This document shows positions 1 to 64,000 of a stretch of 64,000 nt of DNA, in pieces. Under the pieces are notes generated by a model. That model did not search any database. It was not told where the DNA came from and saw nothing but the letters and a program-made list of their open reading frames with translations. The first letter of the stretch is position 1; each line of letters opens with the position of its first letter. This stretch comes from an uncultured Gammaproteobacteria bacterium. Lineage in GTDB: Bacteria; Patescibacteriota; Patescibacteriia; Magasanikbacterales; UBA922. Position numbers and translations under genes: made by a program. The stretch is from the NCBI GenBank assembly GCA_964597575.1, contig CAZQXB010000001.1:64964-128963 (forward strand), in the 5' to 3' direction.

Positions 1-639
1 CTTGATGACAGCGCCATTGCTGAAAAAATTCGTCGCGATCAAAAACATGGTATGTCGGTTGGTGTCGGCGGTACCCCTACGTTCTTCTTGAACGGCGCAG
101 CTATTCAAACACCGGGATCACTTCAAGAATTCAAAACGCTTATTGAAGCCGCACTTCAAAATGCTCCCACTCGAACGTTTACCGATGCAGATTTTGCCGG
201 AGCAGCAGTTGCGCACACAAGTGCCGACATCGCAATCATCGTAAACGGAAAAAACAGCATGCTCCCAGCTTCGAGTACAAGTGAGTACATTAAAACCGCA
301 GACAACGGCACGGTGCTTCATCGCCATAAAGAAGGGATCACACTCGGGTATGCGCTTGAAACACTCGGTGTTACCCTGACCGATACGTGTCTCACTATTT
401 CAGGCGTGGAATCTTGCACCAACAGTGAAAATTCACTCAAAGTATTTGTAAACGGAAAGAGGACCGTAAACGGAAGTCGGTATGTTTTCCAAACGGGTGA
501 TAAAATTTTAATCAGTTTTGGACCACTCACCGACAGCACACTCGAAACCCAACTCGCAAACATTCCCGATAACGCAAAAAAACACCAAGAAGAAGATCAT
601 GACAAAAACATGCAGGCTCACAGTGAAACAAGCTCATAA
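1..639 (+). CDS. DsbA-like thiol:disulfide oxidoreductase (thioredoxin fold) with ~150-aa C-terminal extension; 5'-partial
   Basis: Reading frame open from base 1. GTPTFFLNG motif and surrounding pattern typical of DsbA-family proteins. Extension contains two (I/V)xVNGK-type repeats. Stop at 637-639. Confidence 0.55.
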   Translation, partial: LDDSAIAEKIRRDQKHGMSVGVGGTPTFFLNGAAIQTPGSLQEFKTLIEAALQNAPTRTFTDADFAGAAVAHTSADIAIIVNGKNSMLPASSTSEYIKTADNGTVLHRHKEGITLGYALETLGVTLTDTCLTISGVESCTNSENSLKVFVNGKRTVNGSRYVFQTGDKILISFGPLTDSTLETQLANIPDNAKKHQEEDHDKNMQAHSETSS

Positions 640-641
640 TT

Positions 642-1916
642 ATGCCTCAAGCAAAAATAGAAAAACTCGTATTTGGGGGTCAGGGCTTAGCACACGTTGA
701 CGGAAACACCGCCTTTCTTTGGAACGCCCTTCCTGGCGAAGAAGTGGATTTTGAAATTCTCTCGAAGAGAAAAGGGGTCATCGAAGGAATCGTAACTGGT
801 GTCCTTAAACCCTCAAAGGATCGTCAGAAACCGCACGAAAAACAGTTTCTCTCGACAAGCCCTTGGCAAATGATGGATCCAAAGGCAGAGCTTCGTTTTA
901 AACAAGAAATTGCGGCCGAAACATACAGCAAACTTGGAAACCTCATTCTCTCGCCTGAACAACTTCCTATCGCCGGAAGTGAACGGATCACGGGGTATCG
1001 AAACAAGATGGAGTTTAGTTTTACGGTAGACACCGGTGGTGTAATCTCACTCGCCTTTTTCGAACGTGGCAGTAAAGTAAAAGTAGCGGTTGAAGGGTCA
1101 GTTCTCTGTGAAGACGTTATCAATACCACGGCCAAATCAATCCTACGCTGGATTCGTGAAATGGATATTCCGATTCGGAGTCTGAAGGCGCTTATTGTGC
1201 GAAGCAATGGTGAAGGGAAGGCTATCGCCGCTCTTTTCATTAAAGATAAACTTTCTTTCCCTACCTATCCATCACTATCTGAATCGTGCCTTGGGTTTGA
1301 ACTCTACTACTCAACACACAAGTCTCCAGCATCGGTTCCGACCGAATTGCTGTACCATGTAGGGCAGAACACATTGACCGCGACCATTAAGGGGGCCAAA
1401 CTTACCTTTGGAATTTTTAGTTTTTTTCAAATTAATATTCCGGTATTTGATGAAGCGCTCAGTGATATTGCGGCCTTTATTTCTCCAAAAGATGCTCTTC
1501 TCGATTTTTACGCAGGGGTTGGAGCCATTGGTATTCCTATCTCAAGAAATCGAAGTTCACTTACCATTGTCGAAAGCAACGAAGATGCAATTCACTTTGC
1601 CACGCAAAACGTTGCTGACAATGGACTTGAGAATGTGACCATTCAAGGGCTTCCGGCTGAGCATGCCACGAATGCGATTACGAGCGATGCAACGCTTATT
1701 GTTGACCCCCCTCGGGCTGGGCTTCACCCGAATGTTATCTCTAAAATTCTCCTCAAACGTCCACCAAAAATCATCTATCTCTCTTGTGGTCTCGACACTC
1801 AGGCACGGGACCTCCGTCTTCTCTCAGAAGCGTATCGCCCGGTCTTCTTTCGCCTGTACAACTTCTTCCCTCGAACTCCCCACATTGAGGGGCTGGTTGT
1901 ACTCGAACGCGTATAG
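642..1916 (+). CDS. RNA (uracil-5-)-methyltransferase, TrmA/RumA family (TRAM domain + class I SAM MTase)
   Basis: N-terminal TRAM-like segment (KIEKLVFGGQGLAHV...EVDFEI). C-terminal MTase with DPPRAGL motif diagnostic of the TrmA/RumA/RlmD family. No Fe-S cysteine cluster seen. Confidence 0.8.
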   Translation: MPQAKIEKLVFGGQGLAHVDGNTAFLWNALPGEEVDFEILSKRKGVIEGIVTGVLKPSKDRQKPHEKQFLSTSPWQMMDPKAELRFKQEIAAETYSKLGNLILSPEQLPIAGSERITGYRNKMEFSFTVDTGGVISLAFFERGSKVKVAVEGSVLCEDVINTTAKSILRWIREMDIPIRSLKALIVRSNGEGKAIAALFIKDKLSFPTYPSLSESCLGFELYYSTHKSPASVPTELLYHVGQNTLTATIKGAKLTFGIFSFFQINIPVFDEALSDIAAFISPKDALLDFYAGVGAIGIPISRNRSSLTIVESNEDAIHFATQNVADNGLENVTIQGLPAEHATNAITSDATLIVDPPRAGLHPNVISKILLKRPPKIIYLSCGLDTQARDLRLLSEAYRPVFFRLYNFFPRTPHIEGLVVLERV

Positions 1917-1938
1917 TGAACACACGAGAGGATAGCCA

Positions 1939-1968
1939 TTGACTTTTTTCCCTGTTTTTCGCTATACT
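1939..1968 (+). promoter_or_regulatory. sigma70-like promoter TTGACT-N18-TATACT
   Basis: TTGACT at 1939-1944 and TATACT at 1963-1968, about 120 nt upstream of the 2089 membrane-protein gene. Same architecture recurs at several other loci in the window. Confidence 0.4.
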
Positions 1969-2088
1969 TAAGCCATATATATCTCTATGTATAAAAAAAG
2001 AAAGCAAGCACTCCGAAAACGCAAGAAAAAAGCAGGCAAAAATGTTGGCTTGCGCTATCGCTAAACATACTTCCCGCGCAAGCGGGAT

Positions 2089-2667
2089 TTGTTTTCCATA
2101 TCATTCTCTATGTGGCCACGACAAGTACGAGAGTACCCATATACCCTCCTGTTCTTCGCCTCCATGCTCGTGGCGATCTTACTCTATATTTCGGGAACAC
2201 TCCACAGGTTTGCTGAACTGCTTCAACCGCTCAGTTACATCGGCATCCTTATCAATGGTTTTTTCTTTTCCTCTGCGTTTACCTCAAGCACTGCAACCCT
2301 TCTTTTTATTGAACTCGGGGAAAAGGTAAATCCACTTCTCGCAGCACCAGTTGGAGGAATAGGTGCCACCATTGCCGACACCTTCCTCTACCGCCTACTC
2401 AAAAATCATCTCTTAAAAGAAATGAAACATCTTGCACTGAGCATACATCGACACATTCACCCAAATCACCGACTCTTTTTTTCTCGTTCAAAAAAATTCC
2501 GCCCCTTTCTTTTTCTCTTAGGCGGAATAGTAATCTCTTCCCCATTTCCGGATGAACTTGGGGTAGCACTGTTTACCCTCGCCAATGTTCGTTTTCGCTA
2601 TTTTTCTTTGGTGGTATTTATATGTAACACCATCGGAATCGCCATTCTCCTTTCTCTCGGACACTAA
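2089..2667 (+). CDS. hypothetical polytopic membrane protein
   Basis: 192-aa ORF with 4-5 predicted hydrophobic helices, immediately upstream of the NUDIX gene. Start codon choice is uncertain. Confidence 0.5.
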   Translation: MFSISFSMWPRQVREYPYTLLFFASMLVAILLYISGTLHRFAELLQPLSYIGILINGFFFSSAFTSSTATLLFIELGEKVNPLLAAPVGGIGATIADTFLYRLLKNHLLKEMKHLALSIHRHIHPNHRLFFSRSKKFRPFLFLLGGIVISSPFPDELGVALFTLANVRFRYFSLVVFICNTIGIAILLSLGH

Positions 2668-2676
2668 CATGTACCT

Positions 2677-3234
2677 ATGAAAAAAATTACACTCAAAAAA
2701 GCCGGTCCGGTTCGAACGATGTATCGCGGAAAAATATTTTCTATTAAGGAACGCGATATTACTTTTTCCGACGGATCAAAAAAGGTGTACGAGTACTGCG
2801 AGCGCCCAGACAGCGTGAGTGTTTTAGCGTTTAACGACAAAGGTGAACTTCTTCTCATTAAAGAACGGCGCCAATATAATAAACCGCCGGTGTGGTTTTT
2901 ACCCGGAGGACGCATCGATAAAAAAGGAGATACACCGAAAAAAGCCGCGGTTCGTGAACTTCGCGAGGAAACAGGGTACAGTGCAAAAACACTCAAGTTA
3001 GCACACAAGAAAACTCCGAGCCAAACCCTGCTTTGGGATATTTATATCTTTGCTGCTAAGAATTTAGAATACAAACCTTTGCCGAATGAAGTAGGCGAAG
3101 ATACCGTGCCGCATTTTGTTCCATTTCAAGAAGCGGTGACCATGGCCTTAAATGGCACAATTGAAAATGAGTTTGTTGCCTACAACATTATTCGTTTTTC
3201 AGAAATGGTGAAACACGGTGAGTTTAGTTGGTAA
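2677..3234 (+). CDS. NUDIX hydrolase (ADP-ribose pyrophosphatase-like)
   Basis: Canonical Nudix box: GGRIDKKGDTPKKAAVRELREETGY (GX5EX7REUXEEXGU). Confidence 0.85.
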   Translation: MKKITLKKAGPVRTMYRGKIFSIKERDITFSDGSKKVYEYCERPDSVSVLAFNDKGELLLIKERRQYNKPPVWFLPGGRIDKKGDTPKKAAVRELREETGYSAKTLKLAHKKTPSQTLLWDIYIFAAKNLEYKPLPNEVGEDTVPHFVPFQEAVTMALNGTIENEFVAYNIIRFSEMVKHGEFSW

Positions 3235-3313
3235 GAAAAGGTAGTTCCTTTAGTTAAATTCAGCTTACCAAAGTTTAGACTCAGTTAATTTATAGCAATC
3301 TATATTTAAAAAA

Positions 3314-3616
3314 TTATTTAGTTTTATGTATTAGATTTAATCCAAATCTAATTCTACTTGCTTGAGATTTTCCAACTTCGTTTTTTTCATCTATTCCGGC
3401 CTTTAACTCTACCCCTAAAACTTTAATTCCCCCTCCCACCGCCCCATTCCCTCCGGTTTTTTCGTCAACGGTTATTGCTATATCAAAATCTATATCCCCG
3501 GCCTTTTCTCTACTGGTAATGCGAATAAGCTCTGATCCCCGCTTGCGACACTCTTCGACAGCATCAGCAATATCGCCTACTGTCTTGACAATAAAATCCT
3601 TAAGTTCCATAGCCAT
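3314..3616 (-). CDS. hypothetical small Gly-rich protein (100 aa), translationally coupled to upstream zinc-ribbon gene
   Basis: ATG overlaps the TAA of the preceding ORF by 1 nt (TAATG). Acidic N-terminal helix then a GGNGAVGGGIKVLGVELKAG Gly-rich segment. No confident family assignment. Confidence 0.55.
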   Translation of the reverse strand: MAMELKDFIVKTVGDIADAVEECRKRGSELIRITSREKAGDIDFDIAITVDEKTGGNGAVGGGIKVLGVELKAGIDEKNEVGKSQASRIRFGLNLIHKTK

Positions 3617-3801
3617 TAATTATAATCGGAAAAGCGACGACGCAGGCTTACAACTTTTACCAGCTGATCCTTTTTCATATCCCCAGCGAGTCCACAATTT
3701 TCACATTTTTGATCCTCAATTTTTTTCCCTTTTTCGAGACTTATCTCTCCTCTAAAATCACACCTTGTACACAACACTGTTATTTTATATACATTTTCCA
3801 T
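3616..3801 (-). CDS. small zinc-ribbon protein (61 aa)
   Basis: Two CxxC pairs (CTRC ... CENC) about 20 residues apart. First gene of a two-gene minus-strand operon. Confidence 0.55.
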   Translation of the reverse strand: MENVYKITVLCTRCDFRGEISLEKGKKIEDQKCENCGLAGDMKKDQLVKVVSLRRRFSDYN

Positions 3802-3821
3802 AATAAGTACAATAAAATTTT

Positions 3822-3850
3822 TACTAAAAACTGAGCTCTTAGCTCAGTCT
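3822..3850 (-). terminator. rho-independent terminator downstream of nrdJ
   Basis: Hairpin CTGAGCT-ctt-AGCTCAG followed on the minus strand by a U-run (TTTTTAGTAAAAATTTT). Confidence 0.45.
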
Positions 3851-3864
3851 TCAGAAAACCTTTT

Positions 3865-6800
3865 TTACGAGCACCCGAGGGAGTCCCCGCAGTTCAAACA
3901 CTTATAGCAGGCGCCATTTCGAACGGTAATGTGTCCGCACGTTGGGCAGGCTGGCGCGTCACCATCCATTTCACTAAGCGCCTGGGCCATCGCATCTGGC
4001 ACATCCCCAGCCACCGCTCCTGAAGTAGCCTCATCAGCAACTTCGCTTTTCGCTTTTCCAGCCACAGCTGGTGCTATTTTTGGTAATTGAAGGGTTTCTT
4101 GCCCGGCAGTGTTTTCAGCCAAGTTCACTAAGTTTTCAAATTTGTTTTTTTGAATTCCTTTTGGAGGCACCTGTACAAAATCAGTGCGACCAAGGTACTC
4201 CATGCCAAGAACACGGAAGACAAAGTCGATAATGGAAGTACAGATTTTTACATTTGGGTGGTCAGTCATTCCGGCTGGCTCAAAACGAGTAAAGGTAAAG
4301 TTCTCTACATATTTTTCGAGCGGCACGCCGTACTGAAGACCCATAGAAACGGAAATCGCGAACATGTTCAACATACTGCGGAAGGCTGCACCTTCTTTAT
4401 ACATGTCAACGAAAATCTCAGCTAATTTTCCATCTGGATATTCACCGGTACGAAGCCAGATCTGCTGATTTCCAATTTTTGCTGAAACCGTAATACCACT
4501 GCGTTTCGCTGGAACTTTTCGTTTTTCCCCATGCACATAAACACGATGGTCAGTAATCGACCCATCTTTACTATAACTTGGTATGGCATGGGTATCTGGC
4601 ATGTGCTGGCCCAAAATTTTACTTGCGGCTAGAATTGCCTGGCTCAAATCTGCTTGTTTTACCACTTCAACTTCTTTCGCTACTGGTTTCTCAACCACCG
4701 CCTTCACCTCTTCTTTTATCTCTTCCTTCTTTACTTCTTTCTTTGAAGAAGTAGAGAGGGCTTGAGAAAGTTTACTTCCATCACGATACAATGCTACCGC
4801 TTTCAAACCAACGCGCCACGATTCTTCATAGGCAAATTTCACGTCTTCTACGGTCACATCATTTGGCATGTTGATGGTCTTTGAAATCGCGCCAGACAAA
4901 AATGGCTGGGCTGCGGCCATCATTCTTACATGTCCCAAGTAATGAATGTACCGAACGCCTTTCTTTCCACATTTGTTTGCGCAATCGAAAATAGGATAAT
5001 GTTCTGCTTTCAAATGAGGCGCACCTTCAATCGTCATGAGACCACACACAAAGTCATTCGCTCGATCAATTTCCTCATCAGAAAAACCAAGCGCTTTCAA
5101 CATGTGAAAGTTCGAATCATTATATTCCGTCGCACTGAAGCCAGCGCGCTTCATACACTCTTCACCAAGCGTCCACACATTAAAGGCAAAGCGGATTTCA
5201 AAGGCACCTTTCAAAGCTTTGTTCACCTTCTCAAGGTCTTCTGTGCTAAATCCTTTTGCTTTCAAACTTTCTGCATTAATGAATGGAGCATTCGTAATGT
5301 CGGCAGTCCCTTTCATGTAATCCATTACTTCCCCTACTTCGTTTTCTGCGTATCCAAGCTGGCGAAGTGCAGCTGGCACCGCTTCGTTCACAATCTTGAA
5401 GTAGCCTCCACCGGCGAGTTTTTTAAACTTCACCAAGGCAAAATCTGGTTCTACACCGGTCGTCGCACAGTCCATGAGAAGCCCAATCGTTCCGGTCGGA
5501 GCAAGAAGTGTGGTTTGAGCGTTGCGGTATCCGTATTTTTCTCCCCAAGCTACGGCTTCGTTCCAACTTTCTCGCGCAGCCGCGAGCAAATATGCCGGAG
5601 CATATTCTGGGTTAATACCAACAGGCATGATCGTAATTTTTTCGTATTCACTTTCTGGTGCATTGAATGCAGCGCGACGATGATTACGCATCACGCGAAG
5701 CATATCTTCACGATTCAAAGCGAATTTAGGGAATGGCCCGAGGAAGCTCGCGATTTCAGCGCTTGTTCGATACGACTCACCGGTCATTAGCGCGGTTACT
5801 GCACCCGTAAACGCGTACGCTTCTTCTGATTCATACGGAATACCGGCAGTCATAAGAACTGAACCAATATTCGCATACCCTAACCCGAGGGTGCGGTATT
5901 CATAACTCATCTGAGCAATTTCCTTACTTGGGTATTGCGCCATGAGGACACTAATTTCGAGTACTACGGTCCACAAACGAACACTGTGTTTAAAATCGTC
6001 AACCAAGAACTCCTGACGTTCCACATTATAATAGTGTGCCAAGTTGAGCGAGGCCAAGTTACACGCAGTGTTATCGAGGAACATGTATTCACTGCATGGG
6101 TTCGAACCATTGATCCGGCCTGATTGAGGGCAGGTGTGCCAATCGTTAATCGTACCATCATACTGCACCCCTGGGTCAGCACAGCGCCATGCAGCATATG
6201 CAATCGCATCCCAAATTTCTCGAGCTTTATGGGTGCGCGCAATAGTGCCGTCGGTTCTCCAGGTCAAATTCCAAGAAGCATCACGTTTTATCGCATCCAT
6301 GAAGGTGTGTGGTACACGTACGGAATTGTTCGAATTCTGACCAGACACGGTTTGGTATGCTTCCCCTTCGTAATCTGAGCCGTATCCTGCGGTAATCAAG
6401 GCGGCAACCTTCTTTTCTTCTTCTACTTTCCAGTTAATAAATTCCAAAATATCGGGGTGATCTGCATTCAAGATAACCATTTTTGCGGCACGGCGTGTCG
6501 TACCACCAGATTTAATTGCACCAGCTGCGCGGTCACCAATTTTAAGGAAACTCATGAGGCCGCTTGACATACCACCACCAGAAAGAGCTTCACCTCGTCC
6601 GCGAAGTCCAGAAAAGTTGGTACCCGTACCAGAGCCGTACTTAAACAACCGAGCTTCGCGCACCCATAGATCCATAATTCCGCCTTCACCTACTAAGTCA
6701 TCTCGAACCGACTGGATAAAACACGCGTGTGGTTGTGGGTGAGAGTAAGAATCTTTTGATTTGGTCAAAACACCAGAATCAGGATCAACATAATAGTGCC

Positions 6801-7371
6801 CTTGTGACGGACCATTAATGCCGTATGCCCAATGGAGCCCGGTATTAAACCACTGTGGTGAGTTCGGTGCGACACGCTGCGTGAGGAGCATGTACGCAAG
6901 CTCATCGTAAAACACTTGTGCATCTTCAGGAGTTGCAAAGTATCCATATCGCTCCCCCCAGTACCGCCAAGTTCCGACCAATCGATGCACCGTTTGTTTC
7001 ACGCTGGTTTCAGGTCCAAGCATGGGAGACCCGTCTGCGTTCTTTTTCGGTGATCCATCAGCATTAAATTGTGGCACCCCGGCTTTGCGAAAATATTTTT
7101 GTGCAACAATATCTGTCGCAACCTGTGACCATGTTTTCGGAATCTCAATTTCTTTCATTTCAAACACCACCGTACCATCCGGTTCACGAATAACTGAGGT
7201 GCGTAGATCATATTCGATCATGTCATACGGACTCACGCCTTGTTTGGTATACAAACGCTGACACTTAAGCCCATTCGGGTGATACGTAAAACGAGCCGAG
7301 GCATCGGCTCCGAGCTGAATGCTTTCAATAAAACGGGAATCAGTTGGCCCCATAGAATGAAGATAAGGCAT
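3865..7371 (-). CDS. nrdJ: adenosylcobalamin-dependent ribonucleoside-diphosphate/triphosphate reductase, class II (NrdJ), long form
   Basis: Collinear class II RNR pattern along the whole 1168-aa protein. C-terminal Cys cluster CPTCGHITVRNGACYKCLNCG typical of NrdJ. Internal Lys/Glu-rich linker. No intein motifs. Confidence 0.93.
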   Translation of the reverse strand: MPYLHSMGPTDSRFIESIQLGADASARFTYHPNGLKCQRLYTKQGVSPYDMIEYDLRTSVIREPDGTVVFEMKEIEIPKTWSQVATDIVAQKYFRKAGVPQFNADGSPKKNADGSPMLGPETSVKQTVHRLVGTWRYWGERYGYFATPEDAQVFYDELAYMLLTQRVAPNSPQWFNTGLHWAYGINGPSQGHYYVDPDSGVLTKSKDSYSHPQPHACFIQSVRDDLVGEGGIMDLWVREARLFKYGSGTGTNFSGLRGRGEALSGGGMSSGLMSFLKIGDRAAGAIKSGGTTRRAAKMVILNADHPDILEFINWKVEEEKKVAALITAGYGSDYEGEAYQTVSGQNSNNSVRVPHTFMDAIKRDASWNLTWRTDGTIARTHKAREIWDAIAYAAWRCADPGVQYDGTINDWHTCPQSGRINGSNPCSEYMFLDNTACNLASLNLAHYYNVERQEFLVDDFKHSVRLWTVVLEISVLMAQYPSKEIAQMSYEYRTLGLGYANIGSVLMTAGIPYESEEAYAFTGAVTALMTGESYRTSAEIASFLGPFPKFALNREDMLRVMRNHRRAAFNAPESEYEKITIMPVGINPEYAPAYLLAAARESWNEAVAWGEKYGYRNAQTTLLAPTGTIGLLMDCATTGVEPDFALVKFKKLAGGGYFKIVNEAVPAALRQLGYAENEVGEVMDYMKGTADITNAPFINAESLKAKGFSTEDLEKVNKALKGAFEIRFAFNVWTLGEECMKRAGFSATEYNDSNFHMLKALGFSDEEIDRANDFVCGLMTIEGAPHLKAEHYPIFDCANKCGKKGVRYIHYLGHVRMMAAAQPFLSGAISKTINMPNDVTVEDVKFAYEESWRVGLKAVALYRDGSKLSQALSTSSKKEVKKEEIKEEVKAVVEKPVAKEVEVVKQADLSQAILAASKILGQHMPDTHAIPSYSKDGSITDHRVYVHGEKRKVPAKRSGITVSAKIGNQQIWLRTGEYPDGKLAEIFVDMYKEGAAFRSMLNMFAISVSMGLQYGVPLEKYVENFTFTRFEPAGMTDHPNVKICTSIIDFVFRVLGMEYLGRTDFVQVPPKGIQKNKFENLVNLAENTAGQETLQLPKIAPAVAGKAKSEVADEATSGAVAGDVPDAMAQALSEMDGDAPACPTCGHITVRNGACYKCLNCGDSLGCS

Positions 7372-7423
7372 TAGAGTGGCATCCGACGACTTTCCTACAG
7401 ATTGTGGTGCAAGTGAACTTGTA

Positions 7424-7439
7424 CCACTATAGGTAGTGT
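7424..7439 (-). promoter_or_regulatory. possible NrdR-box-like palindrome upstream of nrdJ
   Basis: CCACTATAGGTAGTGT matches 13/16 of the NrdR consensus acaCwAtATaTwGtgt and lies 55-70 nt upstream of the nrdJ ATG. No nrdR gene in the window. Confidence 0.2.
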
Positions 7440-7559
7440 TTTGTGAGACGCTTGGTCAGTATAACATAATTTCTAAATCAGACCAACTGTCGTGAAATTG
7501 CTCTCACTTTGGCGTAGTTTTTCTCTTTTCTGAATTTTCATAAGAACTTACCAACAATG

Positions 7560-7590
7560 TTATCCACAATTTTTTGAAATCAGTGGATAA
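7560..7590. promoter_or_regulatory. inverted pair of DnaA boxes between nrdJ and ruvB
   Basis: TTATCCACA at 7560-7568 and AGTGGATAA (reverse complement TTATCCACT) at 7582-7590, forming TGTTATCCACA-N13-TGGATAACA. Confidence 0.4.
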
Positions 7591-7664
7591 CACATGAACA
7601 AAACCATACCTCTCAGTGTCCTTGTGCCTTAAGAAAGAGAATCGTATACTACGCCTACTACTGT

Positions 7665-8702
7665 ATGTCATCTGAAATTCTTTTTGAAACAACAGAACCG
7701 GAACGGCTGATTGACCCGGACCAAGCCTCCCCCGAAGAAGAAACGATTGATCGGAGCCTTCGCCCCAAAACCTTGGCCGATTTTGTAGGCCAACACCACA
7801 TTAAGGATCCTCTCCTTATTGCTCTTCATGCAACGAAAAAACGCCAGGAACCTATGGAACACGTATTGTTATACGGGAACCCCGGCCTTGGAAAAACCAC
7901 GCTTGCAAGTATCATTGCGGGCGAAATGAATGCGCACATGACCATCACCTCTGGCCCAGCCCTAGAGCGCGTTGGGGATTTAGCAGCTATTTTAACCGGC
8001 CTTTCCCCTCACGACGTGCTATTTATCGATGAAATTCATCGCATGAATAAAACGATTGAAGAGGTGCTCTATAGCGCTATGGAGGATTTTGCGCTCGATA
8101 TTATTGTGGGCAAGGGCCCTGGTGCCAAAACCCTTCGGATGCCTGTTCCCCCCTTTACCTTGATTGGAGCCACTACCAAGTTAAACCTCCTCTCAAACCC
8201 CCTTCGCGATCGGTTTGGGCACGTCTTTCACCTCACGTTCTATACTCCCGAAGACATTGAAACCATTCTTCGCACCAACGCGAAACGGCTTGAAGTTGAA
8301 CTAAGCAAAGAAGCCGCTGAAATTATTGCTACTCGCGCAAGAAGAACTCCTCGGGTGGCCAATCGCCTCCTCAAACGAGTGCGGGATTTCGCAGAAGTCA
8401 AAGGAAATGGTATTATTTCTCTTGATATTGCCCATAGCGCCCTCCGTCTCCTTGAGGTAGATAAAGAGGGTCTCGACCATGTCGACCGTAAACTCCTTCA
8501 GGCAATTATCAAAACGTTCCAAGGAGGACCTGTGGGGCTCCAAACACTCGCTGCCACCATTGCGGAAGATATGGAGACGATCGAAACCGTGTACGAACCA
8601 TACCTTCTTCAAATTGGCATGTTAGAAAGAACCCCACGCGGGAGAAAAGCGACTCAAAACGCCTACCTTCACCTTGGACTCACACCACCCACTCTTTTAT
8701 GA
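7665..8702 (+). CDS. ruvB: Holliday junction branch-migration ATPase RuvB
   Basis: Walker [17 protein letters not shown] (Walker B/sensor) and full-length collinearity with RuvB. No ruvA adjacent. Confidence 0.95.
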
Positions 8703-8971
8703 TAAGCATCCCCCTCTTCGTTTTTCTCGTCATTTTCGCGATTGTCGTGCTTGCGAGTGTTACTCTTTGGTGCATCAACGTCTACCATATTATTGCGAGT
8801 GCCTCCATGACTCCGGCCGCCTTCTTTGTATCTGCCACAGTCGCTATTCTTGGAATTCTCGTCATTGGGGGTACGTGGCTCCTCGTAAGCGATGTCGACT
8901 GGAGCACCAACCTCCCCATTTTTGATTCTAACCCCCTTACTCAGGATAGCCTTTCTTATGACCGTCCGTGA
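8699..8971 (+). CDS. small membrane protein (2 TM, 90 aa)
   Basis: ATG overlaps the ruvB stop (ATGA at 8699-8702). Two hydrophobic helices. Overlaps the next gene by 14 nt. Confidence 0.4.
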
Positions 8972-9515
8972 GCTCATCCATCAAAAATCATACGAACACG
9001 TTGTGTTTGTTCTTCGCCGTCACTGGCTTACATTCCTTATGGAAGTGGCCTTTTTCGTCCTTCTTTTTGTCGTACCAACCGCAGTGTGGTTCTTACTAAG
9101 CTCCCTTAATCCGAACCTCTTTTCTGTAGAAGCTTGGAGAATTTTAGGTATTCTCGGCGGTGGGATCTACTACTTAGCGAGCCTCATGTTTCTCTTTACC
9201 CATTTCATCGACTTCTACCTCGATGTGTGGATTGTGACGAACGATCGTATTATTGATATGGAGCAGTTCGGGTTATTTTCCCGAACCATTTCTGAGCTTG
9301 ATCTCTTTCAAATCCAAGACGTCACCACTGAAATTCACGGGTTCCTCGCGACCATGTTTAACTACGGCGATGTTACTATTAAAACCGCTTCAAGTAATGT
9401 AGGCATCGTATTCCGAAAAGTTCCTAATCCAAATTTTGTACGCCGACGCCTCATTGAACTCTCACACGAAGACCGTCGATTCCACATAGCAGAGCCCGGG
9501 CACATGGGATCATAG
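8958..9515 (+). CDS. membrane protein with bacterial PH domain (YdbS/YdbT-like, DUF304)
   Basis: Internal ATG at 8958 chosen. Two N-terminal TM helices followed by a bPH-like beta-rich domain (LFQIQDVTTEIHGFLATMFNYGDVTIKT). Confidence 0.6.
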   Translation: MTVRELIHQKSYEHVVFVLRRHWLTFLMEVAFFVLLFVVPTAVWFLLSSLNPNLFSVEAWRILGILGGGIYYLASLMFLFTHFIDFYLDVWIVTNDRIIDMEQFGLFSRTISELDLFQIQDVTTEIHGFLATMFNYGDVTIKTASSNVGIVFRKVPNPNFVRRRLIELSHEDRRFHIAEPGHMGS

Positions 9516-9517
9516 GT

Positions 9518-9838
9518 ATGCCACTTCCCGTTCTTCTTGCCCTCGGCTACCTTCTCGCTATTTCAATTATTGGATTTCTGCTTTGCTTTATCGACAAACA
9601 TTCCTCACAGGTATTTCGTGCCAGACGAATTCCAGAAATGACCTTTTATATACTGTGTCTTATGGGTGGCACTCTCGGCGTTCTCCTTGGCATGTACACG
9701 TTTCGACACAAAACCAAAAAAGTATCGTTTCAAGCTGTCGTCATTATCATTCTCGCTATTCAAGCATTCCTGTTCTTTTTTCTTTATCCGGAACTCTCCT
9801 TACCACCTTCTGATACTTTTTTATATGATCTCCCTTAA
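9518..9838 (+). CDS. DUF1294-family small membrane protein
   Basis: DKHSSQVFRARRIPE motif followed by two TM helices, characteristic of DUF1294. Confidence 0.55.
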   Translation: MPLPVLLALGYLLAISIIGFLLCFIDKHSSQVFRARRIPEMTFYILCLMGGTLGVLLGMYTFRHKTKKVSFQAVVIIILAIQAFLFFFLYPELSLPPSDTFLYDLP

Positions 9839-11096
9839 TCTCAAACACCTCTCCACCATTCAGAGCACCCACGGTCTTTCTCCACTCGACCTCTTACCGA
9901 AAACCGAGGATATTCTTCGAGACACCGCATCGCTTCAAAAAAAGGAGCAGGGATTTATTGATATTCTCGATGACGAAAAAACCATCCGCTCTATTCAAAA
10001 ATTTGCCTCCGGAGTTAAAAATAAATATAGTCACATTGTAATTCTTGGAATTGGCGGCTCGGCTTTAGGGGCTACTGCTTTACACGACGCCTTAAAATTG
10101 AAAGTCAAAAAACAACCCAAACTTGTCGTCCTCGATAACATTGATCCGGCCATGATCGCGGAGGCAGAAAAGGAACTCCCTCTGAAAAAAACGCTTTTTC
10201 TTGTTATTACTAAATCGGGCACGACTCCAGAAACACTTGCGCAGTACTTCTTCTTTCAAAAGAAACTTGCAGCCGCAAAGCTCCCTTTAGTAAAACACAT
10301 CGTGGTTATTACCGATGAGCATGCGGGTTTCATGAGAGAAGAAGTGCAACGGCTCAAATTACCTTCTTTTTCAATTCCACAAAATGTCGGAGGGCGCTTC
10401 TCTCTATTTACCGCGGTCGGGCTTTTGCCTGCGGCCCTTCTTCAATACAACATTAAAGAATTAATTCACGGGGCCAAAACCATGCGTAAGTTGTTCTTAT
10501 CCCCGAACCCACTCCAAAACTTGCCGTATCAATTTGCCCATCTTCAAGCCGCGCTGTATAAGAAACAAAAAAATATTCACGTGCTCATGGTGTACAGCCA
10601 ACAACTTCTTCGCCTTGGCGATTGGTACCGACAACTTTTGGGCGAAAGCATTGGAAAAAAATCACAACAGAACAAAGAGTCCGTTGGCCTTACCCCACTT
10701 ACGGCTCTTGGGGTTACTGATCAGCACTCACAAATCCAACTCTTTAACGACGGGCCAAACGATAAGATATTCACAATTTTGCACACAGAAAAATCATTGG
10801 TTGATCAAAAAATTCCTGTAGTATCAAAACATGAGCATGTTCAATTTTTGCGTGGAGCAAGTTTTGCTTCTCTCTTTAATGCAGAGCGGAAAGCCACAAC
10901 AGACGCTCTCGTAGAAAATGATCGCCCAGTTATTTCGTTAGGAATCGATTACATCTCACCGTTTAGCTTTGGTGAACTCATCTTCTTTTTTGAAACGTCT
11001 GTCGCCTACCTTGGTGAACTTCTCGGGGTAAATGCATTTGATCAGCCAGGAGTTGAGCGCGGCAAGGTACTTACAAAAAAATACCTGAAGAATTGA
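9825..11096 (+). CDS. pgi: glucose-6-phosphate isomerase (short SIS-type PGI)
   Basis: ILGIGGSALGATAL phosphosugar-binding motif and PGI collinearity. Start moved to ATG 9825 because the longer ORF overlaps the DUF1294 gene. Confidence 0.88.
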   Translation: MISLNLKHLSTIQSTHGLSPLDLLPKTEDILRDTASLQKKEQGFIDILDDEKTIRSIQKFASGVKNKYSHIVILGIGGSALGATALHDALKLKVKKQPKLVVLDNIDPAMIAEAEKELPLKKTLFLVITKSGTTPETLAQYFFFQKKLAAAKLPLVKHIVVITDEHAGFMREEVQRLKLPSFSIPQNVGGRFSLFTAVGLLPAALLQYNIKELIHGAKTMRKLFLSPNPLQNLPYQFAHLQAALYKKQKNIHVLMVYSQQLLRLGDWYRQLLGESIGKKSQQNKESVGLTPLTALGVTDQHSQIQLFNDGPNDKIFTILHTEKSLVDQKIPVVSKHEHVQFLRGASFASLFNAERKATTDALVENDRPVISLGIDYISPFSFGELIFFFETSVAYLGELLGVNAFDQPGVERGKVLTKKYLKN

Positions 11097-11149
11097 AAAA
11101 GCCAGCCCCTCCTTCAAACGAAGGAAAGTCTGGCTTGAGGGAAGAGGCA

Positions 11150-11665
11150 TCACGCTTTCTTCTTTGCAGGGTTGTCTTCCGCATACCTTGCCACCACCCG
11201 GATCCCACCATCCCGGTCAGCACGAAGAGGAAGGCTCCCCACAGGCTGCTCCACAGTCTGACCATCATCCAAAGCAAAGAGTTCAGGTGTCGCGCCTGGT
11301 GGTAGACGTTCTGGCACGAGCCGACTACTCGTCAGAGGTGACCTTGACCCAACAGCCATTGACGGCTTCGGCTTAGGTGACGGGGAAGGCCTCGGCGGGG
11401 AAGGCACCGAATCTTCCTCACCCCGCAAATTTGTGCGTACAGGCGGGGGGCGCGGTGGAAATATTGACGCAGCAGATACAGGACTAGGTGGCGGAGAAAC
11501 CGCCGGCGCCACGTCTGGCTTCTTTCTCTCAGCGAGGAGGCTACTGATCTTGCCCACCTTCCTCCACAAGACTAGGGTCGCCGCAGCGAGCAAAAACGTG
11601 GCTACGACCAGGAACCACAGGACCTGTATGTGCACTTCGTGTATGTGCACTGTAGTACAACTCAT
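11150..11665 (-). CDS. hypothetical N-terminally anchored Pro/Ser/Ala-rich protein
   Basis: Single N-terminal TM (VLWFLVVATFLLAAATLVLW), then a PSPVS/PPRPSPSPKPKP low-complexity linker and an acidic C-terminal segment. The locally high GC is explained by amino-acid composition. Confidence 0.5.
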   Translation of the reverse strand: MSCTTVHIHEVHIQVLWFLVVATFLLAAATLVLWRKVGKISSLLAERKKPDVAPAVSPPPSPVSAASIFPPRPPPVRTNLRGEEDSVPSPPRPSPSPKPKPSMAVGSRSPLTSSRLVPERLPPGATPELFALDDGQTVEQPVGSLPLRADRDGGIRVVARYAEDNPAKKKA

Positions 11666-11782
11666 GAGTACCCCTCTTTCTTCTTTTACGCTATCACATA
11701 CTGAGCCATCTTACAAGCCCTGTCGCCTGTATTTCTTCTTCGTGGAAATCGAGGTATACTAAAGGTACTTTTCCCATTTTTT

Positions 11783-13687
11783 GTGTTTTTCTCTCGATTA
11801 TCTGCGCGTGATCGCGCTACGATTGTAGCACTCGCAAAAGCGTGCCGACAAAGCATCGTCACCATGACAACGAACGCCCGAAGTGGACACACTGGCGGTT
11901 CTTTAGGGTGCATTGATATCCTCGCCACCCTCTACGCAAAAGTAGTTAGTCAAACCAATGATCCGGTTGTTGTTTCGAATGGCCATGTATCCCCTGCGGT
12001 ATACGCGCTTTTAGCAGAACTTGGCGCTATTTCTAAAAACGATCTTCTTCAAAACTTTCGGCAGCATAATTCTATTTACGAAGGCCATGTCAGTCGGCAC
12101 GTTCCCGGGGTTTGGTATTCAACAGGCCCCCTTGGCACTGGTGTTTCGGCTGCCACAGGATTTGCACTCGCAAAAAAACTCCGCAATGAGCCAGGTCATG
12201 TATTTGCACTCCTCGGCGATGGCGAAGCCAACGAGGGCCAAGTATACGAAATGATGCATGTAGCAAAAAAATACGAACTCGATAACCTCACTATTCTTCT
12301 CGACCGAAACGGGGTACAGCTCTCGGGCGGAACAGAACGTATTCTTCCGGTCCAAATAGAATCCCACTTTGCGGCTGCAGAGTGGCGTGTGCTCTATGCC
12401 GATGGGCATAGCCCGAAAGATATATGGCACGCACTTTCGGCACCAAAAAGACCTGGCTTCCCTACCCTTATTTCATGTGCCACCGTTATGGGCAAAGGTG
12501 TGAGCTTTATGGAAAAAGAAGGCCGACTTTTCCATGCCACATGGCACGGTAAGGCACTCTCAGTTGAGGAAGCCAAACAAGCGCTTCAAGAATTGTCACT
12601 TACCCCGGCCGAAGCGAGCAGCCTTGATGCGTGGAAAAAAACACAACACTTCTCACCACCTGCTCCTACGTTCAAAAAAGTACTGGAACCGACTGCCATT
12701 GAGCCCGGTGCTCCACGCGTCTATGGTCCAGAAACTACTACTGACTGTCGTACAGCGTACGGAGTAGCCTTACTTGATTTGGCGACCAAAAATAGCCAGG
12801 TAGTTGCGCTGACCGCAGACCTTGCTGACTCTGTTAAAACTTCTTTTGTAGAAAAGCAACTCCCAAAACAGCACATTGACTGTGGAGTAGCCGAGCAGCA
12901 TATGGTTTCCATGGCCGGAGGGCTTTCCCTGTCTGGCTTTACTCCTTTTGTTTCAACATTTGGGGTATTTATGACGAGTCGAGCCAAAGACCAAGCTCGG
13001 GTAAACGATATTAATGGCACAAACGTAAAGATGGTTGCGACACATTGCGGGTTATCGGTTGGAGAAGATGGCACTACCCACCAGGCTATAGATGACATGG
13101 GTTCAATGCTCGGTTTATTAAATACACTCGTCATGGAACCGGTCGACCCAAACCATACCGATAGAATTATTCGCTATGCGGCGAACCATTACGGCAACAT
13201 GTATATCCGTATGGGTCGGCAAAAAATTCCTATCATTACCAAAGAAGATGGCATGCCTTTTTATGGTGCAGATTACGAATACACCTACGGAAGATGCGAC
13301 CTCATTCGTGAAGGTGCAGACCTTACGGTAGTAGCTTCTGGACCTATGGTTTTAGCAGCACTTACAGCGATAAACACTATAAAGAAGATGCTTCCAGAAA
13401 AATCGATTGCCCTTGTGGCGGTCAGTTCCATTAAGCAATTCGACGACACTCTTGTTCAAACCCTTCGAAAAAGTGAAAAAATCATTACTGTTGAAGATCA
13501 TAATACCCATTCTGGCCTTGGAAGTGCGGTTGGGAACATTATTGCCGATCTTGGCCTTACTCCAAAAAAGTTTGTAAAACTGGGGGTCGATACCTACATG
13601 CGCTCAGCAACAGCTGAGGAATTATATGAACTCGCCGGGCTTTCCCCGAAACAATTGGCAAATCGTTTCCATGAGCTCCTCTCTTGA
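11783..13687 (+). CDS. tkt: transketolase
   Basis: GHxGGxLG thiamine-diphosphate motif (GHTGGSLG), full-length collinearity covering the N-terminal, pyrimidine-binding and C-terminal domains. Confidence 0.9.
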   Translation: MFFSRLSARDRATIVALAKACRQSIVTMTTNARSGHTGGSLGCIDILATLYAKVVSQTNDPVVVSNGHVSPAVYALLAELGAISKNDLLQNFRQHNSIYEGHVSRHVPGVWYSTGPLGTGVSAATGFALAKKLRNEPGHVFALLGDGEANEGQVYEMMHVAKKYELDNLTILLDRNGVQLSGGTERILPVQIESHFAAAEWRVLYADGHSPKDIWHALSAPKRPGFPTLISCATVMGKGVSFMEKEGRLFHATWHGKALSVEEAKQALQELSLTPAEASSLDAWKKTQHFSPPAPTFKKVLEPTAIEPGAPRVYGPETTTDCRTAYGVALLDLATKNSQVVALTADLADSVKTSFVEKQLPKQHIDCGVAEQHMVSMAGGLSLSGFTPFVSTFGVFMTSRAKDQARVNDINGTNVKMVATHCGLSVGEDGTTHQAIDDMGSMLGLLNTLVMEPVDPNHTDRIIRYAANHYGNMYIRMGRQKIPIITKEDGMPFYGADYEYTYGRCDLIREGADLTVVASGPMVLAALTAINTIKKMLPEKSIALVAVSSIKQFDDTLVQTLRKSEKIITVEDHNTHSGLGSAVGNIIADLGLTPKKFVKLGVDTYMRSATAEELYELAGLSPKQLANRFHELLS

Positions 13688-13732
13688 TTTTCCCTGGAGT
13701 TTTTGATATATTCTTCCCACCACAATTGATAT

Positions 13733-13815
13733 GCCGCGGTGATGAAATGGTATACATGAGGGACTTAAAATCCCTTGACCGCAAGGTCGTGCGGGTTCGA
13801 GTCCCGCCCGCGGCA
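13733..13815 (+). tRNA. tRNA-Leu (anticodon TAA)
   Basis: Acceptor GCCGCGG/CCGCGGC+A. Anticodon loop CTTAAAA. Long variable arm TGACCGCAAGGTCGT. T-arm GGGTTCGAGTCCC. CCA not encoded. Confidence 0.85.
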
Positions 13816-13821
13816 CAAATA

Positions 13822-13856
13822 AAATAAACATCCGTACGGATGTTTATTTTATTTTG
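13822..13856 (+). terminator. rho-independent terminator after tRNA-Leu
   Basis: Hairpin AAACATCCG-tac-CGGATGTTT followed by TATTTTATTTT. Confidence 0.6.
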
Positions 13857-13867
13857 TACTGCCTAAA

Positions 13868-14001
13868 GGGACTCGAACCGAAAGGGTTTGGGAAAACTGT
13901 TTGGCGGTTTTCCCACCTCGTGCAGGGGGATGGTTGGGAAGGGGTGGAAACCTCTTCCCAAGAGGAGTGGGGCGACGAGTGAGATGTCCCCGCCCGCGGC
14001 A
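13868..14001 (+). repeat. tRNA-trailer structured element E1: inverted T-arm copy, two hairpins, direct copy of the tRNA-Leu 3' end
   Basis: Starts GGGACTCGAACC, the reverse complement of the tRNA-Leu T-arm GGTTCGAGTCCC. Ends GTCCCCGCCCGCGGCA, a copy of the tRNA 3' end. Internal hairpins GGGAAAAC..GTTTTCCC and GGAAGGGG-tggaaa-CCTCTTCC (with a G.U). Followed by its own terminator at 14004-14044. Confidence 0.5.
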
Positions 14002-14098
14002 CGAATAAAAATAACTCCTACATGTAGGGGTTATTTTTATTCGTGCAGAATGTGGGACGAAGTTAGAGTTTTCATTTTAGAATTAGACTAGCAGTCTA

Positions 14099-14866
14099 CT
14101 AAATTCTTCTTGCTAAGTACCCCTTCATTAAATTCATTATACCGATATTTATTGATTCTATCGTTTTTTGAAAAGCTTTGTGGTATTCCTCAGGGTTAGT
14201 TTTTCCAGCTATATAGTTTTTATGGAAACCCGCGATTGCTGCGTCACAATAGAAATATCTAGTATCTACCATGCGATCCCCCCTTGAGTAAAATGCGCTT
14301 TTGTTCGCTTCACCTTCATCTTGTCTAGAAAAGAAATGATTGGCAAAACCATTACGTAGTTGGCCCCCTGAATTGTAGTAATGGAAGGAGCCGTTGTTTC
14401 TGATATCTTCAAGTATTCTGATGAAAACAGCGCCTGTTTGAGTAAGATTTTTTTTGTTTGCAACATCTATCAGCTGGTCCCAAATTTTTTTACTATCAGC
14501 ATTTAGCCTACTAAGAAGCCCATTAAACTCTGAGGACTCTATAACTCTACTTTGTTTTTTAATCAATATAAAAATTTCATAAACTGTAGAAGTGATCAAT
14601 CTCTCTAAGTGATTTTTCATACCACCAGATTCTCCCGCATCACAGCTAATGTCGGTTATATTTTTGTCTTTAAAGTATTTTTTGTATTGAATAAGATAAA
14701 AAAGCAAGCTTTTAAGATCATTGTATGCTAAGCCTAAAATAAGAAAAAAGGTATCAAAATCGTTCTTTCTTTCGGGCTTGATAATTTTTTTTGGATCAAA
14801 TTTTCTTATGTGTCCAGAAAAACCTTCTGTTCGCATACAATCTAGTTTAGAGTATTTAAAAAACAC
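14099..14866 (-). CDS. hypothetical protein (255 aa) in AT-rich island; possible HEPN-like Rx5H motif
   Basis: Long ORF in about 33% GC DNA. C-terminal region contains RNGFANH (Rx4-6H). No confident homology recognised. Confidence 0.55.
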   Translation of the reverse strand: MFFKYSKLDCMRTEGFSGHIRKFDPKKIIKPERKNDFDTFFLILGLAYNDLKSLLFYLIQYKKYFKDKNITDISCDAGESGGMKNHLERLITSTVYEIFILIKKQSRVIESSEFNGLLSRLNADSKKIWDQLIDVANKKNLTQTGAVFIRILEDIRNNGSFHYYNSGGQLRNGFANHFFSRQDEGEANKSAFYSRGDRMVDTRYFYCDAAIAGFHKNYIAGKTNPEEYHKAFQKTIESINIGIMNLMKGYLARRI

Positions 14867-15137
14867 ACGGTGAAAATGCTATCTGAAAAGCACTGTTTGA
14901 CCATTATGTATAGAGCTGTGTGTTATTGATAAGGTGATCATTTTTGGCTAATGTGTATCAAACTAAAATGTGGACAACTTTGACCAATAAGAGAGATTAA
15001 TGATTAAATTTATCTATACTTAGCAAAAAATTAAATTTGTCGATCTCCCCAGCGAGGTATTTTTTTCTGTGAGATACTACTATTGTACAAAAGTTACATC
15101 CTTTTGTCTGTAAAATTTACAGGGTTGATATAAAACT

Positions 15138-16340
15138 ATGAAAGTATTCTTATTAGGGGCTATTTTGGATAATGTCTGCTTTGAGAAAGCCGCACAAGTG
15201 ATAGATGGTCTTATCTATAATGATCTTACAAAAAAGGCAAGCATCGAGGCAGGTCTAGCTGACAGTGATTTTTTGATTGCTGACATTGGAAATATAAATA
15301 ATGTGCCACTTGCGCAAACTCTCAATGATAGTTGCCACCATATTGGACAGAGAATTGAGGGCGGTGGGGTCTTACTGTGTTTTTCTGGTAGGGAATTTAA
15401 TGACGGGCTGAATTATACTTGGCTTAAAAATATTGGCTTGAATCTTCTACCTGAAAACCTTCAGGCCAACGATATCCTTTTTAAGGGTAATTACCCATTT
15501 ATTACAGATTTTACACGGTATGTAAAACTTTTTTTTCATTCCGTGATTTTTCGCAATCAGTTTCAACTGCCCGCATATTGTAGTCAGATAGCATTAAATA
15601 AGAGTGGTAACTGCGCTGGGGTTTATTGGAAGCTAGGGAAGGGTCACATTTTTATTGTTCCCGACTGTCGTGATAAAAATTATTTTACAAAATTTTTTAT
15701 AGATACAATAATTCCAAAAATAGAAACCATTTTTGTTGTTGATGGCGGTAGTAAGGAGATGGTACCTAAAGAGATAAGTGGTTTAAAGGTCAAAGGTCAA
15801 TCAGACCTTGAAGTGCAGATTGAATCTCAAAAGTTAAAGATTGAAGAGGAGCAAAAAAAGCTTGTTATCTTGGAGAAACAGTTTGAAGAATTAGACGAGT
15901 GGAAACAGCTTTTATGGCAAACTGGAACACCGCTGGAAAACATTGTTAAAAAATTTTTTGAAGCTTTTGCGGGTCTTACTTTGGAAAAAAAGGAAACCGA
16001 TTTAGTGGGTGAATATAATGGAAAAGAACTTTTTATTGAAGTGAAAGGGAATGTTGGATGCATAAATCACAAAAGCGATTTTAGGCAAATAGAAGAGCGA
16101 AAAAATTACGATGCCAAAGATCCTCAAAATACCATTGCTTTGCTTGTGGGCAACCCTTTTCGTCTTCATCCTTTGGAAAAACGTCCGCCAGAAGCCGAGC
16201 ACCTTTTTGCCCATACATCTATTCCTATTGCAGAAAGGCTTGGTATCGGTCTAATTTGGACAAAAGAGCTTTTTGATATAGTTAATGATTTGCTTTTAAG
16301 TTCAGACCCTGATCAAAAAAACTTATTATTGACAAACTGA
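15138..16340 (+). CDS. hypothetical protein (400 aa): flavodoxin-like N-domain, central coiled coil, C-terminal PD-(D/E)xK-like motif
   Basis: beta-alpha-beta pattern (KVFLLG..DFLIAD..GGGVLLCF), heptad-rich segment LEVQIESQKLKIEEEQKKLVILEKQFEELDEW, then TDLVGEYNGKELFIEVKG (D...ExK). Confidence 0.55.
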   Translation: MKVFLLGAILDNVCFEKAAQVIDGLIYNDLTKKASIEAGLADSDFLIADIGNINNVPLAQTLNDSCHHIGQRIEGGGVLLCFSGREFNDGLNYTWLKNIGLNLLPENLQANDILFKGNYPFITDFTRYVKLFFHSVIFRNQFQLPAYCSQIALNKSGNCAGVYWKLGKGHIFIVPDCRDKNYFTKFFIDTIIPKIETIFVVDGGSKEMVPKEISGLKVKGQSDLEVQIESQKLKIEEEQKKLVILEKQFEELDEWKQLLWQTGTPLENIVKKFFEAFAGLTLEKKETDLVGEYNGKELFIEVKGNVGCINHKSDFRQIEERKNYDAKDPQNTIALLVGNPFRLHPLEKRPPEAEHLFAHTSIPIAERLGIGLIWTKELFDIVNDLLLSSDPDQKNLLLTN

Positions 16341-16406
16341 TCAATTTTGCCGGTGTTTTTAAGTATAAAAAGTAATTTTAATTTAAATACTAACCTCGCT
16401 TTGTAT

Positions 16407-16691
16407 ATGTCTAAGCTCTCTAAACCCAGTGTTGTTCTTGGTCAGTGGATAGATGTCGGTAACGATCCTGCGATTGAGGCAGTTGTTTCTCGTATTAATA
16501 AATTTAGTGTATTTGGAGATATAGAAATTGTCTTTATGAGTGGAGGCAAACCAGTTAATATAGATATTTTTTGGATAAATGATTGTTGGAGTTTGGAAAA
16601 GTCTGGTGCTGGTGGCTATGCAGAAGACTACCCTCGGCTAAATGAATTTGTAATGATTCTGAAAGAACATAGAAGGTACAGTGTCTCCTAG
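16407..16691 (+). CDS. hypothetical small protein (about 94 aa)
   Basis: The ORF-track start at 16347 is a TTG; the first ATG is at 16407. No recognisable motifs. Confidence 0.35.
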   Translation: MSKLSKPSVVLGQWIDVGNDPAIEAVVSRINKFSVFGDIEIVFMSGGKPVNIDIFWINDCWSLEKSGAGGYAEDYPRLNEFVMILKEHRRYSVS

Positions 16692-16973
16692 ATAAATTAT
16701 TAATTTAATTTTGTTTTTCGCATATTTAATCAACCGGAACCCATCAATCAGCTCAATAAGCCTATCTTCACAAAATAACCTGCCTCAAGAGGGAAATTGT
16801 TTGTTGTAACGGAGCATCCTTTTCGATTTGATAGTTCATTCGCGGCTGCTTCACAAAAATTTGCGTAATTCCAGCGTAAATTTTTATCGCTCATACCCGG
16901 CCGTTAAGCGGGGTTTGGGTCATATAAATTGTTGGTATGACCGTGTCATACTTTTTGCATGATCGGTAGCGCC

Positions 16974-17002
16974 TTGACTTTTTTAACGAAAAACACTATA
17001 CT
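16974..17002 (+). promoter_or_regulatory. promoter TTGACT-N17-TATACT
   Basis: Perfect -35 and -10 with 17-nt spacer. Followed by a roughly 80-nt leader with mutually exclusive stems (CGTCGTCGAA/TTCGACGAG and CGACGA/TCGTCG) before the RBS at 17071. Confidence 0.45.
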
Positions 17003-17084
17003 TGAACGTCGTCGAAAATCCATAATTCGACGAGCTCTGCGACGAAAGGGTCGTCGTGATCTAGCATCCTGAGGAGGAGTTGTA

Positions 17085-17348
17085 ATGGTGTTCGTAGAAT
17101 TCTTCTGCCCAATACCCATTTATAAGGGGGGCGATAAACGCTATTTCGTTGGTCAGAGCATCGAGGCCGTGCTCGCCGACACCAGGGGAGGGACCGAGTT
17201 TGCCTTCGAGACTTTTTCCTCTCACCGGGTGATCACGGAGGAGGAAGCACGCTCTCTCGGTTTGGGATTCCTGGACGAGGGAATCGCTGCCGTGCAAAAA
17301 AGAGGGTGCAAAAGCTACGCGCTCAAATGCGCACCCACCGGAGACTAG
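17085..17348 (+). CDS. hypothetical small protein (87 aa)
   Basis: Strong RBS GAGGAGGAG 6 nt upstream of the ATG. The overlapping minus-strand ORF 17061-17435 has no RBS or promoter support. Confidence 0.5.
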   Translation: MVFVEFFCPIPIYKGGDKRYFVGQSIEAVLADTRGGTEFAFETFSSHRVITEEEARSLGLGFLDEGIAAVQKRGCKSYALKCAPTGD

Positions 17349-17498
17349 TTCCAGCTCAACGATCCACGAGCGCCTGGCGAATATTTCGCTGGGCGCTTCT
17401 CTGTTTTTATATGAATCCTGACGATACTCTGACAAAATTTACCCCCTTGACGCACTCTTCCGACCGACGTACAGTAAAATATACTCATTATTTTTCGT

Positions 17499-18740
17499 AT
17501 GTCTCAAAATCCATTTCAAAATGCTCGCGAACAACTTCGGCGCGCTGGGGAACTCATTAGTTTAAAAGATGAAGTGCGAAGTGTTCTTGAACACCCGAAG
17601 CGTATTATCGAAGTATCCATCCCCCTTCGAATGGACGATGGATCCGTAAAAATGTTTACCGGTTTTAGAAGCCAACACAATGATGCCTTGGGGCCATTCA
17701 AGGGTGGAATTCGCTTCCATCCGGGTGTTACGATTGATGAAGTGAAAGCACTTTCACTTTGGATGACCATGAAGTGTGCTGTGGTAGGCCTCCCACTCGG
17801 TGGCGGCAAAGGCGGCATTATCGTTGACCCAAAAACTCTTTCTGAAGCGGAGTTGGAAAGACTTTCTCGCGGCTACATTCGTGCACTCTATAAGTATCTT
17901 GGCCCCACACAAGATGTACCGGCGCCAGATGTGTACACGAACCCACAAATCATGGCTTGGATGCTTGATGAATACGAAAGCCTCGTTGGGCAAAAGGCGC
18001 CTGGAATGATTACCGGAAAACCCATTGCCCTTGGCGGCTCTTTGGGCCGCGGTACGGCCACGGCTCAGGGCGGCGTATTCGTTCTGCGGGAACTTATTAA
18101 AGAACTTGGTAAAAAACCAAATGAGCTTACGGTTGCAATTCAAGGGTTCGGAAATGCTGGAAGCATTGTGGCCAACCTCCTTCAGAAAGATGGGTACCGT
18201 ATTGTCGCAGTAAGTGATTCTCGAGGAGGAATTTACAATAAAGACGGGCTTAGTATTAGCGCAATCGAGGCACATAAAGAAAAAACCGAAAGTGTGGTCG
18301 CGTTTCCGGATAGTGAAACCATAACGAACGACCAACTTTTGGAACTTCCGGTTGATATTCTTATTCCCGCTGCACTTGAAAACGTAATTACCGCGGAAAA
18401 TGCACCTCGGATACAGGCGAAAATTATTCTTGAGCTCGCGAACGGCCCAGTAACCCCTGAAGCCGATGACATTCTTTTCCAAAAGGGTGTTCAGGATGTT
18501 CCGGACATATTGGCAAACGCCGGTGGGGTTACGGTCAGCTACTTCGAGCAAGTGCAAAATGCCTCAAACTACGCCTGGACCGAAGAAGAGGTTGCCAAAA
18601 AACTGGAAGCAAAGATGAAACAGGCGTTTGCCGATGTATGGAATGCTTCGAAAACCCTTAAAACCCCTCTTCGCCAAGGTGCTTATGCGGTTGCTTTGAA
18701 ACGGCTTGCTGAGGCAATTGAATTGCGAGGAAAACAATAA
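17499..18740 (+). CDS. gdhA: Glu/Leu/Phe/Val-family glutamate dehydrogenase
   Basis: [40 protein letters not shown] active-site region and a C-terminal Rossmann dinucleotide-binding domain. Confidence 0.92.
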
Positions 18741-18751
18741 ATACCCTAAAT

Positions 18752-18785
18752 AAAAAGATCCAGCGAAGTGCCGGATCTTTTTATT
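18752..18785. terminator. bidirectional terminator between convergent gdh and AI-2E transporter genes
   Basis: Hairpin AGATCCAGCG-aag-TGCCGGATCT flanked by A-run and T-run. Confidence 0.5.
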
Positions 18786-19888
18786 TATATCTCCTGCTCT
18801 AATTCCTTATGGTAATAGTATTCGTACATGGACATGGCTGCAAGAAAGAAGGACGCGATAATCGGACCCATAACAAAGCCAGAGATTCCAAAGGTGAAAA
18901 TTCCTCCAAGCGTTGAAAGAAGCACAATAAGTGGATGCATTTGGATATCTTTCCCGACTAAAGGAGGGCGAAGAAGGTTATCAATGGTACTAATGAGTAA
19001 AGCACCAACCACCAAAATCGTAATCCCCTGCCACACCTGACCTAAAAGAATCATTACAATTCCGGCCGGCACCCAAACCACGAACGCTCCAATGGCCGGA
19101 AGAATGGAGAGTGCCATCATAATAACACCCCACACAAATGGACCCTGAACACCCGTTAACCAAAACAGTAAACCACCGATGGAACCTTGGATACCGCCAA
19201 TAATGATCGTAGTTTTAAGAGTCGCCACACTTGTGGAACGAAACTTCTCGTAAAACATTTCTTCATATCCGTTTCCAAGTGGAGATAAGAATTTCATTCG
19301 CTCTAAAATTCTCTTTCCATCTTTAAAGAAGTAGTAAAGCGAGTAAAGCATGATAAAAATCAGGAAGAGGAACCAGAGAGAATTCTGAGTCAGACTCTTT
19401 AGATTGTCAAAAACACCCGCAATGGCTTTCGTGTTCTGGAACAGAAACGAGGAAACGGTTTTAGTTGCATCATTGACATAGGAAACCCAAAGCTCGTTAA
19501 TGCGAACCACATCCACATAAGGCGCGAACGGAGACCCCTCTAAAAATCTTGCTAAATTCTCAGCAGAAATAAACTTCCCCTCTGCCACAAGCGCATACAA
19601 ATCAACCGACTGTTGTACGAGCAGAAGTCCAAAAACTGCAACCGGAGCAAGGACGACACAAAAGACCAAAATTACGGAGATAGCCGACGAAACAGAAGGT
19701 ATGCCGATCCGTTTGTTAATATGAACATAAAACGGATGAAAAAGAACTGCGAAAATAACCGCCCAGAACATAGGGTACGCAAAAGGGCGGATGATGTACA
19801 AAAACATGATCGATAACGCACCGATAAGGCCGAAGAAAAACCAAGAACGGACTTTGGCAAAACTCGTCTTTTTAGGTACAAGTGGCAT
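18785..19888 (-). CDS. AI-2E family transporter (PerM/UPF0118)
   Basis: Eight predicted TM helices with an arrangement typical of the AI-2E family. Confidence 0.8.
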   Translation of the reverse strand: MPLVPKKTSFAKVRSWFFFGLIGALSIMFLYIIRPFAYPMFWAVIFAVLFHPFYVHINKRIGIPSVSSAISVILVFCVVLAPVAVFGLLLVQQSVDLYALVAEGKFISAENLARFLEGSPFAPYVDVVRINELWVSYVNDATKTVSSFLFQNTKAIAGVFDNLKSLTQNSLWFLFLIFIMLYSLYYFFKDGKRILERMKFLSPLGNGYEEMFYEKFRSTSVATLKTTIIIGGIQGSIGGLLFWLTGVQGPFVWGVIMMALSILPAIGAFVVWVPAGIVMILLGQVWQGITILVVGALLISTIDNLLRPPLVGKDIQMHPLIVLLSTLGGIFTFGISGFVMGPIIASFFLAAMSMYEYYYHKELEQEI

Positions 19889-20005
19889 AGAAAATTGATA
19901 TGGATTTAGTATAGCACAGCCAACACACCGGCGACAGGTCTCTGTCTTTACAATTTGATTGAAATATGGCTAAATACCCACCGAACCACAACCGAGGAGG
20001 TTTTC

Positions 20006-20374
20006 ATGACAGGGCAGCACAGAGAAACTGGATGGCTGGCTTTTGGAGAATTTATTAAGAAGAACCCCATTCCAGCCCGGATAATGGTTTTGAAAAGTAT
20101 TCTCAAAAGGAAGAGGGGTCAACACAAAAAAAAGACCACCTGCATCACCCTCGTATACACATGGGTGCAAGGAGAAACAATACATACCACCATCGTTCCC
20201 ACTTTAGTGGTTTTTCGCGAAATAAGAAAAATATCAGGAGACAACATCGGAGTAATCATTTCGACAAAACGGGAAAAAGATTCTCCCGTTCAAGTTGGCA
20301 CGTTCACGCTTGCTGTAGCAGAAAATGGGGTATGCTACCAGCCACCAAGGGAGATGTTCTGTATCTCGCCGTAA
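20006..20374 (+). CDS. hypothetical protein (122 aa)
   Basis: Start moved to the ATG at 20006, preceded by GAGGAGG at a 6-nt spacing. No motifs recognised. Confidence 0.45.
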   Translation: MTGQHRETGWLAFGEFIKKNPIPARIMVLKSILKRKRGQHKKKTTCITLVYTWVQGETIHTTIVPTLVVFREIRKISGDNIGVIISTKREKDSPVQVGTFTLAVAENGVCYQPPREMFCISP

Positions 20375-20539
20375 GCACCCCGACCCCATGCTCAAGAGCT
20401 GGGGTTTATCATTTCTTTCTTCTTTTCACCAAATACTCGGGTACCGAGTTTTTCACTCATGCTATAGCGAATCACCTCTTCCCTTTCACACATTACCACC
20501 CTATACTAGTATAATTCGAGACATTAAATCAGAAAATTT

Positions 20540-21094
20540 ATGAAAATTTACACAAAAACTGGAGACAAAGGTGAAACCGGGTTACTTGGTGGTATCCGCA
20601 TTTCCAAAACAAGTGACATTATTCATGCAATCGGGGAAATTGATGAACTCAATGCCTCTTTAGGCATTCTTATTACCCTCTCAAAGGAATGCGAGCATAC
20701 AGAACACACTGACCGGCTTCTTCATGTACAGCACACCCTGTTTGTTCTCGGGGCAACTTTAGCGCAAGTAAAAACGGACATTCCCTTTGCTACGCCCTTG
20801 TCAGAAAAAGAAGTATTTGCCCTCGAAGAGTGGATCGACGAAATGGATGGGGTGCTTTCCCCTCTTACTCAGTTTATTCTCCCTGGAGGAAATACCTTAG
20901 CTTCTGAGGCCTTTTACATACGTGCAGTATGTCGGAGAGCAGAGAGAGCGGTGATAAAAACCGTTTCTTCTGAAAACGAACACACTTTTAGTTCAAGTAT
21001 TATGTATCTAAACCGGTTAAGTGACACCCTCTTTACGTTGGGACGCTGGTACAATGCTAATGACCGAACACCGGAAACATATTGGGTTAAATAA
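20540..21094 (+). CDS. pduO: ATP:cob(I)alamin adenosyltransferase, PduO type
   Basis: N-terminal YTKTGDKGETGLLGG motif characteristic of the PduO/MMAB family. 184 aa. Confidence 0.85.
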   Translation: MKIYTKTGDKGETGLLGGIRISKTSDIIHAIGEIDELNASLGILITLSKECEHTEHTDRLLHVQHTLFVLGATLAQVKTDIPFATPLSEKEVFALEEWIDEMDGVLSPLTQFILPGGNTLASEAFYIRAVCRRAERAVIKTVSSENEHTFSSSIMYLNRLSDTLFTLGRWYNANDRTPETYWVK

Positions 21095-21193
21095 TTGTAC
21101 GACATATAAATACTTTTTATTGCTTATATATTCAGGCAATTATCCATTTACAGGGCAACTATCCCTTTACAACAAGTAACAAAAAAGGTAACC
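21095..21193 (+). repeat. left copy (R1) of about 100-bp direct repeat with two tandem 20-nt iterons GGCAAYTATCCMTTTACARC
   Basis: Starts immediately after the pduO stop with TTGTACGACATATAAATAC. Contains GGCAATTATCCATTTACAG GGCAACTATCCCTTTACAAC AAGTAACAAAAAAGGTAACC. Second copy is at 24001-24133. Confidence 0.6.
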
Positions 21194-21201
21194 TTATAAA
21201 C

Positions 21202-21320
21202 GACTACCCACAATTCGCGGAATAACCGAAGATTCGACTCCCTATCTCTTGTTTGCGTATAAGAATAGGTAGTCAATCGTCCACAAACAGAACCTTCGGG
21301 TTCTGCGAACGTGGGTAGTC
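21202..21320 (+). promoter_or_regulatory. structured leader whose closing stem pairs with the GTG start of the downstream gene
   Basis: GACTACCCAC (21202-21211) pairs with GTGGGTAGTC (21311-21320, the start codon region). Internal hairpins CCTAT..ATAGG and CAGAACC-UUCG-GGUUCUG (UUCG tetraloop). Confidence 0.3.
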
Positions 21321-21622
21321 CGGTTGGCTACCTTTTTTTGTTTTTATATATGTTTTCAGAGAAACCTGGAGAAAAGAAAAATGACCCATACGCTGTAATG
21401 GGAATCATACTTTCGTTTATGGGTATGGGAATAACGTATAACTTCTTTGCCTATCTTGGCCTCTTATGTGGACTTGTAGCTCTCAGGAGATTGCACGAAC
21501 GCACTGACATTTACAGAAAGGGGGCCGGATACGCCAAGGCTGCCATTACCTACGGGATTGTCTTTGGGCCAATAGTTGATATTGTTTTCTGGTACTTAAT
21601 TGATATTCGTTGGGCTCAGTAA
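21311..21622 (+). CDS. small membrane protein (103 aa; start uncertain, GTG 21311 or ATG 21350)
   Basis: Two to three hydrophobic helices (GIILSFMGMGITYNFFAYLGLLCGLVAL; ITYGIVFGPIVDIVFWYLI). No SD sequence at either candidate start. Confidence 0.5.
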   Translation: MGSPVGYLFLFLYMFSEKPGEKKNDPYAVMGIILSFMGMGITYNFFAYLGLLCGLVALRRLHERTDIYRKGAGYAKAAITYGIVFGPIVDIVFWYLIDIRWAQ

Positions 21623-21658
21623 AAAAACAAAATAGCTCTTTAAGAGCTATTTTGAAAT

Positions 21659-22081
21659 TCATTTAGGCGGAAGGGCAATTAACTGGGCAATTTTATTAAC
21701 CGGATCTACTTCTAGTTTTACATTCCATGCCTCTAACATTTTTTGTCCAATTAAAATTCCGCAATCTGGTGAATTTGTAGGTGAATTCACAACTGCAAAA
21801 GATTTTCTACCAACCAACGAAACATTTCCGGCCGTATCGATTGAGCTTATGGTGGTACCATCTGCCAAAGTCCAGGTCCCAAAACTAGCCATTAACTCAA
21901 GTCCATTTTGCTGAACACTTTTAAATGGCATCATTAAGAAACCACTAAAACCCGTATCGATTTGACCTTCCCAGATATATCCTATGTGATTGGGGTCACC
22001 ATTGGGTACCAGATTCTCCAAGAGAAAAGGAAGTAAAATTTGTGTTCCTTCAAAACGACAGTTCGCAACTATTACCCTCAT
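21659..22081 (-). CDS. retropepsin-like (clan AA) aspartic protease
   Basis: QIDTGFSG active-site DTG motif plus a C-terminal GILIGQKML flap-like motif. 140 aa. Overlaps the upstream gene by ATGA. Confidence 0.55.
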   Translation of the reverse strand: MRVIVANCRFEGTQILLPFLLENLVPNGDPNHIGYIWEGQIDTGFSGFLMMPFKSVQQNGLELMASFGTWTLADGTTISSIDTAGNVSLVGRKSFAVVNSPTNSPDCGILIGQKMLEAWNVKLEVDPVNKIAQLIALPPK

Positions 22082-22293
22082 AAATTAAAAACAAAAGATA
22101 CCGCTTTCTGGTATTCTGGTCTGGATGTAATTTCATTCAATTTTGCAGGGTTATCTACCACTTCATGTCTTTTTAAATACGGAAAAACCACCACAGTTTT
22201 TCCTCTGTTTCGATCTTTGAAATTACCTCCCAAATCATCGAGGTATTGTTGAGAATCTCTTTGAGTTTTTATTGCTTCGTCTAAAATTGTCAT
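22078..22293 (-). CDS. hypothetical small protein (71 aa), translationally coupled to the aspartic protease gene
   Basis: 4-nt ATGA overlap with 21659-22081. No motifs recognised. Confidence 0.45.
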   Translation of the reverse strand: MTILDEAIKTQRDSQQYLDDLGGNFKDRNRGKTVVVFPYLKRHEVVDNPAKLNEITSRPEYQKAVSFVFNL

Positions 22294-22398
22294 ATAATTT
22301 TAATGGCTCAGCTCTTTTCCCAATATACTCTTAAAGAATCAAAAAAGCAACATGTGTAAAGACAGCCTCCTATGATTCATTAAGTCATTTTTCACACC

Positions 22399-22785
22399 CT
22401 ACTTTAAAAGTGCCCTTTGCATATACTCCTGCCTTTCTTCAATTCTATTCATATCGCGTGAAAAATCTATCCTTAATTCTGCATTATTTTCGATAACTTC
22501 ATTTATTTTGTCGTTTACTGAATCTTGTGTTTGATAATATGAAGCTTTCATCCCTGCCATGAAGATAACAACAGCAACTATTAAAGAAATAAATAAAAAT
22601 AACCCACCAATAATAACACCTATAAGAAGGTTATTCATTTTTCCAGAAAAACCTTCCACTTCTTTCCTAATATCTTCAAATTTTTTTTGAAAGACAGCTT
22701 CTGCAACATCGCCTGTTTTGGTTGCAGTATTCAAATCAATCATCGACTGCACCTCCTCCTGAGTTAGCTTTTTTCTAGGGGCCAT
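22399..22785 (-). CDS. small single-pass membrane protein with coiled-coil regions (128 aa)
   Basis: Central TM (LLIGVIIGGLFLFISLIVAVVIFMAG) flanked by charged helical segments. Confidence 0.5.
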   Translation of the reverse strand: MAPRKKLTQEEVQSMIDLNTATKTGDVAEAVFQKKFEDIRKEVEGFSGKMNNLLIGVIIGGLFLFISLIVAVVIFMAGMKASYYQTQDSVNDKINEVIENNAELRIDFSRDMNRIEERQEYMQRALLK

Positions 22786-22789
22786 ACAC

Positions 22790-23047
22790 TTACTTTCCTT
22801 GCGAAATTACCCCCACTATTTTATAGACAGTGTCATTATCTTCTAACTGCACAACTAAATCCAAGTAACGTAAAACATGAAAATCTATTCCTTCAATTTT
22901 CTCACCCTGACAAAATCTAGTATCTTTTTCTATTACACCATTGTTTCCTATTTTTATTTTTTCTTTAGTAATTAAAACATCATTCTTCTCTTCAGAAAAA
23001 ATATCTAGGAACCTCATTTTTATTTTCGTCTCTGTCGTTTCTGGCAT
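22790..23047 (-). CDS. hypothetical small protein (85 aa)
   Basis: The ORF-track start at 23089 is a TTG lying inside the 23065-23087 palindrome. First ATG at 23047 used instead. Confidence 0.4.
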   Translation of the reverse strand: MPETTETKIKMRFLDIFSEEKNDVLITKEKIKIGNNGVIEKDTRFCQGEKIEGIDFHVLRYLDLVVQLEDNDTVYKIVGVISQGK

Positions 23048-23064
23048 AGAAAAAACTAAATTTT

Positions 23065-23087
23065 GAGTGTATACTCTGTATACACTC
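23065..23087. repeat. palindrome GAGTGTATAC-TCT-GTATACACTC (variant of the dispersed GTATACAC palindrome family)
   Basis: 10-nt arms in perfect inverted orientation, between the transposase stop and the 22790 gene. Confidence 0.5.
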
Positions 23088-23151
23088 AAGTATACTCAAA
23101 CTATGAAAAAAATCAACCCGCAATCCACCTTTCACTCCCTCCTCCACAAAG

Positions 23152-23994
23152 CTATCTCACCACCCGCGAAAGCAAAGCCGGGAAAATTGGGATCCCCGAC
23201 CGCAGGCAGTTATACCGGAAAACAGCCTCGTTCACGTACCACTGGAGCCACTTCCCGGAAATCCAATGGTGGCACCGGTAAAGCTTCTTAAGCTGAGACC
23301 AAAATCCCTCAATACCATTCGTAGATACGTTCCCCCGAACGTATTCTCTTTTACTGTGGCATACTGAAAAATGGTTATATCGCCTACCTAAGTCATCATA
23401 TGAATGGCTTTCATCGGTCATAACATCGGACGCCCAATCAATAACCGAAAAGATATACTTCGATAAGGTAAGTTTCTGAATGTCCCGCACCACCACAGCA
23501 AACACCTTTCCCTCTCGTTTCAGAATCCCGAACACAGGGATTTTGTTTTTTCTCCAGCCACACCCACCTGCTCTGCGGGTTTTCCCTCCAATAAACGTTT
23601 CATCCGCCTCAAACACCCCTTCTGATTTCTCCATATCCTGCTCCATAAGCTCACGAATCTTGTGACCCATACGCCAGGCGGTCTTATAAGTTACCCCTAA
23701 CACCCTCTGCAACTCCTTTGCCGGGACACCCCGGCGCGTTTGTGAGAATAGGTATATACTAAGAAACCACAGTTTTAGGGATGTAGAGGACTTATTGAAA
23801 ATCGTGTCGGAGAGTGGATCTATCTGGTAGCCACAAGCACAGGCATAGGTCTTACGACCCTCTACCCTATAGAACTTGTTCTTGAGACACTTTGGACAGA
23901 GGTGACCTTCCCCATATTTATACTTAAAAACGTACTCTAGGCAGGCATCATCGTCCGGAAATTGTTTATTAAATTGAGAGATAGAATACTTCAT
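23152..23994 (-). CDS. IS1595-family (ISXO2-like) transposase
   Basis: N-terminal transposase zinc ribbon (HLCPKC...CACGYQ) and the DDE_Tnp_IS1595 domain. C-terminal ...WYVNEAVFRYN motif typical of the family. Confidence 0.9.
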   Translation of the reverse strand: MKYSISQFNKQFPDDDACLEYVFKYKYGEGHLCPKCLKNKFYRVEGRKTYACACGYQIDPLSDTIFNKSSTSLKLWFLSIYLFSQTRRGVPAKELQRVLGVTYKTAWRMGHKIRELMEQDMEKSEGVFEADETFIGGKTRRAGGCGWRKNKIPVFGILKREGKVFAVVVRDIQKLTLSKYIFSVIDWASDVMTDESHSYDDLGRRYNHFSVCHSKREYVRGNVSTNGIEGFWSQLKKLYRCHHWISGKWLQWYVNEAVFRYNCLRSGIPIFPALLSRVVR

Positions 23995-24000
23995 AAATTA

Positions 24001-24133
24001 TTGTACGACGTATATATTGCCTTATTTTATACAATAATTTATACTTGTTGTAAAGGGATACAGGCGATTTACAGGGCAACTATCCCTTTACAACGGCAAT
24101 TATCCCTTTACAACAAGTAGCAAAAAGTAACTC
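24001..24133 (+). repeat. right copy (R2) of about 100-bp direct repeat; two direct iterons plus one inverted copy
   Basis: TTGTACGACGTATATAT at 24001. Inverted unit CTTGTTGTAAAGGGATA at 24044-24060. Direct units GGCAACTATCCCTTTACAAC (24075-24094) and GGCAATTATCCCTTTACAAC (24095-24114). Then AAGTAGCAAAAAGTAACTC. Confidence 0.6.
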
Positions 24134-24389
24134 TAATTTTACCTGTGTTTCACATGAAACGAGCCACCAAAAATGACTGCTCCAAAAGAATGACTAAGTA
24201 ACCTGGCTCTTCCTTTTTTGTTTGGTCTTTTTCATAATAGAATGTTTCACAAGAAACATTCTATTTATTTTGAGTAGCAAATAAGATATTTCCGTGCAAG
24301 TGACCGAGCTGAACCTGTGGATGAATTGGTGCATAAGAAACAATTTTTGTGGATTACCTGTTTACATGGTATGACCAAAATGTCTCCAG

Positions 24390-24412
24390 TTGTATACACT
24401 AGTGTATACAAA
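24390..24412. repeat. 24-bp perfect palindrome TTGTATACACTAGTGTATACAA (copy A)
   Basis: Exact inverted repeat in intergenic DNA. Same motif is at 25002-25025 and 33430-33452. Confidence 0.6.
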
Positions 24413-24804
24413 TGAGTTATTCACAGGCTAAAAAAGTTATTCACTCACATGTGGACAAATCTGTGCATAAAATACACCGACAATAAGTACTACAAAGTAG
24501 GCTGTTTCATGTGAAACACTCCATGAGGGGAATCTCGGAAAAAGACTCATACGCAATCTGCTATCTCTTTTAGAGATTAGGGTGAGAGTATGTACTTAGT
24601 GGAAAACCAAAGTCAGTGTTCAATTCTGCTTTACCCAAAAATCATTATCTACACTGCCGCCCCAAGGATAAACTGTATAGGCGTAGTGTCCATCTTTAGA
24701 AAGCCGAAAAAATGCAAAGTACGCTACAAATCTAAAAACCAAAAAAACCTCACACCGGGGCACGGGCAGGTAGTGTTCCAAGCAAAAGAAAACGATGTAC
24801 AGTG

Positions 24805-24876
24805 TGGCCTCACCACGAATCGAACGTGGATTTAGACGTTAGGAGTGTCTCGTTCTATCCATTGAACTATGGGGCC
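24805..24876 (-). tRNA. tRNA-Arg (anticodon CCT), with C5-A68 and A31-C39 mismatches
   Basis: Minus-strand cloverleaf GGCCCCA...TGAGGCCA. Anticodon loop CTCCTAA. T-arm CCACGTTCGATTCGTGG. Two stem mismatches, so possibly a degenerating copy. Confidence 0.55.
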
Positions 24877-25001
24877 TTATTTTACATAAATAATATATGT
24901 CGTACATTATTTATGTCACTTTCTTTGCCGATAAATGAGTAGGCAGTGAAACACTTGGGTGTTTTCTTGCCAAAAATCAGTATTCACTATTTCTGCTTTC
25001 A

Positions 25002-25025
25002 TTTGTATACACAAGTGTATACAAA
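25002..25025. repeat. 24-bp palindrome TTTGTATACACAAGTGTATACAAA (copy B), about 75 nt upstream of rmuC
   Basis: Near-perfect inverted repeat. A TATACT -10-like hexamer follows at 25043-25048. Confidence 0.6.
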
Positions 25026-25098
25026 TATACTGATTATGGGTATATACTCATTTCTCTTTTTCCGATATAATAGCCCTACCAACCTATAAAATCAAGTT

Positions 25099-26199
25099 AT
25101 GACACCTCTCCTTATCGCAATTGCCGGACTTCTTATTGTGGGTTTAGTTGTTATTTGCCTCATTCTTCTTAAAAAAATGCAATCCCTCGAGGCACTCCAG
25201 GCAAACCCACAAAACCAGGAACAGCTCTTCGTTATGCTTCAGAGCCAAATTCAGGATTTGGGAAGAAATGTGGATCAGCGGCTCACTGACACTCACAAAA
25301 CCATGAATCAAACGACGGAGCACCTTCACAGAACCATTCAGTCGCAGTTTGGCCAGAGTGCAAAAATAATCACTGAGGTAACGGAAAAATTGGCAAAGCT
25401 TGATGAAACAAACCGCCAGGTAGTCTCCTTTACTGATCAGCTCCAGAACCTTGAAAAGGTCCTAACAAACTCAAAAAATCGAGGTTCACTTGGTGAAGCT
25501 GGGCTTGAATTGATTCTCACCAATATCCTTCCTCCAGGCAGCTTTACCCTTCAGCACAAATTTCAGGATGGGGACACCGTGGACGCCGCCATTCATATTA
25601 AAGACCAAATTCTTCCTGTAGACGCGAAGTTTTCCCTCGACAACTACCGCCGTATTCTCGATGAGAACGATCCTACCCGTCGTGAAGCACTCGAAAAGGA
25701 GTTTAAGGCGGACCTTAAGAAGAGGATTGATGAAACTTCGAAGTACATTAAACCAAAAGAGGGGACATTTGATTTTGCCTTCATGTTTATCCCCGCTGAA
25801 GGAATCTACTATGACCTGCTTATCAACGAAATTGGGGCGGTCAAAATGAATACCCGAAGCCTCATTGACTACGCATTTAAGGAAAAGAAAGTCATCATCG
25901 TTTCACCGACCACCTTTACCGCCTATCTCCAGACCGTTCTCCAGGGGCTGCGCGCACTTCAGGTAGAAGAGTCTGCTAAGGAGATCCAGAAACGAGTAGA
26001 GCAGTTAGGGGCTCACTTGGCAGCCTACGAGACGTATATGCAGAAACTGGGTAATAACCTTGGCACAACGGTAAATATGTATAACCAAGCCTACAAGGAG
26101 CTTGCGAAGATCGATAAGGACGTCGTAAAAATTACCGAAGGGGAGAGGGTTATCGAGGCTTTGATCGTAGAAAAACCGCAAAGCATCCTTGATGCGTAG
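25099..26199 (+). CDS. rmuC: DNA recombination protein RmuC
   Basis: N-terminal TM, long coiled coil, C-terminal RmuC nuclease-like domain (DFAFMFIPAEGIYYDLL...VIIVSPTTFTAYL). Confidence 0.85.
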   Translation: MTPLLIAIAGLLIVGLVVICLILLKKMQSLEALQANPQNQEQLFVMLQSQIQDLGRNVDQRLTDTHKTMNQTTEHLHRTIQSQFGQSAKIITEVTEKLAKLDETNRQVVSFTDQLQNLEKVLTNSKNRGSLGEAGLELILTNILPPGSFTLQHKFQDGDTVDAAIHIKDQILPVDAKFSLDNYRRILDENDPTRREALEKEFKADLKKRIDETSKYIKPKEGTFDFAFMFIPAEGIYYDLLINEIGAVKMNTRSLIDYAFKEKKVIIVSPTTFTAYLQTVLQGLRALQVEESAKEIQKRVEQLGAHLAAYETYMQKLGNNLGTTVNMYNQAYKELAKIDKDVVKITEGERVIEALIVEKPQSILDA

Positions 26200-26225
26200 A
26201 TCCCTACGCTCGGTACAGCCAAAAG

Positions 26226-26254
26226 TTGACAGAATCCAAGAGAATATGTATACT
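26226..26254 (+). promoter_or_regulatory. rpmH promoter TTGACA-N17-TATACT
   Basis: Perfect consensus hexamers 20 nt upstream of the rpmH ATG. Confidence 0.5.
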
Positions 26255-26273
26255 ATTCGTACTAATCTAGTTT

Positions 26274-26450
26274 ATGCCTAAACGAACGTATCAGCCAAAG
26301 AAGCGGAAGCGCGCAAAGTCCCATGGCTTTCTCTCTCGCATGGCCACGAAAAATGGCCGCAATGTACTTGCCCGTCGCCGAGCTAAGGGACGCAAGAAGC
26401 TCACCGTGAGCGACGAACGAAGCGGAAAAAGACTTCGCAAAACTCGTTAA
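26274..26450 (+). CDS. rpmH: 50S ribosomal protein L34
   Basis: 58-aa [48 protein letters not shown]... Unmistakable L34. Absent from the ORF track because it is under 60 aa. Confidence 0.88.
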
Positions 26451-26451
26451 A

Positions 26452-26480
26452 AGAATCCTCGCTTCGGCGAGGTTCTTTTG
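26452..26480 (+). terminator. hairpin/attenuator between rpmH and rnpA
   Basis: CCTCGC-ttcg-GCGAGG followed by TTCTTTTGTT. Confidence 0.4.
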
Positions 26481-26495
26481 TTATAGTAGACAGAT

Positions 26496-26873
26496 ATGTT
26501 TCCTGCCAAGTATCGCCTTACTCATGATCGAGATTTTACCACCCTTTTTAAAGAAGGGGTGATGATTCATGGCGACCATGTGAGTTTAAAAATCTGGAAT
26601 ATTATCCCTGAAAAATTTCCTCGACGAGCATACACGAAAGATTTATTGCGGATTGCCTGTGTCGTTGGAGTAAAAATTGATAAACGTGCAGTTGTTCGAA
26701 ATAAAGTAAAACGACAGCTTCGTGAAATTGTTCGCCCACTCTTGGTTGAACAGAAAATTCGCCCGGGTTTTCTTCTTGCGATTATTGCCAAACCAAAGGC
26801 GGTGAACGAAGATTTCAAAATCCTAACCGAAAGTGTGCAGCGCACACTTTCAAAAGCTCGTCTTCTTGTATGA
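26496..26873 (+). CDS. rnpA: ribonuclease P protein component
   Basis: Conserved position after rpmH. Basic 125-aa protein with an RnpA-like pattern (KYRLTHDRDF...KRAVVRNKVKRQLRE). Confidence 0.85.
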   Translation: MFPAKYRLTHDRDFTTLFKEGVMIHGDHVSLKIWNIIPEKFPRRAYTKDLLRIACVVGVKIDKRAVVRNKVKRQLREIVRPLLVEQKIRPGFLLAIIAKPKAVNEDFKILTESVQRTLSKARLLV

Positions 26874-27124
26874 ACATGCTCCATCTTCCACGCCTCACTG
26901 GCATGTTTGTTATTCGCGTGTACCAAAAAGTACTTTCTCCTGACCATAGTTTTTGGGGAAAACAAATATGGCCCGAAGGGTACTGTCGATTTTTACCGAC
27001 CTGCAGTGACTATGGGTATGAGAGCCTCAAAAAACATGGGCTGATTAAAGGGGGTTTGAAAACGGTATGGCGAATTTGCCGATGTAACCCGTGGAACCCA
27101 GGCGGCCATGACCCAGCACACTAA
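26870..27124 (+). CDS. yidD: membrane protein insertion efficiency factor YidD
   Basis: CRFLPTCSDYGYESLKKHG motif (PF01809). ATGA overlap with rnpA. No yidC follows. Confidence 0.85.
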   Translation: MNMLHLPRLTGMFVIRVYQKVLSPDHSFWGKQIWPEGYCRFLPTCSDYGYESLKKHGLIKGGLKTVWRICRCNPWNPGGHDPAH

Positions 27125-27360
27125 TCGTTTATTTGAATGAGTTTCTTTCGGCTCGTTTGCCCATGAAGAATAGTAATCGCGTGTTTTGAAACTCCAAAAT
27201 ATTCTGACAACAGTTCAATCAGTGCCTGGTTAGCCTTCCCTTGAATGGGAGGAGCGGCTAAACGCACTTTCAGCACCCCGTCTTCCCCGTACCCAACGAC
27301 TACATTTACCTTCGCCCGGGGCAAAACACGTACAGCAATTTTTTTCATAGAAATAAACAA
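27121..27360 (-). CDS. DUF167 (YggU) family protein
   Basis: 79 aa. VRLAAPPIQGKANQALIELLSEYFGV pattern typical of UPF0235/DUF167. Confidence 0.7.
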   Translation of the reverse strand: MFISMKKIAVRVLPRAKVNVVVGYGEDGVLKVRLAAPPIQGKANQALIELLSEYFGVSKHAITILHGQTSRKKLIQIND

Positions 27361-27383
27361 GCACCTTGCGGTGCTCGTTTTTG

Positions 27384-28679
27384 TTATTTCTTCGCTTTAT
27401 CTTCGATGATTTTCTCTTTAAGAAATTCCATAACCTTTCGATTTTGAATTGCCGAAGCAATCGTATCGCGAACCTCAGGGCGATCCAATTTCTTTATTGA
27501 TTCAGGATCTTTTTTATATGTTTCCTTCATAAGCGCCACCTCACTCGCAATGTCTTCATCGCTCACGATGATCTTTTCTTCAATCGCTACCTGGCGAGAA
27601 ACAAGGGCCGCCTTCGCACGGCTCAATGCTGTGGCAGCGAAGCCGGCGAGTACTTCGGCCTCATTCTTTTTAATATCAGACAAATACTGTTCGATGGTTA
27701 CTCCATGACGCTCAAGATCACGCTTTAGTTCATAAAACATTTTTTCTTTTTCTGCATCAAGAATCACTTCTGGAACTTCTTCAAATGTGGTTTTCTCCAC
27801 AATCGTATTTAACATTTCAATTTCAGCTTCTTGATCAGCACGTTGAGCTGCTTCGCGTAACGTATTTTCGATCAAAAGCTTTTTCAAATCTTCTAAAGAA
27901 TCTTTCCCAAGTTTTTTCGCAAAAGCATCGTTCGCTTCTGGAAGCTCACGAGTAAAGACGCTCTTTACTGTTACCAAGAAATCAATATTTGCTCCAGCGA
28001 GTTGTTTCTGATAATGATCTTTTGGAAATGCCAAAGAAAATTCTTTTTTATCTCCGGCTTTCAGCCCAAAAAGTTTTTCATTAAAACCTGGAATATAGTG
28101 ATCTTCGCTCAAATACACCTGGTAGTCTTTTGCCTGTCCGCCATCGACCGACACTCCATCGCGCTTCATATCCATATCAATCACGAGCTTGTCGGTTTTT
28201 TCGGCCGCGCCATCTTTAGGCACTTCAACGGCATGCATACCACGAAGAGCATCGAGCGTTTCTTCTGCTTTCTTTTCATCGGCCTTTGCTTCTTTCTTTG
28301 TTACTTTTATTTTGGAAATATCAGGCAAAGTCACCTTTGGCATGAGGGCAACTTTCGCGGTGTACTCAACATCGTTCCCCGGAGCAAGCTTCTTCACCTC
28401 TACCTGAGGCATACCGATTGTTTGAAGCTCCTCGGCTGTTACGGCTGCGTAAAATGATTCCTTCACAATGCTCTCAAGAGCTTCATGCAAAATAGCGAGT
28501 TCACCGACTTCGCGAACAAGCATTTCGTAAGGAACTTTCCCTGGGCGGAAACCTTTAATATTCGCGCGGGTAGCAATGCGTTCCGCTGCTGGTTTAAGAT
28601 GTTTTTCGTACTCAGTTAAGGGAACAGCGATAGAAAGCTCTACTTCTGAACCAGGAAGACGTTTCAAAGTGTGGGGCAT
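27384..28679 (-). CDS. tig: trigger factor
   Basis: N-terminal ribosome-binding domain with a GFRPGKVP signature, central PPIase-like and C-terminal helical arm. 431 aa. Confidence 0.9.
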   Translation of the reverse strand: MPHTLKRLPGSEVELSIAVPLTEYEKHLKPAAERIATRANIKGFRPGKVPYEMLVREVGELAILHEALESIVKESFYAAVTAEELQTIGMPQVEVKKLAPGNDVEYTAKVALMPKVTLPDISKIKVTKKEAKADEKKAEETLDALRGMHAVEVPKDGAAEKTDKLVIDMDMKRDGVSVDGGQAKDYQVYLSEDHYIPGFNEKLFGLKAGDKKEFSLAFPKDHYQKQLAGANIDFLVTVKSVFTRELPEANDAFAKKLGKDSLEDLKKLLIENTLREAAQRADQEAEIEMLNTIVEKTTFEEVPEVILDAEKEKMFYELKRDLERHGVTIEQYLSDIKKNEAEVLAGFAATALSRAKAALVSRQVAIEEKIIVSDEDIASEVALMKETYKKDPESIKKLDRPEVRDTIASAIQNRKVMEFLKEKIIEDKAKK

Positions 28680-28847
28680 AGCAATAATTTAGTAGGCGTA
28701 GCATACTCCGCTCAGTTCATCTTGTCAACCCGACAAACGAAATAAAAAAGGGGTAAAAAATGTATAAATAATAGCGTATTTTAGCCAAAAAATAAACATA
28801 GGGGGTTGAAAAATACCCTCTGTTACGGTAGGCTATGAAGTACTCGT

Positions 28848-30209
28848 ATGAGACGGATCTTTTATCCAGCCCTCCTTGCCCTCCTCCGTTTAGCCGTATA
28901 TATAAAACGGATGCTTTTGGCCTTTTCTGGGTTACTTCTTCAGGGGGTGCGGTTTTGTAAAAAAATATACCGACAAACAGTCGGTTTTCACGTCTATAAG
29001 GGCGGTCTTTTTATTTATAAACAGCTTGGGCGCCCATTTAGTGGTAATTTTGCAGAAATTATTGGGTCTCGCCGCACCCTTGAAGTACTTCTTTTGCTTA
29101 CAGCCACCCTTTTTACGATTCCAAAAAGCAACTTCATTCGCTACGACAGCACGGCTACTCCGGGGAAACAGACACTTCTCTTTACCTTAGCAGGGCCTGG
29201 TGACCAAGACTTTACTATGGAGGAGATTCGGGTAGATGTTACAGCTACGGCTGCACCTGATGAACGTTCTTGGCGCTTTAGCGGGGTGCGTTCAGAGCTT
29301 TCGGGGCGACTTCCAGGAGAAGAGAGCGAGAAAACCGGGCCGCATCGCGATGTACTTACTCGTGGCGGAGCAACGGCACTTCTCAAACAAACCATCATGC
29401 CTTGGGCTACTATTGAAAACAATACCCCAACGGCAAGGCGCACCATTGTCTATCATGAAGTTGTTCCAGGAGACGTCCTCGGAGCCATTGCTGCCAACTA
29501 CGGCCTTCAACTCGAAACAATTCTGGCGGCTAATAACCTCAATATTCGCTCTCCCATCCGACCAGGGGATAAATTAGCGATTCTGCCGGTTGACGGGGTA
29601 ACCTATACAATCAAAAAAGGAGATACGCTATCAAAAATTGCTCAAACCTACGACGCGAAAGTGGAAGACATTATTGCGTTTAATGCTTTACCGGAAGATG
29701 GCGGGGCGATTGCCCAGGGAGATTTCCTCATTCTCCCAGGCGGACGCTTACCGACATCAGCACGACCAACCGTAATTGTATCGCGACCAAGCACAGCGAA
29801 CCCTTCACGCGTTCAACCAGCATCTATTTCTGCTCCGGGATCAGGTGGATATATTTGGCCAACAAATGTTCGTCGTGTTACGCAGTACTACGGGTTACGC
29901 CATACTGGGGTTGATATTGCCGGACCAGTGGGTTCTCCGCTATACGCGGCTAAAGGAGGTAAGGTCATTCGCTCACAATGTGGTTGGAATGGCGGATACG
30001 GATGCCATGTTATTCTTGATCATGGCGGCGGTATTACCACACTCTACGGCCACGCTTCTCAACTCTTTGTTAAAGTCGGAGATACGGTTGAGCAAGGCGA
30101 AATTATTGCTTTCATGGGTTCGACAGGTCGTTCAACCGGCCCACATATTCATTTTGAAGTTCGATTAAGCGGGCGTAAAGCGAACCCGCTCCAGTATGTA
30201 ACTCGGTAA
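28848..30209 (+). CDS. LysM-domain M23 family metallopeptidase
   Basis: Two LysM motifs (YTIKKGDTLSKIAQTYDAKVEDIIAFNAL). C-terminal M23 motifs HTGVDIAGPVGSP and HGGGITTLYGH...GSTGRSTGPHIHFEV. Confidence 0.85.
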   Translation: MRRIFYPALLALLRLAVYIKRMLLAFSGLLLQGVRFCKKIYRQTVGFHVYKGGLFIYKQLGRPFSGNFAEIIGSRRTLEVLLLLTATLFTIPKSNFIRYDSTATPGKQTLLFTLAGPGDQDFTMEEIRVDVTATAAPDERSWRFSGVRSELSGRLPGEESEKTGPHRDVLTRGGATALLKQTIMPWATIENNTPTARRTIVYHEVVPGDVLGAIAANYGLQLETILAANNLNIRSPIRPGDKLAILPVDGVTYTIKKGDTLSKIAQTYDAKVEDIIAFNALPEDGGAIAQGDFLILPGGRLPTSARPTVIVSRPSTANPSRVQPASISAPGSGGYIWPTNVRRVTQYYGLRHTGVDIAGPVGSPLYAAKGGKVIRSQCGWNGGYGCHVILDHGGGITTLYGHASQLFVKVGDTVEQGEIIAFMGSTGRSTGPHIHFEVRLSGRKANPLQYVTR

Positions 30210-30228
30210 AACAAAGTAGTACCCTTCT

Positions 30229-31779
30229 TTAGAAGGAATTTTCCTCGGCCAAACGATATTGAAGTGCTTCAGCAACATGCGAAACTGAAATTTTTTCAGC
30301 GCGAGAAAGATCTGCAATGGTTCTTGCTACTTTTATCACCCGTTCATAAGAACGGGCCGAGAGTTTGAGCCGCATGACTGCGGATTGAAGTAGAGTCATG
30401 GTCGAATCATCAAGTGGGCAAAATTGTTTTAACTCCCGACCTCGCATTTCAGCGTTACACACGAAAGACGTCCCCTCAAAACGTTCGAGCTGACGAAGAC
30501 GAGCTTGCACCACACGTTCCCGAACTGATTCTGACGATTCTTCTTCTGCAGCATCAAGCATAGCAAATGTGGTTCGAGGCATTTCGACATGCAAATCAAT
30601 CCGATCAAACAATGGGCCGCTAATTTTTTTCTGATACCGAAGCAATTGCCCGGGCGGACACAAACACCGACGCTCTTTATCTCCTAAAAATCCACAAGGG
30701 CAAGGATTTCTACTTGCCACAAACATAAATCGTGCCGGGTAACTTGCCGTACCTTCAGCCCGTGAGACGGTGACAGCTCCATCTTCAAGCGGTTGACGAA
30801 GCATTTCAATAACGCTTCGAGGAAATTCTGGAAGCTCATCGAGAAACAGCACACCTCGATGAGCAAGTGATACCTCGCCGGGTTTAGGAATTTTTCCACC
30901 ACCCACCAGTGCGATGCCGCTCGTACTATGGTGAGGCGAACGAAACGGACGCGCAGTGATGAGTGGGTTGTCGGGAGTAAGAAGCCCTGCAACCGAATAT
31001 ATTTTCGTTACCTGGAGCACCTCAGCTGGTGAAAGGGGTGGTAAAATAGAGGGAATGGTACGAGCCAGTAATGTTTTTCCGGAACCAGGGGGACCCGAAA
31101 GAAAAAGGTTGTGGCCACCAGCGGCAGCAATTTCTGCAGCTCGCTTCGCCACTGCCTGCCCTTTAATATGCATCATGTCGTTTGCATAGTTTTCCTTTTT
31201 TTCTTCTGAAAAAAGCGGCGTGGGAAGAAGGGGTGGGCACAGCGTTTTTCCAAGCACATGGGAAATAAGCTCTGACAGAGAATGAACGGGATAGAGCGTG
31301 ATATCTTCAATAAAAGAAACCTCGGCACGGTTGGCAGCAGGAAAGAAAAAGTGTTGAACGCCTCTTGCACGAGCATCTACGACCATAGGAAGAATTCCGG
31401 TTACCCCTCTCGTGCTTCCATCGAGTGCGAGTTCCCCAACAACCCACGTACGCGACAAATCAATTGTGGTCAGATCAATTTTTTCTGCGGCCAAAAACAT
31501 CCCGAGGGCAATCGGAAGGTCGTACCCGGTGCCGACTTTAGGCAAATCGGCTGGCGCTAAGTTCACTACCACTCGCTGGTTATTCGGAAATTCTAAATTG
31601 GTATTCTTCCATGCGGTGCGAATACGCTCTTTTGCTTCTTGTATAGACGTGTCGGGCAATCCAACCACCTGAAAGGCTGGCCACGAACCAGAAACATCAA
31701 CCTCAATCGTAATAGGAACGGCCTCAAGACCAAGAAGTGCTCCGGTCGTAAGACGAACAAACATACTCCTTCCCTCCAA
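30229..31779 (-). CDS. comM: YifB/ComM family Mg-chelatase-like AAA+ ATPase
   Basis: N-terminal Lon-like substrate domain, Walker A GPPGSGKT, C-terminal ChlI-like region. 516 aa (start may be at MFVRL). Confidence 0.88.
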   Translation of the reverse strand: MEGRSMFVRLTTGALLGLEAVPITIEVDVSGSWPAFQVVGLPDTSIQEAKERIRTAWKNTNLEFPNNQRVVVNLAPADLPKVGTGYDLPIALGMFLAAEKIDLTTIDLSRTWVVGELALDGSTRGVTGILPMVVDARARGVQHFFFPAANRAEVSFIEDITLYPVHSLSELISHVLGKTLCPPLLPTPLFSEEKKENYANDMMHIKGQAVAKRAAEIAAAGGHNLFLSGPPGSGKTLLARTIPSILPPLSPAEVLQVTKIYSVAGLLTPDNPLITARPFRSPHHSTSGIALVGGGKIPKPGEVSLAHRGVLFLDELPEFPRSVIEMLRQPLEDGAVTVSRAEGTASYPARFMFVASRNPCPCGFLGDKERRCLCPPGQLLRYQKKISGPLFDRIDLHVEMPRTTFAMLDAAEEESSESVRERVVQARLRQLERFEGTSFVCNAEMRGRELKQFCPLDDSTMTLLQSAVMRLKLSARSYERVIKVARTIADLSRAEKISVSHVAEALQYRLAEENSF

Positions 31780-31798
31780 GAATAATATGTTTAGTATA

Positions 31799-32248
31799 TC
31801 ACACGGGTAACGGGCGAGATTTCTTCATCAAAAGAAGGATGCCGATGACTACTGCGATGTCGGCTAAGTTAATTACTCCGGTTAGTATGCGAATATAGTC
31901 AATGGTATACCCAAAGAGAACTCGGTCAACATAATTCGAGACTGCACCGGCGATAAAAAGGCTTGCTCCAAAGCAGGCGTACACTGTTTTCTCCATGTAT
32001 CCAAACCAAATAACAAAGAGAAGAAGAATAAGCGGCGTTAGCCCGATAACAATACTATTTGGTAAAGGCAAGCTAAAGGCAATACCGGCATTTTCAAAAT
32101 ACTCGAGACCAAAGTAGTGCGAACCAAAATAATATGGAGTAGCTAAACTGGTTCGTGCGAACCATTTACATAATTGATCCGCAAAAATAATCACCCCTCC
32201 AAGGAGAGAAGGGGTGATTAGGGGGTGGAAAAACGTACGCATACGCAT
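31799..32248 (-). CDS. lspA: lipoprotein signal peptidase II
   Basis: Four TM helices with conserved NxGxAF and FNxAD-like regions (YFENAGIAFSL, SNYVDRVLFGYTIDYI). Confidence 0.8.
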   Translation of the reverse strand: MRMRTFFHPLITPSLLGGVIIFADQLCKWFARTSLATPYYFGSHYFGLEYFENAGIAFSLPLPNSIVIGLTPLILLLFVIWFGYMEKTVYACFGASLFIAGAVSNYVDRVLFGYTIDYIRILTGVINLADIAVVIGILLLMKKSRPLPV

Positions 32249-32256
32249 TCCGATTT

Positions 32257-32637
32257 TTACGCTTCGTCCGTTAACGTTTTCTTGCAGGTAATACAGGAAC
32301 TTGAAGTGGGGCGAGCACGCAAACGGTCTTCTTCAATAAGCGCATCGCAGTATTTGCAAATACCGTAGAGACCTTCTTCAACACGTTCCAGAGCTTTATG
32401 AACATCGCGAAGTTCCTTTTCAAGAGCAGTCTTCAAAGACAACTGAACAGAACTTGTGGTTAAACTGTCCACCAAGTCTTCTTCGGTTTCATCACCAACA
32501 TTCGCATGCTCGTTTCCATTTTTCGCTATCGACAACAAATTACCTTCAAGTCGCTCGAGCTCCTTATGGAGGCCGCCTGTCATTTCTTCAACAAAAGGGT
32601 CGGCGTGAGCCGCTTTTTTCGTAAATGCTTTAGCCAT
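32257..32637 (-). CDS. DksA/TraR-family C4 zinc-finger protein
   Basis: C-terminal CKYCDALIEEDRLRARPTSSSCITC (CxxC-X17-CxxC) preceded by a coiled-coil region. Confidence 0.7.
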   Translation of the reverse strand: MAKAFTKKAAHADPFVEEMTGGLHKELERLEGNLLSIAKNGNEHANVGDETEEDLVDSLTTSSVQLSLKTALEKELRDVHKALERVEEGLYGICKYCDALIEEDRLRARPTSSSCITCKKTLTDEA

Positions 32638-32645
32638 AAAAAAAA

Positions 32646-32888
32646 TTAGCTGAGTGTTTCGAGTTCTAAGTTGATTGATTCCAGTCGGTCGATAAGCACT
32701 TGTACGACACCCACATCAACTTCGGTTTCTGCAACCTCGTGAGCATTATCATCAAGTTCGTTCCCTTGATCAACAAATACAGCAGCTACCATACCACGCA
32801 CTTGAGGGTCTGCTTTCGCATGACTCTTCAATTCTTCAATAATAGTTGCTTTCTCTTGAAGCAGGGCTTGCATGTGTTCGTCGGTCAT
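32646..32888 (-). CDS. hypothetical acidic small protein (80 aa)
   Basis: Immediately upstream of the DksA-like gene and co-oriented. No motifs recognised. Confidence 0.4.
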   Translation of the reverse strand: MTDEHMQALLQEKATIIEELKSHAKADPQVRGMVAAVFVDQGNELDDNAHEVAETEVDVGVVQVLIDRLESINLELETLS

Positions 32889-33429
32889 ACGGGGTCAGAG
32901 TTTGAATAAACCACCTTAATGGTATACCAAAAATAAAAATTTTCGTCAAAAAAACGAAAAGCGGCGTGCCGAAGCCCATAGATAATAATATATGGCTGGC
33001 ACGCCGCAAACATCCTCGTGGCCATGCCTTCAGCACTCTTTTGCCATTGCTATAGCAAGACAGTGCCGAAGACTTGAGTCCAAGAAGGACGGTAGTACCC
33101 CTACCACCGCGAATGTGGTTGATGCTCCCGACAACACTCTGCCGAAGCAGGGGATGTTGCATAGGTGGAAGCGCACCGGGCTAAGTCCGTTTTTTGTTTG
33201 TTTATTTGAGTTTCATACGCCTGATGAGCTAAGAAGCTTCGAATCAAGCAAAGAATGGACTTGGCCGAACCGCAGTAGATGGGGATAGAGTTGCCTTACA
33301 CAACGAGGTGTAGGGCAGTTCTAAAGTGACTTTTTAATGATCACAAATACAGTATAGCACAAAAAACGAGTTTTGTCAAGTTTCTGGCTTTGTACAGGTA
33401 AGAATAGGCATTTTTGGCTTAAATTAGTA

Positions 33430-33452
33430 TTTGTATACACTAGTGTATACAA
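33430..33452. repeat. palindrome TTTGTATACACTAGTGTATACAA (copy C) plus degenerate half-sites at 33608-33653
   Basis: Exact copy of the 24390 motif. AGTGTATACAAAT half-site at 33640-33653 and TTATACACAT x2 at 33610-33630. Confidence 0.55.
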
Positions 33453-33737
33453 TAGAGTTTCAAAAAGATATCCCCAAAGAGAACAAATGTTCCACAGTAT
33501 TGTCCCCAGAAAATTATGAATCGCAATGCGAAGAGGCTTTTGCTCTTTCTCTTTTTCATAGAACTTTAAAATGCTCGTGCCTTCGATTCTATCCCCATAT
33601 TCACAAAGTTATACACATACTTATACACATGTATAGAATAGTGTATACAAATAATTTTTTTTAAACATCCAGAGGATTGGACCGGTGTATTTATTAGGGG
33701 GGGTTGGTGTAGGTATGCAGCCGGGGCATACCCCTCC

Positions 33738-33766
33738 TTGACTTTTTTAGCAAAATCCTCTATACT
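33738..33766 (+). promoter_or_regulatory. promoter TTGACT-N17-TATACT driving a GC-rich roughly 370-nt transcription unit
   Basis: Perfect hexamers. The unit ends at GGTCCGG..CCGGACC long-range complementarity followed by TTTTTT at 34141-34146. Confidence 0.45.
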
Positions 33767-33836
33767 CATTCCCATCTATCCACTGTCGCCTGCTCAAAAA
33801 ACAAAATTGCGCAGTGGAAAGAGGGGGAAAGTCTAA

Positions 33837-34055
33837 ATGCAGAATCCGAAGGGCCCACCCAAGAGCATGGCACGGTACGCTGGTCCGGTCTCCCCGGCAA
33901 TGCGGCGTCGCCGCGAGAACCGCGACGATCGGCGGCAGTCTCGGGGGCAGCTCGCGCCCCTGATCGGACGTCCGAGCTTCGTGGCCGAAGAGGCCTTCGG
34001 CCACTACGACCGGAACTCGTACAAAAACGGGGTCATCCGGGAGGACAGCAACTAG
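33837..34055 (+). CDS. possible small Arg-rich basic protein (72 aa), or non-coding RNA
   Basis: ORF preceded by AGAGGGGGAAAG about 9 nt upstream. Very Arg/Pro/Gly-rich. Coding status uncertain. Confidence 0.3.
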   Translation: MQNPKGPPKSMARYAGPVSPAMRRRRENRDDRRQSRGQLAPLIGRPSFVAEEAFGHYDRNSYKNGVIREDSN

Positions 34056-34199
34056 GGGTCATCTGGCCCTCGTAAGGCCGGTGGGCGGTGCGCATACGTA
34101 CGTTTAGGGCGACGAACGTGTGTGCACTGCCTGCCGGACCTTTTTTAATTTCTTAAACTTTTGTATACTGTTTCTATTCATAGCTTTAAGGAGGGAGTT

Positions 34200-37100
34200 A
34201 TGCATACACAAAAACGAAAAGTTTTCTTTTTTTCGACGCTTTTCTTTGGCGTTTTTCTTTTTTATAAGACTGGGATTGCCTTTGCCCAAGTGGTCATAAG
34301 TGAAATCGGAGCATATGGAGGAACAAATGAAGAGTGGGTTGAGATCGCTAATATTGGCACTGAACCAATCGACCTTACGGGGTATCGCTTTTGGGAAAGC
34401 ACAGGGCTCGAGGGGAACAATCACACGCTAAGCACGACGACTAATTCAAATTTTATTCTTCTACCGAACACCTACGCGGTCATTGTTCAGCAAGAAGAAG
34501 GATTTCGCCGAACACACCCAAATTTCTTAGGCCAAATTTTTGATAGTAGTTGGGGAAGTCTGAACGAAGGCGGGGAAGAGATTGGATTAAAAGACGCAAC
34601 AGGCGCATTCGTGGAGCGGTTCACCTATGTAAGTGCCCCGAACCGGAGCTTAGAGCGCGACACTCTTTCTTTGGCCAACTATACAGGAACAAACTGGCAC
34701 GAACACGCAAGCGGCGACACCGCCGGGCAACAAAATAGTGAACGATCCGAAACATCTGAGGAGGGAAATCCGGCATCAGAAACACCTGCAGAAAACGAAA
34801 CAGTCCCAACTACTACCTCTGGAGGAGCGCCCGCCCCTGAACTTCTTCTCAGTGAGTTTCTCTCGAACCCGAATACCGGAGAAAGTGAGTGGATAGAAAT
34901 TGAAAATGTGGGAAGCGCAGCGGTCGACCTTTCGCGTATTCGCTTAAAAGATGGCGGAAGTACAATCGCGGTTAGCACAACCACACTCGAAGCACACGCA
35001 TTTTTTGTCTTTACGATTTCAGGAAGCCGTTTGAATAATGATGGCGATATTATAATTCTTGAAACAACGGATGGCACACCTATTCAAACCATTGCGTATG
35101 GCACATGGGATGACGGCGATAGGGCAAATAACGTTTCAGCACCGGCTCGCGGGCAAACACTCTCGTATCGTAATACGGTGTGGCAAGAAACTCTCCCTAC
35201 TCGAGGAGAAAGAAATAGTGAGACGGCTCTCACGCCTCGAGCAGAGGAAACACCCGCACCTGCGCCGACTCCATCGGCTATAAATTCCAATACGGGTACA
35301 CCACCCCCAATAAGTGCACGGGCAGGCGATATTGTTATTTCAGAATTTGTCTCTGACCCCACAGATGGGGAAGTCGAATTTATTGAACTGCAAAACCGCT
35401 CCAGCCAAACCATTGATATTACGGGTTGGTATATTGAAGAAGGAAGTAGAGCAAAAACAACATTGACCGGAAGTATTCGGCCCATGCAATTTTTCGTTAT
35501 TGAAAAACCCAAAGGGGGCCTAAACAATAGCGGCGACAGCATCACCCTCTTCACAAAAAACATACAGGAAATTGACCGGGTCGTTTACGGAGTGTGGAGC
35601 GACGGAAACACAAGCGATAATGCCGACACACCGACCGACCCAACAAGTGCCGCAAGAATTGACGGACGGGATACTGGCTACGATAAAGATGATTTCCGTA
35701 CAACGTCGCTTATCACCAAAGGGACTCAAAATCGCTTTCCTGATCAGTCAGCCGTGGCAAACACGAATCTACCTACACCAGGGGCGAGTGGAATAGTAAT
35801 AAATGAACTGTACCCAAACCCACCTGGCGCAGATGAAGAAGAATTTATTGAACTCTACCACAGCGGAAAAACGCATGTCCGTTTAGAAGGTTGGGGACTC
35901 CGCGACGAATCTCTCCGTATATTTCCTTTCCTAGATACTGTTTTCTATCCGGGTAAGTATCTTCTTTTACCAAAAAAAGTAACTGGTATTAGCTTGAATA
36001 ACACTTCAGATTCACTGGAGTTGCTTGATCCGCAAAAACGAGTCGTTGAACGTGTCAGCTACACGCATGTTCCAGAAGGAGAAAGCTACGTACGAAACGC
36101 AAGCAATGCATTTGTGTGGACCACGACCATCACTCCGGAAAAAGAAAATATCCTCACTCAAAAAAATCGCCCGCCTGAAATTTCCGTAGAAATTCCTGAA
36201 GATATATTAGTTGAAAAAACTTATTTCTTTGATGCGAGTGATACGAGTGACCCAGAACATGACCCACTTTCATATGTATGGAAATTTCCAAACAAAGAAA
36301 GTGCCACGACAGTAACAACCACATATACATTTACCAAAACGGGCACAAGCACGGTCACATTACTCGTAAAGGATAATCGCGGGAATGAAGCCAAACAATC
36401 TTTTTCTTTCTTCGTTCAAGCACAAGTTTCTGAAGGGGAAGAAAAAACTTCTGAAACAGAAACGAGTACGCATACAGAAACCCCACGAATTATTCTGAGC
36501 GAACTTGCTCCCAACCCAGAAGGAAGTGATGAGGCGGAATTCATTGAACTCTATAATGAAGAAGAACAGGCAGCGGATATTTCTGGCTGGACCGTCACCG
36601 ATGGATCAGGAAAGAAATACCGCATTCCTGATCAAACCATAGTATTGCCCGAGCAATACTTTCTACTTCAAAGAAAAGACACGTCTATTGCTTTAAATAA
36701 TAGTAACGACACCATTACACTAAAAAATGCAGCCGAAAAAACGATTGATACCGTACACTATAGTGGGAGTAAAGAAGGTCTGGTATATATTCGCACGGAA
36801 AAAGGAGCGTGGGTGTGGTCGGGCACTGCGACACCGGGAAAACAAAATATATTTGTGCAAAAAAATTCTTTTGTTTCTGCAGGGGTGGGGCAATTTCGAT
36901 CTTTTACCGAAGCAAAGGAGCTCGCCAAAGGTTCTGCGGTTACAGTCACCGGTATCGCCATAGTACTTCCAAACACCTGGAGCACCCAGATGTTTACCAT
37001 TATCGAAAAAGATACGGGGCAGACCATGCCGATCTTTCTCTCGAATAAACAGTTTCCGCCACTCGCCCTGGGCGACCTGGTTACTGTTTCTGGAGTCATG

Positions 37101-37637
37101 TCTGAAGCGCAGGGGGTAAAACGAGTAAATGCTAAAAATAAAATGAGTATCGCGGCAAAGAAACGGAATGAACGTATTCAACCAAAAGAAATTTCTCTAG
37201 CAGATGTGGGCGAACTTGATCAGATTTTCGTAACCGTGACTGGCACAGTTACTGACGTAAGCACTAAAGGGTTCTACCTCGAAAATGAAGGTGAAGTGTT
37301 TGTGAAATTTCGCGGAGAGCTTATGAAGGATCCACCAGACGTGGCAGTTGGTGACAGGGGAAAAATAACAGGTATTGTAAGCATCATTGAAGATGAAGCG
37401 ACACTCACGCCACGGACAAAAACAGATATTCAAATACTTGGCGAAGCATCGGAGAAATTATCTGAAGCTGTTTTAGAAGAAACGCCTGATGTCGACCCTA
37501 AAAAAATGGCAACTGGGGCGGGTGTAATGACATTCCTCGCAGCAGCTTTTGGCCGGGCGAGAATGGTCATGGTGCTCGGGAGCATGAAACGAACAGCGAC
37601 TCGGGTTATACTCCGCAAAAAACCACCTCTCGGCTAA
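34200..37637 (+). CDS. large surface protein with five lamin-tail domains, a PKD-like domain, two OB-fold-like domains and a C-terminal TM anchor
   Basis: Signal peptide, then LTD repeats (SE(F/L)xxNP...EWIEIxN...DLxGW motifs at five positions), PKD-like FFDASDTSDPEHDPLSYVW, OB-like segments (AVTVTGIAIVL..., VFVTVTGTVTDV...) and a C-terminal hydrophobic helix. RBS AGGAGGG before ATG 34200. Confidence 0.8.
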   Translation: MHTQKRKVFFFSTLFFGVFLFYKTGIAFAQVVISEIGAYGGTNEEWVEIANIGTEPIDLTGYRFWESTGLEGNNHTLSTTTNSNFILLPNTYAVIVQQEEGFRRTHPNFLGQIFDSSWGSLNEGGEEIGLKDATGAFVERFTYVSAPNRSLERDTLSLANYTGTNWHEHASGDTAGQQNSERSETSEEGNPASETPAENETVPTTTSGGAPAPELLLSEFLSNPNTGESEWIEIENVGSAAVDLSRIRLKDGGSTIAVSTTTLEAHAFFVFTISGSRLNNDGDIIILETTDGTPIQTIAYGTWDDGDRANNVSAPARGQTLSYRNTVWQETLPTRGERNSETALTPRAEETPAPAPTPSAINSNTGTPPPISARAGDIVISEFVSDPTDGEVEFIELQNRSSQTIDITGWYIEEGSRAKTTLTGSIRPMQFFVIEKPKGGLNNSGDSITLFTKNIQEIDRVVYGVWSDGNTSDNADTPTDPTSAARIDGRDTGYDKDDFRTTSLITKGTQNRFPDQSAVANTNLPTPGASGIVINELYPNPPGADEEEFIELYHSGKTHVRLEGWGLRDESLRIFPFLDTVFYPGKYLLLPKKVTGISLNNTSDSLELLDPQKRVVERVSYTHVPEGESYVRNASNAFVWTTTITPEKENILTQKNRPPEISVEIPEDILVEKTYFFDASDTSDPEHDPLSYVWKFPNKESATTVTTTYTFTKTGTSTVTLLVKDNRGNEAKQSFSFFVQAQVSEGEEKTSETETSTHTETPRIILSELAPNPEGSDEAEFIELYNEEEQAADISGWTVTDGSGKKYRIPDQTIVLPEQYFLLQRKDTSIALNNSNDTITLKNAAEKTIDTVHYSGSKEGLVYIRTEKGAWVWSGTATPGKQNIFVQKNSFVSAGVGQFRSFTEAKELAKGSAVTVTGIAIVLPNTWSTQMFTIIEKDTGQTMPIFLSNKQFPPLALGDLVTVSGVMSEAQGVKRVNAKNKMSIAAKKRNERIQPKEISLADVGELDQIFVTVTGTVTDVSTKGFYLENEGEVFVKFRGELMKDPPDVAVGDRGKITGIVSIIEDEATLTPRTKTDIQILGEASEKLSEAVLEETPDVDPKKMATGAGVMTFLAAAFGRARMVMVLGSMKRTATRVILRKKPPLG

Positions 37638-37747
37638 AGGAGCCGGATGGATAGAATCCATGTACATACTTGATTTTTTTTGTTTTTTGTAGTATCCTCT
37701 TCATGTTAACAGACCTGGGTGGTCTGTTACGCAGAGAGGACAGAACA

Positions 37748-39214
37748 ATGAGCAAAATTGCATTCGTGTTTAGCGTGTTCATGTGGCTCATAGCTGGGTG
37801 CACGGCCCAGCCGACCACTTCTACCAAGGAGTACGAGATCCCGCCACCGCCGGTGGCGAGCGCATCCCTCAATGTGGGGGCGCCGACTCCGGACGGACTC
37901 CTCACCAGCACATCGTCGGAGAGCGAACACATCGCACGGACGCTGCAGTACTACAAGAACATCGACGCACCTGCGTCGTTTTCTTTGTGGAAAGAGCGGT
38001 TTCAGTTCCCCCCTCAGGAAGAGGGAGAGTCTCTCGAGGCATGGAGGGTGCGAGTCGGCGTAGGAGTCTACTACAACAAGCGCGAGCTTGGTCTTGGCAG
38101 AGAACTTGCTTGCACCTGGACAACGGAACGCAATGACGCTGACGAGGAGTTTGTCGTCAAAGCCTGTTTTGTCACAAACTACGGGGATGCGTTCAGCGAC
38201 GAAGAACGATCCCTCGCCCTTGCGAAAGAAGGAAAGAGGCCAAAGAATACGGTCTGTATTTCCGAAAGGATGATGCTGCCAGAAGGCGAGCGGACACAGT
38301 TTTATGTGTATGGGCCGGAAGGAAAACTGCAGCCATGGGCGCAACTTGATTCTCGCGGACCACGATCCGTTCCCCATGTATGCACGGTCTGTCATGGTGG
38401 ATATGTTGACTCCGCTAAAAATATAGCGATCTGGGCCCGGTTTTTACCCCTCGACGAAACCATGGTGGTTTTCGACAAAGAGGGGCCTGCTTCTCTTATG
38501 GCCCAAAGAGAAGCAATTAGAAAAATGAATCTACTGGCGCTACAGACGGGCTTGACCCAATTCCAGTTCAATCAATTTCATGGCATCTACCAGGGAAAAG
38601 TCGAGGTTGAACACGCACCTGTTACACCGAACGTTGTGATCGGTGAGTGGAGTTGGAGCGAAGAACGAACGAACTTCTACAACCAGGTGCTTAAGCCCTA
38701 CTGCCTTACCTGCCATTGGGCTGCCGAAAAAGGGAGGGGTGGGGCAAAAAGCTGGGTGTACGAGGCGTTTCAGACTCCAGAGTTGCTCGCCCAGGCACCG
38801 ATGCTCAATTGGGTCTGTGGACAGTTCTCGATGCCTAATGCACAGGCCACAATGTTTCACTTCTGGACGGAACCAAGAGTGATACACTGGAACGGGAAAA
38901 TCCACAACACGGCCGCAGACGCATTTCTTGGATTCTACGGGATAACGCGTGAACAGTGTGTTGGGTACGCAGAGAAAAGTAATTGCTCACGTAGTGAAAA
39001 TCTCTGCGGGAATAATGAGAGTGGACAAGTGTGTGATGGGGCGACGGGAGAGTGCGCGCCACTGCTTAGCCGCAAGGCACTGACCGAGCCGAGCACACCT
39101 GCAGGCTACTGCAAAGCCGACGTGATGGGGTGCCCAGGAAAGACAGTCTGCCTCCCAAGTGAGGCCGCAACGGAAGGTTATGACGGCGTCTGCACACTCA
39201 CGACCGCGGACTGA
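37748..39214 (+). CDS. Cys-rich lipoprotein with two CXXCH motifs
   Basis: Lipobox LIAGC after a signal peptide. CTVCH and CLTCH motifs plus about 20 further Cys. No family assigned. Start moved to ATG 37748. Confidence 0.65.
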   Translation: MSKIAFVFSVFMWLIAGCTAQPTTSTKEYEIPPPPVASASLNVGAPTPDGLLTSTSSESEHIARTLQYYKNIDAPASFSLWKERFQFPPQEEGESLEAWRVRVGVGVYYNKRELGLGRELACTWTTERNDADEEFVVKACFVTNYGDAFSDEERSLALAKEGKRPKNTVCISERMMLPEGERTQFYVYGPEGKLQPWAQLDSRGPRSVPHVCTVCHGGYVDSAKNIAIWARFLPLDETMVVFDKEGPASLMAQREAIRKMNLLALQTGLTQFQFNQFHGIYQGKVEVEHAPVTPNVVIGEWSWSEERTNFYNQVLKPYCLTCHWAAEKGRGGAKSWVYEAFQTPELLAQAPMLNWVCGQFSMPNAQATMFHFWTEPRVIHWNGKIHNTAADAFLGFYGITREQCVGYAEKSNCSRSENLCGNNESGQVCDGATGECAPLLSRKALTEPSTPAGYCKADVMGCPGKTVCLPSEAATEGYDGVCTLTTAD

Positions 39215-39407
39215 TGTAGAGGGGGCTGACAAAGGGGAAAGGGCCTGTCAGTAATTTCTTCGATGTGCGAGAGAGCGCTCCCGCACATCGAAGGTCATTT
39301 CTGAAAAGAAATACAATCAAATTAGCGCACGTTACAATAAAATTTTTTACGCAAACAGATAATTCTTTCTCAACTCCATACGGGATTTCTGATATACTAC
39401 CCTCCGT

Positions 39408-41123
39408 ATGAATTCTCTTTTTTTAGAACTCAGTGGCATTCTTGGGCTCACGGTCGTTGTCTCATTTATTATTCGACTCCTCCGACAACCACTCATCGTT
39501 GCATATATTATTTCTGGCCTTCTGGCTGGCCCACTTCTTTTTAACCTTCTTGACGGAGATGCACACACCTATAGCGCATTCGGAGAATTTGGCGTCGTCC
39601 TTCTTCTGTATGTCGTCGGCCTCAACCTCCATTTTGATTTTCTCAAAAGAATTGGCAAAAGCGCGGTTCTGATTGGAGTGGGGCAAGTGGCGCTATCGAC
39701 CCTGCTTGGATTTGGCATTCTTTCTTTTTTTCCACTCACGACAAGCAGTAAATGGTACCTAGCTATTGCTGTCACATTTTCGAGCACCATTATTTTAACC
39801 AAACTTTTGGCCGAAAAAAAGGATACGGAATCCATGTATGGCCGCCGAACAATGGGGCTTATGGTGGTGCAGGATCTTATTGCGGTCGCACTCATGGTTA
39901 TCCTCTCGAGCGGTACCGAGGGAAACATTACAGAAACGATCGGACTTCTTTTGTTTAAGGGGGCACTTCTTATTGCTTCCATTTATTTCTTGGCAAAGTT
40001 TCTTTTGCCGACAATTCTTGATCGCGTGGCCAAAAATGGAGAATTTTTATTTCTTTTCACCATTGCTTGGTGTTTTGGCGTGGCGAGCTTAGTCGCTTGG
40101 GCAGGCTTCTCTCTTGAAATCGGCGCGCTTTTAGCTGGCATCTCGCTTGGCTCATCGCCGTATCAAGCAGAAATAGCAAGCCGTATCCGCCCACTTCGTG
40201 ATTTTTTTATCGTCATCTTCTTTCTCATGCTCGGAAGTGAAATGCATGTGACTGGCTTAGCCACAGCCCTGCCAATCGGGCTTGCCCTTACCGCCGTGGT
40301 TCTTATCGGGCACCCACTTATTTTATATCTCCTCTACCGAACTCAAGCATGCACACGGCGCACGAGTTTTTTAGGAGCAACTGTTGCAGCACAAGTAAGC
40401 GAGTTTGGTTTTATTCTTTTATTCACCGGGCGCTCACTGGGGCATCTTCAAGGTATTGAGCTCCAAATTTTTACAGTCGTAGCCCTCATTACCATTTGCA
40501 TTTCTTCCTACATTATTACCTACAATGAACAGCTCTATCGCTTTTGCCTGCCATTCTTTGCGCTATTTGGAAAAGATAAGTATCGCAATCACCCAGAAAT
40601 AATTCCAACCTACGAAGCGTGGGTGTTTGGGTATCATCGGGTCGGTATGCGTATTTGTTCAGCTCTTCAGGAAAAAGGGGTACCGTTTGCAGTGGTCGAC
40701 TTTAACCCGGACTCTATTCGCCATGCACGGCAAAATGGCATTCCAGCGTATTTCGGTGATGCGGCTGACGTAGAGTTTTTACACGAACTCCCTATTGAGG
40801 TCGCAAAACTTGTTATCTCCACACTCCCTGAAACAGACGATCAAAAAACTCTTATTCATCATGTCAGAAGTCGGAGTAGTAAAACAAAGGTTATTGCAAA
40901 CACCTACGACACGGCTGCGACCGAAGAACTCTACACTGCTGGGGCACATTACGTACTTGTCCCTCATTTGGTTGGGGGAGCATGGATGGCTCACATTCTT
41001 GAAGAAAAGGCCTGGACAGACCGAACATTCCTTAAGCTAAAAGAGGACCAAAAAAGCGAACTAGCAAGACGCTTTACTGACAGGGGAATACTGAGGCACA
41101 CACGCCTTGACAAGCATGCGTAA
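39408..41123 (+). CDS. CPA2-family cation:proton antiporter (Kef-type) with C-terminal RCK/TrkA-N domain
   Basis: About 12 TM helices followed by a Rossmann-type domain (FAVVDFNPDSIRHARQNGIPAYFGDAAD). Confidence 0.85.
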   Translation: MNSLFLELSGILGLTVVVSFIIRLLRQPLIVAYIISGLLAGPLLFNLLDGDAHTYSAFGEFGVVLLLYVVGLNLHFDFLKRIGKSAVLIGVGQVALSTLLGFGILSFFPLTTSSKWYLAIAVTFSSTIILTKLLAEKKDTESMYGRRTMGLMVVQDLIAVALMVILSSGTEGNITETIGLLLFKGALLIASIYFLAKFLLPTILDRVAKNGEFLFLFTIAWCFGVASLVAWAGFSLEIGALLAGISLGSSPYQAEIASRIRPLRDFFIVIFFLMLGSEMHVTGLATALPIGLALTAVVLIGHPLILYLLYRTQACTRRTSFLGATVAAQVSEFGFILLFTGRSLGHLQGIELQIFTVVALITICISSYIITYNEQLYRFCLPFFALFGKDKYRNHPEIIPTYEAWVFGYHRVGMRICSALQEKGVPFAVVDFNPDSIRHARQNGIPAYFGDAADVEFLHELPIEVAKLVISTLPETDDQKTLIHHVRSRSSKTKVIANTYDTAATEELYTAGAHYVLVPHLVGGAWMAHILEEKAWTDRTFLKLKEDQKSELARRFTDRGILRHTRLDKHA

Positions 41124-41135
41124 CGTTGGTATACT
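41107..41135 (+). promoter_or_regulatory. tRNA-Ala promoter TTGACA-N17-TATACT (inside the 3' end of the antiporter gene)
   Basis: Perfect hexamers about 22 nt upstream of tRNA-Ala. Confidence 0.5.
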
Positions 41136-41157
41136 CGTGTCATTGTGGAAAATATAT

Positions 41158-41230
41158 GGGCCGGTAGCTTAGTTGGTAGAGCGCCTCGTTTGCACCGAGG
41201 AGGTCGGGGGTTCGATTCCTCTCCGGTCCA
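41158..41230 (+). tRNA. tRNA-Ala (anticodon TGC)
   Basis: GGGCCGG acceptor with G3.U70 identity pair. Anticodon loop TTTGCAC. T-loop TTCGATT. Discriminator A. CCA not encoded. Confidence 0.9.
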
Positions 41231-41235
41231 CGAAA

Positions 41236-41268
41236 AATGCTACGCCTTCGTGGCGTAGTGTTTTTTAG
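41236..41268 (+). terminator. terminator after tRNA-Ala
   Basis: CTACGCC-ttcgt-GGCGTAG followed by TGTTTTTT. Confidence 0.55.
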
Positions 41269-41282
41269 AAAAAAATACCGTT

Positions 41283-41357
<75 letters not shown>

Positions 41358-41406
41358 TAAAATAAGTACTCTCCCTTGTGGGGAGTATTTATTTTATTCG
41401 TGTTAC

Positions 41407-41541
41407 GGCCAGGATTGAACTAAGGGAAAGTTTGAAAACCGATAGGTTTTCACTTCTGCTAGGGGAAGGTTAGGAAGGGGTGGAAACCCCTTCCTAAGAG
41501 TCTGAATTTTATTCAGAGGAGTGAAATCCTGGCCCGCGGCA
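41407..41541 (+). repeat. tRNA-trailer structured element E2 (tRNA-Phe): inverted T-arm copy, two hairpins, direct 3'-end copy
   Basis: Starts GGCCAGGATTGAACT, the exact reverse complement of tRNA-Phe AGTTCAATCCTGGCC. Ends ATCCTGGCCCGCGGCA, a copy of the tRNA 3' end. Hairpins GAAAACC-gata-GGTTTTC and GGAAGGGG-tggaaa-CCCCTTCC. Own terminator at 41545-41578. Confidence 0.5.
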
Positions 41542-41616
41542 CTGACAAACAAGACTGTTACGGTCTTGTTTTGTTTTACGGAAAAGAAGCTTGTAAACAG
41601 AAAGGGGGCTTGCCCC

Positions 41617-41645
41617 TTGAAATAAATTTGGATATCATATATACT
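41617..41645 (+). promoter_or_regulatory. tRNA-Pro promoter TTGAAA-N17-TATACT
   Basis: Hexamers with 17-nt spacer about 15 nt upstream of tRNA-Pro. Confidence 0.45.
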
Positions 41646-41660
41646 CCCTGCAGTAAAAAA

Positions 41661-41734
41661 CGGGCTGTGGCTCAATTGGCTAGAGTGCCTGGTTTGGGAC
41701 CAGGAGGTTGTGGGTTCAAGTCCCACCAGCCCGA
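41661..41734 (+). tRNA. tRNA-Pro (anticodon TGG)
   Basis: C1-G72 first pair (CGGGCTG/CAGCCCG) typical of bacterial tRNA-Pro. Anticodon loop TTTGGGA with G37. T-arm GTGGGTTCAAGTCCCAC. Confidence 0.85.
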
Positions 41735-41790
41735 CACAATAAATAAGTCCTTCTTAACCGAGAGGGACTTATTTATTTTTTTTGGATTGA

Positions 41791-41901
41791 GGACTTGAAC
41801 CCAGAAGGGGGTCGGGGAAACAGTTGCTTCCCCGTGGCGGATTCTTGAAACCGAGGGGTTTCAAAAGGAGCGAAGCGACGTGTGAAAGTCCCCAGCCCGA
41901 C
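41791..41901 (+). repeat. tRNA-trailer structured element E3 (tRNA-Pro, proximal copy)
   Basis: Starts GGACTTGAACCC (reverse complement of the tRNA-Pro T-arm). 66-nt core 41801-41866 matches 54048-54113 with only 2 mismatches. Ends AGTCCCCAGCCCGAC (copy of the tRNA 3' end). Own terminator at 41908-41940. Confidence 0.5.
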
Positions 41902-41979
41902 TAACATAAAACTTCTCTTGCGAGAAGTTTTATATTTTATTTGGAGAGCCGAGCGACCTAATAGTTTAGGTCTCGAGTA

Positions 41980-42098
41980 GGACTTGAACGCCGGAGCGAT
42001 GTTTTGCGAACACGTTGGTGAGCAAAACCACGAGGCGATGGCCAGCCCGAGGAGGAGGAAACCGACAGGGGCAAGACCAAGGACCACAGAGCCCGACA
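41980..42098 (+). repeat. tRNA-trailer structured element E4 (tRNA-Pro, distal copy)
   Basis: Starts GGACTTGAACG. Internal hairpin GTTTTGC..GCAAAAC. Ends CAGAGCCCGACA followed by AGATAAATAAGTCCTTCT, matching the tRNA-Pro 3' end plus the 5' half of its terminator. Confidence 0.45.
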
Positions 42099-42318
42099 AG
42101 ATAAATAAGTCCTTCTCATTGAGGAGGAGGCTTATTTATCTTGTTGAATTGAGAGCTTTGAATCGGAATAAGGAGGGCGAAATAGTTGTTTGGTTTTAAA
42201 CTCTTACAAAAGGGAAATTCTTGCCGGACATGTCTGTGATTTATCTATCCACATCTTCGTTGGAAAAGGCATACTTATGAAGTACACTAAATAAAAGTTC
42301 ATTTTAGCATTCGTTTCT

Positions 42319-42720
42319 ATGGAAAAGGAGGCCAGAGAAATAATTCTTGTAGTCCACGATGATGTCGTACTACGAAACGTACTCGTAAAAAAGTGCCGAG
42401 ATGCGGGCTTCGAAGTACTCGAAGCTCAGAATGGCGAAGAGGGGCTTGATCTCGCACTTCGGCACCACCCAAACTTAATCGTGTCCAACATCAACATGCC
42501 CAAAAAAACCGGACTCGACATGATTGACGCTCTCAGAAAAGATACTTGGGGGAAAGGGGTCAATATTATGCTCCTGACCAATTCAACCGACAGTCGGTAT
42601 GTGGCTGAGGCCCTCAAAAATAAAGTCTACGACTACCTAATTACAGTTAACTGGACCATTAACGACGTGATAAATCTGATTAAAAAAAGACTTGATGTTC
42701 GCCAAGGTCGGTCAGCATAG
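42319..42720 (+). CDS. single-domain response-regulator receiver with Asn at the phospho-acceptor position
   Basis: CheY-like fold (LVVHDD acidic pocket, T in LLTNST, K in KNKVYDYL). The conserved Asp of the D-x-x-M-P motif is Asn (IVSNINMP). Confidence 0.7.
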   Translation: MEKEAREIILVVHDDVVLRNVLVKKCRDAGFEVLEAQNGEEGLDLALRHHPNLIVSNINMPKKTGLDMIDALRKDTWGKGVNIMLLTNSTDSRYVAEALKNKVYDYLITVNWTINDVINLIKKRLDVRQGRSA

Positions 42721-42776
42721 CCCTTTTTAACAAAAAGACCCGGCAGCATGCCGAGTCTTTTTGTTTATGTCTGGCC

Positions 42777-43235
42777 TTATTTACACTCCCACCATTGTGG
42801 GTATTTTGGATACCAGATCATGAATTGCTTAATGTTTTCTTTATAATCGAACTGGTGCCCTTCGGCCCCGATCCATTTCCACGTACCATTAATGAACTGG
42901 AACACGCCTTTCGCAGTACTCGTACCGTTTTTCGCGTTGTATACGTATCCGCTCTCACAACGTGCGATACGAAGTGCGTTATTGACGCTTACCCCGTAAA
43001 GGTTGGCTTGGCGAATGATCTCCGCCTTCACCTGTTCCGGAGTAGGGGCGGTAATTTCTACCACGTCCTCTGCTACCGGCAAAATTGGGGTGGTTTCAGC
43101 GGCCACGGCTACCTCCGCAAAGGCGGTTGAGGTATACACGGCGTTTGTTACTTGAGCCTGTGTAAGAGACGGGAGCATGGCCAAAGTACTCATCAAAACT
43201 ACCATTGTTTTTGCCTTATTTAAGGTAAATTTCAT
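42777..43235 (-). CDS. secreted transglycosylase-like (SLT/Rpf-like) protein
   Basis: Signal peptide. ARCESGYVYNAKNGTSTAKGVFQFINGTW resembles the lysozyme-like transglycosylase-like domain. Confidence 0.65.
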   Translation of the reverse strand: MKFTLNKAKTMVVLMSTLAMLPSLTQAQVTNAVYTSTAFAEVAVAAETTPILPVAEDVVEITAPTPEQVKAEIIRQANLYGVSVNNALRIARCESGYVYNAKNGTSTAKGVFQFINGTWKWIGAEGHQFDYKENIKQFMIWYPKYPQWWECK

Positions 43236-43299
43236 ATAGTATAGGTGTGTCCCAAAGGTTGATTTTTAGGACCGCATATAGTACCATAAAATCACCTTT

Positions 43300-46224
43300 T
43301 TGTCAACCCCCGTAAGGGTATTTTCTCTGAAAGACCAGCCACCAAAAAAACGCTCGTACGGCTATGTCGGCGAGCCAAAAAAACGCACCTTTATTAGTGT
43401 AAAGGCCGGCGGGACGCCCAAACGGGTCGGACCTGGTCGTTTTTGGCACGGAAAAAAAGGAAAAGTAGGGCGTTTTGTGTTCTTAGGTGTTGTTACGGTG
43501 GGAATCATTGGGCTTGTTGGTGGGGTTGGATTTGTGGCCTGGGTAAGCAAAGACCTTCCAGATCCTGACCGATTAACCGACCGTGAAGTGGCGCAGAGCA
43601 CAAAAATTTTTGACCGCACCGGCACAGTACTATTGTATGAAATTTATGGGGATGAAAAACGCACCCTTATTCCGTACGACCAGATTCCGTTAAAATTACG
43701 CCAAGCCCTCATTGCCACCGAAGACACCACATTTTACGAACATCATGGTGTTCGCCCTTTGAGTATTGCTCGATCGGTCATTTTCGGACTCATGGGGCGG
43801 AACCGCATTGGCGGAGGGGCTTCCACCCTAACACAACAATTAGTAAAAAATGCGATTCTAGACAATGAAGCGCCCTGGAGTCGCAAACCAAAGGAACTTA
43901 TTTTATCGGTACGGTTAGAACAAAAATATACTAAGGACCAAATTCTTCAGATTTATTTTAATGAGATCCCATACGGCGGAACAAACTACGGCGTTGAGGC
44001 AGCAGCACAAAGTTACTACAACAAACGGACCGCCGATTTAAATTTAGAACAGATTGCCACCTTAGCCGGCTTTCCGAAACAACCTTCACGGTATTTAAAC
44101 GATCTTCCATTCTTAAAAGAACGTCGCAACTTTGTGTTACGCCGCATGAAAGAAGAGGGGTATATTACGGAAGAGGAAATGAAAGAAACACAGGCCATGG
44201 AATTATCGTTTAAGCCAAAAGAGTATACTGACATTAAAGCACCGCACTTTGTATTATACGTAAAAGAACTTCTGGAAGAAGAATTTGGTGGGCGGGCTGT
44301 AAATACGGGCGGGCTCAAAGTTATCACGTCTCTTGATTGGGAAAAACAACAGATGGCTGAGGCCACGATTAACGGACAGAAAGATAAAGTATTAAAAGAT
44401 GCAAAGGCCGACAATGCGGCCATGGTTGCCGTTGACCCAAAAACTGGACAGATTTTAGCCATGGTCGGATCACTCGATTTCTTTAACACCTCAAGTGGAC
44501 AATTTAATGTTATTACCAGTGGCAAACGCCAACCCGGCTCTTCGATAAAACCTATTATTTATACGGCTGCCTTTGAAAAGGGGTATACCCCAGACACTCT
44601 TCTGTTTGATGTCGAAACAAATTTTGCGGTCGGCGACAGCAAGCCCTACACCCCAAGAAACTACGATCTGAAAGAGTACGGGCCAGTAACCATGCGCCAA
44701 GCACTTCAGGGGTCGCTAAACATCGCGGCGGTACAGACACTCTATTTGGTGGGGCTTCCTACCGCAGCGAATTTTGCCGAACGGCTCGGATACACCACGC
44801 TTGGCAACTTTGATGATTACGGGCTAACCCTAGTATTGGGCGGAGCCGTGGTCAGCCCTCTTGAACATGTTGGAGCCTACAGTGTGTTTGCGGCCGAAGG
44901 CAAGCGGCGACCTCCCGTTAGCATTCTCCGGGTAGAAAATAGTAAGGGCGATGTGCTCAAGTCAGAAAAAACTCCAGACGAAGAAGAAGTGATTTCAAAA
45001 GAATTAGCCGCAACAATTTCAAGTGTTCTCTCAGACGATGCTGCTCGTGCGTATATTTTTGGTACAAACGGTATTTTGACCTTACCCGACCGACCAGTAG
45101 CCGCAAAAACCGGAACAACCCAAGAATACCGTGATGCTTGGGCAATGGGCTACACTCCTGGACTCGTCACAGGGGTATGGGTAGGAAATTCTGACGGAAG
45201 CTCAATGAAAGGTGGTTACGGTGGAAGCAGGCTCGCTGGTGTTATTTGGAATGACTTCATGAAAAAGGCCACGAAAACCATGCCGATTGAAAAATTTCCT
45301 GACCCACCGCCAAACGATGCCGAGAAGGCGATTCTCCGCGGATCCCAGGGCGGAGTTACGCTCGACATTGATCGCGTGACCGGAAAACGAGCGACGAGCT
45401 CAACCCCAAAAGAATATATTGTGGCACGCACCTATGTACCGCCGCACTCTATTCTTCACTATGTTTCAAAAGATGATCCACGCGGACCCATTCCAGAAAA
45501 CCCTGCCGCGGATTCCCAATATCCCATTTGGGAAGAAGCCATCCGCGCCTGGACTGCACGGAAACAAGCGGCTGACCCGAATTGGTCTATAAGTTTTGAA
45601 GAACCCCCAACAGAATACGATGACCTTCATTCTTTGGAACTTATTCCATCGCTCACCATTTTTTCTCCGACCGCTTCAAGCACACTCACCAGTCGACGTA
45701 TCACGAGTTCTATTCGGGTGAGTGCTCCTCGCGGAGTTTCACGAGTTTCCTACAAACTCGACAATCGTTTGGTCGGCACATATACCAATACTCCGTTCGC
45801 GCTCGATTACGTGGCTCGAGGAATCCAGAATGGACCGCACACCTTAACCATTATTGTGGAAGATGATGTGGGAAATCGATTGGAAGAAACAGTCCCCTTT
45901 GATCTGCAAGCAGGGCTTGAGGCTCCGGGAGTTGGATTTGTTGACCGCGGCCTCACCGTTCCAGCCGGAAGTTTTCCAAGAGTCTTTTTTCTTGAACCCT
46001 ACCGTTTGGGTGATATTCGAGAAGTGATCGTTAGCGCGAGAAACACCAACGGAAGCACTATGCCGATTGTTTCTATCACAGACTTTTCTAATCTCTTTAA
46101 TAATCAGCTCGTTGTTACGTGGATTGACCCACCAAATTCTGGTACATGGGATCTCGTTGCAGAAGTCGTCGATAACCTGGGAAACAGAGCTGAAACTGAT
46201 CGTATTCGAGTCACCGTTGAGTAG
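43300..46224 (+). CDS. class A penicillin-binding protein (PBP1A; GT51 transglycosylase + transpeptidase) with about 300-aa C-terminal Ig-like extension
   Basis: GT51 motifs (EDTTFYEHHG, GASTLTQQL). Transpeptidase SxxK/SxN/KTG context (PGSSIKP; KTGTTQ). N-terminal TM anchor. Confidence 0.9.
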   Translation: MSTPVRVFSLKDQPPKKRSYGYVGEPKKRTFISVKAGGTPKRVGPGRFWHGKKGKVGRFVFLGVVTVGIIGLVGGVGFVAWVSKDLPDPDRLTDREVAQSTKIFDRTGTVLLYEIYGDEKRTLIPYDQIPLKLRQALIATEDTTFYEHHGVRPLSIARSVIFGLMGRNRIGGGASTLTQQLVKNAILDNEAPWSRKPKELILSVRLEQKYTKDQILQIYFNEIPYGGTNYGVEAAAQSYYNKRTADLNLEQIATLAGFPKQPSRYLNDLPFLKERRNFVLRRMKEEGYITEEEMKETQAMELSFKPKEYTDIKAPHFVLYVKELLEEEFGGRAVNTGGLKVITSLDWEKQQMAEATINGQKDKVLKDAKADNAAMVAVDPKTGQILAMVGSLDFFNTSSGQFNVITSGKRQPGSSIKPIIYTAAFEKGYTPDTLLFDVETNFAVGDSKPYTPRNYDLKEYGPVTMRQALQGSLNIAAVQTLYLVGLPTAANFAERLGYTTLGNFDDYGLTLVLGGAVVSPLEHVGAYSVFAAEGKRRPPVSILRVENSKGDVLKSEKTPDEEEVISKELAATISSVLSDDAARAYIFGTNGILTLPDRPVAAKTGTTQEYRDAWAMGYTPGLVTGVWVGNSDGSSMKGGYGGSRLAGVIWNDFMKKATKTMPIEKFPDPPPNDAEKAILRGSQGGVTLDIDRVTGKRATSSTPKEYIVARTYVPPHSILHYVSKDDPRGPIPENPAADSQYPIWEEAIRAWTARKQAADPNWSISFEEPPTEYDDLHSLELIPSLTIFSPTASSTLTSRRITSSIRVSAPRGVSRVSYKLDNRLVGTYTNTPFALDYVARGIQNGPHTLTIIVEDDVGNRLEETVPFDLQAGLEAPGVGFVDRGLTVPAGSFPRVFFLEPYRLGDIREVIVSARNTNGSTMPIVSITDFSNLFNNQLVVTWIDPPNSGTWDLVAEVVDNLGNRAETDRIRVTVE

Positions 46225-46294
46225 GAATTCCGCGAAAAGGGCGAGCACAACTCAAATCAAAATATAAAATACGGCCCGAAGCCGTATTTTATAT

Positions 46295-46624
46295 TTACAT
46301 CTCATTTCTTTTTAAATCCCAAAGTATTTCATTAAAATTTTCGATACGATCATTTTTTCCAATCTTAATTTTTTCTTTTTTGTATAACCTCAATCGTTTC
46401 TCGCGGTATTCTGGATTCATCCACACACGTCCATTGACATAGACGATTCTGTGAAACGGAATGTCTTTTACACCATTGTCGTATGCACGCCCTAAAATTC
46501 CCGTAATGCTTTGCGAAGACATCGTTCCGCCACCCGCCGCACGAGCAATCCGCCCATAGGTAGTTACTTTTCCAAAAGGGATTGCACGTGCAATGAGAAT
46601 CACACGCTCGCTGAAACCTTTCAT
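46295..46624 (-). CDS. alkyltransferase-like protein (MGMT/Ogt DNA-binding domain with PFHR instead of PCHR)
   Basis: Helix-turn-helix and Asn-hinge region of the Ogt C-domain present (TTYGRIARAAGGG...). The active-site Cys of PCHRV is Phe (DIPFHRIVYVNG). Start moved to ATG 46624. Confidence 0.65.
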   Translation of the reverse strand: MKGFSERVILIARAIPFGKVTTYGRIARAAGGGTMSSQSITGILGRAYDNGVKDIPFHRIVYVNGRVWMNPEYREKRLRLYKKEKIKIGKNDRIENFNEILWDLKRNEM

Positions 46625-46665
46625 AGGAACTCCTAAATGAATACTGGTATGGGCCCTAGACGCAT

Positions 46666-47781
46666 TTATTGCCTGATAGGCATGACGATATACACATAAC
46701 CATCCTTTCCTTCTTCTTTGAAGATACACGGCGCCTCAGGGCTATTAACACCAATGAAGATGTTGTTATCCATGTGTGCAACCCCATCGAGCACATACCG
46801 GTAATTTAAAAGAATGGAATTATCTGCGCCCTCAAGATCTGCTTCAACACTTGCGGTATGTTCTCCGGCGGCAGTGCTCACCGAAGACAATGTTACATTT
46901 TTTTCTGGCACATGAAACTCAAAAGAAACACCATTTACTCCCTGAGCACTGAATAAACTTGCCGTCTTTATACTTTTTACAAACTCATCTGCAGAAAGCG
47001 AAACCCTCGTCGCAAACTCCTTGGGGATAATTTGTGCATAGTCGGGATAACTTCCTTGAATGAGGCGAGAAGTCAGTTCTACCTCGCCAACCTGCATAGT
47101 AATTTGGTTTTGGGTGACCCACCAACGTGCGCGGGCACCACCTTCTTTTACCCCACCAAGAAGGCGAATCATTTCATACACCGTTCTTGAAGGAACAACA
47201 CAGGTTACCTGCCCGTCGCCTGAAAGAAGCGGAACTTGTTTTTCTGCTAACCGATACGAATCAGTAGCCGCAACGGTGAGCCCACTAAAGCGTTCCGTTC
47301 CAATATGAACACACACCCCAGAAAGTTCGGGGCGGATTTCATTTTTCGATACTGCCACCACCACTCGTTCAAGAGCTTGTTTGAGCGGTGCTGATTCAAA
47401 AACAAATTCATGATCGCGCTCTACCTCTGGCATACCCGGAAACTCCTCCGGCGGAGATCCTTTCATCTTGGTATTATTTCGACCGCACTTTACACGTAAC
47501 TCATCACCTTCTAATGAAAATTGAATTTGGTCATCCGGTAGAAGGTGAATATACTCGGAAAGCATTTTGGCTGGGACCGTAAACGAACCGGTTGTTTCTA
47601 CTTTCGCACGGATCGTGGTTCGGATTGCCACCTCAAGGTTTGTTGTGAGAAGTGATACACCCGATTCGGTCGCAACCAAAAGAACATGCGATAAAATTGG
47701 TAAATGTGTTTGTTTTCCCGCTAACCCACCTACTTGAGTAAGTGCTTGAGCGATGTTGTCTTTAGTACATGTGAATTTCAT
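46666..47781 (-). CDS. dnaN: DNA polymerase III beta sliding clamp
   Basis: 371 aa, three-domain beta-clamp collinearity. Conserved position downstream of dnaA. Confidence 0.92.
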   Translation of the reverse strand: MKFTCTKDNIAQALTQVGGLAGKQTHLPILSHVLLVATESGVSLLTTNLEVAIRTTIRAKVETTGSFTVPAKMLSEYIHLLPDDQIQFSLEGDELRVKCGRNNTKMKGSPPEEFPGMPEVERDHEFVFESAPLKQALERVVVAVSKNEIRPELSGVCVHIGTERFSGLTVAATDSYRLAEKQVPLLSGDGQVTCVVPSRTVYEMIRLLGGVKEGGARARWWVTQNQITMQVGEVELTSRLIQGSYPDYAQIIPKEFATRVSLSADEFVKSIKTASLFSAQGVNGVSFEFHVPEKNVTLSSVSTAAGEHTASVEADLEGADNSILLNYRYVLDGVAHMDNNIFIGVNSPEAPCIFKEEGKDGYVYIVMPIRQ

Positions 47782-48023
47782 AGGCTCAATTGGTATATAT
47801 ACATATATATTTATATCGTAGTAATAGTAGTAAGGGGGACAGCGGGGATAACCGGTATTCTATTCTACGCGTAGCGCTTATTTCTTCGACAGGGGGTGTG
47901 GAGAAAACAGTGGAAACTTTTGCGTGCTGTGGGTAGTTTTTTGGGCGGTGGGGATATGTTTTGCTTGTCCCCATCGGTATCCACAATCATTTTGGGTACT
48001 TATCCGCATCTTTACCCCCGAGG
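47782..48023. promoter_or_regulatory. dnaA-dnaN intergenic oriC-like region: AT-rich unwinding element plus DnaA boxes
   Basis: TATATATACATATATATTTATAT at 47793-47816. DnaA-box-like 9-mers at 47844-47852 (reverse complement GTTATCCCC), 47977-47985 (GTATCCACA) and 48000-48008 (TTATCCGCA). Confidence 0.45.
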
Positions 48024-49505
48024 TTATACACCGTGGGAGTACAGACGCTGCTTAATGGAATCAATCTCGCCTTTTAACTTTGGATCATTGTCGACATCAC
48101 GGGAAATTTTGGTGTGCGCATGCATGGCCGTGGTATGGTCTCGCCCCCCAAGCTCTTCACCAATAGCCGGGTACGACATTTTGAGCTCGTTTCGAAGGAG
48201 AAACATGATAATTTGTCGTGGATGAGCGAGGCGCTTCTCGCGGCTTTTCCCTGTAATATCGTCGAGGGTAATATCGTAAAACTTGCCAACCTCGTGAATA
48301 ATATCTTTCGGAGTAACCGATTTTTTAAAGGGCTGCGCTTCGAGGGTAACGAGGACGGCTTTAATGCTCTCTGGGGTTGGGGGTGTATTTTTGAGTTGGT
48401 GGAAAGCAATAATTTTATTTAACACTCCTTCGAGTTCACGAATATTGTTTTGGATACTGACCGCAATCATGTTGGCGGTTTTTTCGTCGACAGGGAAACG
48501 TTTTTCCTGACATTTTGCCTGTACAATCGCAATTCTGGTTTCAAGGTCAGGGGCTGCAATGTCAACAATCATGCCCCATTCAAGCCGGCTGCGAAGACGA
48601 TCTTCAAGGCCGGGGATTGCTTTCGGCGGCCGGTCTGAAGTGAGTACGATTTGCTTCCCTTGCTGATGAAGTTCATTAAAGGTATGAAAAAATTCTTCTT
48701 GGGTTTGTTCTTTTCCCCCAATAAATTGGATATCGTCGATAAGAAGAAGGTCAACGTTGCGGTAACGATCCTTAAATTCTTTGGCCCGACCTTCCTTTAC
48801 TGAAGAAATAAAGTCGTTGGTAAATTTCTCTGAGTTAACGTATAAAATTTTGGTATTAGCATTTCTTTGAAGCATGGCGTTTCCAATACCTTGGATCAAA
48901 TGGGTTTTACCCAAACCTACGCCACCATAAATAAAGAGCGGATTGTAGGCTTCCCCTGGGCGATTCGCTACCGCCTGGGCGGCTGCATGGGCCAGTTCAT
49001 TGCCTTTTCCAACAATGAAGGTTTCAAAGGTGTATTTTGGATTCAAACCAAAAGGGTTTTGTGCTGGTTCGCGACGGTAGACTTCCTGTTGTTGAATTTG
49101 TTGAGGTTGTGCTGTTGGGTATTGAGGCATTGGTTGAACCGGAGACGGCTGTGTTTGGGGTCCGGAAGAAGGAGGTGGGGTAGGAGCAGGTTGAAGCTGA
49201 CACTCCTGTTCTTGGATGTTCTTGATATTCTCGACTGTATAGTCCAGTTTTTTAACAGGCTTTCCAGTTACCCGTTCGATCGCTTTAATAATGTTTGTGT
49301 GATATTTTTTTTCAAACCATCCCTTCGCAAATGTGCTTGGCACGCACACCACCACACGACCGTTGTCGTATGTTGATATGCCGGTGCCTTGGAACCATGC
49401 ATTGAAATTGGCTTTGGATATAGTGAGTTCGATTTCGCCGAGGACGGCCTGCCAAATTTCATGATTGGTCATAGAGAAACGTATTCTAGGGGCATTGTAC
49501 CACAA
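48024..49505 (-). CDS. dnaA: chromosomal replication initiator DnaA
   Basis: AAA+ Walker A GGVGLGKTHL, domain IV DNA-binding signature and full collinearity. Gln/Pro-rich linker in domain II. Confidence 0.95.
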   Translation of the reverse strand: MWYNAPRIRFSMTNHEIWQAVLGEIELTISKANFNAWFQGTGISTYDNGRVVVCVPSTFAKGWFEKKYHTNIIKAIERVTGKPVKKLDYTVENIKNIQEQECQLQPAPTPPPSSGPQTQPSPVQPMPQYPTAQPQQIQQQEVYRREPAQNPFGLNPKYTFETFIVGKGNELAHAAAQAVANRPGEAYNPLFIYGGVGLGKTHLIQGIGNAMLQRNANTKILYVNSEKFTNDFISSVKEGRAKEFKDRYRNVDLLLIDDIQFIGGKEQTQEEFFHTFNELHQQGKQIVLTSDRPPKAIPGLEDRLRSRLEWGMIVDIAAPDLETRIAIVQAKCQEKRFPVDEKTANMIAVSIQNNIRELEGVLNKIIAFHQLKNTPPTPESIKAVLVTLEAQPFKKSVTPKDIIHEVGKFYDITLDDITGKSREKRLAHPRQIIMFLLRNELKMSYPAIGEELGGRDHTTAMHAHTKISRDVDNDPKLKGEIDSIKQRLYSHGV

Positions 49506-49574
49506 GGGAGAGAAAGCAAAAATGGCCTTAGCTTAGCAAAGAAGATGGTTGTGGGTTGATAATCTGTACACATT

Positions 49575-49603
49575 GGGGATAACCTGTGGATAGTGGGGAT
49601 AAC
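49575..49603. promoter_or_regulatory. cluster of three DnaA boxes upstream of dnaA
   Basis: GGGGATAAC, TGTGGATAG and GGGGATAAC in tandem (reverse complements GTTATCCCC, CTATCCACA, GTTATCCCC). Confidence 0.45.
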
Positions 49604-49751
49604 TTTCCGTCTTCTTTTCAGAGTTGAGCCATAAAAGATTGTGCACATGCATGTGTACAATGAAAGATCCATTGGTTCGGATTGACAAAATAGTAGTTCC
49701 GCTTGCCTCGTGTGTTTTGGAGCCCTTCTTTTTATAAAGAAAATGGCTGTG

Positions 49752-49780
49752 TTGACAAAATAAAAAAAATTCGCTATACT
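49752..49780 (+). promoter_or_regulatory. rpsT promoter TTGACA-N17-TATACT
   Basis: Perfect hexamers 38 nt upstream of the rpsT ATG. Confidence 0.5.
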
Positions 49781-49818
49781 CATCCTATTATATTTTCGTC
49801 CATTTTCCTTAGAATTTT

Positions 49819-50100
49819 ATGCCAATCAAGCAAAATGCTAAAAAAGCCTTGCGCCAGGCAAAAAAGCGCGCGATTCAGAACAAAGTGGTAAAGAATGCGT
49901 ACAAGGAAGCCATGAAGCAAGCTCAGAAAGCAATTGACGGCGGTAAAGACGTGCTCGAAGCCGCTCGTTTGGCACAGCAAAAGCTTGCGAAGGCGGCAAA
50001 GAAGGGTGTGATTAAATCAAACACTGCTTCTCGCAAACTTTCTCGCCTTATGAAAAAGGTGAACCAAGCTGCGAAACCTGCTGCTTCAAAAAAGAAATAA
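49819..50100 (+). CDS. rpsT: 30S ribosomal protein S20
   Basis: 93-aa basic helical protein. N-terminal AKKALRQAKKRAIQNKVVKN pattern typical of S20. Confidence 0.85.
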   Translation: MPIKQNAKKALRQAKKRAIQNKVVKNAYKEAMKQAQKAIDGGKDVLEAARLAQQKLAKAAKKGVIKSNTASRKLSRLMKKVNQAAKPAASKKK

Positions 50101-50114
50101 TTATCCCCAAATAC

Positions 50115-50150
50115 AAAAAATATCCCCAAGACCTGGGGATATTTTTGTTT
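50115..50150 (+). terminator. terminator after rpsT
   Basis: TATCCCCA-agac-CTGGGGATA followed by TTTTTGTTTT. Confidence 0.5.
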
Positions 50151-50164
50151 TCCCGTCCAGACTG

Positions 50165-51133
50165 CTAATTCCCAAAACGAACAATAATGTACTCAAGGGT
50201 ACTGGCCATGTCCGTTTTTCCTGTTTTTACCCCGATATCAGCCTCAAGGAGCAGGCGATGGAGTTCTTGAAATTTTTCAGGCGGAGTTTGTTTAATTAAC
50301 CCCAATGATTTTTTGACCACGAACGGATGGGCCCCAATCTTGCGAGCAAGAGAATCGGAAGAAGCCCCTGGATCTCGTTTTAAGGCATCGGAGAGTTCAA
50401 GTAAAATTTTGGTCTGTCGGATAAGCATGGCAAGCACATAGCCGTCCTCGCCCCCATGGCTCCGCTCCATGGCAAGGTGCTCAAAAGCTTGCTTGGTTTT
50501 TTGGGCCACAATGCTATCAACGAGTGCAAAAATAACATCCTCGGTTCCGCCATCGAGAAAAAGAAGGACATCAGCTTCTGTAATAGCAGTATTTTGTCCG
50601 CTATAGGCGGTAAGTACTTCAAAAAGATTTTTTGCCTGCCAAGAATCTACCCCAGCAATACGCACGAGTTCAGGAAGTGCGTGAGCATCAACAGTCTTTC
50701 CTCGTTCTTTAAAATATTCCTTGACCCAGGTGCCAGCTTCAGAAGAAGTAAGTTTGGCAAATTCTTGAGCATAGGGTGTCGCTTTAAGTGTGTCCCACAG
50801 CGCCTTTGCTTCTTTGTGTTTTTCAGGAGCAGCTTCTTCAAAAAAAATAGTAACATTGGTTGGTGGAAGTTTATTCGCCGTGATTTTTTCCTGAATGGCT
50901 AATTGCAGCTCTTTGTTTTTTGTTTTCATGAGCCGCTCAACGACAATCATTCTTTTTTCTGCGAGAAAAGGGGAGGCGCTTATTTCTTCAAGAATATTTA
51001 CCTTGCTCGAGGCGGCATCAAGCACGACAACATTAAGCCCTTGAGGGTCACGTTCTGCCTTGAAGCGCTCAATCAGTTTTTTTAAACGCTCACGGCTTCG
51101 GAATGTATCTTCCCCGTAGAGAAAAATAACCAT
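50165..51133 (-). CDS. holA: DNA polymerase III delta subunit
   Basis: 322 aa. N-terminal delta-subunit AAA+-like lid pattern (VIFLYGEDTF...). Co-oriented and adjacent to polA. Confidence 0.75.
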   Translation of the reverse strand: MVIFLYGEDTFRSRERLKKLIERFKAERDPQGLNVVVLDAASSKVNILEEISASPFLAEKRMIVVERLMKTKNKELQLAIQEKITANKLPPTNVTIFFEEAAPEKHKEAKALWDTLKATPYAQEFAKLTSSEAGTWVKEYFKERGKTVDAHALPELVRIAGVDSWQAKNLFEVLTAYSGQNTAITEADVLLFLDGGTEDVIFALVDSIVAQKTKQAFEHLAMERSHGGEDGYVLAMLIRQTKILLELSDALKRDPGASSDSLARKIGAHPFVVKKSLGLIKQTPPEKFQELHRLLLEADIGVKTGKTDMASTLEYIIVRFGN

Positions 51134-51134
51134 A

Positions 51135-53828
51135 TTATTTTAACTCGCCCCAACGATCACCAATCGCTACATGAACCTCAACAGGAACTTTCAATTTTAC
51201 CACCTCAACCATTTTTTGTTTCGCGAGCTCGGCCACTTCTTCTGCAATACCTTCTTTGCATTCGAGCACCAATTCGTCGTGAACTTGGAGTGTAATGCGC
51301 GCATCTTCTAAAGAGTACCGTTTCAGGAGTTCATCATGAAGTGAGATCATCGCAAGCTTAATAATATCGGCATTTGTTCCCTGAATGGGCATGTTGACCG
51401 CCATGCGTTCGCCCGCACTTCGGAGTTGGTGGTTGTCGGATGCAAGTTCAGGAATATACCGACGTCGACCATACAGCGTTTCAACATACCCTGTTTCTTT
51501 GGCAAACGCGATGGTGTTTTCAATATACTTTTTTACGCCCGCGTATTCTTTGAAATACGCCTCAATAAATGCTTTTGCTTGCCACTGAGGAATCTGTGTT
51601 CGCCAGGCAAGCCCGAACGAGCCCATACCATAGAGAATACCAAAGTTAACGGCCTTTGCAGCGTAGCGCATTTCTTTCGTTACTTCAGATTCTTTGACGC
51701 CGTGAATGGCGGCTGCCGCAGAGGTGTGAATGTCTTTGCCTTCCTTAAAAATCTCCATCATGCGTTTGTCTTCGGCGAGCGAGGCGACAATACGAAGTTC
51801 GATTTGGGAGTAGTCGGCAGAAATAAGTTTGTACCCCTTCGCCGCAATAAACGTATTTCGTACCTGTGAGCCAAGCTCGGTTCGAATCGGAATGTTTTGC
51901 AAATTGGGGTCAACGCTCGACAGGCGGCCGGTTGCAGCCACGGCCTGGTTAAAGTGCGTATGAATTCTCCCGGTGCTCGGATTAACGAGAGTGGGTAAGA
52001 CATCAATATAGGTATTTTGAAGTTTGGAAAGTTCGCGATGTTCTTCGATGAGAGGAATAATGGCATGCTCTTCACGAAGCTTTTCTAATTCTGACGCGGC
52101 CGTGGAATATCCAGTTTTGCCTTTTTTAATTCCGTCAGTTGGAAGGGCTAACGTATCAAACAAAATATCGCGAAGCTGCGTGCTCGAGGCCACATTGAAT
52201 TCAGTTCCTGCTTCTTTCCAGATTTGTTTGGTGAGTCGGTCAAGGCTCGCTGCTACCGTTTCAGATAATTCACCGAGCACCTTCAGGTCAACTTCTACCC
52301 CAACAAGTTCCATGGCCGAAAGAACCGGAATAAGTTTCATCTCCATGTTTTTGAACAACCCCGCGTCAGTCATTTTTTGGAGTGCGGTATCAAAAATAGA
52401 AAAGAGAGGAAAGAATACGGAAATCTGTTCCGCGGTTTCTTCGACCGTTGGGCGAAAGAGTGAGGCCTGAGCATTTTTTTCTGGAAGTGTGAAGTGGAGT
52501 TCGCGTTCTACTATGCTTTCCAGATCGTGGGCCCGCGTGCTTGAGTTCACCACATACGACGCAATCATGAGATCAAACAGCGGAGCCGTGATTGTAAGAT
52601 TTTTATGGAGCAATGCACGGTAGGTTTCTTTTAAATTATGGCCCACAATATGCTCTGCGCTGTTTATTGTTTTCAGAAATACTTTTTGGTGTGTTTCTAA
52701 ATCTTTCCAAGAAAAAATGAGTGTTTTTTCTGGAGTTCCTAAAATAATGTGAGTGAGGGAGCCGGTTAAAATATCACCTGTGGTCACCTCTTCTTTCATG
52801 GCAAGAATGGGCGCGTTCTCTAAAGAAAGAAGCGTTTCTTTTATTTGTTCCGAAGAAATAATTTCGATAGGGGTCTTTTTCTCTGTGAAAGGTTTTTTCG
52901 TTTTTGGTGCAGGAGCCTCGCCACGAAGTCGTTTCAAAAGTGAGAAAAATTCAAACTTTTGAAAAAGGGGTTCAAGCACCTCAAGGTTAAAAGGTTTAAT
53001 GGCCGTCTTTGAAAGAGAAAAATCTAAATCCGGAACATCGCGTTTAATGGTTGCGAGGGCTCGGCTCATTTTAGCGGACTCGTACCCACCCTCAAGCTTC
53101 GCAATAACACCTTTGGGAAACGTTTCTCGAATAACACTCTTCTCTTTTTTGAGATCCCTGTACATGTCGTCCACGCCACCAATTTTCGTAATGAGTTCCG
53201 TTGCTGTTTTTTCACCAATGCCTTTAATGCCCGGAATATTATCTGAGGTATCTCCGCGGAGAGATTTATAATCGATAATTCGTTCGGGTCCAAAACCGTA
53301 TTTTTCTTTTACTTTCTCCGCGTCGAAAATAACCACATCTGAAAGACCTTTCCGAAGTTCGTAGACTCGTGTGTTTTCGTCGATGAGCTGTAAAATATCC
53401 ATATCACCTGTCACGATGAGGGTTTGGATACCATTTTTAAGTATATTTTTGTCGGCAGAAATCGTGCCGATCACATCGTCGGCTTCATATCCTTCTTTTT
53501 CAAAAATCTCGATTCCCATGGCTCGGACCACGTCGTGAATAAGCGGTATTTGGTTATATAGAGCGTCGTCGGCTTTGACGCGTTTGGCTTTGTATTCCGT
53601 AAAAATTTCATCGCGAAATGTACCGCCTGCCACATCAAATGAAACGGCAATGTGGCTCGGTGCAATTTCTTGAATCACCCGAAGGAGGGTGGAAACAAAG
53701 CCATAGACCGCGTTTACGACCATGCCATCTTTGGTCGTCAGTGGGGGAACGGCATGGTATGCACGGTGAATAATGGCGTTGCCATCGATAAGAACTAAGG
53801 TCTTTTGTGGAGGGGTATTTTTAGCCAT
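51135..53828 (-). CDS. polA: DNA polymerase I (5'-3' exonuclease + 3'-5' exo-like + polymerase domains)
   Basis: N-terminal 5'-nuclease motifs, family A polymerase motifs A (DYSQIELR), B (RRxAKxxNFGxxYG) and C (HDE). Confidence 0.95.
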   Translation of the reverse strand: MAKNTPPQKTLVLIDGNAIIHRAYHAVPPLTTKDGMVVNAVYGFVSTLLRVIQEIAPSHIAVSFDVAGGTFRDEIFTEYKAKRVKADDALYNQIPLIHDVVRAMGIEIFEKEGYEADDVIGTISADKNILKNGIQTLIVTGDMDILQLIDENTRVYELRKGLSDVVIFDAEKVKEKYGFGPERIIDYKSLRGDTSDNIPGIKGIGEKTATELITKIGGVDDMYRDLKKEKSVIRETFPKGVIAKLEGGYESAKMSRALATIKRDVPDLDFSLSKTAIKPFNLEVLEPLFQKFEFFSLLKRLRGEAPAPKTKKPFTEKKTPIEIISSEQIKETLLSLENAPILAMKEEVTTGDILTGSLTHIILGTPEKTLIFSWKDLETHQKVFLKTINSAEHIVGHNLKETYRALLHKNLTITAPLFDLMIASYVVNSSTRAHDLESIVERELHFTLPEKNAQASLFRPTVEETAEQISVFFPLFSIFDTALQKMTDAGLFKNMEMKLIPVLSAMELVGVEVDLKVLGELSETVAASLDRLTKQIWKEAGTEFNVASSTQLRDILFDTLALPTDGIKKGKTGYSTAASELEKLREEHAIIPLIEEHRELSKLQNTYIDVLPTLVNPSTGRIHTHFNQAVAATGRLSSVDPNLQNIPIRTELGSQVRNTFIAAKGYKLISADYSQIELRIVASLAEDKRMMEIFKEGKDIHTSAAAAIHGVKESEVTKEMRYAAKAVNFGILYGMGSFGLAWRTQIPQWQAKAFIEAYFKEYAGVKKYIENTIAFAKETGYVETLYGRRRYIPELASDNHQLRSAGERMAVNMPIQGTNADIIKLAMISLHDELLKRYSLEDARITLQVHDELVLECKEGIAEEVAELAKQKMVEVVKLKVPVEVHVAIGDRWGELK

Positions 53829-53857
53829 AGTAGGCTCATGGTATCACACTTTCACTC

Positions 53858-53886
53858 TTGAAAAAAAGGGCGGTGCGTGTTATGCT
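53858..53886 (+). promoter_or_regulatory. tRNA-Cys promoter TTGAAA-N17-TATGCT
   Basis: Hexamers with 17-nt spacer 22 nt upstream of tRNA-Cys. Confidence 0.4.
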
Positions 53887-53908
53887 CTATGCGTTCGAAA
53901 GGTGCCAC

Positions 53909-53980
<72 letters not shown>

Positions 53981-54035
53981 CAAATATAAAATACTACCTC
54001 TAGAGGTAGTATTTTATTATTGGTTTGGTTTCGAT

Positions 54036-54159
54036 GTGGGAATTGAACCAGAAGGGGGTCGGGGAAACAGTTGTTTCCCCGTGGCGGATTATTGAAACCG
54101 AGGGGTTTCAAAACGCAGCGAACGAAGTGGGCGAGTAGTGAAATTACCCACCCGTACCT
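54036..54159 (+). repeat. tRNA-trailer structured element E5 (tRNA-Cys); core near-identical to E3
   Basis: Starts GTGGGAATTGAACC, the exact reverse complement of tRNA-Cys GGTTCAATTCCCAC. Core 54048-54113 matches 41801-41866. Ends AATTACCCACCCGTACCT, then CAAATATAAAA and a new hairpin, mirroring the tRNA-Cys 3' flank. Confidence 0.5.
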
Positions 54160-54211
54160 CAAATATAAAAGAGAGCTTCAAGCTCTCTTTTATATTTGGT
54201 CTCGAGGGTCG

Positions 54212-54691
54212 TTATTTTTTTGAAGGTTTTTTCTTCTTTTTTGCAGGTGATTTTTCTTCATGAACTTCCTCCTCTTCAGAAAAGTCTTCTTCAAAAGAAG
54301 GTGCGCTCAGTGCTTTTACCATTTGGATAAGAGTCTCGATTTTTTTGTTCAACATTTCAATTTGATTCTGCACATCGTTTCCACGTCGTTCACCGCCATC
54401 TGCTTGGTATGTTGGACGTTCTGACTGAAATGAAGGGCGAAACGATGTTTCTGGTTTACTGCTTTTAAAGCAGTCCTTACAAAATACTGGTTTTTTGCCA
54501 TTCGGACGGAAAGGAACTTCACACATTTTGCCACAGCGAGCACAGGTTGCCTGGTGCATTTCACCACCGCGAGAAAAATCTCTCCCTGGGCCACCACTAC
54601 CCCCTCTAAATCCGCCTCTGTCTCGAAAACCACCACGGCTTTCTCCGCGATCCCCACCCCCAAAACGACGTTCCTTTTTGAAATCTCTCAT
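54212..54691 (-). CDS. RGG-repeat / zinc-ribbon protein (159 aa)
   Basis: N-terminal GGGDRGESRGGFRDRGGFRGG repeats. CARCGK...FCKDC (CxxC-X16-CxxC). Acidic-then-Lys-rich tail. Confidence 0.5.
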   Translation of the reverse strand: MRDFKKERRFGGGDRGESRGGFRDRGGFRGGSGGPGRDFSRGGEMHQATCARCGKMCEVPFRPNGKKPVFCKDCFKSSKPETSFRPSFQSERPTYQADGGERRGNDVQNQIEMLNKKIETLIQMVKALSAPSFEEDFSEEEEVHEEKSPAKKKKKPSKK

Positions 54692-54725
54692 ATGCTGAAG
54701 TTAGTTTAGGAATGGTAAAATAAAT

Positions 54726-55295
54726 TTATTTTTCACTTACGCGTCCACCGTATTCTCCGGTGTCGGTGTTCACGATAACCTCCTCACCTTCTTTAATAAA
54801 GATCGGTGCGTGAACCGTAAGACCGTTGTGAAGTTTAATTTCTTTTGTAACGTTTCCACCAGCACTGTCTCCGCGAACTGCAGGAGGTGCTTCAGCAACA
54901 GTATAAGTCACTTTCTTTGGAAGTTCGATCGCGACTACGCGTCCCTCGTGCATAACCGCAATGACTTCAAGCCCTTCTTTGAGATATTTTGATTCATCGC
55001 CAATAATGTCAGTCCCAATATCTACGGTTTCAAAGGTGCTCTGATTCATGAAAGAGAATTTGCCACCACTTCCGTATAAGTACTGCATGTTCTGGTATTC
55101 CACCTGAACAGTGTCCACTTTTTCACTGCTCTTATAGGTAATATCCATTGATTTGCCAGAAGAAATGCTCTTCATTTTTGTTTTCGTAAACGCAGAACCT
55201 TTTCCTGGATTTACAAATTGAGCCAAGGTCACCACGTATAAGTCATTGTTGTGGCGGATTACTGCGCCTTTGCGGATGTCTGCTGTGTCGCCCAT
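54726..55295 (-). CDS. efp: elongation factor P
   Basis: KOW-like N-domain with the modified-lysine loop (VNPGKGSAF) and two OB domains. Start moved to ATG 55295 (ORF-track start lies inside the PadR operator region). Confidence 0.9.
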   Translation of the reverse strand: MGDTADIRKGAVIRHNNDLYVVTLAQFVNPGKGSAFTKTKMKSISSGKSMDITYKSSEKVDTVQVEYQNMQYLYGSGGKFSFMNQSTFETVDIGTDIIGDESKYLKEGLEVIAVMHEGRVVAIELPKKVTYTVAEAPPAVRGDSAGGNVTKEIKLHNGLTVHAPIFIKEGEEVIVNTDTGEYGGRVSEK

Positions 55296-55394
55296 AGGAA
55301 TGCTATTAAATTTTGATTGGCTGAAAGTGCTCCCAGTGTAGCCAAAAAGTAGGGAAGTGTCAAGAAAGTGACATTTTATATACTTATCCACATA

Positions 55395-55415
55395 GTACCT
55401 TGTATAACAAGGTAC
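55395..55415. promoter_or_regulatory. palindromic operator GTACCTTG-TATAA-CAAGGTAC in the padR promoter
   Basis: Perfect 8-bp arms. Overlaps the putative -35 (TTGTAT 55400-55405), 17 nt from -10 TATACT (55423-55428), 30 nt upstream of padR. Confidence 0.4.
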
Positions 55416-55457
55416 CTTTGTATATACTACTGCCATAGACATCCTTTTTCTTCCTGT

Positions 55458-55796
55458 ATGAAGACTTTAGATATTGAAAAAACGAAAAGTGATATGCGCC
55501 GGGGTATCCTCGAGTACTGTGTTCTCCTGACGATTTCTCGCGGAAAGATCTATGCAAGCGATATGCTAAAGAAATTGAAAGATGCTGACCTGCTCGTCGT
55601 CGAGGGGACGCTGTATCCGCTCCTTAACCGGCTGCGCACTGAAGAGCTTTTGGAATACACCTGGGAAGAATCGAAATCCGGCCCCCCTAGAAAATACTAT
55701 ATGCTGACCGCTCTTGGAAAAGAAAATCTTGATCAGCTCAGCCGCACCTGGAAATCACTCGTTGAATCTGTTCACAACCTTACTTCTCTTGAATAA
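55458..55796 (+). CDS. PadR-family transcriptional regulator
   Basis: Winged-helix region with the PadR signature (EYCVLLTISRGKIYASDMLKKL...GTLYPLLNRLRTEELLEYTWEE...PRKYY). Confidence 0.85.
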   Translation: MKTLDIEKTKSDMRRGILEYCVLLTISRGKIYASDMLKKLKDADLLVVEGTLYPLLNRLRTEELLEYTWEESKSGPPRKYYMLTALGKENLDQLSRTWKSLVESVHNLTSLE

Positions 55797-55800
55797 CTGT

Positions 55801-57564
55801 ATGAAAAAAGCACTCACGATAAGCATTGCCCAAACCCTCTTTACCATTGAAGAAGATGCCTACCAAAAACTGGATGGATATTTACGTTCGGTTCGAGCCC
55901 ACTTTTCAGCTACTGAGGGCGGCGAAGAAGTGGTGGCGGATATTGAAAGTCGTATTGCCGAATTATTTCTTGCTTCGAAACGCGCTATTATTACGCTTGT
56001 CGAAGTAGATGCAGTAATGGTTTCTATGGGAGGTGTTGAAGATTTTGACGATGAAAAATCTTCTGGGCCAGAAATGAAAGAAAAAAAGACTGAAGAAGAG
56101 CGTGGGGGAACAAAACGATTATTCCGTGATACAGAAAACGGTATTGTGGCGGGTGTTTCGTCTGGGTTGGCCGCATACACCGGTGTTGATGCGCTTTGGA
56201 TTCGGATTCTTTTCATCGTGCTCGTTCTTTCAAGTGGAATCGGTATCCTGATTTATATTATTTTGTGGTTAGCGGTACCAGAAGCCAAAACTGCGGCCCA
56301 GAAACTCGAAATGCAGGGGAGCCCCGTCACCATTGAAAATCTTACCGAGAATGTAAAGGAAAAAATTGAAGACGTGAAGAAAAATCCCTCTACCTATTTC
56401 CGAAGAATTATCGAGGGAATTGTGGCAGTGATCGGGAACGTGGCTCGTGCTTTTGTGACTGTGGTTGGTCCTATTATGCGCTACGGTGTCGGTTTTTTCC
56501 TTGCGTTGTTTGGATTGTTTGCCATCATGGGTATTTCAATTGTTTCGGTTGGGTTTATTTCGGATGCCTTTGGTCCGTATGTCAATCCTTCGTTTCGTGA
56601 TCTTGTCTCACAAGGTTGGTTAGTGTTTGTGTACTTTACTTTTCTTGTTCCGGCCGTGTTTCTCTTCCTCTTTGCCATTGGTATTTTAAGAAAAAAACAA
56701 TTCTTTACTCCCGCACTTGGGTTTGGTCTCCTTGGGATTTGGTGTGTTTCAGTAGTCGGGATGACCGTATGGGGAATTACTTTTTCTGGGGAGTATCAGA
56801 AAATTTTGCGCGAGAGTCCTGAATACGCTCCCGTGTCCACGACATACAGTATAAGTACAAGCACCACCGGTCTTTTTCTTTCGGGGAATGAGCAGGTAAA
56901 AGTGATTCAGGGCGACGAGCGGAGCGTGCAAATTTCTGGACGCGCGTATGATATGAAAGGTCTAGAGATAGAAGAAAAAGACGGTCTTCTTCATGTGAAA
57001 AGAAAGCATTTTTCCGAAATCTGTTTCCTTTGTGGTACAAAAGAGATTGAAGTGGTGATCACCATGCCACGCCTTGAAACCATTGTGGCGGAAAGTGGTG
57101 CTGAAGTGATGATTGATTCCTGGAAAAGCGAAACACTTCTTTCTACCTCATTTCGTCTTGGTGCCGACGGGGTTTTACGAGGAATTGAGGCTCCCGAAAT
57201 TCTTCTTGGCGCAGAGCGGGGTTCAGATGTACAAGCGACGGTGTCAACCACACACGCAACACTTACCGCTGCCCATGGTTCAGACATTCAAATGACAGGC
57301 AGAGCGCAGATGTTGGAGGTAAGCGCCGTGCAAGGGAGTGATATTGAAGTGAGTCGTGTGGTCGCAGAAGAGGCAAATGCAACTGCAACGTATGGCGCGC
57401 AAATTGAGTTAGGGGAACTGAAAGTGCTTCATGCCTTGGCTGAAGATGGTGGAAGTGTAGAGTACGTAGGCGAACCCATTTTAACGACGGATGGAGATCG
57501 TTCTGGGAATATCTACCAGAGAGAAAAAATGGAAATTATTCGGGAATCGGAGAATGTGGAATAA
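55801..57564 (+). CDS. PspC-domain membrane protein with C-terminal beta-helix-like (DUF4097-like) region
   Basis: PspC motif LFRDTENGIVAGVSSGLAAYTGVDALWIRILFIVL. Multiple TM helices. C-terminal repetitive G(S/A)D(I/V)-containing beta-strand repeats. Downstream of padR. Confidence 0.75.
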   Translation: MKKALTISIAQTLFTIEEDAYQKLDGYLRSVRAHFSATEGGEEVVADIESRIAELFLASKRAIITLVEVDAVMVSMGGVEDFDDEKSSGPEMKEKKTEEERGGTKRLFRDTENGIVAGVSSGLAAYTGVDALWIRILFIVLVLSSGIGILIYIILWLAVPEAKTAAQKLEMQGSPVTIENLTENVKEKIEDVKKNPSTYFRRIIEGIVAVIGNVARAFVTVVGPIMRYGVGFFLALFGLFAIMGISIVSVGFISDAFGPYVNPSFRDLVSQGWLVFVYFTFLVPAVFLFLFAIGILRKKQFFTPALGFGLLGIWCVSVVGMTVWGITFSGEYQKILRESPEYAPVSTTYSISTSTTGLFLSGNEQVKVIQGDERSVQISGRAYDMKGLEIEEKDGLLHVKRKHFSEICFLCGTKEIEVVITMPRLETIVAESGAEVMIDSWKSETLLSTSFRLGADGVLRGIEAPEILLGAERGSDVQATVSTTHATLTAAHGSDIQMTGRAQMLEVSAVQGSDIEVSRVVAEEANATATYGAQIELGELKVLHALAEDGGSVEYVGEPILTTDGDRSGNIYQREKMEIIRESENVE

Positions 57565-57573
57565 AAAATAAGA

Positions 57574-57600
57574 AAGAGTCCCTGGCCGGGACTCTTTTTG
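57574..57600. terminator. bidirectional terminator between the pspC-like gene and 57632 gene
   Basis: GAGTCCC-tggcc-GGGACTC followed by TTTTTGTT. Confidence 0.55.
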
Positions 57601-57631
57601 TTGCGTGAGATTTTTTCCTTCAGTTTTCTAA

Positions 57632-58186
57632 TCAATTTTTTTTCTGTGGAGTAAGTCGATAAGCGACAACAATAAGGATGATTCCGGCTAGGGCCACACC
57701 TCCTACCATAAGAGCACTTGTTTTTGAAGTCTTATCTTCACTCGCTTTTGTTCCGTTTGTGGGCGAGTTCCCTGCACCAAGTATTTCCAAATCTTCCGTT
57801 GCGTTTTCGAGAAGGGCGGTACGTCCACACAAATATACTGCCAGATTTTTATCTTCTGTTTCTGAAGCATACACAAGATATGCACCTCCCTCGGAGAAGC
57901 TGTAACCGCAAGCTGCGCTATCACCCGGTGTCGTAAGACTCAACGTTTTTTGATCTGCCCCTTTCCAGACCGTTCGCACATCAAAAGAAATTTTTTGATC
58001 TCGCGAAAGCGCCGACTGTTCAATGTGCGTTACTGTTCCGGAAAACACTGCTGCCGATTGAGCTAAAGATTCTTGCGGAGGTTGTGGGGGAATACAAGAG
58101 CATGCTTTCGCGTATGTGGGAAAAATCGCAAAAATAAAAAAAGGTATGAGGAGAAGAGTGATGTATCGTGAGGATATTTTTTTCAT
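57632..58186 (-). CDS. hypothetical secreted protein with C-terminal TM anchor
   Basis: Signal peptide, CSC...C...C cysteines, Ser/Thr/Lys-rich linker and terminal hydrophobic helix followed by basic residues. Confidence 0.5.
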   Translation of the reverse strand: MKKISSRYITLLLIPFFIFAIFPTYAKACSCIPPQPPQESLAQSAAVFSGTVTHIEQSALSRDQKISFDVRTVWKGADQKTLSLTTPGDSAACGYSFSEGGAYLVYASETEDKNLAVYLCGRTALLENATEDLEILGAGNSPTNGTKASEDKTSKTSALMVGGVALAGIILIVVAYRLTPQKKN

Positions 58187-58394
58187 AGAGAGGTGTGAGA
58201 AGTATTATTGTACTCGCTGCTTTATGTACTTTAGCAAGAAGTGTTCGCTGTCGTCTACTCAAAATTAATATAAAACAAAACACACCCGGGGTAGGGTGTG
58301 TTTTGTGATCCCGCGAGACAAGCTGTCCGCAGAGTCGTGCCATACAGTATCATTGGTATCATGATACCGAAACACCACAGTATACGGTGTTTCG

Positions 58395-58467
58395 AGCGGT
58401 GAACCAGATTCGAACTGGCGACCTCTTCCTTGGCAAGGAAGCGTTCTACCAACTGAACTACCACCGC
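58395..58467 (-). tRNA. tRNA-Gly (anticodon GCC)
   Basis: GCGGTGG acceptor. Anticodon stem-loop CTTCC-TTGCCAA-GGAAG. T-arm GCCAGTTCGAATCTGGT. Discriminator U. Confidence 0.85.
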
Positions 58468-58520
58468 GTGCCAAAATCGGTCATAGAAATCGGCGTTCTC
58501 GTTGGTAAAGAGAAGCCTTG

Positions 58521-58593
58521 TTGCGAGACCCGGACTCGAACCGGGAACCTTCGGGTTATGGGCCCGACGAGCTGCCAATTGCTCTATCTCGCG
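58521..58593 (-). tRNA. initiator tRNA-fMet (anticodon CAT)
   Basis: C1.A72 mismatch, A11:U24, three consecutive G-C pairs in the anticodon stem (GGG/CCC). Anticodon loop CCCATAA. T-arm CCCGGTTCGAGTCCGGG. Confidence 0.75.
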
Positions 58594-58689
58594 ATATAGT
58601 AGGGAAATTGTTGTGAACACACAATATCACAGAAGCCTACAGTTGTCAAAGCAATTGAGGGGTTTAAGGCTCTAATGGAGAAAACAAGA

Positions 58690-58735
58690 GAAGCCAAAAT
58701 ATAAAATATCACCCCTGAAGGGCGATATTTTATAT
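58690..58735 (-). terminator. terminator downstream of tRNA-Gly(TCC)
   Basis: Hairpin ATATCACCCC-tgaa-GGGCGATAT flanked by A/T runs. Confidence 0.45.
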
Positions 58736-58738
58736 TTG

Positions 58739-58811
58739 AGCGGGTGATGGGAATCGAACCCACTTCTCCAGCTTGGAAGGCTAGCATAATAAGCCATTAT
58801 ACTACACCCGC
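58739..58811 (-). tRNA. tRNA-Gly (anticodon TCC)
   Basis: GCGGGTG acceptor. Anticodon stem CTAGC/GCTGG with loop CTTCCAA. T-arm GTGGGTTCGATTCCCAT. D-stem only 3 bp. Confidence 0.65.
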
Positions 58812-58855
58812 ATTCATTGTTGTGGAGAGAGTTTACCCTAGAAAACCCTACCTTG

Positions 58856-59332
58856 TCAACGCTTGTCGTCAATATTCGCTAAACGGTGGTCATCGGCAAA
58901 GAGAACAACGCAAATTAATACGGTGGCCGCGACTGCGGGTAAAAACCAACCAACACCCACCATCATGCCAACCGCAGTGACTGCCCAGAGGCCAGCTGCT
59001 GTGGTAAGCCCCTCAATGCCACCTTCTTTGTGAAGAATTGTTCCTGCGCCAATGAACCCAATACCCACGAGAACTTGGGCTGCAATACGGGCAGTATCTG
59101 CGCCAGGGAAGCCATAGAGCGACACAAGGGTAAAAAGTGTAGCTGCAAATGCCACTAATGCATGGGTGCGGATACCAGCCTTTTTGCCAACGTGCTCACG
59201 CTGCCACCCCGTGACACCGCCCAAAATGAGTGATAAGATCATTTGGCCTAAGAAAAATGAGAAAGGCATAAGAAAAGGAAAACCAAAATAATCATTTCGA
59301 TTTCTGTAGTATACTATAGTTCTCTTCTTCAT
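58856..59332 (-). CDS. MgtC/SapB-family membrane protein
   Basis: MgtC N-domain pattern (LILGGVTGWQREHVGKKAGIRTHALVAFAATLFT...GFIGAGTIL). Start uncertain (no SD). Confidence 0.7.
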   Translation of the reverse strand: MKKRTIVYYRNRNDYFGFPFLMPFSFFLGQMILSLILGGVTGWQREHVGKKAGIRTHALVAFAATLFTLVSLYGFPGADTARIAAQVLVGIGFIGAGTILHKEGGIEGLTTAAGLWAVTAVGMMVGVGWFLPAVAATVLICVVLFADDHRLANIDDKR

Positions 59333-59336
59333 TGTA

Positions 59337-60347
59337 GTGTGTATGTCGCATGTTCAGCATATTGCCAAACACAAAGATACGTTAACCGCCCGAGCACATA
59401 TTCTTCGGTATATTCGTGAATTTTTTTGGCAGGAAGGTTTTTTAGAAATGGAGACACCCCTTCTTCTCGCACTTCCGGGCCAAGAGCCTTACCTTTCACC
59501 AATGAAGGTGGCGCTTCACAATGAAGCAAGGGTTGCCTTTACTGGTTTTTTGCATACCTCGCCTGAATACGCCCTAAAAAAAATGCTAGGAGCGGGATTT
59601 GAAAAGATTTTTTCCCTTACCAAAACATTTCGTGACTATGAAAGTTTTGGCGGCACGCATAATCCAGAGTTTACGATGATCGAGTGGTACCGGGCCAACC
59701 AAACGTTCGACTCTTTGATGGACGACTGTGAAGCGCTGTGGAAATATATTGCTGAGAAATTAGAGGATCAAAAGAAAAAAGAATTACCTTGGGAGCGCCT
59801 CCACATGCGCGAGGCTTGGAAAAAATACGCAGAGGTAGATTTAGACATCACCCTTACTCGAGACGCCATGGCCGACGCATGTACAAAGAAGGGGTACCCT
59901 GTAGCTGAAAGTGATACCTACGATGATTTATTTTTTAAGATATTTTTAAACGAAATCGAGCCAAAGCTGGGGCAGGGGAAAGCGACCATTTTACACCATT
60001 ACCCACTTTCTATGGCCGCGCTTTCCCGAGTTTCCAAAGAAGACTCGCGTTATGCGGAGCGTTTCGAGCTCTATATTGGTGGTATGGAAATCGCGAATGC
60101 ATTTGGCGAACTCACTGACGCGACAGAACAAAAAAAGCGTTTAGAAGAAGAACAGAACTTCCGTAAACGTACTGGTAAGGACGTCTATGCTCTTGATGAA
60201 GAGTTTATTGAAGCGCTTCGCACGATGCCAGAGTCTTCCGGTATTGCACTCGGGGTCGATCGCCTCATTCAGATATTTCTTGAAAAACGAAATATTGACG
60301 AAGTACTAGCGCTTCCTGCTTCGCTTTTATTCAGTAGCCAAGCTTGA
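59337..60347 (+). CDS. epmA: EF-P lysine34 lysyltransferase (EpmA/PoxA/GenX), class II aaRS-core paralogue
   Basis: Class II synthetase motifs 1-3 with no anticodon-binding domain (FTMIEWYRA, GGMEIANAFGEL). Length 336 aa. Confidence 0.82.
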   Translation: MCMSHVQHIAKHKDTLTARAHILRYIREFFWQEGFLEMETPLLLALPGQEPYLSPMKVALHNEARVAFTGFLHTSPEYALKKMLGAGFEKIFSLTKTFRDYESFGGTHNPEFTMIEWYRANQTFDSLMDDCEALWKYIAEKLEDQKKKELPWERLHMREAWKKYAEVDLDITLTRDAMADACTKKGYPVAESDTYDDLFFKIFLNEIEPKLGQGKATILHHYPLSMAALSRVSKEDSRYAERFELYIGGMEIANAFGELTDATEQKKRLEEEQNFRKRTGKDVYALDEEFIEALRTMPESSGIALGVDRLIQIFLEKRNIDEVLALPASLLFSSQA

Positions 60348-60398
60348 CGAATGGGCTAAAAAACCCTACAATGGGCTGATTCATTTTGTATCTCTGTT

Positions 60399-61469
60399 AT
60401 GGCCTTATCTCTTGGAATTGTCGGACTCCCCAATGTGGGAAAATCAACGTTATTTAACGCACTCACCCGGAGCAAGCAAGCAAATGCACAAAATTATCCA
60501 TTCTGTACGATTGACCCGAATGTGGGTGTAGTCGAGGTACCAGATGCACGTTTGGCCGAACTCGCTCGTGTTTCTAGTTCAGCAAAAATTATTCCGACGA
60601 CCATTGAATTTGTTGATATTGCAGGCTTGGTCAAAGGAGCTTCAGTCGGGGAGGGCTTAGGAAATAAGTTTTTGTCACATATTCGTGAAGTTGATGCGAT
60701 TGTTCAGGTTGTTCGTGCGTTTTCTGGTGGAAACGTCATTCATGTTCATAACAAAGTAGATCCAACCAATGATGCTGAAATTATTAATCTTGAACTCGTT
60801 TTGGCTGACTTACAAACCGTATCGAAGAAATTAGACACCGTGAAGAAAAACGCCAAAGGTACTGCAGCGAAAGATGCTGAAGTGGAAATCACCGTTCTTA
60901 CTCGTGTGGAAGCCGCACTTTCCAGTGGAAAACCAGCCCGGAGTGTTGATATGGCAGAAGACGAAAAAATATTTGTGAAGCAGCTTCACCTTCTTACCTC
61001 AAAACCTATGATGTATGTGGTGAATGTTGATGAGCCAGGACAAGTACATAGTGTGCCAAAATTGTCTGACGCGCCTCAAGTGGAGGTGTGTGCGAAACTT
61101 GAAGCTGAACTCGCAGAGTTATCGATAGAAGAAGGAAAAGAGTATATGAAATCTCTTGGCATGAATGAAAGCGGACTTGATAAAATAATTGTTGCAGGGT
61201 ATTCACTCCTTAATTTGCTCACCTATCTTACCTCAGGCCCGGAAGAAACTCGTGCCTGGACGATCCCGAAAGGAACGCTCGCGCCTGAGGCGGCCGGCGT
61301 TATTCATACGGATTTTGTTAAAGGGTTTGTGAAGGCCGATGTAACCCCGTTTGATGCGTTTGTTGAGTTTGGTGGCTGGGCAGGGGTACGAAATGCTGGT
61401 AAACTACAGCTCGTTGGCCGAGATTATGAGGTGAAGGATGGTGATGTGTGCTACTTTCATATCGCCTAA
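60399..61469 (+). CDS. ychF: redox-regulated ATPase YchF (Obg-family GTPase-like)
   Basis: GLPNVGKSTLFNALT P-loop, TGS C-terminal domain. 356 aa. Confidence 0.92.
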   Translation: MALSLGIVGLPNVGKSTLFNALTRSKQANAQNYPFCTIDPNVGVVEVPDARLAELARVSSSAKIIPTTIEFVDIAGLVKGASVGEGLGNKFLSHIREVDAIVQVVRAFSGGNVIHVHNKVDPTNDAEIINLELVLADLQTVSKKLDTVKKNAKGTAAKDAEVEITVLTRVEAALSSGKPARSVDMAEDEKIFVKQLHLLTSKPMMYVVNVDEPGQVHSVPKLSDAPQVEVCAKLEAELAELSIEEGKEYMKSLGMNESGLDKIIVAGYSLLNLLTYLTSGPEETRAWTIPKGTLAPEAAGVIHTDFVKGFVKADVTPFDAFVEFGGWAGVRNAGKLQLVGRDYEVKDGDVCYFHIA

Positions 61470-61625
61470 AACGCATAGTTTTGACACATTTTTTCGTCAT
61501 CACTTCCGTTCCTCACTCGCCGTAGGTTTAACTACGCCTTGCTCCCGTACTCATTGCCCACTCGAATTGCATTCAAAATTATGCGTTTTTAATAGCATAG
61601 CGCACTACCGACTTTTTTATTTTCT

Positions 61626-62354
61626 ATGGTTCGTGAACAATACAATCCGAATTACATTCATCATCATCCAGAAAAAAAAAGCGCTTCAACCATTCGAGAA
61701 CTAGTATTTGGAATGGAAGATGGAATGGTTTCAACGCTTGGATCCATAACTGGTATCGCAGCGGCCACAAAAGATCCATTTACTACTATTTTGGCCGGAC
61801 TTGTTATTATCGCGGTTGAGTCAATTTCCATGGCCGTAGGCTCTTATTTGTCGAGCAAGTCGGTTAAGGACGTGGAGGAAAGAAAACTCATGGAGGAACG
61901 GCAAGAGCTCAAAGATCATCCTGAAGGGGAAAAGAAAGAATTGGTAGCCCTTTATGTAAAGTCGGGCTGGACTCAAAAAACAGCGAAACTCATGGCTGAA
62001 GAAGCATCGGAAAATCCGAAATTATTTCTTCAAGAAATGTCGTTTCGCGAGCTTGGAATTATTCCGAGTCAAGAGGAGAATCCGGTAAAAAACGGAATCG
62101 TCATGTTATTTTCGTATGTTGCTGGTGGATGTATTCCGCTCACTGCTTTTTTCTTTCTCCCTATCCTGTATGCTATCCCTGTTGCGATTGGAATAACCCT
62201 TATTGGTTTGTTTTCACTGGGAATGTATACCGCTTCTTTTTCCAAGCGATCATGGTGGAAGGCCGGAATTGAAATGGTTGTACTTGCGTCTGCTGCAGCA
62301 GCAGTCGGCTACGGCGTTGGTCAGTTTGTTGATCGCCTGTGGCTTCACGGATAA
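61626..62354 (+). CDS. VIT1/CCC1-family Fe/Mn transporter
   Basis: FGMEDGMVSTLGSITG motif and five TM helices typical of the VIT family. Confidence 0.75.
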   Translation: MVREQYNPNYIHHHPEKKSASTIRELVFGMEDGMVSTLGSITGIAAATKDPFTTILAGLVIIAVESISMAVGSYLSSKSVKDVEERKLMEERQELKDHPEGEKKELVALYVKSGWTQKTAKLMAEEASENPKLFLQEMSFRELGIIPSQEENPVKNGIVMLFSYVAGGCIPLTAFFFLPILYAIPVAIGITLIGLFSLGMYTASFSKRSWWKAGIEMVVLASAAAAVGYGVGQFVDRLWLHG

Positions 62355-62426
62355 AGAAAAAGTGAGGATAAAAAAGAATCACGCAATCGCGTGATTCTTT
62401 TTAGTTCATTTGAAAAAAATTTATTT

Positions 62427-63596
62427 TTATCGCGCCTTTTGTAAAAGGTACAATCTTCGTCCTACATGCTGATCAGGTCGGCGATAGAGGAGCGATTTTT
62501 TTCCAGGCAGCAATTCTTGAAGAGAAAAACCAGCTTGAGTGATTTCTGCTTCTGTTATGGAGTGAACTACGCCTTGCCGGTGAATGAACTCAGGAAAAAC
62601 AATAGCGATAAATGCTTTCTCTTTAAGAACGTTGCGGAGGGCTTGAAGTGCATCAACATATAGGCTTTGTAATTCCTTCGCTTGTTTCCGTAATTCCACC
62701 ATAGTTTCGTGGCCTCGGAGAGGCTCCCCGAGAAATGGTTCAGTAACGACAGCATCAATTGTGCCCGGAGGAATTTGTTTTTGAATTGCTCGAACATCGC
62801 TTTTGAATATTTCACAAGTCGCGCCAATGCCCTGCTGTTCTTTGACCCATGCTGTGTTTATTTTGGTGTCTTCAACTGCTTTTGAAGAAAGGTCGGCTCC
62901 AAAAATTCGCTGAACCCCAAGAGTGAGGGCTTCCATAAGGATGGTGCCGGAACCACAAAAGGGATCGAGAAGGAAAGAGCTTTTTTCTACCCTTCCGAGG
63001 TTTAACATCATGCGCGCAAGTTTTGGAGGGAGCATTCCAGAAGTAGCATCGCTTTGTGGGCGGCCAAAATCACGTGTCCCAAAAGCCTCAAATGGTTGAA
63101 GAGCGACCGTGCGGTACACCTTTTTTTGAAACACCGTAAAGTCGGTGCCAGATTCAACGAGTTTATTGTACGCAATGGAGGCGCTATTTTTTATTTCTAC
63201 TGCTCGAACAGAACGGCCAAGTGTTCTGAGGTGCTTTTTTATGGTGAGGGCGGTCGGAGGAGGGAGTTCGCCGCTAATTGCAAAGCTGAGTTTGCTTTCT
63301 TTCTTATGGGTGAGCAGGGCTTCGCTGATCGTCTCCTCAGGAGACATAGTAGAATCAATTCCCTCACTTATTTTTACAATACCACCCAGTCGATTCATAA
63401 GTTCTGCGGCTGGAAGCATTTTTTGGGTAGTAAGGAGGGCAAAAGAAGAGCCTGCGAGGGTGGGTGTTTCTGAAATATCAAAAAGACCGAGTACGGCAAT
63501 AAGTTCCGCTAGCGATATTTCCGGCTCGCGACCAAGAGAAAATAAGTATTGCATATGGTGAAGGGCAACTGTAGTCGCTTTCTGGTGTTCTGTCAA
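62427..63596 (-). CDS. SAM-dependent RNA methyltransferase, UPF0020 family (THUMP-like N-terminal region)
   Basis: Motif I DPFCGSGT and motif IV TEPFLG (NPPY-like) in the C-terminal half. N-terminal about 150-aa ferredoxin-like/THUMP-like region. Confidence 0.7.
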   Translation of the reverse strand: MTEHQKATTVALHHMQYLFSLGREPEISLAELIAVLGLFDISETPTLAGSSFALLTTQKMLPAAELMNRLGGIVKISEGIDSTMSPEETISEALLTHKKESKLSFAISGELPPPTALTIKKHLRTLGRSVRAVEIKNSASIAYNKLVESGTDFTVFQKKVYRTVALQPFEAFGTRDFGRPQSDATSGMLPPKLARMMLNLGRVEKSSFLLDPFCGSGTILMEALTLGVQRIFGADLSSKAVEDTKINTAWVKEQQGIGATCEIFKSDVRAIQKQIPPGTIDAVVTEPFLGEPLRGHETMVELRKQAKELQSLYVDALQALRNVLKEKAFIAIVFPEFIHRQGVVHSITEAEITQAGFSLQELLPGKKSLLYRRPDQHVGRRLYLLQKAR

Positions 63597-63608
63597 TCTA
63601 AAACTATA

Positions 63609-64000
63609 CTATATTTCGGGATTCACACTTGGTTGGGGGCTTACTGGGGTCGGAGGTCGGGGATTTGAAACCCCACTTGTTGCTTGAGGGGTGATGGATG
63701 GAGGGGCGTTTTGGGGGGCTGTAGTTGTAATAAGCATAGCCGACGTTGATGTGCTTGCTGGGTAAAAAGGGTCGTGGCTTGGCATTTTTGTTTGGGCCGC
63801 TGCTTTTTCTCGCCATGCTTTTTCCGCATTATCAAGGCCGCGAAAATCAATCACCTGAACTTGGAGAGGTTCGGTAATATCGAGGTTTTCGGTGGTTCCA
63901 ATAGGAATGTAGACATTTCGGTACAAAAAGAAAAGGGTAAAAATGGAGCCGAGAATAAAAAGAGTCCCAGCTCCAATACCGATCCATTTAAGTGTTTGGA
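63609..64000 (-). CDS. hypothetical membrane-anchored protein with Pro/Thr-rich tail (5'-partial; continues beyond window)
   Basis: Frame is open to the window edge (…KWIGIGAGTLFILGSIFTLFFLYRNV…). The ORF-track M at 63926 is a TTG. Confidence 0.45.
   Translation of the reverse strand, partial: QTLKWIGIGAGTLFILGSIFTLFFLYRNVYIPIGTTENLDITEPLQVQVIDFRGLDNAEKAWREKAAAQTKMPSHDPFYPASTSTSAMLITTTAPQNAPPSITPQATSGVSNPRPPTPVSPQPSVNPEI

Follow-up and report, generated by a model that had tools for sequence, protein, structure and literature searches.

A probable new class of gene-less, tRNA-templated structured elements behind tRNA genes of Patescibacteria

tRNA-integrated islands and CIMEs resemble the elements described here in having direct repeats of the tRNA 3' end, tandem arrays, no mobility gene of their own, and presence/absence polymorphism. 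They differ in that the present elements leave the native tRNA 3' end and terminator proximal, have both arms, inverted and direct, copied from the upstream tRNA with one core type serving more than 14 tRNA species, and consist of a conserved, folded core in a unit of only about 150 nt, for which no integrase was found. MITE- and REP-like repeats (Correia, RUP, BOX, ERIC, REP/BIME) are likewise small, gene-less, multi-copy, and intergenic, with terminal inverted repeats, and are often co-transcribed and hairpin-forming, but their inverted repeats are element-specific and constant across sites and their target duplications are short and fixed, whereas here the inverted repeat is the target sequence, depends on the locus, and copies lie just past a tRNA or a tandem element. 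attC sites and the CTX-phi attP(+) site are also imperfect one-strand hairpins that can occur as gene-less tandem units and are served by an enzyme in trans, with an attC consensus of RYYYAAC for R'' and GTTRRRY for R'. The present elements differ from both in having no R''/R' boxes or dif-like site, in that no integron integrase was found, in having arms made of the tRNA 3' end, and in lying beyond the tRNA's own terminator.

tRNA-like processing signals, such as plant mitochondrial t-elements, the MALAT1 mascRNA, and bacterial tRNA 3'ETS-derived RNAs (e.g. 3'ETS-leuZ), yield RNA from tRNA-flanking or tRNA-mimicking sequence through an acceptor-like helix and tRNA-processing enzymes, or through sponge action. 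They either keep the T-loop/elbow or do without tRNA mimicry, in which they differ from the present elements with their putative processing, and we know of none that forms a repeated family with a closing helix copied anew from each adjacent tRNA. Group I introns in Patescibacteria tRNA genes are a Patescibacteria-enriched structured RNA, mostly without a homing endonuclease gene; they interrupt the anticodon loop and carry a group I catalytic core (PMC13011429). Unlike these introns, the present elements lie outside intact tRNAs and gave no Rfam intron match.

The element behind tRNA-Cys (Table 1) is one of five in the window, by which we mean the whole 64-kb stretch of DNA that was analysed; the others lie at tRNA-Leu, tRNA-Phe, and, as a tandem pair, tRNA-Pro. 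Its left flank carries an inverted copy of tRNA-Cys (53959-53972 against 54036-54049) that matches at 14/14 positions, and the inverted copy at tRNA-Pro (41708-41723 against 41791-41806) spans 16 nt at 94%, in agreement with the tRNA-specific left flanks reported in the initial annotation. In the left arm at tRNA-Cys, 54036-54049 is a perfect reverse complement of the T-loop and T-stem 3' strand, and 54012-54035 is a degenerate anti-acceptor, in which GGTTTGG:CCGTACC is paired at 6/7 positions with one G:U on the + strand. On the right, CCCACCCGTACCTCAAATATAAAA is repeated directly (53968-53991 and 54147-54170, 24/24 matched, spacing 179). The duplication of the tRNA 3' end that had been noted there thus stands, but not its proposed start inside the T-loop: the exact repeat begins at the T-stem 3' strand, and extends into the T-loop only if one tolerates a 1-nt insertion and a change of 2 nt (TC to GA). 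The right arm X2 reads as the tRNA T-loop with U55C56 changed to GA and one extra A, followed by the exact T-stem 3' strand, acceptor 3' strand, and discriminator; X' and X2 pair as the closing helix P1 with a tandem G.A mismatch inside. X1, terminator 1, and X' together form a single long imperfect palindrome. A Logan contig stops within the Cys repeat. No promoter of the element's own was seen ahead of it, the tRNA-Cys promoter being the sole promoter-like site within 53800-54300.

Table 1. Features of the tRNA-Cys element and of the other elements in the window
Feature	Position	Strand	Description
tRNA-Cys sigma-70-like promoter	53858..53886	+	TTGAAA-17-TATGCT, TG extended
tRNA-Cys(GCA), intact	53909..53981	+	T-loop to 3' end (X1) is the template of both element arms
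Terminator 1	53981..54022	+	A/U-rich hairpin and U-tract right behind the discriminator base
Left arm X'	54012..54049	+	Two parts, 54036-54049 and 54012-54035
A1-type core, 66 nt	54048..54113	+	Common to 41801-41866
Parts of the Cys core		+	Purine-rich junction AGAAGGGGGTC; hairpin P2 (54060-54081); junction GTGGCGGATTA; hairpin P3 (54092-54111)
Core 3' junction segment ACGCAGCGAACGAAGTGGGCGAGTA	54114..54137	+	Equivalent of the GGAGCGAAGCGACG mini-hairpin (P4) in other copies
Right arm X2	54138..54161	+	GTGAAATTA + CCCACCCGTACCTCA
Terminator 2, element's own	54160..54198	+	Outer stem CAAATATAAAA / TTTTATATTTG in agreement with terminator 1; inner stem unlike
Pro1 element	41785..41936	+	Left arm 41791-41806; A1 core 41801-41866
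Pro1 right arm and terminator		+	Right arm GTGAAAGTCCCCAGCCCGAC, end at 41901; own terminator 41903-41936
Pro2 element, tandem with Pro1	41970..42144	+	Left arm 41977-41989; right arm ...CACAGAGCCCGACA
Phe element	41400..41571	+	C-type core; right arm 41520-41543; terminator 41547-41571
Leu element	13855..14046	+	Left arm 13868-13879; C-type core; right arm 13977-14002; own terminator

The 66-nt cores at tRNA-Pro and tRNA-Cys are identical at 64/66 positions (blastn), as first reported with 2 differences, and their 36-nt centre has just two exact occurrences in the window, at 41808-41843 and 54055-54090, where 100 shuffles gave an expectation of 0. The two cores are 97.5-98.4% identical to copies in other genomes, as near as or nearer than to each other, and the A core begins with 31-34 nt that do not vary between Patescibacteria classes (Saccharibacteria, Berkelbacteria, and Magasanikbacteria-like genomes); the near-identity, which had been taken as evidence of mobility or gene conversion, is therefore no special sign of recent movement. 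A 19-mer of the A core matched 10 real loci in GTDB genomes and 7 metagenome loci, which belong to Patescibacteria (Saccharibacteria, Berkelbacteria, and others) wherever an organism is named; the Saccharibacteria carriers include the MAGs behind L002 and L005. The core lies 40-100 nt 3' of a same-strand tRNA at all of these loci save L012 and L017, for which ARAGORN gave no adjacent tRNA, and the further tRNAs so occupied number at least 11 (Glu, Thr, Ala-GGC, Ala-CGC, Phe, Ser-GGA, Ser-TGA, Arg, Asp, Gln-TTG, and Gln-CTG). At A-core loci the arms fit the local tRNA and the element ends in that tRNA's own 3' end, CCA included where it is gene-encoded.

At least three core types (A, B, and C) occur within one architecture, A and C being homologous. 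The elements at tRNA-Phe and tRNA-Leu and the second tandem unit at tRNA-Pro, at 41400-41545, 13855-14004, and 41970-42100 respectively and overlooked in the initial annotation, share this architecture with cores unlike the 66-nt one: the Pro2 core is B-type (GAACGCCGGAGCG...CACGAGGCG) and is found in L007 too, and the C-type cores of Leu and Phe have the hairpin TTRGGAAGGGGTGGAAACCYCTTCCYAA in common. The left arm of the Phe element (41407-41421) is a 15/15 complement of tRNA-Phe, and its direct repeat spans 34 nt at 79% with an exact 18-nt core within; the direct repeat at tRNA-Pro is 10 nt. Overall, direct repeats measure 10-45 nt, those of L003 and L017 (38-45 nt) spanning trailer and terminator, and the gene-less unit is about 120-190 nt long. 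Every copy examined adjoins the 3' side of a tRNA gene or another element in a tandem array, as at tRNA-Pro in the window, L002, and L007, and the description of discrete gene-less units tied to tRNA 3' ends is borne out by the five in the window and by more in relatives.

Scans with Rfam 15 at gathering and permissive thresholds (Cys, Phe/Pro, and L005 elements) passed tRNAs alone, with no model for ribozymes, tmRNA, Y RNA, omega RNA/HEARO, or the group I intron reaching its gathering threshold, and the best sub-threshold scores were at chance level (Hairpin-meta1, 14.6 bits vs 40; tmRNA_permuted, 12-15 bits vs 47). By eye, none of the known RNA motifs that were compared fits (hammerhead, hairpin, twister, pistol, HDV-like, RNase P, SRP, tmRNA, C/D-box, and K-turn). 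A hidden minus-strand tRNA, or a tRNA with a T-loop intron, was rejected as the stems fail to form and ARAGORN is silent. A small ORF was rejected, the SD-like GGAGGAAGG and AUG of some A2 copies not being conserved elsewhere, and the 107-108-aa minus-strand ORFs across elements are repeat artefacts. No match to the core was found in phage, plasmid, and IMG/VR collections (blastn, with pattern scans of IMG/VR), on which a phage or plasmid origin was set aside. Full-text searches of the literature gave no description of such elements, the sole related paper being the one on group I introns within Patescibacteria tRNAs, and this structured tRNA-trailer element family is apparently undescribed so far.

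Orthologous sites were compared among relatives with 76-83% protein identity at these loci, using PolA and the Na/H antiporter as synteny anchors; the zinc-finger neighbour of the Cys element was rejected as an anchor, its homologues being at most 57% identical and in unrelated contexts. At the polA-tRNA-Cys site L027 has no element, L028 has one of C type, and the window has one of A type, and the tRNA-Pro site holds A and B in the window and a single C-type in L031, so that the presence/absence variation anticipated for these elements does occur. Although unlike elements lie behind it, the terminator adjacent to tRNA-Pro shows 88% identity when the window and L031 are compared, and we conclude from this that the proximal tRNA 3' end and terminator are native and that the element with its own 3'-end copy is distal. 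All other terminator pairs are 51-76% identical; the distal terminators (69-76%) resemble diverged local copies, and that of Pro2 is 75% identical to the native tRNA-Pro terminator. The order at tRNA-Pro gives a clearer answer than the Cys comparison, in which the L028 terminators align to the single L027 terminator with ambiguous scores (17 vs 15.5). If the Pro locus is a guide, terminator 1 at tRNA-Cys would be the native tRNA terminator.

The predicted fold is a long closing helix enclosing 2-3 hairpins, and it is better on the tRNA-sense strand, which folds better in 16/19 elements (mean 5.5 kcal/mol; Wilcoxon p = 2e-4). RNA-fold z scores are -6.65 for the Phe element and -3.16 for the Leu element, several loops are GNRA-type, and the C type is a four-way junction. 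The closing helices hold 28 G:U pairs vs 5 A.C mismatches, the right arm of L007 has C-to-T changes that leave pairing with the left arm intact, and the tandem G.A mismatch, from a GUUC to GUGA change in the right arm, is seen repeatedly, in several lineages. Hairpin covariation was tabulated per hairpin; we relied on this and on the strand-asymmetry tests because the MAFFT alignments (A2, A3, and A4) did not bring matching structural positions into the same columns. The base of the GAAAC/GUUUC hairpin covaries (U:A, G:C, and C:G), and the Phe element has an orthologous copy in L031 whose P3 is changed on both sides at 5/11 pairs with 11/11 still paired. Strand asymmetry alone does not separate RNA from single-stranded DNA, since ssDNA, too, can stably form G:T wobbles, tandem G.A, and the GCGAAGC mini-hairpin, and compensatory changes in the palindrome can alternatively come from templated (quasi-palindrome) mutation. 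The closing helix is 12-20 bp long with bulges, its T-loop bases are paired to the left arm or changed (U55C56 to GA), and many copies have a degenerate anti-acceptor part in the left arm; the helix is no faithful acceptor/T minihelix. On its 3' side it carries the sequence of the tRNA, from T-stem 3' strand through acceptor 3' strand to discriminator, followed by CCA if the gene encodes it. A T-loop/elbow and a 7+5 bp acceptor/T stack are absent, and ARAGORN and the Rfam tRNA and tmRNA models call no element.

We read the elements as a new class of tRNA-templated structured element, probably a trailer-derived RNA. Tentatively, and at somewhat under an even chance, we favour a Patescibacteria-wide family of gene-less modules of about 120-160 nt in the 3' trailers of tRNA units that act as trailer RNA and spread by template switching or gene conversion. 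Each module runs from an inverted tRNA copy, covering the upstream tRNA's T-loop, T-stem 3' strand, and degenerate acceptor 3' strand, through a core of 2-3 hairpins linked by purine-rich strands, to a direct copy of the same tRNA's 3' end (through the discriminator or CCA plus a few trailer bases) and a terminator of its own. Transcription of the module would depend on read-through from the tRNA promoter: most copies lack a promoter and sit behind a good intrinsic terminator; in L003 and L010 no terminator separates tRNA and element. The RNA of the module might form a cloverleaf-like junction, and its tRNA-like end could allow RNase P, RNase Z, or exonucleases, together with the CCA-adding enzyme, to release a discrete small RNA that would imitate the acceptor/T arm of that tRNA or serve as its decoy. 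No dedicated recombinase would be needed for new copies and core swaps, which could arise by template switching or gene conversion, the switch using the near-universal T-loop sequence at both core boundaries and re-copying the local tRNA 3' end and terminator, and copies may be lost by deletion between the direct repeats. We infer the template-switch origin from junction anatomy alone. In a stronger form, which we consider doubtful, the elements would be protein-free, self-propagating tRNA-templated RNA genes, each a cloverleaf-like small RNA bearing the genuine acceptor/T-arm 3' strand of the adjacent tRNA, processed by the tRNA machinery into tRNA-specific mimics and spreading by T-loop template switching between tRNA loci and between Patescibacteria lineages without transposase or integrase; variants of the mimic might serve as decoys or sensors for enzymes, toxins, or fragments targeting tRNA 3' ends, or even as a chargeable minihelix.

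The initial annotation had instead proposed that an integrase-type event placed the element in the tRNA gene, which our results do not support. We also consider unlikely the extended form of that model, in which a non-autonomous DNA element integrates at the tRNA 3' end through a recombinase that the host or a helper supplies in trans. Campbell-type insertion would account for direct repeats and tandem arrays, and the elements are bounded by direct repeats of the tRNA 3' end as expected of att sites, with a repeat-bounded unit of 166-190 nt and tandem units at three loci; presence and type are polymorphic at orthologous sites, and the combination seen here, an extremely conserved core and a patchy distribution, is what horizontally moving elements typically show. 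A Campbell crossover in the tRNA, however, predicts that the distal repeat and flank are the ancestral ones, and at tRNA-Pro it is the proximal terminator that is conserved in the orthologue. A fixed attP is ruled out because a single core type stands behind more than 14 tRNA species with arms fitting each, and every retargeting would take two coordinated, target-specific arm replacements. Among the 50 longest non-overlapping ORFs of the 64 kb, out of a genome of about 914 kb, a Pfam search gave no integrase, resolvase, RT, TnpB, or IscB, the sole mobility gene found being an IS1595 DDE transposase (23152-23994); no gene-interrupted copy was seen among about 25, and the viral, phage, and plasmid collections, without a match, tell against integration as well.

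In a variant of this integrative reading, a folded single strand might move, with the X-terminator-X' hairpin mimicking a double-stranded target as in CTX-phi attP with XerCD or attC with integron integrases. The long palindrome suits this variant, and the strand asymmetry is present as a folded ssDNA site would have it, equally in keeping with RNA. On inspection, attC R''/R' boxes and dif XerC/D half-sites are absent, the arm ends reading TTCGAAC / GTTCGAA or TTGAAC / GTGAAA, and it is hard to see what recombination would gain from core hairpins with GNRA-type loops and compensatory changes. Nor do the elements behave as MITEs: the arms are inverted but are of local-tRNA sequence, unlike at each locus, and there is no fixed-length duplication. 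A relic of an IS200/IS605 PATE or of a TnpB/IscB guide RNA was rejected because no TnpA, TnpB, or IscB gene was found among the 50 ORFs, because of the long direct repeats (such elements insert beside a fixed 4-5-nt motif with no duplication), and for want of an Rfam match, and a DGR, retron, or group II intron because no RT was found among those ORFs and on repeat differences that are not adenine-specific.

A functional RNA in which the left arm is the active part, serving as an antisense guide or sponge for the T-arm and 3' region of the cognate tRNA, the pre-tRNA, or 3' fragments, is distinctly improbable in our estimate; the mismatched right arm would here be a built-in lid, displaced by a perfectly matching target. 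Left-arm complementarity to the tRNA is perfect or nearly so (Cys 14/14, Phe 15/15, Leu 12/12, L028 13/13, L031-Pro 16/17, and L007 16/16), and the right arm, which equals a 3' tRNA fragment from T-loop to 3' end, carries systematic mismatches and bulges (UC to GA and small insertions). Making a tandem G.A from a UC/GA Watson-Crick step, however, alters the right arm only, so this asymmetry may be structural, and the degenerate anti-acceptor part of many left arms also speaks against a guide. A folded, modified tRNA is, moreover, a poor antisense target, and X1/X' complementarity could also be maintained by palindrome correction at the DNA level.

We consider it very improbable that the elements lack a function and were left behind by old integrations or by faulty replication or repair at highly transcribed tRNA ends rich in hairpins: the parts flanking the core are all copies of local sequence, loss and gain are frequent, and no associated gene was found, but the invariant start of the A core across Saccharibacteria, Berkelbacteria, and Magasanikbacteria-like genomes, the orthologous copy kept with 5 compensatory pairs, the three core types of one architecture, and the streamlined host genomes (about 0.9 Mb) all stand against it.

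Patescibacteria, with their very small genomes, account for much of bacterial diversity. Modules at their tRNA units would be either an unrecognised layer of tRNA biology or a new non-coding route of persistence for selfish DNA or RNA. With ends rewritten for each target, the elements fall outside the current categories of integrative element, MITE, integron cassette, and intron, and they would offer a concrete system for template-switch-driven spread of structured RNAs. In practice, assemblies break at tRNA loci, spurious ORFs arise, and confusion with the att sites of genomic islands is possible. Roughly every second tRNA transcription unit seen here has one module or two.

The near-identical 66-nt core that the initial annotation described at tRNA-Pro and tRNA-Cys is present with 2 mismatched positions between the copies, and the core centre occurs exactly twice in the window versus 0 occurrences expected by chance. 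The tRNA-specific flanks were likewise confirmed: at the Cys locus the left arm (X') contains an exact inverted copy of the tRNA's T-loop and T-stem 3' strand, the tRNA 3' end recurs on the right as an exact second copy of CCCACCCGTACCTCAAATATAAAA (179 nt apart), and the Pro locus has equivalent features. The claim that near-identity of the two cores is evidence of mobility was not sustained, because copies in other genomes (loci L014/L019) are equally close or closer: 98.4% identical to the Cys core and 97.5% to the first Pro core (Pro1), which are 97% identical to each other. The likeness is conservation across the family.

The core belongs to a family with several copies, not a pair. Each unit of the window has the order tRNA, terminator hairpin, X', core, right arm (X2), second terminator. 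X' continues from the T-loop and T-stem complement into a degenerate anti-acceptor, the core is made of two or three hairpins linked by purine-rich strands, and X2 comprises the T-loop, T-stem 3' strand, acceptor 3' strand and discriminator. No element follows tRNA-Arg(CCT), tRNA-Gly(GCC), tRNA-Gly(TCC) or the operon-internal tRNAs (Ala, Met) of the window.

Features of the window, in order of position
Feature	Positions	Strand	Remarks
Class II ribonucleotide reductase	3865-7371	-	1168 aa
Leu unit	13855-14004	+	after tRNA-Leu; core type C
Segment GTGGGACGAAGTT	14047-14075		directly past Leu terminator
IS1595-family DDE transposase	23152-23994	-	DDE_Tnp_IS1595 + zinc ribbon
tRNA-Arg(CCT)	24804-24876	-	adjoins transposase
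Phe unit	41400-41545	+	after tRNA-Phe; core type C
Antisense ORF	41403-41726	-	107 aa
tRNA-Pro(TGG)	41661-41735	+	
Antisense ORF	41773-42099	-	108 aa
Pro1 core	41801-41866	+	core type A1
Pro2 unit	41970-42100	+	second, tandem, after tRNA-Pro; core type B
dnaA and dnaN	46.7-49.5 kb		
tRNA-Cys(GCA)	53909-53981	+	
T-loop and T-stem 3' strand of tRNA-Cys	53959-53972	+	template of X'
CCCACCCGTACCTCAAATATAAAA, first copy	53968-53991	+	
Trailer start of tRNA-Cys	53981-53995	+	CTCAAATATAAAATA
Exact T-loop/T-stem complement in X' of Cys unit	54036-54049	+	
Cys core	54048-54113	+	core type A1
CCCACCCGTACCTCAAATATAAAA, second copy	54147-54170	+	
Trailer start of tRNA-Gly-TCC	58723-58737	-	CTCAAATATAAAATA

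An A-core 19-mer, searched in GTDB with one genome per species, was found at 12 places (10 real, 2 chance matches within coding DNA), and a 24-mer on 7 metagenome contigs. Record titles of the 19-mer matches are mostly Patescibacteria (Saccharibacteria, Berkelbacteria, 'Patescibacteria group'), the rest being unclassified or mislabelled MAGs. At all loci but L012 and L017, where ARAGORN called no adjacent tRNA, a same-strand tRNA precedes the core by 40-100 nt; the tRNAs ahead of A cores are Glu, Thr, Ala-GGC, Ala-CGC, Phe, Ser-GGA, Ser-TGA, Arg-GCG, Asp, Gln-TTG and Gln-CTG. Each tRNA-adjoining unit terminates in the 3' end of its own tRNA, with CCA where this is gene-encoded. The A core starts with 31-34 nt that do not vary among these classes (GAAGGGGGTCGGGGAAACAGTTGTTTCCCCG), and its 3' half divides into sub-variants A1 to A4, mostly uniform inside one genome. 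Types A and C are homologous by alignment, and the B core also occurs in L007. PolA and antiporter homologues place the window genome (~914 kb) near Magasanikbacteria, and the region is core chromosome (dnaA, dnaN, holA, polA, efp, a PBP).

Both strands of 19 elements were folded, and in 16 the tRNA-sense strand is the more stable (mean 5.5 kcal/mol; Wilcoxon p = 2e-4). The closing helix that X' forms with X2 (P1) contains 28 G:U pairs versus 5 A.C mismatches, and the L007 right arm departs from its tRNA by C-to-T changes with pairing to the left arm kept. Many lineages have GUGA in the right arm in place of tRNA GUUC, giving a tandem G.A mismatch opposite the left-arm GA, and a GAAAC...GUUUC hairpin covaries at its base (U:A, G:C, C:G). 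The Phe element is orthologous in the window and in L031, a locus of a relative; its 11-bp stem P3 has changed on both sides at 5 positions with 11/11 pairs intact. In predicted folds, a long P1 closes a three- or four-way junction, loops are often GNRA-type, and z-scores are -6.65 (Phe) and -3.16 (Leu). Together, these sequence comparisons and fold predictions show apparent selection on the single-stranded structure of the + strand.

RNA is the simplest reading of the structured molecule, since the units are part of tRNA transcription units and two loci (L003, L010) have no terminator between tRNA and element; single-stranded DNA is possible. Most copies have a good terminator upstream and lack their own promoter, which counts against high expression. 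The favoured function is a small RNA that would be transcribed by read-through and mimic the acceptor/T arm of the cognate tRNA, its tRNA-like end being matured by RNase P, RNase Z and CCA-adding enzyme. A serious alternative is that the left arm acts as antisense or sponge, since X' is nearly perfectly complementary to the tRNA itself at most loci.

Turnover was compared at two orthologous loci, polA-tRNA-Cys and antiporter-tRNA-Ala-Phe-Pro-response-regulator. After tRNA-Cys, L027 (PolA 83% identical to the window) has one terminator and then efp, with no element, L028 (80%) has a C-type element with arms fitting its own tRNA variant (T-stem GTGAG/CTCAC), and the window has A1. A C-type element follows tRNA-Phe in both L031 and the window, and tRNA-Pro is followed by one C-type element in L031 versus A1 and B in the window. 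Elements have therefore been gained, lost or replaced within about 20% protein divergence. The earlier proposal is partly supported in that the units are discrete, carry no genes and turn over; judged from sequence comparison, at least one is kept under structural constraint.

The other part of that proposal, integrase-mediated integration into tRNA genes, did not stand. The terminator that adjoins tRNA-Pro has 88% identity in a comparison of the window with L031, with different elements behind it, whereas other terminator pairs are 51-76% identical and distal terminators resemble diverged versions of the native one. The 3' end and terminator that belong to the tRNA itself are thus native and proximal, with the element and its own copies beyond, the opposite of what a crossover inside the tRNA predicts. 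Elements follow more than 14 tRNA species, each time with both arms specific to that tRNA, and a fixed attP cannot explain this. An integrase att site is rejected on these grounds, together with the absence of integrase (and of RT, TnpB and IscB) among the window's 50 longest non-overlapping ORFs and of the cores from phage, plasmid and IMG/VR collections. None of the copies has a gene inserted in it.

Behind tRNA genes that do not encode CCA, the right arm runs into trailer sequence instead, so the template is the gene or primary transcript rather than mature tRNA. Direct repeats of 38-45 nt at L017 and L003 reach through trailer and terminator, and fit local duplication of tRNA 3' end, trailer and terminator as a copy arises. 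Cores are bordered by T-loop complement on the left and T-loop on the right, and almost all tRNAs have this T-loop sequence. Three template switches in one copy-choice event, plausible but unproven, would account for all features of the junctions and need no dedicated enzyme. The nascent strand would fold back at the terminator hairpin and run in reverse over the trailer and the 3' end of the tRNA, ending its copy in the T-arm (X'); T-loop homology would then allow a jump to an existing element, whose core is copied, and a return to the local tRNA, where 3' end, trailer and terminator are re-copied (X2 and second terminator). Core swaps among occupied sites could rely on these short homologies too (gene conversion), and deletion between direct repeats could remove copies.

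The units fall short of what defines integrase-borne islands, CIMEs, MITEs, sites of the attC or CTX type, tRNA-like processing signals and IS605-type relics, and no Rfam family fits them. Full-text literature, incompletely covered, yielded no description of them, the sole related paper concerning group I introns within Patescibacteria tRNAs. The family is therefore treated as a new type of element.

The + strand holds all four tRNA loci with elements (Leu; Phe and Pro, in the Ala-Phe-Pro cluster; Cys) and the - strand the three element-free operon-terminal tRNAs, which with 7 loci may be chance (1 in 35); dnaA and dnaN suggest a replication origin nearby. Apart from the IS1595-family transposase, the 64 kb contain no mobility gene that could be recognised. 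GTGGGACGAAGTT resembles a left arm and junction (GGGAC...CGAAAG) and may be the remnant of a further, deleted unit. The antisense ORFs, which span the Phe, Pro1 and Pro2 elements and tRNA-Pro, are almost certainly artefacts of G-rich repeats, not genes. The ribonucleotide reductase has barrel domain matches in two stretches and a C-terminal TSCPD domain; its extra length may be an insertion such as an intein.

L009 and L031 (CAZYEQ010000033.1, CAZYEQ010000030.1) belong to a MAG titled 'uncultured Gammaproteobacteria bacterium SRP219642_co4_14', which carries elements and a locus syntenic with the window (antiporter 76% identical). These contigs, at least, come from a Magasanikbacteria-like Patescibacterium, so the label or binning looks wrong. 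Loci L013 and L018 share an identical tRNA-Gln and A3 element and diverge completely ~10 nt past the right arm, so that the distal end of the element is a breakpoint of rearrangement or recombination. The first 15 trailer bases are common to the unrelated tRNA-Cys and tRNA-Gly-TCC, whose terminators are of one design with long A/U-rich outer stems, so part of the 'flank' in the 24-nt repeat is a recurrent terminator motif of the genome. Elements fragment assemblies at tRNA loci; Logan contig SRR13355620_17161 (L001), assembled from short reads of the same organism, ends inside the tRNA-Cys direct repeat at window position ~53988.
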